Shown: positions 1 through 12,643 of the stretch, in pieces
Layout: the number at the start of each line of letters is the position of its first letter
Numbering within the stretch: the first letter of the stretch is position 1
IMG/VR virus record: IMGVR_UViG_3300032320_002688
Coordinates: 64,001 to 76,643 of that record
Strand: one strand, 5' to 3'
From: a virus
Lineage: Duplodnaviria; Heunggongvirae; Uroviricota; Caudoviricetes
DNA length: 12,643 bases
Notes under the pieces: generated by a model
Databases searched by the model: none
What the model saw: only the letters and a program-made list of their open reading frames with translations
Told to the model about the DNA's origin: nothing
Program-made: the position numbers and the translations under genes

Positions 1-2756
1 ACTGCTAAGTTAGCCATAGGATAAGCTGCTCCTTTTACTATATCTTTACCTAATTTAGAGGTATCTACTTTTTCGCCTGCTGCTTTTCTAGATTTAGCAT
101 CACTTATAGTACCAGCAATATTAGAAACTCCTTCAATACCTGCCATAATAGGACCTAAAAATTTGCCTATTACTTTTAAAGAACTTTTAACAGGACCTGC
201 AGCGGCCTCTAAACCAGCAGCACCTGCTTTTTTAATACCACCCCAAGCCCAACCACCAAAACTTTTAAGCCCACCCCATGCTTTACTTAAAAGACTGCCT
301 CCACCTTTCATTAAGCTTGAGCCCATACTTTTAAGTCCACCTAAAGCTTTGCTACCAACACCTTTTATTGAGTTCCATGCTTTTGAAAAAAATCCACCAC
401 CACCGCCACCACCACCACCTTTCGGGGCAGCACTAGGAGCAGCACTTGGTGCTTTAGGAGCTCCACCTGATTTTAAACCTTTAACATCTGAAGCAATATC
501 ACCAGCATCCATTCCTGTTTCCACCATTGCCGCATCATCATCACTCATCATTGATAATCCTAAACTAGAACCTAAACCAAGCAATGCACTACTTCTTCCT
601 CTTCCTCTTCCTCTTATTCTACCACCTCTACTACCTCTACCTCCTCTTCCTCTTCTACCTCTTCTTCCTCTTCTTCCACCTCCACCACCACCAGAGCCAC
701 CATCTCCACCAGACCCACCTCCAACAATATCAACATACGTTGGCCTACTAGGTGATTCACCTCTCTTACCCTTAAATACATTACCAAGATTTCTTATCAA
801 CATCATCCCACCACCTATTAAGGCACCAGCACCTATTACTACACCAAAAAGGCTACCTAATGAACTTACACCAGGTATTGCACCTAAGTAACCCATTATT
901 TTGCCAACAAAACCTAATGCAGATGCTAACCCATCAACCATAGCTCCTAAAGGACCTTCCATTAATGAGGTAAAACCATCTTTCATTTTCTGAACTGATT
1001 CTTCTAATTTCTGTTGGGAACTTACTTGTGCTTTAGATAATTCATAGCTTTTACCAGCTACAATTCCTGCTTCAATGTCGTCGGCTAGTTTTCCTTTGCC
1101 TTCTTTTCTCATCTTAGCAAGCTCATTTTTCTGGTTTGTGCCTATTTTAGCTAATTTTTCTTGCTTAATAAGGGAATTTGCTAATTCATCAGATGTCATA
1201 CCTAATGACTTAGCTAAGGCATCCTGCTGAATTCTATTCATTTGAGTAAATTCAGCTGATCCTTTTACATTTTTAAGTACTTCAGCAGCCGCACCTGCGG
1301 TGTCACCTTGCATTGCTAGATATCTTGCTTGATTTAAGTTAAGATCTTTGCCTATTAATGCTTCTGCTTCATATTCATTAGTTAATGAAGATTCAATATC
1401 AAGAAGTTGATCAGATATGTTTTTAGTTTGTTCTAAAGATAAGCCTAACTTTTGTGATTGAACAACAGCTTGAGCAATTAATTTAGGACTATTTTGATAG
1501 AATAAAGCTAATTGACCTGAGGTTTTAGCTACTTCTTGAATTATTTTTTTATTATTAAGTAAACCTTTGTTTTGTCCGGTAATATCCTTTAATACTTCTT
1601 CCTGACTTTGGCCTTGCAACATAGCATATTCTGAAATTTTAGCAGCTTCATCAGCTTGTAAACCTAAAACATCAGTTAATTCAACTTGTCCTTCAATTAA
1701 TTCAGCACTCATTATAGCTGTGGTGCCCATTGATTCGTTAAGTTGATTATTAGCCTCTAAAGCGCTGTGATTGTTAACACCTAATGCATGTGCGTTAGCA
1801 GCAATATCTCTAGTATAATCAACCATTGCTTTAGCGCCTTGGGCACTTACAGCATAATTCTTTCCAGTGTCGGCTATAGCTTTACTATAGGCCATTCCAA
1901 TATCAAAAAGTGATTTTGCTACTTTATATAATAAAGTTATTTGGACAAGAGGATCTTTTAATGAATTCATTAATCCCTTTCCTATACTTCCTAATCCTGC
2001 TCCTAATACACTCCATTTACTACTACCAGCTTCCTTAGCAGCACTTCTTAAGTCTTTGTTTATATCTTCAAAGTATTTACTTTGAATACCTACTTTTTCA
2101 AAAACTTTAGTAATACCACCCATTATACTTCCGGTAAGACCAAGAGATTTTTGGATGCGTTCTTCTTCTTTTCTTTCCTTTTCAGTTAAAGGAACTATTT
2201 GATTTAAATAACTTATTTTATCTTCTAATGCCTGAGATATTTCATCAGTGTAAGATGATATTTTTTTATATTCTTCTGTTTCTTTAGCTGATGCTTTTCC
2301 ACTTTTTATCTTAGCGGCTAATATATCTGCTTCTGCTTTGGCTTGTTTATAGTTAATGTCTAAAGCTTCTTTTTCCTTTTTAACCTTTTTTTCAAGTTCC
2401 TTTAATTCTTTAACAGTAAGAACATTTTCCTCTTCTCTGTGTTTTTGGAGTTTACCAGCTAAATCCTCTAATTTGTTGAAATTACGAGTTAGTAAGGTTG
2501 AAGTTTTAACACTCCCATTAATATCAGCAACTATATTTTTTAAAGTACTGGCAATGTTTCCAAAAGCATTTCTTAAATCATCAACTTCGCCTTCCATCAA
2601 TTTAATTTGTTTGGTAGCGTCTTGAAGATTATTCCCCAATGCTTGCACAACTTGGTTAACATTTTTAAAACCTTCACCACCCAAACGTTTAATTTCAGCG
2701 TCTAGTTCTTGAATGCGTTTTTTCGCGTTATTTAAGTCTTGTGTATTGTCTGCCAT
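1..2756 (-). CDS. Tail tape measure protein, partial (918 full codons in window; runs off the left edge)
   Basis: ATG at 2756 (MADNTQDLNNAKKRIQELDAEIKRLGG...), and the frame is open to position 1 by my hand translation. It has a long Ala/Glu/Lys/Gln-rich helical N-terminal part, a hydrophobic Gly/Ala/Leu stretch (956..795, GPLGAMVDGLASALGFVGKIMGYLGAIPGVSSLGSLFGVVIGAGALIGGGMMLI) and 11-residue Trp-containing repeats. It sits in the canonical position after sheath, tube and chaperone. Confidence 0.9.
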   Translation of the reverse strand, partial: MADNTQDLNNAKKRIQELDAEIKRLGGEGFKNVNQVVQALGNNLQDATKQIKLMEGEVDDLRNAFGNIASTLKNIVADINGSVKTSTLLTRNFNKLEDLAGKLQKHREEENVLTVKELKELEKKVKKEKEALDINYKQAKAEADILAAKIKSGKASAKETEEYKKISSYTDEISQALEDKISYLNQIVPLTEKERKEEERIQKSLGLTGSIMGGITKVFEKVGIQSKYFEDINKDLRSAAKEAGSSKWSVLGAGLGSIGKGLMNSLKDPLVQITLLYKVAKSLFDIGMAYSKAIADTGKNYAVSAQGAKAMVDYTRDIAANAHALGVNNHSALEANNQLNESMGTTAIMSAELIEGQVELTDVLGLQADEAAKISEYAMLQGQSQEEVLKDITGQNKGLLNNKKIIQEVAKTSGQLALFYQNSPKLIAQAVVQSQKLGLSLEQTKNISDQLLDIESSLTNEYEAEALIGKDLNLNQARYLAMQGDTAGAAAEVLKNVKGSAEFTQMNRIQQDALAKSLGMTSDELANSLIKQEKLAKIGTNQKNELAKMRKEGKGKLADDIEAGIVAGKSYELSKAQVSSQQKLEESVQKMKDGFTSLMEGPLGAMVDGLASALGFVGKIMGYLGAIPGVSSLGSLFGVVIGAGALIGGGMMLIRNLGNVFKGKRGESPSRPTYVDIVGGGSGGDGGSGGGGGGRRGRRGRRGRGGRGSRGGRIRGRGRGRSSALLGLGSSLGLSMMSDDDAAMVETGMDAGDIASDVKGLKSGGAPKAPSAAPSAAPKGGGGGGGGGFFSKAWNSIKGVGSKALGGLKSMGSSLMKGGGSLLSKAWGGLKSFGGWAWGGIKKAGAAGLEAAAGPVKSSLKVIGKFLGPIMAGIEGVSNIAGTISDAKSRKAAGEKVDTSKLGKDIVKGAAYPMANLA
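222..386 (-). repeat. 11-residue amphipathic repeats in the tape measure protein
   Basis: SKAWNSIKGVG / SKALGGLKSMG / SSLMKGGGSLL / SKAWGGLKSFG / GWAWGGIKKAG. An 11-aa period with aromatic anchors is typical of tape measure proteins. Confidence 0.75.
594..722 (-). repeat. Gly-rich linker followed by an RG/RGG low-complexity box in the tape measure protein
   Basis: GGGSGGDGGSGGGGGG then RRGRRGRRGRGGRGSRGGRIRGRGRGR (674..594; 14 Arg and 11 Gly in 27 aa). It appears on the + strand as a pyrimidine-rich cct/ctt tract. Confidence 0.85.
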
Positions 2757-2763
2757 ATCGTAG

Positions 2764-2771
2764 ATAAATAT
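2764..2771 (-). promoter_or_regulatory. ATATTTAT motif upstream of the tape measure gene (candidate phage late promoter)
   Basis: The same 8-mer occurs upstream of five gene starts. Here it is 7 nt before the ATG. Confidence 0.5.
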
Positions 2772-2798
2772 TAAGGCACCTAGGGATTAGGTGCCTTA
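2772..2798 (-). terminator. Perfect 11-bp hairpin (terminator-like or processing site)
   Basis: TAAGGCACCTA-5 nt loop-TAGGTGCCTTA. It contains the stop codon of the 2780..3061 frame and is followed by an A/U-rich tail on the minus strand. Confidence 0.65.
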
Positions 2799-3061
2799 TT
2801 TGTAGTAGTATATGCGGTTTTTGGCGCAATATTCGGTCGAGCTATTTCTTTTTTAGAGGTTTGTTGATTGGTCATTATATTGTCGCGCTCGTCTTGTTTT
2901 TCTTTAATTTGATCAAAATGTTCTTTTAATGAATTAAAAGTAAATGTTCTTAACCAAACGGGCATTTCATATACAGTGTGCCAATCATATCCGCCACCCC
3001 CATGAAAAACTATCTCATGTATTGTTTTGAATAGATTAATTCTATATGTTGGCGTCAGGCC
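2780..3061 (-). CDS. Tail chaperone extension (lambda gpT / T4 gp51-like segment), probably reached by frameshift from the upstream chaperone
   Basis: The frame is open from 3076 to the stop at 2780, 32 codons beyond the first ATG at 2965: GLTPTYRINLFKTIHEIVFHGGGGYDWHTVYEMPVWLRTFTFNSLKEHF... It carries an MPxWxR motif like that of gp51-type proteins and lies between the chaperone and tape measure genes. Confidence 0.7.
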   Translation of the reverse strand, partial: GLTPTYRINLFKTIHEIVFHGGGGYDWHTVYEMPVWLRTFTFNSLKEHFDQIKEKQDERDNIMTNQQTSKKEIARPNIAPKTAYTTTNKAPNP

Positions 3062-3836
3062 AAAAAAAGTTAACTCCTATGGAGATTTCTACGCCCTCCT
3101 CTACGTAACCATCAACTTCAATAGTAGTTTTTAAATCAACATCAGGAACAACTTCTTTATAGTATTGTCTAAATGCTCTTAAATCCTTGGCTAAGAAATA
3201 ATTGTCTACGAACTCACGAACTGTTTTTCTATCTGTATCACCATCTACTGATGTGATAATATATTTCATTCTTGTTGATACTTCTGAAGGTGCTGAATTT
3301 ACTTTTTGTAAACCCTTAATTTCACGATCGATTGATTGTTCGTCACCATGAGTTAATGCTTTAAAAGTAACAGTAGTTTTTGTACTTGGTAGAGTAAATT
3401 CAAATGAATTACTACCTTTAGTAATTAAATCTTCTCTTAGTGGTTTGTTTTCTAAAGAAGTTAAGTCAACACTTACTTTTTTAACACCATCCCAATCAGG
3501 ATGTTCATACTCAAATTCATAATCTTTACCATAACCTAAAATACGAGCAGCAATTAATATAGCGTTTTTATCGCCAATTAATAAGTCACTATAGTTGATT
3601 TTAGTAACGAGTAATGATTGAAGTAACTTGTCAATCACAGTACCTTGTCTAAGGTAGTTTTGGTTTGATAAAATATCTTCTTCCTTAGCGGTCATATATT
3701 TTATTTCTACTTTCCCACTTGCTAATGGATTTCCTTCTGGATATAACAATCCTTTAGAGGGTAAGTCAACTATTTCTGTTGGGAATTTAAATTTAGGCTC
3801 TGCAGGGCCTACGTTTGATACATAATCTTGATTCAT
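3042..3836 (-). CDS. Tail assembly chaperone (T4 gp26-like baseplate hub/tail assembly chaperone), 264 aa
   Basis: Motifs VDLPSKGLLY, IKYMTAKEEDIL, LLIGDKNAILIAARILGYG, FEFTLP and terminal NFFWPD. It lies between the tube and tape measure genes. Confidence 0.8.
   Translation of the reverse strand: MNQDYVSNVGPAEPKFKFPTEIVDLPSKGLLYPEGNPLASGKVEIKYMTAKEEDILSNQNYLRQGTVIDKLLQSLLVTKINYSDLLIGDKNAILIAARILGYGKDYEFEYEHPDWDGVKKVSVDLTSLENKPLREDLITKGSNSFEFTLPSTKTTVTFKALTHGDEQSIDREIKGLQKVNSAPSEVSTRMKYIITSVDGDTDRKTVREFVDNYFLAKDLRAFRQYYKEVVPDVDLKTTIEVDGYVEEGVEISIGVNFFWPDANI
3062..3068 (-). other. Candidate slippery site (U7 run; AAC UUU UUU UGG)
   Basis: The run lies in the overlap between the chaperone C-terminus and the +1 frame, which opens just after a TAG at 3079..3077. 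Confidence 0.55.
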
Positions 3837-3858
3837 AATTATAACGTTATTGTTTGAT

Positions 3859-3866
3859 ATAAATAT
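3859..3866 (-). promoter_or_regulatory. ATATTTAT motif upstream of the tail assembly chaperone
   Basis: Recurrent intergenic 8-mer, 22 nt before the ATG. Confidence 0.5.
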
Positions 3867-3892
3867 ATATAATACAAGGAAAGCAAGAAGAA

Positions 3893-3914
3893 GGCGTTAG
3901 ATTTCTCTAACGCC
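3893..3914 (-). terminator. Intrinsic terminator after the tail tube gene
   Basis: Minus strand GGCGTTAGA-GAAA-TCTAACGCC (9-bp stem, GNRA loop), followed by TTCTTCTTGCTTT. Confidence 0.8.
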
Positions 3915-3939
3915 AATTCTTTATTATCTACTGTTATTA

Positions 3940-4425
3940 TTAGAAATTCAATATACAGTAATCCATAGCAACTGTTACTGATAAGCTGATCGCAGCATCT
4001 GCTGTCCAATCATAATCACCGAATGTTGCTGTTTTAACGTAAGCACCTTTGATAATCCATTCAGAAACGATATCGCCTACTGGACCTAAGATGTCTAATG
4101 TTAAATCTTTCTTATAAAAATCAGAATAACCATCACGGCCTGTTACTGATTCGTGTGCTAAACGAGCCCACTCCATTACTGCTTGAGCACCTGAAGGAAC
4201 TACTGGATCATAAAGTTCTAAAGTGATATCGTTCCAACGAACTTTACCTTTTACTTTACGGTAAACGTTCATATGGTCTAATATGATTTCACCAGCTTCA
4301 AATCCCGGAGCAGAAGCCTTTTTGATTAAATAAGAAGGGATACCATCCACATATAATATAAAGCGATTCTGAACTTTAGGTTCGAACGCTGTGAACATGA
4401 TTTCGTTCGGGTTTAATACTGCCAT
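3940..4425 (-). CDS. Tail tube protein (T4 gp19-like family), 161 aa
   Basis: FEPKVQNRF, KVKGKVRWNDITLELYDP, WIIKGAY, FGDYDW and VAMDY motifs. Typical size, directly downstream of the sheath gene. Confidence 0.9.
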   Translation of the reverse strand: MAVLNPNEIMFTAFEPKVQNRFILYVDGIPSYLIKKASAPGFEAGEIILDHMNVYRKVKGKVRWNDITLELYDPVVPSGAQAVMEWARLAHESVTGRDGYSDFYKKDLTLDILGPVGDIVSEWIIKGAYVKTATFGDYDWTADAAISLSVTVAMDYCILNF

Positions 4426-4443
4426 TTTACTCTGTTATTTAAT

Positions 4444-4451
4444 ATAAATAT
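4444..4451 (-). promoter_or_regulatory. ATATTTAT motif upstream of the tail tube gene
   Basis: Recurrent intergenic 8-mer, 18 nt before the ATG. Confidence 0.5.
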
Positions 4452-4466
4452 TGTTAATTTATTTTC

Positions 4467-6221
4467 TTACGCAAACTGAACACCAGTTGGGGTAATGTTG
4501 AAATCTAGGATAATAAATTCAGCTGTTTTAGTTGGTTGTAAATAAATTGCACCTACTAATTGATTTCTATCAATTGTTTCAGCTGTGTTATTTGATTCGT
4601 CCATTACTACCTTATAAGCATATAAACCTTGTTTTTGTTGTACGTTTTCTAAGTACGGGTTAACTTGGTTTAAGAACTTATTACGAGTTGTTGCTGTATT
4701 TTGTTCGAATACTAAATTATCAGCAATGTTACCAATGTATCTCTTTAATGTGATTAATAAACGACGAACGTTTACACGGTCAAGAGCTGAAGCTTTAGTT
4801 TGTAAAGTCTTTTGACCAAATGCTACAACACCCTGTCCAGGGAAAGTAGCTAATGGGTTAACTTTGTTGATATATAAGTTATCACGATCTGATGGTGATA
4901 ATTTTCTTTCTGCTTGAATTACACCTGATAATCCACCACGGTTGAAACCTGCAGGTGCGAACCATGTTTCTGCTACTTTATCGTTGTAAGCATAAACACC
5001 ACACATTACTGTAGAAGCAGGAACAAATACTAATTTACCAGTTTCTTGAGATAAAACTTGAACCCAAGGCCAGTAAGTAGCACCATATGATGAATCGTAG
5101 CTATTTGCTGCGGTATCAACTGCGGAAATCGGAGCACCATAGTTTACCATATCAACAATTGCCATTGTATCACCTCTGTTTTCACAGTTAGCCATTAATG
5201 TACTTAATACACCAGGACCGTTTTGATAAGTTACACCTGGTAAAGCAACCCATGAATAATCGTATTCATCAGGATTTGAAAGTAAATCTACTACTTCAGT
5301 GTAGTCGCTACTTGATAAACCTTGAATATTAACAGAATCGATTTGGTTAAACATTTTTAATCCTAAAGAAGCACCACTACCATTTCCAAATAAAGGACCT
5401 GTAGCGCCACCAAAAGCACCACCTTCAGATCCTGAACCTACTTGAGGTAAAGAAGCTGTGTATGCAGGATTAAATGTACCGTTGTTTAATAAATAGTTTG
5501 GTGTAGGATTTTGTACATTTTTAACACGTACATATCTACTTTGGTTTACATAAGAACCAGTAACTTGTAATACTAAATTACCATCAACGTCAGTAATTAA
5601 ATTTTGAGATTGGTTACCAATTACATATTCAATATAGTTTGGTGAATTTGGATCTAATGAAAGATTTAACCAAGTTTCAACTACTAATTGTTGGTTTTGA
5701 GTATCATTACCTTGACGTAAGATTAAGTTAAATGTACCTGAACCTGTGTTTACGTTAGTAACGCTCCAACGAATATTATTTGCTGAACCACTAACTAATG
5801 CTTGACCTGATAAGATTGTACCAGCGTTATTCATAATAACACCATCTGAAAGTGTTTCAAGGGAAAATGAAGACGATGCTACGTTTCCACCTATTGTAAG
5901 TACTTGAGATGAAGTTGCTGGTGTGTATCCTGCTGTTGAGCCAGATACTACTCTTGTTACTAATAAAGATTCGCCACCTTGTTGGAAGTAGTTGTATGCA
6001 GCAATTGAGGTTAAATACTCAAGAGTCACACCACCACTAATGAAAGATGCTCCAAATTTATTTTTGTAATCAGAATATGAAGTTACCAATGATGGTACTT
6101 GTACTGGGCCCTTAACTGTAGGGCCAACAATTGCAGCACCAACGGTAATAGGACCTGAAGATACCTGTGATTGATCATTTTCGCGTGTCAATACGCCAGG
6201 AGATAATAAAGTTTCAGCCAT
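4467..6221 (-). CDS. Contractile tail sheath protein, 584 aa
   Basis: N-terminal SPGVxxRExDxS. C-terminal sheath motifs WFAPAGFNRG, FGQKTL, RVNVRRL, VFEQN, NNTAETIDRN and IYLQPTKTAEFIILDF. Confidence 0.95.
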   Translation of the reverse strand: MAETLLSPGVLTRENDQSQVSSGPITVGAAIVGPTVKGPVQVPSLVTSYSDYKNKFGASFISGGVTLEYLTSIAAYNYFQQGGESLLVTRVVSGSTAGYTPATSSQVLTIGGNVASSSFSLETLSDGVIMNNAGTILSGQALVSGSANNIRWSVTNVNTGSGTFNLILRQGNDTQNQQLVVETWLNLSLDPNSPNYIEYVIGNQSQNLITDVDGNLVLQVTGSYVNQSRYVRVKNVQNPTPNYLLNNGTFNPAYTASLPQVGSGSEGGAFGGATGPLFGNGSGASLGLKMFNQIDSVNIQGLSSSDYTEVVDLLSNPDEYDYSWVALPGVTYQNGPGVLSTLMANCENRGDTMAIVDMVNYGAPISAVDTAANSYDSSYGATYWPWVQVLSQETGKLVFVPASTVMCGVYAYNDKVAETWFAPAGFNRGGLSGVIQAERKLSPSDRDNLYINKVNPLATFPGQGVVAFGQKTLQTKASALDRVNVRRLLITLKRYIGNIADNLVFEQNTATTRNKFLNQVNPYLENVQQKQGLYAYKVVMDESNNTAETIDRNQLVGAIYLQPTKTAEFIILDFNITPTGVQFA

Positions 6222-6244
6222 GTTTTAATAGTATTTTATCAACG

Positions 6245-6252
6245 ATAAATAT
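6245..6252 (-). promoter_or_regulatory. ATATTTAT motif upstream of the sheath gene
   Basis: Recurrent intergenic 8-mer, 23 nt before the ATG. Confidence 0.5.
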
Positions 6253-6269
6253 ATGAAAACTGGTTAAAA

Positions 6270-6539
6270 CTAAGCAACAATAGCTTCTAATGCGCCTGTT
6301 TTTAAATCGATTTTATTATCACCATATTTTTCAGATATACGTTGAGATACTTCATATTCACCCTGTACAACTTGATTAAATTGAAGTTCTAACGTTTGCT
6401 TTTGGGCATCTAAACGTAATTTTTCATATTCAAGTTCGCCCAAGGCATATATTAAACTTTGCTTGGCTTGCTGAAGATCTTTAAGTTCTTTTAATTCTTC
6501 TTCGGTAATTGTGGTTGGTTTGTCTTGTATAATTCCCAT
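6270..6539 (-). CDS. Small coiled-coil protein of unknown function, 89 aa
   Basis: Heptad-like Leu/Gln/Glu helix followed by EKYGDNKIDLKTG. The ATG is 2 nt after the stop of the upstream enzyme, and the gene is on the same strand as its neighbours. Confidence 0.8.
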   Translation of the reverse strand: MGIIQDKPTTITEEELKELKDLQQAKQSLIYALGELEYEKLRLDAQKQTLELQFNQVVQGEYEVSQRISEKYGDNKIDLKTGALEAIVA

Positions 6540-6541
6540 AA

Positions 6542-8968
6542 TTAAAATTCTTTATTTCTCATGAATGAAACAATAATATATCTTTTACCATCTAAAACAG
6601 GGCGAGCGCCGTGTTTATGTGTAATATTTCCTGGATGGACACTTACATAGCCTTGTGGAGGTTTTGATAATTTCTTTTGGCGCCAAAACCAAGTACCACC
6701 ACCAAGATAATCTTCATCTTTTTCAGATAAATTTACTAATGCAGTAATATGTGAATGGTCGTGATGAATACTTAAATGTCCCTGAGTATCTGGTGTATAA
6801 CGTGCTAAAAAGTTTTCAGCAGTTAATTGATCCCAACCTTTGCCTTCCAAACCATATTTGTGTATTGCCATAGGCATAACAAATTCCCAAAGTAAATCAT
6901 AATAAATTTTATCAAACCCAATTTCAGTTAATACGAAATCAGTTGTAGGATAAAATTCATGACGAGCAAAAGTCCATACTTGAGCGTGTTCAGCTTCTTC
7001 AATTATTTTATTACAAAATTCTTTGGTAAACAAAGGATAGACAAAAGCTCCATCAAATTCTTCGTCAACAAATAAATCCCATTCTTTTTTAATTAAGCCA
7101 GGCACTAAAAATTTTCTATGCCATGCAGCAGTGTCGTTCCAGTATTGATATAACTCTGGATGCAACGGGGTATATTCCTTATCCATAATTTTTATTGTAA
7201 GTTTTGGTGTTTCTATTGGTGTTAAATGTATATTTTCTGTTTGTGATTTATTATCTTTTTGTACAACATATTCTATTGTAGTAGCAAATGCGTTTACTTT
7301 ACGATTGTCATGTTTATTTAATAAATCAATTACATCCGTTCTAAAATGAGTATCATATAGTGTAGGTAAAAATTCATCGGTAGGGATTAAATTTTCTTCT
7401 AATTTTTTGCTAATTAATATATCAACTCCATTTTTACTTAAAGCATAAGCATGAGCATTATATGAAAATAAAGGACGAACGAAATAGGCATTATGGTTTT
7501 GTTCAGGTAAATTTCTTATTAAATTTCTACCTAAATGAATTAAATCCCATTTATGTAATGATTGAATTATATCTTGATCAAAAGGTTGAGTAAATGAAAA
7601 ATCTTCTTCTAATATTAATACTGAATCAAATTTGTTTTCATATGCATCTTTCCAACATTTGATGTGAGATAAAACACATCCAATTTCTCCAGGAGTAATA
7701 TCTCGTTGGTGAAACTTAGATTCATCATTAAATTTTTTATCAATTCTATTTTGTTCAAATTCATCTCCTATTTTCCATCCATTCCAAGGTTTAAAATCGA
7801 ATCCTGGATTTGGATTTCTTCCATCAATTCCCTCTATAAAAGCTACTGATTCATATTCAATATTGCTTTCATCTAAACGTTTAAGAGCGTCTTGTTTATA
7901 TTCATCTGTTTTATCAAGTGATATAATATAAACACAATCAAAACTATAACAGCTATCTATAAATGATTTCCATACACACCCAATACGATCTATACTAAAT
8001 ACAGAAGCATATCTTTTATTATATCTTGCTCTATCATCCTGTGCCGGATAATCAATTATTTTAATTATATCAAGATAATATCCTAATTCTTCACCAGGAT
8101 GTTTGATAAATTCAGCAGTATGAATTATTTCTGGAAGTGCACCTATTGGTGATGTTATTATTTTACATCCAGCTAATTGTGCTTCAACAGCAGTTATACA
8201 AAATGTCTCTTCGTATTGGGTTGGGTAAAACCAATATTCTGCTTTGCTATATTCTTGGCGGAGTGTTTTAGTATCAACGTTACCAATAAAATGAACGTCC
8301 TTTAAATTTAGTTTCCTATACGTTTGATTAAATACATCTAAACCGTATTTGGGACAAAATACTTTTAATGTAGCATTTGGTTTTATATCTTTAATATAGT
8401 ACCAAAGTTCAAGTAAAGTATCTAATCCACGTTCAGGGTGTGATGAATATATAAATGAATCTTTTACCTTTTCTTCATCAGTAAAATTTGTTACATCAAC
8501 ACTATTATAAATTATTTTAATTTTATCTAGCGGATAATTATATTTTTCTGCTGTATTTTTTTTATGCCACTCAGAAACGCATATTATACCTGATAGTTTA
8601 GGTAATAAATCTCTACCTTCATTAGGTAAAGTTTCACCTTTATAATAAGGGTAATATTCTGTATTATGTAACCAAAGATAGGTTTTATTATAATCTACTT
8701 TATTTTCTATATCAAGTAAAAAATGTATATAACCTACACCAATTACAACATCATATTTTCTTTTAGTTTTCCAGAGTAATTCTCTATTAATATATTCTAC
8801 TCCATCAACAGACATTTCAGCAACGTCTCCTGTTACATAAACATTAAATTCTTTAGCAAGATATTTTACTGTATTAAGTAGTACCTGTTCGGTTCCACCA
8901 AGTTCTCTATCTATTGGTGAAAATAAGTTATCATAATAACCTATGTGGAATAAAACATTTAATTTCAT
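6542..8968 (-). CDS. Three-domain collagen-modifying enzyme candidate: GT4 glycosyltransferase + COLGALT-like GT25 + PLOD-like lysyl hydroxylase (808 aa from ATG 8968)
   Basis: The ORF track starts at TTG 8992. ATG 8968 lies 1 nt after the upstream TAG and is the more likely start. Three domain signatures are listed separately below. Confidence 0.88.
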   Translation of the reverse strand: MKLNVLFHIGYYDNLFSPIDRELGGTEQVLLNTVKYLAKEFNVYVTGDVAEMSVDGVEYINRELLWKTKRKYDVVIGVGYIHFLLDIENKVDYNKTYLWLHNTEYYPYYKGETLPNEGRDLLPKLSGIICVSEWHKKNTAEKYNYPLDKIKIIYNSVDVTNFTDEEKVKDSFIYSSHPERGLDTLLELWYYIKDIKPNATLKVFCPKYGLDVFNQTYRKLNLKDVHFIGNVDTKTLRQEYSKAEYWFYPTQYEETFCITAVEAQLAGCKIITSPIGALPEIIHTAEFIKHPGEELGYYLDIIKIIDYPAQDDRARYNKRYASVFSIDRIGCVWKSFIDSCYSFDCVYIISLDKTDEYKQDALKRLDESNIEYESVAFIEGIDGRNPNPGFDFKPWNGWKIGDEFEQNRIDKKFNDESKFHQRDITPGEIGCVLSHIKCWKDAYENKFDSVLILEEDFSFTQPFDQDIIQSLHKWDLIHLGRNLIRNLPEQNHNAYFVRPLFSYNAHAYALSKNGVDILISKKLEENLIPTDEFLPTLYDTHFRTDVIDLLNKHDNRKVNAFATTIEYVVQKDNKSQTENIHLTPIETPKLTIKIMDKEYTPLHPELYQYWNDTAAWHRKFLVPGLIKKEWDLFVDEEFDGAFVYPLFTKEFCNKIIEEAEHAQVWTFARHEFYPTTDFVLTEIGFDKIYYDLLWEFVMPMAIHKYGLEGKGWDQLTAENFLARYTPDTQGHLSIHHDHSHITALVNLSEKDEDYLGGGTWFWRQKKLSKPPQGYVSVHPGNITHKHGARPVLDGKRYIIVSFMRNKEF
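6554..7171 (-). other. Domain 3: PLOD-type lysyl hydroxylase (2OG-Fe(II) dioxygenase)
   Basis: YPLFTKEFCNKIIEEAEH, YPTTD, EIGFD, RYTPDTQGHLSIHHDHS, DYLGGG and HPGNITHKHGARPVLDGKRYIIVSF. From recall, these parallel PLOD1 FPIFTEVACDELVEEMEH, VPTID, QIGFE, RYKPDEQPSLMPHHDAS, DYEGGG and [25 protein letters not shown]. Intact Fe ligands are H743, D745 and H794, with 2OG-binding R804 (ORF-track numbering). Confidence 0.88.
7223..7945 (-). other. Domain 2: GT25 glycosyltransferase resembling procollagen galactosyltransferase (COLGALT)
   Basis: FDCVYIISL, EGIDG, ITPGEIGCVLSHIKCWK, LILEED, WDLIHLGR, SYNAHAYALS and IPTDEFLPTLYDTH. From recall, these parallel COLGALT1 FDEVFMINL, EAVDG, LTKGELGCFLSHYNIW, LVFEDD, WDLIYVGR, SYWTLAYVIS and LPVDEFLPVMFDKH. 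Confidence 0.8.
7955..8968 (-). other. Domain 1: GT-B fold family 4 (retaining) glycosyltransferase
   Basis: LGGTE, WLHN, CVSEWH, IYNSVD, YSSHPERGL and the E-x7-E motif ETFCITAVEAQLAG. Confidence 0.85.
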
Positions 8969-8969
8969 A

Positions 8970-9560
8970 CTATTTGTAGCTATCACCTCCAACCCATAAT
9001 ACTAATGATTTACGAGTACCTTGAGTTACTGGAGTTACACGATGTAAAATATAAGAAGGGAATACTAAAACACATCCTTTAATTTTAGGTAATGTTTCTG
9101 GATTTTTTCCTCTTAGAATCTGAAAATCACCTCCTTCATATTCATCATCTCCTGAAAGTTGAACTGTAATACTAATTTTTCTTTGATTTAATGGATATCC
9201 ACCTCCTACGTCTAAGTGATAGTCATAATGACCACCATCTTGATAATACTCAGTGTATTGGACTTGTTCATTCATTCCAGTAAGGGAAAATTTCCAAAGA
9301 GCATTATTTGCTTCGGTAACCATATCGCCTAACTTTTCATAAACCCATTTGTATCTATCAACTTGTGGAATCCATGCTATTGCACTTTTTCTCATTTCAT
9401 TATTTACTACACCAGCATCAGTAATACCAGCAGTAGTTAATCCCCAATTTGTAGATTCAGCAATAATTTGGTCTACTTCTTCACTTGTAAATCCAGTTTT
9501 AAACCAATACCATTCTAAAGGGTCGTGGGCTGTGTTTGATTGCAGTTGAAATTTATACAT
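8970..9560 (-). CDS. 2OG-Fe(II) oxygenase (PKHD-type / prolyl-hydroxylase-like), 196 aa
   Basis: HYDYHLD (HxD), RKISITVQLS, YEGGDF and FPSYILHRVTPVTQGTRKSLVLW (distal His and Arg). Confidence 0.9.
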   Translation of the reverse strand: MYKFQLQSNTAHDPLEWYWFKTGFTSEEVDQIIAESTNWGLTTAGITDAGVVNNEMRKSAIAWIPQVDRYKWVYEKLGDMVTEANNALWKFSLTGMNEQVQYTEYYQDGGHYDYHLDVGGGYPLNQRKISITVQLSGDDEYEGGDFQILRGKNPETLPKIKGCVLVFPSYILHRVTPVTQGTRKSLVLWVGGDSYK

Positions 9561-9583
9561 AACTTAAAATTTATTGTGTGAAT

Positions 9584-9591
9584 ATAAATAT
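9584..9591 (-). promoter_or_regulatory. ATATTTAT motif upstream of the oxygenase/glycosyltransferase cassette
   Basis: Recurrent intergenic 8-mer, 23 nt before the ATG. Confidence 0.5.
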
Positions 9592-9598
9592 AATAAAG

Positions 9599-9622
9599 GA
9601 AGCGACCAACATTGGTCGCTTC
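9599..9622 (-). terminator. Terminator-like hairpin after the fibre gene
   Basis: Minus strand GAAGCGACCA-ATGT-TGGTCGCTTC (10-bp stem), followed by CTTTATTATATTT. Confidence 0.7.
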
Positions 9623-9646
9623 GCTTTTTATCTATTTGTAGTATGT

Positions 9647-10003
9647 TTATCCTACTTTTTCCTTAAGTCTATCTACTTCTGCTTTTAATTCCTTAATAGC
9701 TTCGATTAACAATGGAACGATTTTTTCATACTGAACTGTGCGGAAATTCTCACCTGATTTAGATTTTTCAATTCTATTGCCGTTTTCGTCTTCAACATAT
9801 TCTCTATCGAATGGAGCTAATTTAACCGCTTCTGGTAATATTGCTTCTAATTCGTCTGCGAATACACCGACAATTCTACTTCTTGTATCGTATCCATAGC
9901 TTCCTGCTAATTCGTTATGGGTATAAGTTATACCATTTAACGTTTGTAATTTATCAAGAGCATTTTCAATTACTTTTACATTATCTTTTAATCTTCTATC
10001 TGA
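9647..10003 (-). other. Peptidase_S74 self-cleaving chaperone domain
   Basis: SDRRLK (Ser/Lys i, i+5 dyad), [28 protein letters not shown] and the terminal coiled coil [15 protein letters not shown]. Confidence 0.92.
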
Positions 10004-12643
10004 GTAATAAGCAACGATTTCACCTGATGCTAAGATATCACCTGGAGATCCATAATATCCTAAACCAACACCTAAGGCATTTAATGCTTGGTTTGTTGGG
10101 CCTGGAGGACCTGTTGGGCCTTGTGGACCTTGAGGACCAGGAGCACCTGTACCACCACCAGGGCCTTGAGGACCTGGGGCACCAGTACCACCTGTATTAC
10201 CTTTGTTACCTTGAGCACCTTGAGCACCCTGTGGACCTGTTGGACCAGGAGCACCAACTCCACCACCAGGACCTGTTGGGCCTATTTCACCCTTTTGTCC
10301 TTTAGCACCTGTACCACCACCAGGACCTGTTGGACCTACGTTACCTTGAGGACCTGTTGGACCAGGAGAACCAGTATTACCTTTGTTACCTTGAGGGCCT
10401 TGAGCACCTGTTGGACCTACGTTACCTTGGGCACCAACTTCACCTTTTTGGCCTTTAGCACCTTGAGGACCTGTAGCACCTTGAGGACCTACGTTACCTT
10501 GAGGACCTGTTGCTCCTGGAGCACCTGTTGGACCTACGTTACCTTGAGGACCGGTTGAGCCTATTTCCCCCTTTTGTCCTTTAGCACCTTGAGGACCTGT
10601 TGGACCAGGAGAACCTGTTGGACCTACGTTACCTTGAGGACCTGTTGGACCTGGAGAACCTGTAGCACCCGTTGCACCTTTAGCACCTGCATTACCTTGA
10701 GGGCCAGGACCACCTGTTGGACCTGTAGGACCAGTTGAACCAGTATTACCTTTTGCACCTTGAGGACCTTGAGGACCTGTTGGACCTAAGTTACCTTTTG
10801 CACCTTGTGGACCTGTTGGACCTACGTTACCTTGAGGACCTGTAGCACCTTGAGCTCCAGTATTACCTTTAGCACCTTGAGCACCTTGAGCACCTTGTGG
10901 ACCAGGAGCACCTGTACCACCTTGAGCACCTGTAGCACCCTTAACACCTTGAGGACCTGTAGGACCTGTTGGGCCTAAATCACCTTTTGCACCTGTTGGA
11001 CCTGTTGGACCTACGTTACCTTGAGGACCTGTAGAACCAGTAGAACCTTTAGCACCAGTATTACCTTGTGGACCAGGAGCACCTGTAGCACCTGAAGAAC
11101 CACTTGTGCCTGATGAACCTGAAGTTCCGTTAGCACCTGCGTTACCTTGAGCACCTTGAGGTCCAGGAGCACCTGTATTACCTTTAGCACCTGTATTACC
11201 TTGAGGACCTGTAGCGCCTGATGTGCCTGAAGATCCACTTGAACCTGATGTACCTGATGAACCACTATTACCTACTTCACCTTTTTGTCCTTTAGCACCT
11301 TGAGGACCTGTAGCACCTGAAGTACCACTTGAACCTGATGTACCGCTTGAACCTGATGAACCTGATGTTCCTGATGAACCTGATGAACCTGATGTTCCTG
11401 ATGAACCACTTGTTCCACTTGAACCTGATGATCCTGAAGTTCCGCTTGAACCTGAAGTTCCGCTTGAACCTGATGATCCTGAAGTTCCGCTTGAACCAGA
11501 TGAGCCTGATGTTCCTGAAGAACCAGATGTACCTGATGAACCAGATGAACCTGAAGATCCACTTGAACCTGAAGTTCCAGATGAACCAGAAGTTCCTGAT
11601 GTACCACTTGAACCCGAGCTACCTGAAGTGCCTGATGAGCCACTTGAACCAGATGAACCTGATGTACCTGAAGAACCAGATGAACCTGAGCTACCTGAAG
11701 TTCCACTTGCACCGTCTATTCCACTTGTACCACTTGTACCACTTGAACCTGATGTTCCTGAAGAACCTGATGTACCACTAGTTCCTGAAGAACCTGATGT
11801 ACCACTTGAACCTGAAGTTCCTGATGAACCTGACGTACCATTAGTTCCTGATGATCCACTTGAACCTGATGTTCCACTTGTTCCCGAAGAACCGCTTGTT
11901 CCACTCGTTCCATTTGTGCCAGAAGTACCATTTGTTCCTGATGAACCTGAGGTTCCTGAAGTACCATTTGTTCCTGAAGAACCTGAAGTTCCACTTGTAC
12001 CAGACGTTCCGTTTGTTCCAGAAGTACCTGAGGTTCCGCTGGTTCCTGAAGTTCCATCTGTACCACTTGTTCCTGACGAACCTGAAGTTCCTGAAGAACC
12101 ACTAGTTCCTGAAGTTCCACTTGTACCAGACGTTCCGTTTGTTCCAGAAGTACCTGAGGTTCCGCTGGTTCCTGAAGTTCCATCTGTACCACTTGTTCCT
12201 GACGAACCTGAAGTTCCTGAAGTTCCTGAAGAACCACTAGTTCCTGAAGTTCCGTCTGTACCACTTGTTCCTGACGAACCTGAAGTTCCTGACGAACCTG
12301 AAGTTCCTGAAGAACCTGAAGTTCCTGATGAACCACTTGTTCCTGATGATCCACTTGTTCCTGATGTACCATCTGTTCCACTAGTTCCTGATGAACCTGA
12401 AGTACCACTTGTTCCTGAAGAACCACTTGTTCCAGACGTTCCATTAGTTCCTGATGAACCACTTGTTCCTGATGTACCATCTGTTCCACTAGTTCCTGAT
12501 GAACCTGAAGTACCACTAGTTCCTGAAGAACCACTTGTTCCTGATGAACCACTTGAACCTGAAGTTCCACTAGTTCCTGATGTTCCGTCTGTACCACTAG
12601 TTCCTGATGAACCACTTGTTCCTGATGAACCACTTGTTCCTGA
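9647..12643 (-). CDS. Giant collagen-like fibre protein with C-terminal Peptidase_S74 intramolecular chaperone, partial (998 aa in window; start lies beyond the right edge)
   Basis: The frame from 12643 (S-GTS-GSS...) to TAA at 9649..9647 is exactly 999 codons. Gly codons stay in 9-nt phase at 12640, 11317, 11281 and 10102. The protein ends ...[44 protein letters not shown]...[27 protein letters not shown]. Confidence 0.93.
10094..11317 (-). repeat. Pro/Lys-containing collagen triple-helix repeat, 136 Gly-X-Y triplets
   Basis: Hand translation: GPQ, GPT, GAT, GNV, GAP and GAK triplets without interruption. GAKGQKGE[VI] occurs four times. Confidence 0.95.
11982..12222. repeat. Perfect 115-bp direct repeat, period 126 bp
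   Basis: 11982..12096 is identical to 12108..12222, including rare synonymous codons. Confidence 0.85.
12351..12541. repeat. 83-bp direct repeat with 1 mismatch, period 108 bp
   Basis: 12351..12433 versus 12459..12541, differing only at 12410/12518. Confidence 0.8.

Follow-up and report, generated by a model that had tools for sequence, protein, structure and literature searches.

A collagen-like tail fibre gene beside a predicted lysyl hydroxylase/glycosyltransferase fusion in an uncultured myovirus

Genes and domains of the tail-fibre region

The window, a 12,643-nucleotide stretch of the virus record IMGVR_UViG_3300032320_002688, covers the tail-fibre and tail genes of an uncultured myovirus, all of them on the minus strand (Table 1). 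The nearest cultured relative, judged by the sheath, is Flavobacterium phage immuto (50% identity). The sheath, tube and tape measure genes named in a preliminary description of this DNA are confirmed, whereas the gene that it called a chaperone matches the T4 baseplate-hub family instead.

Table 1. Positions of the genes, domains and signals of the window (numbering of the 12,643-nucleotide stretch)
Feature	Position	Strand	Basis
Tail module (context)	3..6221	-	Pfam, PHROG matches
Tape measure	3..2756	-	
61-aa ORF	2780..2965	-	
Baseplate-hub-like gene	3042..3836	-	T4 baseplate-hub family, PF12322, phrog_150
Tube	3940..4425	-	
Sheath	4467..6221	-	
89-aa coiled-coil gene, tail module	6270..6539	-	Homologue beside sheath gene of phage immuto
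808-aa GT4 + GT25 + LH fusion	6542..8968	-	Pfam domains
Predicted PLOD/L230-type lysyl hydroxylase (LH) domain	6545..7183	-	Homology, ligand residues, structure match
GT25 domain	7289..7936	-	Homology to catalytic GT2 domain of COLGALT1
GT4 domain (GT-B, retaining-type)	7949..8968	-	Pfam, EX7E motif, structure matches
Small 2OG-Fe(II) oxygenase, 196 aa, prolyl-hydroxylase-like (PHD-type) fold	8970..9560	-	PF13640, fold matches
ATATTTAT motif, about 24 nt before oxygenase start	9584..9591	-	Candidate late-promoter element
Terminator-like hairpin 3' of fibre gene (10-bp stem, 6 GC pairs, then T-rich tail)	9599..9622	-	
Collagen-like tail fibre (Gly-X-Y run, 30-aa linker, S74 chaperone)	9647..12643	-	Pfam, PHROG, triplet count
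S74 intramolecular chaperone / predicted autoprotease domain	9647..10003	-	Pfam PF13884, SDRRLK dyad
Distal collagen block, triplets 147-282, predicted substrate region	10094..11317	-	Triplet count
Pro- and Lys-free collagen block, triplets 0-146, nearly all GTS/GSS	11318..12643	-	Triplet count

The fibre ORF runs off the end of the 76.6-kb virus record and so lacks its 5' end. It contains exactly 283 Gly-X-Y triplets without interruption (aa 2-850), in agreement with the minimum of 283 counted before, and matches Pfam Collagen (PF01391, E 7e-116) and the PHROG tail-fibre families (E 1e-132). In relatives of full length, a 105-aa domain stands at the N-terminus and globular inserts of about 80 aa divide the collagen into several GTS/GSS blocks. 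The long Gly-X-Y repeat together with the trimerisation domain predicts a collagen triple helix.

Lysine is unevenly distributed along this helix. The block made of GTS and GSS triplets has zero predicted lysyl-hydroxylase acceptor sites and is a possible target of Ser/Thr O-glycosylation. The distal block has all 18 lysines of the fibre, every one at position Y, together with 47 prolines at X and 12 at Y. Close relatives keep 24-25 Y-lysines in this block, and the total length of their fibres ranges from 256 to 614 triplets. The fibre of the window is lysine-poor within its class (6.4% overall, 13% in the distal block), which counts against the reading preferred below.

The Peptidase_S74 domain (PF13884, aa 881-941, 45.7 bits for a cut-off of 22) retains the Ser-Lys dyad in the motif SDRRLK, with Ser881 at 10003..10001 and Lys886 at 9988..9986. 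The motif aligns with SSDRRIK of the long-tail-fibre protein gp37 of phage S16 (6f45), and the domain also aligns with MYRF. The presence of the dyad lends weight to the proposal that the S74 domain cleaves itself off the C-terminus, a cleavage which is predicted here.

The fibre gene is separated from the enzyme cassette by an 86-nt spacer. The terminator-like hairpin stands in this spacer, between the fibre gene and the enzyme genes, and is another point against the preferred reading; the region has 11 terminator-like sites for 2.6 expected. The spacer also contains one of the five copies of ATATTTAT, all of which are intergenic and on the coding strand, preceding the oxygenase, sheath, tube, hub and tape-measure genes. 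At least five copies occur in only 7 of 200 shuffles, and the motif is a candidate late-promoter element. The genes that follow the spacer are tightly packed, as noted before: the gap is 1 nt between the oxygenase and the fusion, and 2 nt between the fusion and the 89-aa gene.

The fusion is read from the ATG at 8968, where its homologues begin, and the TTG at 8992 proposed by the ORF lister was discarded. Its C-terminal domain is a predicted lysyl hydroxylase of the PLOD/L230 type. It matches PF25238, and PF13640 slightly under the cut-off; its only solved relatives by sequence among 2OG oxygenases are human LH3 (E 2.4e-27) and mimivirus L230 (E 3e-24). The model of the domain superimposes on L230 (6ax6, Foldseek) with a TM of 0.89, an rmsd of 1.9 Å and 30% identity. 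The ligands H735, D737, H786 and R796, which align with H667, D669, H719 and R729 of PLOD3, do not vary among 20 homologues whose identity goes down to 32%.

The GT25 domain (PF01755, 66.3 bits for a cut-off of 24) is homologous to COLGALT1 (E 3.7e-15 over residues 358-493) and has a structural match to 9evk_B (24% identity, rmsd 3.1 Å). The metal motif Glu-Asp-Asp is here E454-E455-D456, the middle Asp being replaced by Glu; E454 and D456 are invariant, and correspond in the alignment to Glu435 and Asp437, which bind Mn in COLGALT1. This homology does not give the donor sugar: the homologous, GT25-like domain of L230 uses UDP-Glc and adds glucose, not galactose (PMC9614988). The GT4 domain scores above the cut-offs of PF00534, PF13439 and PF13692, has the GT-B fold of two Rossmann domains, with structural matches to MshA, tll1591 and BshA (TM about 0.7), and carries an EX7E motif (E254...E262) that is invariant among homologues.

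The 89-aa coiled-coil gene had been counted as a member of the cassette, a view which the comparison with other phages does not uphold. Its homologue in phage immuto (27% identity, E 9e-8) directly precedes the sheath gene, and that phage has neither collagen nor modifying enzymes; in distant loci the coiled-coil gene accompanies the sheath gene rather than the enzyme.

Collagen neighbours and their lysines

The preliminary description considered that homologous enzymes occurring mostly without a nearby collagen gene would speak against a role in fibre modification. Enzyme loci were therefore surveyed in IMG/VR, where 223-301 contigs were confirmed per search (three overlapping sets), and three-domain loci were counted if they had at least 3 kb of upstream DNA. 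Of 50 such loci, 47 have a large collagen ORF on the same strand that ends 41-1952 nt upstream. It is also found directly upstream in all 56 of the GT4+LH loci with enough upstream DNA, and the downstream flank of either type of locus has no collagen ORF. Counted by clade, the three-domain form has an upstream collagen in 10 of the 11 that are informative, and in the single exception the 142-kb record contains three collagen genes at other places. The synteny is kept down to 32% enzyme identity and in at least two genome types. Two genomes of 55-58 kb (98-100% complete) have the collagen and enzyme genes at opposite ends of the contig, and the two genes would be adjacent if the genome were circular or circularly permuted. 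The arrangement of fibre and enzyme is thus far beyond chance.

The composition of the enzyme varies. One LH domain with two glycosyltransferases recurs, the glycosyltransferase families being swapped between loci: L097 has a separate GT2 gene and a GT4+LH gene, while the cultured cyanophage S-8S55 has GT25, PLOD-GT and LH-like domains beside a collagen/S74 fibre. As a negative control, 48 fibres that carry a related S74 domain were examined: 45 lack collagen, and none of these has the enzyme; the three others have collagen with 0-1 Lys and no enzyme. Against the preferred reading, six GT25+LH clades and 8 loci of bacterial genomes have no collagen within 10 kb. Collagen genes are found elsewhere in 3 of the 5 such phage records and in all 5 such bacterial genomes searched.

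The collagens linked to the enzyme (85 non-redundant sequences, 19,695 triplets) were compared with 114 arbitrarily sampled viral collagens. Lysine occurs 4743 times at Y and 65 times at X in the linked set, whereas arginine occurs 176 times at Y and 233 times at X. The median proportion of Gly-X-Lys triplets is 26.6% in linked collagens and 0% in controls (Mann-Whitney p 4e-19; the p-values given here are optimistic because the loci are not phylogenetically independent), and the odds ratio of Lys at Y over X between linked and control collagens is 13. Viral collagens generally favour lysine at Y (484:89 in the controls), so the 18:0 count of the window is weak when taken alone. Also against the preferred reading, an LH domain was detected in only one of nine phage records with Lys-rich collagen that were examined, with a single-sequence query that may miss divergent LH domains; the same query detected none in two such records that are at least 95% complete.

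A proposed pathway and its alternatives

That the pairing recurs in hundreds of phage contigs suggests that these phages probably modify their own collagen. The preliminary description had proposed that the phage hydroxylates and glycosylates the lysines of its collagen, and this proposal gains from the conserved synteny, the lysine signature, the homology to PLOD3, L230 and COLGALT1 and the intact catalytic residues. On these sequence-based grounds we consider it likely that the fusion hydroxylates and glycosylates the Y-lysines of the fibre, and that the S74 domain trimerises the fibre and then cleaves itself.

Late in infection, a very long collagen-like chain would be made. Before three chains zip into the triple helix, the LH domain, as an Fe(II)/2-oxoglutarate lysyl hydroxylase of the PLOD/L230 type, would hydroxylate the Y-lysines of the distal block (Gly-X-Lys-Gly). 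The GT25 domain would then add a hexose onto the new hydroxyl and the GT4 domain would probably add a second sugar, or alternatively glycosylate another site. The S74 domain would trimerise the chains, set their register and cleave itself off at Ser881, which would leave a fibre tip of almost pure decorated collagen. The decoration may serve stability, protease shielding or receptor binding.

One may object that the fusion modifies host envelope glycans or LPS, or another protein of the virion or host, and that its position next to collagen merely reflects the plasticity of host-recognition regions. Homologues are indeed annotated in their source as [quoted passage not shown], the glycosyltransferases of this region have been read as O-antigen modifiers in the pelagimyophage literature (PMC7029224), and the bacterial homologues and GT25+LH clades without collagen within 10 kb fit this idea. 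However, a role in LPS leaves the fusion of a PLOD-type protein lysyl hydroxylase to glycosyltransferases unexplained, as well as a same-strand collagen that is conserved immediately upstream, and never lies downstream, across such divergent enzymes and genome types. Nor does it account for linked collagens that are specifically rich in lysine at Y, or for the lack of the enzyme beside non-collagen fibres with a related S74 domain. We therefore regard this explanation as unlikely. Hypermodification of phage DNA, in which bases are first hydroxylated and then glycosylated to give products such as base J or glucosyl-hydroxymethyl pyrimidines, is far less probable still. Pairs of 2OG oxygenase and glycosyltransferase can modify DNA in T4-like phages, but the solved relatives of the LH domain are LH3 and L230, and TET/JBP and 5mYOX enzymes are absent from its matches. 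Moreover, the enzyme genes sit in the structural module, behind the ATATTTAT motif common to late tail genes, and DNA modification offers no explanation for the covariation of collagen lysine content with the enzyme.

The small oxygenase is a separate question. It matches PF13640 (51.5 bits for a cut-off of 27), its ligands H115, D117, H173 and R183 are invariant, giving the HxD...H...R pattern of a P4H/PHD-type fold, and its best fold matches are PHD-type prolyl 4-hydroxylases (TM 0.70-0.73); collagen-type P4Hs are absent among the best 50. The fold and ligands agree with an animal-style proline 4-hydroxylation, but the composition of the linked collagens does not. Collagen P4H acts on Y-proline (X-Pro-Gly), and Y-Pro should therefore co-occur with the enzyme in its substrate. 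The presence of the oxygenase shows no association with Y-Pro in the linked collagens (p 0.88), where 335 of 19,695 triplets (1.7%) have it, and L013, an 80%-identical relative that retains the oxygenase, has none in 614 triplets. A function as Y-proline 4-hydroxylase is thus doubtful. It is X-Pro that the oxygenase tracks, with a median of 20.8% in its presence and 1.6% in its absence (p 0.006, 37 vs 5 clusters).

The oxygenase might instead be a general phage auxiliary oxygenase of the hypervariable fibre region, comparable to the 2OG-Fe(II) oxygenases of cyanophages and pelagiphages without known target, an explanation that concerns this gene alone and that we hold to be quite plausible, if a little short of probable. 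Homologues of 32-38% identity were found by tblastn in 359 records of cultured phages, mostly beside the uvsW helicase gene and with no LH-domain match in these records. The PHROG class (phrog_61) is labelled "moron / auxiliary metabolic gene", the best solved relatives target EF-Tu, HIF or something unknown rather than collagen, and many linked collagens are nearly devoid of Y-Pro. On the other hand, the oxygenase adjoins the LH enzyme in most clades, before or after it, and the collagen-linked oxygenases are 41-52% identical to one another, closer than to the cyanophage genes. Loci that lack it have X-Pro-poor collagens, a contrast that also holds within clades (L061 vs L065, L066 and L073; L037 vs L039 and L041). 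The chances are about even that it is a further fibre-modifying enzyme and, if it is, it more likely acts on proline at X than at Y.

A wider generalisation can be put forward only tentatively, and we would not expect it to hold in full. Tailed phages of aquatic bacteria might routinely build collagen fibres with hydroxylysine-linked disaccharides, using a kit composed of a PLOD-type LH, two swappable glycosyltransferases and an X-Pro oxygenase. The decorated tip exposed by S74 cleavage could be an adhesive or receptor-binding surface, and the "animal" chemistry of collagen lysine would occur widely in the prokaryotic virosphere, where it might be ancient, rather than being peculiar to animals and giant viruses.

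Comparison with known collagen-modifying systems

Hydroxylysine glycosylation of collagen is regarded as characteristic of animals, and mimivirus L230 is the sole outside example to our knowledge. In the human pathway, lysine is converted to hydroxylysine (Hyl), then Gal-Hyl and Glc-Gal-Hyl by LH3/PLOD3 with COLGALT1/GLT25D1 (6fxk, 9evj, 8zgc). A 2022 review describes the collagens of bacteriophages as short and those of prokaryotes as mostly free of such modification (PMC8968730). Our literature search found no publication on a phage collagen fibre with modifying enzymes. If the preferred reading is true, hydroxylysine glycosylation would be common among aquatic viruses. This would bear on the origin of the PLOD and COLGALT enzymes, and host recognition and fibre stability in phages would gain a post-translational level. 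Compact single-chain enzymes would also become available, expressible in bacteria, for the production of hydroxylated or glycosylated recombinant collagen.

The fusion shares with human LH3/PLOD3 a homologous LH domain with the same Fe and 2OG ligands, and has a homologue of the catalytic GT2 domain of COLGALT1, of which it retains the Glu-x-Asp metal ligands. The predicted acceptor is the same, a lysine at Y of Gly-X-Y. The human system, however, consists of two proteins complexed in the ER and relies on the GT-A domain of LH3 for the second sugar, whereas here a single cytoplasmic polypeptide has an unrelated GT-B (GT4) as second glycosyltransferase and contains neither the GT1 domain of COLGALT1 nor the accessory domain of LH3.

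Mimivirus L230 (6ax6, 9nev) is also virus-encoded and has, on a single polypeptide, a GT25-like domain for sugar transfer and an LH domain at the C-terminus. Mimivirus collagen is both hydroxylated and glucosylated by this enzyme, which is also functional when produced in E. coli (PMC9614988, PMC9546862); its substrates are the collagen-like proteins of the virus itself, in which Gly-X-Lys triplets abound (PMC9614988). L230 comes from a giant virus that infects amoebae, and its 895-aa chain contains a long middle region but lacks a GT4 domain. The fusion of the window, from a tailed bacteriophage, is more compact, has an additional N-terminal GT-B (GT4) domain, and is encoded directly beside its presumed tail-fibre substrate; its activity is predicted.

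A related module is formed by gene WLW37668 and its neighbours in the cultured Synechococcus phage S-8S55 (OQ504983, Kanaloavirus). In that record the module as such goes unannotated, and the product of the gene bears only the label "2OG-Fe(II) oxygenase superfamily domain containing protein". The fibre has a collagen segment of 55 triplets, with 24 lysines at Y and none at X, as well as an S74 domain with SDRRLK, and is followed by small 2OG oxygenases, then by a fusion of GT25, a second glycosyltransferase and an LH-like domain. It differs from the window in that the second glycosyltransferase is a GT-A of the PLOD type (PF25342, E 4.5e-48), not a GT4, the LH-like domain is just 25% identical, and the collagen segment is short. 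Since cyanophages with such a module are in culture, the proposed modification is open to direct testing.

The exosporium collagen BclA of Bacillus anthracis is likewise a glycosylated prokaryotic collagen-like filament. Its sugars are O-linked to the threonines of GXT repeats and not to hydroxylysine, no lysyl hydroxylase is involved, and the enzymes are unrelated to PLOD and COLGALT. B. anthracis also has a P4H-type prolyl 4-hydroxylase which can act on collagen peptides at both X and Y (PMC8968730).

Lastly, the S74 domain resembles those of K1F endosialidase, T5 pb1 and S16 gp37, which have the Ser-Lys dyad and in which the C-terminal domain trimerises the fibre and releases itself. Unlike in these proteins, it comes here, and in many relatives, directly after a collagen helix, with about 30 residues between, so we infer that its role would resemble that of the procollagen C-propeptide rather than that of a folding aid for a beta-helix.

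Gene order, transcription and architecture of the fibre

The window covers the final 12.6 kb of a 76.6-kb virus record in IMG/VR with an estimated completeness of 46%, and all its genes are on the minus strand. Behind the fibre gene and the enzyme cassette, the coiled-coil gene is followed, in this order, by the sheath, the tube, a baseplate-hub-like gene, a 61-aa ORF and the tape measure. The nearest cultured phage by sheath protein is the Flavobacterium phage vB_FspM_immuto (50% identity); DNA nearly identical to the window was not found among the INPHARED phages.

Features of the window and of surveyed DNA loci (L plus number)
Feature	DNA	Position	Strand	Remarks
Collagen-like fibre gene	window	12643..9647	-	first in reading order; 5' end lost at contig end
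Final 136 triplets of fibre	window	11317..10094
Spacer	window		-	86 nt, between fibre gene and small oxygenase
2OG-Fe(II) oxygenase, 196 aa	window	9560..8970	-	small oxygenase
Fusion protein, 808 aa	window	8968..6542	-	GT4 + GT25 + lysyl hydroxylase (LH)
Coiled-coil gene, 89 aa	window	6539..6270	-
61-aa ORF	window	2780..2965	-	between hub-like gene and tape measure
Tape measure ORF	window	3..2756	-
ATATTTAT, five copies	window	2764-2771, 3859-3866, 4444-4451, 6245-6252, 9584-9591	-	ahead of tape-measure, hub, tube, sheath and oxygenase genes
Strong GC-rich hairpins with T-rich tails, three	window	2772-2798, 3893-3914, 9599-9622		intergenic
Full-length fibre relatives	L013, L006, L003	585-7922, 5417-9331, 2-4420
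Separate GT2-family gene, 432 aa	L097	8694-9992		between small oxygenase and GT4+LH enzyme
Different small 2OG oxygenase	L174, L175, L179, L180, L181	1310-1855, 11457-12044, 11436-12017, 7196-7765, 3136-3735		GT25+LH clade

The preliminary description had counted the 89-aa coiled-coil gene as a member of the cassette. It belongs to the tail genes: in phage immuto, which has ordinary fibres and no such modifying enzymes at that site, the gene that immediately precedes the sheath gene is 27% identical to it (E 9e-8), and at distant loci the coiled-coil gene accompanies the sheath gene. The 61-aa ORF, which matches no family, lies at the position expected for a tail assembly chaperone. The tape measure's C-terminal part (positions 3-900) is a long Gly/Arg/Ser stretch of low complexity, with poly-Gly runs and RGR repeats, a GC content of up to 42% and a strong negative GC skew, which tape measures do not usually show.

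A terminator-like hairpin closes the fibre gene, and the cassette begins behind a ATATTTAT motif. All five copies of this motif are in intergenic gaps on the coding strand, and at least five copies were obtained in only 7 of 200 shuffles, which included no position model. In this phage group, the motif may serve as a late-promoter element. Terminator-like sites number 11 in the region, compared to 2.6 expected, and a copy of the motif is just downstream of each of the three strong hairpins. The hairpin at the end of the fibre gene, together with a motif common to the tail genes, suggests that the fibre gene and the cassette are transcribed separately, but both at the late stage.

The fibre ORF has exactly 283 uninterrupted Gly-X-Y triplets, the number that had been given as a minimum. 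Triplets 1-147 are nearly all GTS or GSS and contain neither proline nor lysine, while the final 136 are of the GPQ, GPT, GAK, GQK and similar types. This last block holds all 18 lysines of the collagen, each at Y, as well as 47 prolines at X and 12 at Y. An S74 intramolecular-chaperone domain begins 30 residues past the collagen (45.7 bits for a cut-off of 22), and in an alignment its SDRRLK motif pairs with SSDRRIK in the long tail fibre of phage S16.

Full-length relatives show the N-terminus that is missing from the window, a 105-aa head domain, followed by several GTS/GSS collagen blocks which alternate with globular inserts of about 80 aa. In L013, L006 and L003, the repeated inserts carry a conserved ...SYNS..G.L.F...GSGTY..W..NLD pattern. 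These inserts are a putative, uncharacterised 'knot' domain within the collagen fibre. The Lys/Pro block is always the last one and keeps 24-25 lysines at Y, despite total fibre lengths between 256 and 614 triplets.

The fusion enzyme and its modular relatives

For the C-terminal 210 residues of the fusion, the matches are human LH3/PLOD3 (E 2.4e-27) and the hydroxylase domain of mimivirus L230 (E 3e-24); in a sequence search of solved structures, the domain matches no other oxygenase. The AlphaFold model (pLDDT 84.6) superimposes on L230 with a TM score of 0.89 and an rmsd of 1.9 Å, at 30% identity. H735, D737, H786 and R796 correspond in the alignment to the Fe and 2OG ligands of PLOD3 and are invariant in 20 homologues, down to 32% identity. 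The middle domain is a GT25, which among solved structures matches only COLGALT1 (E 4e-15); the match covers the catalytic GT2 domain of COLGALT1, and E454 and D456 are at the positions of its Mn-chelating Glu435 and Asp437. The N-terminal domain is a GT-B transferase of the GT4 type, with an invariant EX7E motif.

In a tree of LH domains, the window groups with GT4+LH enzymes in a clade with good support (97/95), and at least four gains or losses of the three-domain state are required. At GT4+LH loci such as L097, a separate GT2 gene stands in for the fused GT25 domain. A tblastn search of cultured phages with the full-length fusion gave domain-sized pieces only. The cultured Synechococcus phage S-8S55 (OQ504983.1, 23411-31184; L318 / L319) has a collagen/S74 tail fibre, with 24 lysines at Y and none at X in 55 triplets, followed by two small 2OG oxygenases and by a fusion (621 aa) of GT25, PLOD-type GT and LH-like domains, which the record annotates only as a protein with a 2OG-Fe(II) oxygenase domain. 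The GT25 region also has tblastn matches in S-PRM1 and S-CAM9. Thus, one hydroxylase with two glycosyltransferases recurs in the window, in L097-type loci and in S-8S55, with the glycosyltransferase families exchanged, a hint that the product may carry two sugars.

Association of the enzyme with lysine-rich collagen

IMG/VR was scanned three times, with alignments of the GT4+GT25+LH, GT4+LH and GT25+LH architectures as queries, which confirmed 301, 296 and 223 contigs in overlapping sets. A large collagen ORF lies upstream on the same strand in 47 of the 50 three-domain loci with at least 3 kb of upstream DNA (10 of 11 informative clades, defined at 70% identity), and ends 41-1952 nt before the enzyme. 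Such an ORF is also present in 56 of 56 GT4+LH loci with enough upstream DNA. The downstream flanks, which served as internal control, contain no collagen ORF at any locus. The proposal that the phage hydroxylates and glycosylates its own fibre would have been refuted by homologues that mostly lack a nearby collagen gene; for these two architectures the survey did not refute it, and the GT25+LH loci are mixed. The record of the exceptional three-domain clade (L072, L075, L076; 142 kb) has three collagen genes elsewhere. In two genomes of 55-58 kb, rated 98-100% complete, the enzyme and collagen genes are at opposite contig ends, and would be adjacent if these genomes are circular or circularly permuted.

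For GT25+LH, collagen is found 1.8-8.5 kb upstream in five clades and not within 10 kb in six; fragmentary records of the latter kind have collagens elsewhere in three of five cases. One clade without adjacent collagen has a different family of small 2OG oxygenase directly after the enzyme, 17-24% identical to that of the window and with extra inserts.

Among about 185,000 species genomes, a relative of the enzyme is encoded in only 8, all but one labelled MAGs. None of these 8 bacterial homologues has a collagen within 10 kb, even at a threshold of four triplets; the five genomes searched all have collagen genes elsewhere. The homologues of L235-L240 (bacterial MAG contigs and an Aliishimia chromosome) are 47-55% identical over their best segment. 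Viruses are the main carriers of the module.

The 85 non-redundant linked collagens, that is, those encoded near an enzyme gene (19,695 triplets), have 4743 lysines at Y and 65 at X. Arginine lacks this bias (176 at Y, 233 at X). As a control, 117 viral collagen loci were sampled by a GGN-periodic DNA pattern; 114 of them have no enzyme in the locus, and in these the Y:X ratio of lysine, pooled, is 484:89; the odds ratio for Y against X, linked compared to control collagens, is 13. The median content of Gly-X-Lys is 26.6% in linked collagens and 0% in controls (p 4e-19; this value and that of the odds ratio are optimistic, as the sequences lack independence). In a second control, the S74 domain served as bait and yielded 48 non-redundant related fibres: 45 have neither collagen nor enzyme, and the three with collagen have 0-1 lysine and no enzyme. 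The presence of GT4 shows no clear pattern with Ser/Thr-rich collagen in the table of linked loci. Based on these sequence comparisons, the fusion quite probably modifies the lysines of the fibre.

The converse fails, since Lys-rich collagen also occurs in records without a detectable LH. In an independent sample, from which four loci were left out, LH was detected in one of nine Lys-rich and none of seven Lys-free collagen records, a non-significant difference obtained mostly on fragments with a single-sequence query. Two of the Lys-rich records in which this query gave no LH are nearly complete genomes.

The small oxygenase and comparison with known systems

The HxD...H...R residues of the small oxygenase are invariant, and the best structural neighbours of its model (pLDDT 89) are prolyl 4-hydroxylases of the PHD type and PiuC (TM about 0.7). 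The preliminary description took animal collagen maturation, with its Pro 4-hydroxylation, as the model. For the small oxygenase this step is doubtful: proline occupies Y in only 1.7% of linked collagen triplets and in none of the 614 of L013, an 80% relative which keeps the small oxygenase, and Y-proline is not associated with the presence of this enzyme in linked collagens (p 0.88); Y-proline is rejected as the target. It is proline at X that tracks the small oxygenase (median 20.8% with it, 1.6% without, p 0.006), and contrasts within clades are also present. The wider family occurs in 359 cultured phage genomes without LH. The chances that the small oxygenase is linked to the fibre are about even; if it is, X-position proline is the better guess for its target.

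Iyer et al. (2010) predicted that dioxygenases of other families modify bacterial collagen-like proteins (PMC2938197), and a 2022 review regards the collagens of phages as short and those of prokaryotes as mostly unmodified (PMC8968730). In the literature covered, which did not extend to subscription journals, no phage lysyl hydroxylase/glycosyltransferase that acts on collagen is described. Among characterised systems, mimivirus L230 is the closest; it combines a GT25-like glucosyltransferase with an LH domain, has a viral collagen as substrate and shows activity in E. coli (PMC9614988, PMC9546862); animal LH3 and COLGALT1 come next (PMC12003778). Unlike these, the enzyme of the window is encoded by a tailed phage, carries an added GT4 domain where the PLOD-type GT-A would stand, and has a gene that is tightly linked to that of its presumed substrate, the tail fibre.

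Follow-up and report, generated by a model that had tools for sequence, protein, structure and literature searches.

A phage fusion of two glycosyltransferases and a lysyl hydroxylase beside a collagen-like tail fiber gene: a candidate three-step hydroxylysine-modifying enzyme

An uncultured marine tailed phage encodes an 808-aa protein (ORF at 6542–8968, minus strand) that joins a GT4 glycosyltransferase (residues 1–340), a GT25 glycosyltransferase (341–590), and a PLOD-type lysyl hydroxylase (LH, 591–808). We give an even chance to the reading that this protein is a trifunctional enzyme which matures the phage's own collagen-like fiber inside the infected cell. We infer the fiber as substrate, together with the sugars, the order of transfer, and the linkages, from features observed in the sequences: homology, conserved active sites, synteny, co-conservation of the three modules, and mutual exclusion between GT4 and a PLOD-type glycosyltransferase (GT). 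The window, by which we mean the whole 12,643-nucleotide stretch analyzed, contains the following features.

6270–6539, minus strand: 89-aa ORF separating the enzyme gene from the tail sheath gene, with no more than a weak coiled-coil match
6545–7198, minus strand: PLOD-type lysyl hydroxylase domain (aa 591–808), by LH3/L230 homology; predicted Fe ligands H735, D737, and H786, and 2OG-binding R796
7199–7948, minus strand: GT25 domain (aa 341–590), COLGALT1/L230-type GT-A glycosyltransferase, by PF01755 and COLGALT1 matches
7949–8968, minus strand: GT4 domain (aa 1–340), GT-B fold, E254-x7-E262, by Pfam, AF2, and Foldseek
8970–9560, minus strand: 196-aa 2OG-Fe(II) oxygenase of the prolyl-4-hydroxylase/PiuC type (PF13640, E 2e-13)
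9599–9622, no strand assigned: G+C-rich hairpin of 10 bp with a T-run behind it, within the 86-nt gap that follows the fiber gene
9647–12643, minus strand: collagen-like tail fiber gene, the presumed substrate; 998 aa visible, 283 uninterrupted G-X-Y triplets
9821–10003, minus strand: Peptidase_S74 domain (endosialidase-type intramolecular chaperone) at the fiber C terminus (PF13884, E 7e-13)
10094–11308, minus strand: Lys-bearing collagen repeat of 135 triplets, with 18 Lys and 12 Pro in Y and 47 Pro in X
11309–12640, minus strand: Ser/Thr-rich collagen repeat of 148 triplets, nearly all GTS or GSS and free of Lys and Pro

In the ORF listing, the frame of the enzyme gene spans 6542–8992 and opens with a TTG. 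The 808-aa enzyme probably begins at the ATG at 8968, because relatives start there in the alignment, because GGAGGTGA is found upstream, and because this ATG lies one base past the stop of the upstream gene, which encodes the small prolyl-hydroxylase-like oxygenase. The initial annotation had picked out the right residues, but its numbers (E262/E270 and H743/D745) follow the TTG frame and are higher by 8 than those of the 808-aa protein. By Pfam and PHROG, the gene sits within a myophage tail structural module, downstream of the collagen-like fiber. The three-domain protein was absent from 50,697 phage records searched by tblastn, which returned partial single-domain matches only, and a megablast of the window gave matches confined to the fiber repeat DNA. 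We found no paper describing phage hydroxylase–glycosyltransferase fusions.

The initial annotation had described three intact catalytic signatures in tandem and had proposed domain calls by HMMER as a check. All the Pfam matches lie above their curated cut-offs, and every named motif is present and invariant in 26 full-length relatives, which share 32 to 43% identity. The invariant residues are E254 and E262 in GT4; G427, G430, C431, H435, E454, D456, and D531 in GT25; and H735, D737, H784, H786, and R796 in the hydroxylase. Conservation of these predicted active sites across the three domains is far above chance. In the full-length AF2 model the individual domains are confident, and the pTM of 0.53 means that no interdomain arrangement can be read from it.

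The third domain had been expected to group with PLOD and mimivirus L230, and it does: residues 601–803 match residues 502–713 of human LH3/PLOD3 (E 2.4e-27) and L230 matches over the whole domain (E 3e-24; both by phmmer against PDB). An OGFOD2-like Pfam match scores 41.3 bits (cut-off 31). H735-x-D737, the distal H786, and R796 align with the Fe triad and the 2OG arginine of LH3, where the counterparts are H667, D669, H719, and R729. As judged from these alignments, the domain is a homolog of protein-lysine hydroxylases along its full length.

The GT25 domain matches Glyco_transf_25 (PF01755) at 66.3 bits (cut-off 24), and residues 416–542 match COLGALT1 at E 6e-14 (phmmer, PDB); a further comparison of the domain with COLGALT1 gives E 3.7e-15. 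Its motifs fall at 427–435 (GEIGCVLSH), 453–456 (LEED), and 529–535 (PTDEFLP); in the alignment with COLGALT1, E454-E-D456 pairs with FEDD, GEIGCVLSH with GELGCFLSH, and PTDEFLP with PVDEFLP. The GT25 assignment thus stands, the domain grouping with COLGALT1 and keeping the metal-binding E-x-D, which in the GalT-C domain of COLGALT1 is E435-x-D437 (PMC11897130). COLGALT1 and L230, the characterized relatives of this GT25 subfamily, act directly on hydroxylysine (Hyl) (PMC9546862, PMC11897130); L230 attaches glucose, not galactose, straight to Hyl (summarized in PMC9546862).

For the N-terminal domain, the earlier GT4 call holds at the level of both family and fold. Pfam matches to Glycos_transf_1 (45.6 bits, cut-off 26.4) and Glyco_transf_4 (30.1 bits, cut-off 28.5) exceed their thresholds, the E-x7-E motif is present with E254 and E262 invariant in 53 sequences, and the AF2 model of the domain (pLDDT 94, pTM 0.91) has the two-Rossmann GT-B fold. 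The best Foldseek matches of this model are all retaining GT-B enzymes of families GT4 and GT5 (TM 0.67–0.75, E 1e-14 to 1e-12), among them MshA, BshA, PimA, SdgB, and Tll1591; Tll1591 is an alpha-1,2-glucosyltransferase, and its score is no better than the others. By family membership the domain would be retaining. A structure profile search and two Foldseek searches found nothing nearer than generic retaining GT-B enzymes (12–19% identity), and because the GT4 fold matches share 12 to 16% identity, the acceptor is not readable from them. We know of no GT4 enzyme that acts on a Hyl-linked sugar. The GT_PLOD domain (PF25342) is absent from the 808-aa protein in the Pfam search.

The presumed substrate is cut at its 5' end by the end of the contig, where the window and the 76,643-base record both stop. 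The C-terminal part of the fiber matches PHROG tail-fiber families as well as Pfam Collagen and Peptidase_S74. All 18 of its lysines occupy Y (GAK, GQK, GNK, GVK), the X-Lys-Gly site of collagen lysyl hydroxylases; Thr occurs 42 times in Y, and the Ser/Thr-rich repeat is made up mainly of GTS (77) and GSS (55), with 7 GTN and 6 GTD. This placement of lysine extends to the relatives. Among 112 distinct collagen-like ORFs beside homologous enzymes (24,731 triplets), Lys is found 5,870 times in Y versus 60 times in X, whereas Arg is even between the two (227 in Y versus 245 in X), and the Y bias is therefore specific to lysine. Of the 82 related loci with at least 3 kb upstream, 70 have a collagen-like ORF with 20 triplets or more, and in 59 a homolog of the small oxygenase adjoins the enzyme gene. 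The PDB matches of that oxygenase are PiuC (3e-7) and a prolyl 4-hydroxylase (0.0035), and it probably hydroxylates fiber prolines. Terminator-like sites numbered 5 against 1.4 expected; the hairpin at 9599–9622 may act as a partial terminator and reduce expression of the enzyme genes.

GT4, GT25, and LH recur together in IMG/VR phage contigs in three arrangements: fused as GT4-GT25-LH, as a GT4 gene beside GT25-LH, and as GT4-LH with a stand-alone GT25. Among 141 distinct enzymes, surveyed on contigs that are mostly fragments, 74 are GT4-GT25-LH, 39 GT4-LH, and 25 GT25-LH. The possibility that GT4-LH phages lack GT25 was ruled out by a stand-alone GT25 elsewhere in all five near-complete GT4-LH genomes examined, scoring 189 to 207 bits with a family-specific GT25 profile; none of the five genomes with a fused GT25 carries a second one. 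The hydroxylase tree requires about six changes of architecture, at least four of them forced by starred branches. The three modules are thus co-conserved through several fusion and fission events. Relatives of the GT4–GT25 pair also occur without a hydroxylase, within multi-GT proteins. A scan with the single protein P0191 gave no match in viral contigs; its own contig looks like that of a eukaryotic large virus.

A sister phage family of about 620 aa, GT25-PLOD GT-LH, carries a PLOD-type GT-A domain between GT25 and the hydroxylase; the cultured cyanophage S-CAM9 probably has this enzyme as well. Among 66 distinct GT25-PLOD GT-LH loci, just one has a GT4-family ORF in its flanks, versus 15 of 17 loci with GT25-LH, where GT4 lies directly beside the complete GT25-LH gene and one more has a GT4 elsewhere on the contig (Fisher p 1.7e-13, in a test that counts related lineages rather than independent events). 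Conversely, the PLOD-type GT had no match in 226 GT4-type loci and is absent from all three GT4-type genomes at least 90% complete. Within the completeness of the contigs, phage loci with GT25 and hydroxylase therefore have either a PLOD-type GT or a GT4 as third module, almost never both and never neither. The initial annotation had suggested that GT4 could be a non-orthologous replacement of the PLOD glucosyltransferase, and this pattern of exclusion supports that suggestion on comparative grounds.

In the mechanism we propose, the PLOD-type domain would turn Y-position lysines (X-Lys-Gly) of the fiber into hydroxylysine, using Fe2+, 2-oxoglutarate, and O2. GT25, which is inverting and has homologs in COLGALT1 and in the transferase half of L230, would then place a beta-linked hexose on the hydroxylysine oxygen, and the N-terminal GT4, a retaining GT-B enzyme, would add a second, alpha-linked sugar to that hexose. 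GT4 would thereby take the role of the PLOD-type GT in LH3, in mimivirus R699, and in the phage GT25-PLOD GT-LH enzymes; the PLOD-type GTs of animal LH3 and of R699 glucosylate Gal-Hyl (PMC9546862, PMC12279948). If GT4 does carry out this step, it is an analog and not a member of the PLOD-type GT family. That GT4 is a convergent, GT-B-fold glycosyltransferase of the Gal-Hyl type, forming a second independent route to the hydroxylysine-linked disaccharide, is a tentative reading to which we assign somewhat less than an even chance.

GT4 could instead glycosylate Ser/Thr of the fiber directly, an alternative that the initial annotation had raised, for example in the GTS/GSS block or at Y-position Thr, so that the Hyl-linked glycan would be a monosaccharide as with L230; we regard this as unlikely. 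The window's fiber does offer acceptors in its 148 GTS/GSS triplets and its Y-position threonines, and some GT4 enzymes are known to attach sugars to Ser of repeat proteins, one of them being SdgB, which is among the Foldseek matches. A hydroxylase-free GT2-GT4-GT25 protein in locus L237 also adjoins Lys-free GST/GAT collagen-like ORFs, as this reading would have it. However, every lineage of the family has GT4, either fused or as a neighbor, even where the fiber has just 4 to 10% Ser/Thr at the X and Y positions and lacks a Ser/Thr-rich block. The block is confined to the clade that includes the window and to a few more, and we judged Ser/Thr repeats unlikely as a conserved GT4 target because they are clade-specific. 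Nor does an independent role on Ser/Thr predict that GT4 should be nearly missing (1 of 66) from loci whose enzyme includes a fused PLOD-type GT.

The order of the two transfers could also be reversed, with GT4 putting a first, alpha-linked sugar on hydroxylysine and GT25 extending it, as on LPS core sugars. Many GT25 enzymes transfer sugar to sugar, PF01755 is named for LPS biosynthesis, and in the lineage with GT4-LH fusions GT25 is encoded far off while GT4 stays closest to the hydroxylase. Against these points, GT25-LH fusions are equally common, and the sister family keeps GT25, the module alternating with GT4 being the PLOD-type GT, which transfers sugar to sugar. Because, in addition, Hyl itself is the acceptor of COLGALT1 and L230 (PMC9546862, PMC11897130), we consider reversal distinctly improbable. 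That the enzyme targets host envelope glycans or other proteins would fit the automatic source names ("LPS biosynthesis" and "cell wall biosynthesis") and the family descriptions, according to which GT4 and GT25 occur widely in LPS pathways. It is very hard to reconcile with a protein-lysine hydroxylase homolog over the whole length of the domain, with strict synteny with collagen-like fibers whose lysines are 99% in Y, and with a gene inside the tail structural module, and we give it very little credence.

The trifunctional, fiber-maturing enzyme that we propose has a close parallel in the human LH3/PLOD3 and COLGALT1/GLT25D1 pathway, which proceeds from Lys to Hyl, Gal-Hyl, and Glc-Gal-Hyl (PDB 6fxk, 8zgc, 9evj). 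Both have homologous hydroxylases with the same Fe/2OG ligands, GT25 shares the E-x-D of GalT-C (PMC11897130), and X-Lys-Gly occurs in the fiber. The phage enzyme differs in being one polypeptide rather than a two-protein complex, in having neither a PLOD-type GT nor an accessory domain, in carrying a GT-B-fold GT4 where the GT-A-fold PLOD GT is expected, and in its setting, the bacterial cytoplasm instead of the ER. L230 of Acanthamoeba polyphaga mimivirus (PDB 6ax6) is likewise a viral fusion of a glycosyltransferase with a PLOD-type hydroxylase; it is a bifunctional lysyl hydroxylase and Hyl glucosyltransferase that acts on viral collagen-like proteins, the full set, including R699 and R655, being virus-encoded (PMC9546862). 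L230 has no GT4, however, and mimivirus uses a separate PLOD-type GT, R699, for the second sugar (PMC9546862, PMC12279948), whereas the phage enzyme has three modules in one chain; the mimivirus host is moreover a eukaryote, whereas the virus here is a phage. The phage GT25-PLOD GT-LH family shares the GT25 and hydroxylase modules and the marine phage setting but has its internal PLOD-type GT-A domain instead of an N-terminal GT4. The known GT4 enzymes (MshA, BshA, PimA, Tll1591, SdgB) share the fold, the E-x7-E motif, and the Pfam families with the phage GT4, but they lack a fused hydroxylase, and none is known to have collagen as a substrate.

Glc-Gal linked to hydroxylysine counts as a hallmark of animal collagen, and the only published outlier we found in the literature is mimivirus. 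This locus and hundreds of relatives indicate that tailed phages run the same lysine chemistry on their fibers, and for the third step they seem to have found two solutions, a PLOD-type GT and GT4. The exclusion pattern makes the role of GT4 directly testable at the bench. Bacteria cannot so far be used to make glycosylated collagen, one reason being poor expression of the human enzymes (PMC9546862). For this purpose, a soluble phage protein that combines the three activities in one chain would clearly be a candidate tool, and if the convergent reading of GT4 is true, one bacterially expressible polypeptide would be usable for hydroxylated, glycosylated recombinant collagen in E. coli. On the same condition, Flavobacteria-type marine phages would display animal-like di-glycosylated hydroxylysine on their tail fibers. 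The phage enzymes bear on the origin of collagen-modifying enzymes, and glycosylation of the fibers may influence adsorption, stability, or escape from host proteases.

Translated from the ATG at 8968, the target ORF encodes an 808-aa protein in which Pfam recognized three regions, each above its curated cut-off:

residues about 1-330, GT4-type glycosyltransferase (Glycos_transf_1 and Glyco_transf_4)
residues 354-481, GT25 glycosyltransferase
residues 605-812 (numbered in the TTG frame), OGFOD2-like/2OG oxygenase C terminus

A search of solved structures matched residues 601-803 to the hydroxylase domains of LH3 from human (E 2.4e-27) and L230 from mimivirus (E 3e-24), and residues 416-542 to COLGALT1 (E 6e-14). 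H735, D737, H786, and R796 correspond to the iron triad and the 2OG-binding arginine of LH3. In the GT25 domain, E454-E-D456 aligned to COLGALT1 FEDD, which is the true metal-binding E-x-D of its catalytic GalT-C domain (PMC11897130), and GEIGCVLSH and PTDEFLP aligned to GELGCFLSH and PVDEFLP; the GT4 signature is E254-x7-E262. The catalytic residues of the three domains were invariant in 26 of 26 full-length relatives (32-43% identity), as were E254 and E262 across 53 GT4 domains. These results bear out the three tandem catalytic signatures described in the initial annotation, which had the right residues but numbered them in an upstream TTG frame, 8 ahead of the 808-aa protein.

The model of the GT4 domain (pLDDT 94, pTM 0.91) has the two-Rossmann fold of a GT-B enzyme. 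Its Foldseek matches, including MshA, BshA, PimA, Tll1591, SdgB, and CotSA, were retaining GT4/GT5 enzymes only (TM about 0.7, 12-19% identity), a generic fold from which the acceptor could not be read. In the full-length model, the domains were confident (pLDDT 86) and the linkers around residues 290-310 and 586-588 were of low confidence; at an overall pTM of 0.53, their relative arrangement was not confidently predicted.

The source record has 76,643 bases (46% complete by CheckV), of which the window is the final 12.6 kb. Its genes, all on the minus strand, together form a myophage tail module:

9647-12643, minus strand, collagen-like fibre gene, cut by the contig end
8970-9560, minus strand, 2OG oxygenase of 196 aa
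6542-8968, minus strand, target ORF
beyond the target ORF, minus strand, 89-aa ORF
rest of the module, minus strand, tail sheath, tail tube, baseplate hub protein, and tape-measure-like protein

The nearest sheath (50% identity) is that of the 160-kb Flavobacterium phage vB_FspM_immuto; together with a G+C content near 30%, this is suggestive of a marine Bacteroidota myophage. The C-terminal third of the tape-measure-like protein (3-2756, minus strand) holds an extended Gly/Arg stretch of low complexity (poly-Gly, then RRGRRGRRGRGGRGSRGGRIRGRGRGRS) as well as poly-Gly runs, which account for the strongly negative GC skew and the high G+C where the window begins. Inside the 86-nt gap between the fibre and enzyme genes lies a perfect 10-bp hairpin, G+C-rich and with a T-run (9599-9622). 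It may act as an attenuating terminator, keeping expression of the fibre high relative to that of the enzymes.

The visible fibre comprises 283 uninterrupted G-X-Y triplets and ends in a C-terminal Peptidase_S74 chaperone domain. Triplets 1-148 are almost all GTS or GSS; the remaining 135 contain 18 lysines, all in Y, and prolines in both Y (12) and X (47). Among 226 related IMG/VR loci, whose ORFs we scored against profiles specific to the family, a collagen-like ORF (at least 20 triplets) was present in 70 of the 82 having at least 3 kb upstream. Across 112 distinct collagen-like ORFs (24,731 triplets), lysine occurred 5,870 times in Y versus 60 in X. Because arginine was nearly even (227 versus 245), the bias is lysine-specific and not a general basic-residue preference, consistent with selection for X-Lys-Gly, the site used by collagen lysyl hydroxylases.

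Proline in the 112 ORFs (loci L002-L226) lay mostly in X (5,412, with only 396 in Y). These fibres thus seldom offer X-Pro-Gly, the site classically used by collagen prolyl 4-hydroxylases, although a P4H-like oxygenase is almost always a neighbour. X is the position where prolyl 3-hydroxylases act in animal collagen. Outside the window, the record encodes a stand-alone 224-aa 2OG oxygenase (G000:C1:33613-34284, minus strand; L239:614-1285); among solved structures, it is closest to human prolyl 3-hydroxylase 1 (E 2.2e-11). The products of two more glycosyltransferase genes, which lie some 45-50 kb away from the fibre, could act on its Ser/Thr-rich block or on something else:

G000:C1:25982-26392, minus strand, Glycos_transf_1 match in a 486-aa frame
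G000:C1:23395-23772, minus strand, Glycos_transf_2 match in a 216-aa frame

The 141 distinct enzymes included 74 GT4-GT25-LH, 39 GT4-LH, and 25 GT25-LH architectures (LH, PLOD-type lysyl hydroxylase). A separate GT4 gene directly adjoined 15 of 17 complete GT25-LH genes, often with a few-base overlap; of the other two loci, L181 carries GT4 elsewhere on the contig, and no GT4 was found on L194, a 45%-complete fragment. GT4-LH loci had no GT25 within 10 kb, and a stand-alone GT25 was found elsewhere in five of five near-complete GT4-LH genomes tested, scoring 189-207 bits (E 1e-59 to 1e-64) on a profile built from fused GT25 domains. No second GT25 was present in five genomes with a fused one. 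On the hydroxylase-domain tree, the architecture changes about six times, at least four of them forced by the starred branches. GT4, GT25, and hydroxylase are thus kept in one genome while their fusion state reshuffles, the classical sign of one pathway. One GT4-LH phage genome (G002) encodes a tandem GT25-GT25 within a single 491-aa protein (L231:1059-2531, plus strand).

In an exhaustive profile search and in Pfam scans, these hydroxylase and GT25 modules were also seen combined with a PLOD-type GT (PF25342), among others in a large family of GT25-PLOD GT-LH proteins of about 620 aa. We aligned 20 of these and fetched 80 viral loci, 66 of them distinct (1.07 Mb). Only 1 of the 66 had a GT4-family ORF, versus 15 of 17 for two-domain GT25-LH (Fisher p 1.7e-13, which overstates independence because the lineages are related). 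Conversely, profile scoring gave no PLOD-GT match in the 226 GT4-type loci, and PF25342 was absent from three of three GT4-type genomes at least 90% complete. The PLOD-type GT of LH3 and mimivirus R699 glucosylates Gal-Hyl (PMC9546862, PMC12279948). Since the two transferases exclude each other, the simplest reading is that GT4 does an equivalent job, and the proposal that it replaces the PLOD glucosyltransferase non-orthologously thus gains comparative support. One GT25-PLOD GT-LH gene lies on a 174,830-base record (L292). The GT25 part of our enzyme also matched a "hypothetical protein" of Synechococcus phage S-CAM9 at 34.5 kb.

It is highly probable that the 808-aa protein modifies fibre lysines by hydroxylation and glycosylation; that GT4 adds the second sugar is an even call. 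Because mimivirus L230 puts Glc directly on Hyl (PMC9546862), the sequence "Gal then Glc" is assumed. A reversed order of the two transferases, which would suit the position of GT4 nearest the hydroxylase in GT4-LH fusions, seems rather improbable.

GT4 could instead glycosylate Ser/Thr, as the initial annotation had allowed. Enzymes of this family that glycosylate serine repeats exist, the fibre of the window's clade has its long GTS/GSS block, and on a large-virus contig, collagen-like ORFs of Lys-free GST/GAT triplets adjoin a GT2-GT4-GT25 protein that has no hydroxylase. However, every lineage of the family has GT4 but only this clade and a few others have the Ser/Thr-rich block, and an independent Ser/Thr role would not predict exclusion with the PLOD-type GT; we consider it unlikely. 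The large-virus contig (L237, 1-9670 and 10001-13768; 148 kb, with a B-family DNA polymerase) encodes this 1,255-aa protein directly after ORFs of GST/GAT/GAD triplets. In proteins P0149 and P0233, related GT4-GT25 cassettes are accompanied by GT10 fucosyltransferase and methyltransferase domains.

In full-text literature searches, we found no account of phages having PLOD-type hydroxylases or glycosylating Hyl; bacterial dioxygenases modifying collagen-like proteins were predicted, in general terms only, by Iyer et al. 2010 (PMC2938197). Our analysis adds the conserved GT4/GT25/hydroxylase triad and the exclusion between GT4 and the PLOD-type GT. The predicted phage system is a variant of the pathway by which animals and mimivirus modify collagen lysines.

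Follow-up and report, generated by a model that had tools for sequence, protein, structure and literature searches.

Textbooks treat hydroxylysine and its Glc-Gal glycoside as hallmarks of animal collagen, in which LH3/PLOD3 and COLGALT1 (GLT25D1) convert lysine to hydroxylysine (Hyl), Gal-Hyl and Glc-Gal-Hyl. To our knowledge, these modifications have been shown outside animals for mimivirus only. The L230 protein of Acanthamoeba polyphaga mimivirus is a bifunctional collagen lysyl hydroxylase (LH) and hydroxylysine glycosyltransferase, whose LH domain is available as PDB 6ax6, and it acts on the virus's own collagen-like proteins. Bacterial GT25 enzymes of LOS/LPS synthesis (LgtB, Lic2A and Lex2B, and the beta-1,4-GalT of PDB 8xlz) are stand-alone glycolipid enzymes of about 250 aa. 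Iyer et al. 2010 (PMC2938197) considered prokaryotic 2OG dioxygenases whose genes neighbour those of collagen-like or tail-collar proteins, and in that part of their survey they predicted that these enzymes hydroxylate the neighbouring proteins and that such dioxygenase-collagen systems predate the eukaryotic ones; a PLOD-type LH fused to GT25 is not among the systems of that part. We found no paper describing a PLOD-type LH-GT25 module in phages.

Here we describe such a module in a 12,643-nucleotide stretch (the window) of the uncultured virus record IMGVR_UViG_3300032320_002688. Like L230, the encoded viral protein joins a glycosyltransferase to a C-terminal PLOD-type LH, but it comes from a tailed phage of a bacterium. 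It also differs from the human pathway in being one polypeptide instead of two ER proteins. The GT1 domain of COLGALT1 and the GT and AC domains of PLOD are absent from it, as are signal or ER-retention features.

Domain organization of the fusion enzyme

The predicted product of the fusion gene is a three-domain enzyme, GT4-GT25-LH (Table 1). The open frame (6542-8992, minus strand, 816 aa) extends to a TTG at 8992, and the ATG listed in the table is the likely start codon; the resulting 808-aa product is 100% identical to the database protein P0004. Residue numbers used here follow the 816-aa frame. GT4 is a retaining glycosyltransferase family and GT25 an inverting one. Sequence matches of the GT4 domain to GT4 enzymes in the PDB were weak. 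No match was found to the part of COLGALT1 that precedes its residue 309 or so, and the N-terminus is occupied by the GT-B fold GT4 domain in place of the non-catalytic GT1 domain of COLGALT1. The GT25 domain is joined to LH with nothing between them, and neither PF25342 nor PF13704 was found in the query by Pfam, whereas the L230-like class has a PLOD-type GT/accessory region between GT25 and LH.

Table 1. Features of the phage locus, in coordinates of the window
Feature	Position	Strand	Remarks
Collagen-like fibre gene	9647..12643	-	open at contig end, >998 aa
Stand-alone 2OG-Fe(II) oxygenase, 196 aa	8970..9560	-	PF13640; PKHD/P4H-like
Fusion gene GT4-GT25-LH	6542..8968	-	808 aa from the likely start, ATG at 8968
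GT4 domain, N-terminal, GT-B	7958..8968	-	residues 9-345; Pfam PF00534, PF13692, PF13439
GT25 domain, COLGALT1-like	7193..7957	-	residues 346-600; PF01755, 66 bits
GT25 donor site	7601..7690	-	G435/G438/C439, E462-E463-D464; COLGALT1 alignment
PTDEFLPTLYDTH motif of GT25	7346..7384	-	D539 opposite COLGALT1 Asp522
LH domain, PLOD/L230-type	6545..7192	-	residues 601-816
Pre-catalytic HPELYQYWNDTAAWHRKF segment	7109..7162	-	aligned to PLOD3 LHPDLWQIFDNPVDWKEQY; PF25238
LH active site	6581..6799	-	Y732, H743-x-D745, H794, R804

Assignment of the LH domain to the collagen lysyl hydroxylases

Judged from profile searches and a predicted fold, the C-terminal domain is a member of the collagen lysyl hydroxylase family (PLOD1-3 and mimivirus L230). 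When we searched the PDB with the single sequence using phmmer, PLOD3 was matched at 2.4e-27 and the L230 LH domain at 3e-24. With the family profile the values were 4e-44 and 6e-41, respectively, while the next family reached only 0.13. The AlphaFold model of the domain (pLDDT 89) was compared with the L230 LH domain by Foldseek, giving a TM-score of 0.90, an rmsd of 1.6 Å and 30% identity, and the BLASTP identity to animal PLOD and giant-virus-type LH was likewise about 30%. The alignment to human PLOD3 starts in the pre-catalytic segment and stays collinear up to the C-terminus.

The putative active site is also shared. Residues H743, D745 and H794 align with the 2-His-1-carboxylate Fe(II) triad (HxD...H) of PLOD3 and L230, and the ligands of the 2OG C5-carboxylate keep the L230 spacing, Y732 lying 11 residues before the first His and R804 10 residues after the last. 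These five residues correspond to L230 Y814, H825, D827, H877 and R887, whose roles have been described (PMC5802723), and all of them are invariant among 30 relatives.

A preliminary description of residues ~350-813 (6554-7945) had proposed that both this domain and the GT25 domain resemble the collagen enzymes beyond their catalytic cores and share ancestry with those of animals and giant viruses. All motifs it quoted are present between residues 536 and 693, namely IPTDEFLPTLYDTH at 536, VNAF at 566, HPELYQYWNDTAAWHRKF at 611, PLFT at 653, PTTD at 682 and IGF at 691. Its COLGALT1 counterpart was recovered in the HMMER alignment, which reads ...LPVDEFLPVMFDKHP...LHAFS, and its PLOD counterpart, LWEVFSNPEDWKEKY, is found in PLOD1 of monotremes (P0318 and P0325). 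The extended likeness was borne out in LH, where the LH-specific pre-catalytic extension (PF25238) covers residues 605-711 and the match to PLOD3 begins at residue 609, and in GT25, where the match continues through the PxDEF segment. Mimivirus R699 is a PLOD-GT-type enzyme and not a GT25; the GT25-like mimivirus protein in the PDB is R655.

The GT25 domain resembles COLGALT1

Sequence and fold comparisons showed that the middle domain resembles COLGALT1 more than the bacterial LPS/LOS GT25s, with which it shares the CAZy/Pfam family and the GT-A core. A single-sequence search of the PDB matched COLGALT1 at 6e-14, and the family profile matched it at 4e-38 (columns 3-221), followed by R655 at 3.6e-11 and a bacterial beta-4-GalT GT25 at 1.5e-7. 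When the phage family was aligned by hhalign, the collagen-type GT25 gave an E-value of 2.4e-54 (score 360, 223 columns), compared with 6e-34 for the LPS-type (score 229, 196 columns, probability 99.9%). In Foldseek comparisons, COLGALT1 was superposed with an rmsd of about 3 Å at 24% identity and the bacterial GT25 with about 11 Å at 15%. BLASTP identity was 29-31% across about 210 aa to giant-virus-type proteins and 30% over only 95 aa to named enterobacterial GT25s, and alignments of LOS/LPS enzymes to the query end after about 95-180 residues. COLGALT1 has the PxDEF motif, as do 20 of 24 giant-virus-type and 26 of 33 phage-type sequences, whereas it is missing from all 22 LPS-type bacterial GT25s. 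The motifs GExGCxxSH and E[ED]D of the GT25 core are common to the query and LPS-type enzymes.

The domain is collinear with the GT2 domain of COLGALT1, and most of the residues important there are kept. The uridine-site residues G435, G438 and C439 correspond to COLGALT1 Gly408, Gly411 and Cys412, and the metal motif E462-E463-D464 corresponds to Glu435-Asp436-Asp437, with Glu replacing the middle Asp. These donor-site residues, whose roles in COLGALT1 we took from PMC12003778, are invariant among 30 relatives, as is D539 of PTDEF. The latter lies opposite the essential Asp522 of COLGALT1 PVDEF, mutation of which abolishes Gal-T activity (PMC12003778). By alignment, LH and GT25 thus both retain the residues required for catalysis. 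The essential Trp495, which lines the acceptor crevice of COLGALT1, is not kept and is replaced by Asn512; two residues further, the phage family has an invariant His514 resembling the GTHGY motif of the LPS-type. Because of these two differences, the acceptor pocket of the phage GT25 and its sugar may differ from those of COLGALT1.

The fusion gene lies beside a collagen-like fibre gene in a tail module

In the product of the fibre gene, 283 GXY triplets follow one another without interruption, an S74 intramolecular chaperone lies at the C-terminus, and all 18 of its Lys residues in the window are at the Y position, so that the presumed acceptor motif of the human pathway, X-Lys-Gly, is present. 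Sheath, tube, baseplate and tape-measure genes adjoin, which identifies the virus as a tailed phage; its sheath shares 50% identity with the sheath of Flavobacterium phage immuto. The gene order of collagen, oxygenase and fusion enzyme is kept in relatives from 94% down to 35% identity. Among 43 informative related loci (those with at least 4 kb of upstream sequence), a collagen ORF was found upstream on the same strand in 32 and the stand-alone oxygenase was syntenic with the fusion gene in 28, while no collagen ORF was found within 10 kb in 7. In 50 distinct collagen ORFs, Lys occurs 42 times at X and 2656 times at Y (98% Y), a preference that occurs in unmodified collagens too, and Arg occurs 113 and 60 times, respectively. 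Lys occupies Y in 22% of the triplets of these collagens (2656/11,963). Bacterial GT4-LH genes were found to have no collagen neighbours.

Distribution and phylogeny

Clustering of the relatives gave 405 groups at 90% identity and, with E<=1e-3, 2786 at 50% identity. The suspected phage reservoir of such enzymes exists: 425 IMG/VR contigs carry a relative. Ten loci were detected in 185,579 species genomes, by a scan that used one stricter pattern, so that this count and the 425 are not directly comparable. A full match was present in only 1 of 401 genomes (one Flavobacteriaceae-family sample). Among 50,697 cultured-phage records, none matched the LH domain at >26% identity; tblastn of cultured phages did not find the GT4-GT25-LH fusion, and megablast of the window against them returned low-complexity collagen matches only. 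Both domains belong to a large and diverse clade found mainly in uncultured tailed phages.

In a careful maximum-likelihood (ML) tree of LH, whose bootstrap was not fully settled, the LH family was separated from a P4H-like outgroup at 100/100. Animal PLODs (100/100) fell within an 18-row clade (100/98) that they share with GT25-GT_PLOD-LH proteins, whose neighbouring genes are giant-virus-like, and the query, unlike L230-type enzymes, lay outside that clade, among phage-type architectures that made up a clade of 13 rows (95/70). Larger quick trees gave the same picture. The backbone was not resolved even when rooted with P4H-like proteins, and the direction of transfer, which the preliminary description had raised as a question, is therefore not called. 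Of the basal LH lineages in the sample, the majority are of the phage type or are small and stand-alone.

The ML tree of GT25 consisted of three clades joined at an unresolved centre, and the LPS-type clade of 23 rows (SH-aLRT 97) excluded the 36-row clade of the query (95). In AU tests, neither a grouping of phage with collagen-type sequences (p 0.65) nor one of phage with LPS-type sequences (p 0.66) was rejected. Both constrained trees were about 9.7 log-likelihood units above the quick free tree and could not be told apart, so the tests reveal no more than a suboptimal quick search and a deep node without resolution. Taxon sampling for the trees was seeded from the phage query, and they were built without animal COLGALT, full-length L230, R655, Neisseria LgtB and Haemophilus Lex2B; animal COLGALT was represented by COLGALT1-like proteins, namely P0170, a member of the GT25-GT_PLOD-LH class that matches COLGALT1 at 1e-57 and the L230 LH at 1.4e-63, and its relatives. 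When we searched for animal COLGALT1/2 with a giant-virus-type protein cut to its first 440 aa, in a length range chosen to leave out L230-like proteins, only bacterial and metagenomic GT25s were returned, and a comparable query approach did recover animal PLODs. Among the control genomes, PF01755 was present in Bacteroides thetaiotaomicron only.

The proposed kinship with animal and giant-virus collagen enzymes thus holds for LH in the tree, the profile gap and the predicted fold. For GT25 it is favoured by scores, structure and motif, while the three-way split of the tree is compatible with a phage clade that is sister either to the collagen-type or to the LPS-type. Neither domain nested among LOS/LPS GT25s or unrelated oxygenases. 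The trees place the phage LH and GT25 clade apart from the clade of animal PLODs and giant-virus L230-type enzymes; its likeness to them is therefore attributed to old common ancestry and not to recent capture.

Proposed function and alternative explanations

Overall, we consider it likely that the gene encodes a collagen-type GT4-GT25-LH enzyme of an old phage clade, acting on the phage's own fibre. The fibre is the presumed substrate, and we infer both the hydroxylation by LH and the identity of the sugar. Late in infection, the fibre, whose gene lies two genes upstream, would be hydroxylated by LH at lysines in the Y position (X-Lys-Gly), and GT25 would put a beta-linked hexose on the hydroxylysine. 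A second sugar, in alpha linkage, may come from the GT4 domain; it would then replace the PLOD-type GT domain, found equivalently placed in other phage and giant-virus versions, although as a GT-B enzyme it is unrelated to the corresponding human domain. The small neighbouring 2OG oxygenase probably hydroxylates another fibre residue.

Recent horizontal capture of LH and GT25 from a eukaryote or a giant virus might be suspected from the top PDB matches, which are human and mimivirus proteins, and from the occurrence of both giant viruses and phages in marine habitats (the scaffold L093 is from TARA). However, the PDB contains no phage or bacterial LH, so this ranking is biased, and the query is only about 30% identical to the LH of animal PLODs and of the giant-virus type. 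We rejected such a capture, which we regard as extremely improbable, since the 100/98 branch joining animal and giant-virus-type LH excludes the query and the phage clade is deep, with hundreds of clusters reaching down to 35% identity. It is also very unlikely that GT25 and GT4 are ordinary LPS/LOS-type enzymes that remodel the host surface (for example in superinfection exclusion) beside a generic 2OG oxygenase, with a superficial likeness to collagen enzymes. The Pfam family assigned here, PF01755, is indeed named for LPS biosynthesis, and relatives have the same annotation at JGI; the shared core motifs, His514 and the AU test, which leaves the phage and LPS-type grouping standing, are consistent with that assignment. 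On the other hand, the LPS-type GT25s form a separate clade, the profile, hhalign and fold comparisons all fall on the COLGALT1 side, the oxygenase is LH-specific (~1e-44 vs 0.13), and the coding sequence is joined to that of LH, in synteny with collagen genes within the tail module.

An unlikely, though less remote, alternative is that LH and GT25 are a true pair whose substrate is another virion or host protein with X-Lys-Gly. The seven loci with no nearby collagen ORF and the bacterial GT4-LH genes would fit this, and human LH3 and COLGALT1 also modify some non-collagen proteins (cited in PMC12003778); yet synteny with collagen genes is tight across distant relatives, the neighbouring collagens are rich in Y-position Lys, and the seven exceptions may hold collagen genes elsewhere in the genome. 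Within the preferred reading, an enzyme of an old phage clade acting on its own fibre, it can be suggested tentatively that PLOD-type hydroxylase and COLGALT-type GT25 chemistry arose and diversified in phage (and bacterial) fibre modules, passed to giant viruses and then to pre-metazoan eukaryotes, and that phage fibres with glycosylated hydroxylysine are ancestral. We hold this order of events to be rather doubtful. The LH backbone is compatible with it; the basal lineages in the sample are mostly of the phage type or small and stand-alone, and animal sequences lie within those of the giant-virus type.

Implications

If the proposed function is true, collagen lysine chemistry extends to viruses of bacteria, and it would add a new layer to phage fibre biology that concerns stability, host recognition and shielding. 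The phage proteins, each a compact enzyme in a single chain, might be of use for modifying recombinant collagens in bacteria, and they would supply a missing prokaryotic-virus branch for asking where the metazoan collagen toolkit originated.

Gene organization of the window

The window forms the end of an IMG/VR viral contig (76.6 kb, about 46% complete) and spans its last 12.6 kb, with all of the large genes on the minus strand. The sheath encoded there shares 50% identity with the sheath of Flavobacterium phage vB_FspM_immuto, and the G+C content of the contig is 33%. Based on the tail genes, the immuto-like sheath and the G+C content, the virus is a myovirus, and its host probably belongs to Bacteroidota.

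Features of the window and domains of the fusion enzyme (residue numbers follow the 816-aa form)
Feature	Position	Strand	Remark
Collagen-like fibre gene	9647-12643	-	Open at contig end
2OG oxygenase, PKHD/P4H-like	8970-9560	-	196 aa
Target ORF (fusion enzyme)	6542-8992	-	816 aa counted from TTG
89-aa ORF	After target ORF in gene order		
Tail sheath, tail tube, T4-baseplate-like protein, tape-measure protein	Beyond 89-aa ORF in gene order		
GT4	Residues 79-326 of target ORF		Pfam
GT25	Residues 354-481 of target ORF		Pfam
OGFOD2-like pre-catalytic domain	Residues 605-711 of target ORF		Pfam
2OG-Fe(II) core	Residues 729-812 of target ORF		Pfam

The TTG at 8992 assigned by the ORF caller overlaps the 3' end of the upstream oxygenase gene. 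The true start is probably the ATG at 8968, which follows the stop codon of that gene by one base and also begins an identical database protein of 808 aa. Within the fibre, the N-terminal half (11318-12643) consists of a run of GTS/GSS triplets, without proline and perfectly in collagen register, which lifts the local G+C to about 50% vs about 30% in the remaining window.

Both domains resemble collagen-modifying enzymes

The similarity to collagen enzymes spans whole domains and is statistically overwhelming. When the whole protein was compared with the PDB using phmmer, the lysyl hydroxylase (LH) domain matched PLOD3 (2.4e-27, residues 609-811) and the mimivirus L230 LH (3e-24), and a profile of 30 diverse relatives strengthened these matches to 4e-44 and 6e-41, respectively, with a prolyl 4-hydroxylase as the next-best structure at just 0.13. 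The AlphaFold model of residues 346-816 (mean pLDDT 89) superposes on the L230 LH at 1.6 Å with a TM of 0.90. Tyr732, His743, Asp745, His794 and Arg804 are invariant across the 30 relatives, and their spacing is that of L230 Tyr814, His825, Asp827, His877 and Arg887, which are the 2OG and Fe ligands (PMC5802723). The motif strings quoted in the preliminary description were all located in the protein where claimed, and the partner strings given there are real: LWEVFSNPEDWKEKY is found in monotreme PLOD1, and LPVDEFLPVMFDKHP...LHAFS of COLGALT1 stands opposite the phage consensus in the alignment.

For the GT25 domain, COLGALT1 was detected at 6e-14 in the same phmmer search, and the GT25 profile matched COLGALT1 at 4e-38 (columns 3-221 of 244), mimivirus R655, a GT25-like protein with a solved structure, at 3.6e-11, and bacterial GT25 beta-1,4-galactosyltransferases at 1.5e-7 and 7.8e-6. 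The model fits COLGALT1 at about 3 Å over 245 columns with 24% identity, whereas its fit to the bacterial GT25 and R655 structures is poor (rmsd 7-12 Å, 15% identity). R699, listed for the trees in the preliminary description, is kin of the PLOD GT domain and not of GT25. Gly435, Gly438 and Cys439 align with COLGALT1 Gly408, Gly411 and Cys412, Glu462 and Asp464 with Glu435 and Asp437, and Asp539 of the PTDEF motif with Asp522, whose mutation destroys Gal-T activity (PMC12003778). The essential Trp495 of COLGALT1 is absent, Asn512 being the aligned position, and the nearby His514, invariant in the phage family, is reminiscent of the GTHGY motif of the bacterial LOS/LPS (LPS-type) GT25.

While the GExGCxxSH and E[ED]D core motifs are present in every GT25 group, the PxD[EQ][FWYL] segment is shared by human COLGALT1, most phage-type domains (26 of 33) and most giant-virus-type domains (20 of 24), and none of 22 LPS-type bacterial GT25 has it. 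On the 255-position family HMM, LPS-type sequences align only to about 185 and giant-virus-type sequences to about 230-247; BLASTP of the query likewise extends over about 210 residues in giant-virus-type hits vs a median of 95 in named enterobacterial GT25. This segment and the longer alignments bear out the claim that the likeness extends beyond the catalytic cores. Profile-profile scores were 360 between phage and collagen-type (E 2.4e-54, 223 columns), 229 between phage and LPS-type (6e-34) and 301 between collagen-type and LPS-type.

Phylogenetic analysis

The 91-row GT25 tree shows phage-type (95), LPS-type (97) and giant-virus/collagen-type (90) clades around a centre without resolution, and AU tests reject neither the phage and collagen-type grouping (p 0.65) nor the phage and LPS-type grouping (p 0.66). 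For the trees, named animal PLODs were gathered by a length-restricted search and giant-virus-type proteins (GT25, PLOD-type GT and LH, 820-1110 aa) by a representative search. One of the latter, P0170, matches PLOD3 at 5e-78, the L230 LH at 1.4e-63 and COLGALT1 at 1e-57, and two members sit among giant-virus-like genes. In the LH tree (62 rows, LG+C20 PMSF, P4H-like outgroups), the LH family is split from the outgroup at 100/100, and animal PLODs are monophyletic (100/100) and nested with giant-virus-type proteins in an 18-row clade (100/98). The query falls within a 13-row clade of phage-type architecture (95/70). About eleven lineages, mostly of the phage type or small stand-alone LH proteins, meet in a backbone polytomy. 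Larger quick trees give the same picture; the query served as the seed for sampling, and the bootstrap was short of full convergence. In these trees the domains, proposed to share ancestry with collagen-modifying enzymes, nest neither in bacterial LOS GT25 nor in unrelated oxygenases, although the GT25 tree alone proves no collagen-type sistership.

One basal LH lineage is PLOD-like in layout, with a GT_PLOD...LH fusion, a separate upstream GT25 gene and T4-like replication genes around it, and therefore phages also hold PLOD-style architectures. Locus L095 (JACCDR011855233.1, assembly GCA_013565735.1) is an 87.5-kb contig on which a separate GT25 gene and a PLOD-GT...LH fusion of 983 aa accompany T4-like replication genes (split topoisomerase II, 5'-3' exonuclease, Metallophos); this is apparently a phage contig within a very fragmented, probably eukaryotic assembly.

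Distribution and architectures

The question whether phages hold a reservoir of collagen-type enzymes can be answered positively, since 425 IMG/VR contigs encode a relative, and for the GT25-LH part there are 405 relatives at 90% clustering and 2786 representative clusters at E<=1e-3, including 103 at <=1e-30. A scan with one stricter pattern of 185,579 prokaryotic species, each represented by one genome, gave 10 loci, several of them phage-like MAG contigs (e.g. L084), and a single full match came from searching 401 genomes of one Flavobacteriaceae-family sample with an HMM. The fusion is absent from the records of cultured phages. The architectures seen are GT4-GT25-LH, GT25-LH, GT4-LH, LH-GT25 and LH alone. 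In several relatives (L039, L050, L069, L077, L080, L082, L084), GT4 is encoded by its own gene immediately before or after GT25-LH, and the three-domain protein of the window therefore represents one of several states, fused or split, in which the module occurs.

Bacterial genomes with a G+C content of 51-67% (L085-L089; Granulosicoccaceae, Rhodobacteraceae and Chromatiales MAGs and the Aliishimia chromosome OY782680.1) carry GT4-LH fusions with 47-55% identity between their LH and the phage LH, and have no collagen-like ORF within 10 kb. On L092 (CAWKSH010000006.1, a 969-kb contig of 67% G+C), which belongs to a large, GC-rich genome that encodes Pkinase/WD40 giants, the GT25-LH gene adjoins a divergently oriented PF13640 oxygenase, and 2 kb downstream there is a collagen-like ORF of 748 aa and 141 triplets.

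Collagen neighbourhood

The order of collagen, oxygenase and fusion enzyme, or with the oxygenase behind the enzyme, is kept from 94% to about 35% identity. Among 43 viral loci having at least 4 kb upstream, a same-strand collagen-like ORF lies 0.2-3.3 kb upstream in 32, a collagen-like ORF is present on either side in 36, and the small oxygenase in 28. Across 11,963 Gly-X-Y triplets from 50 distinct collagen ORFs (window and L002-L084), Lys occupies X 42 times vs Y 2656 times, and Y in 18/18 cases in the window fibre, while Arg (113 X vs 60 Y) lacks such a bias. The acceptor motif of lysyl hydroxylases is X-Lys-Gly, and the bias fits lysyl hydroxylation of the fibre; it is consistent with this modification rather than proof of it, since unmodified collagens also favour Lys in Y. 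Most Pro residues occupy X (2781 vs 247 in Y), so that the small PKHD/P4H-like oxygenase is a doubtful candidate for a classical prolyl 4-hydroxylase acting on the Y position.

Novelty and proposed function

Mimivirus L230 (PMC5802723) and R699 were already known, other dioxygenase families have been predicted to act on prokaryotic collagen-like proteins (Iyer et al. 2010, PMC2938197), and the structure paper on COLGALT1 mentions giant-virus and bacterial BLAST hits for its GT2 domain (PMC12003778). We found no description of PLOD-type LH or COLGALT-type GT25 in bacteriophages in the literature, and what is new here is the phage lineage and the GT4-GT25-LH architecture of LH/GT bifunctional enzymes. 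We suggest that the LH domain would hydroxylate lysines of the fibre, that the GT25 domain, of an inverting family, would then add a beta-hexose, and that the GT4 domain, of a retaining family, might possibly add an alpha-hexose, in which case it would replace the PLOD-type GT of other phage and giant-virus versions.
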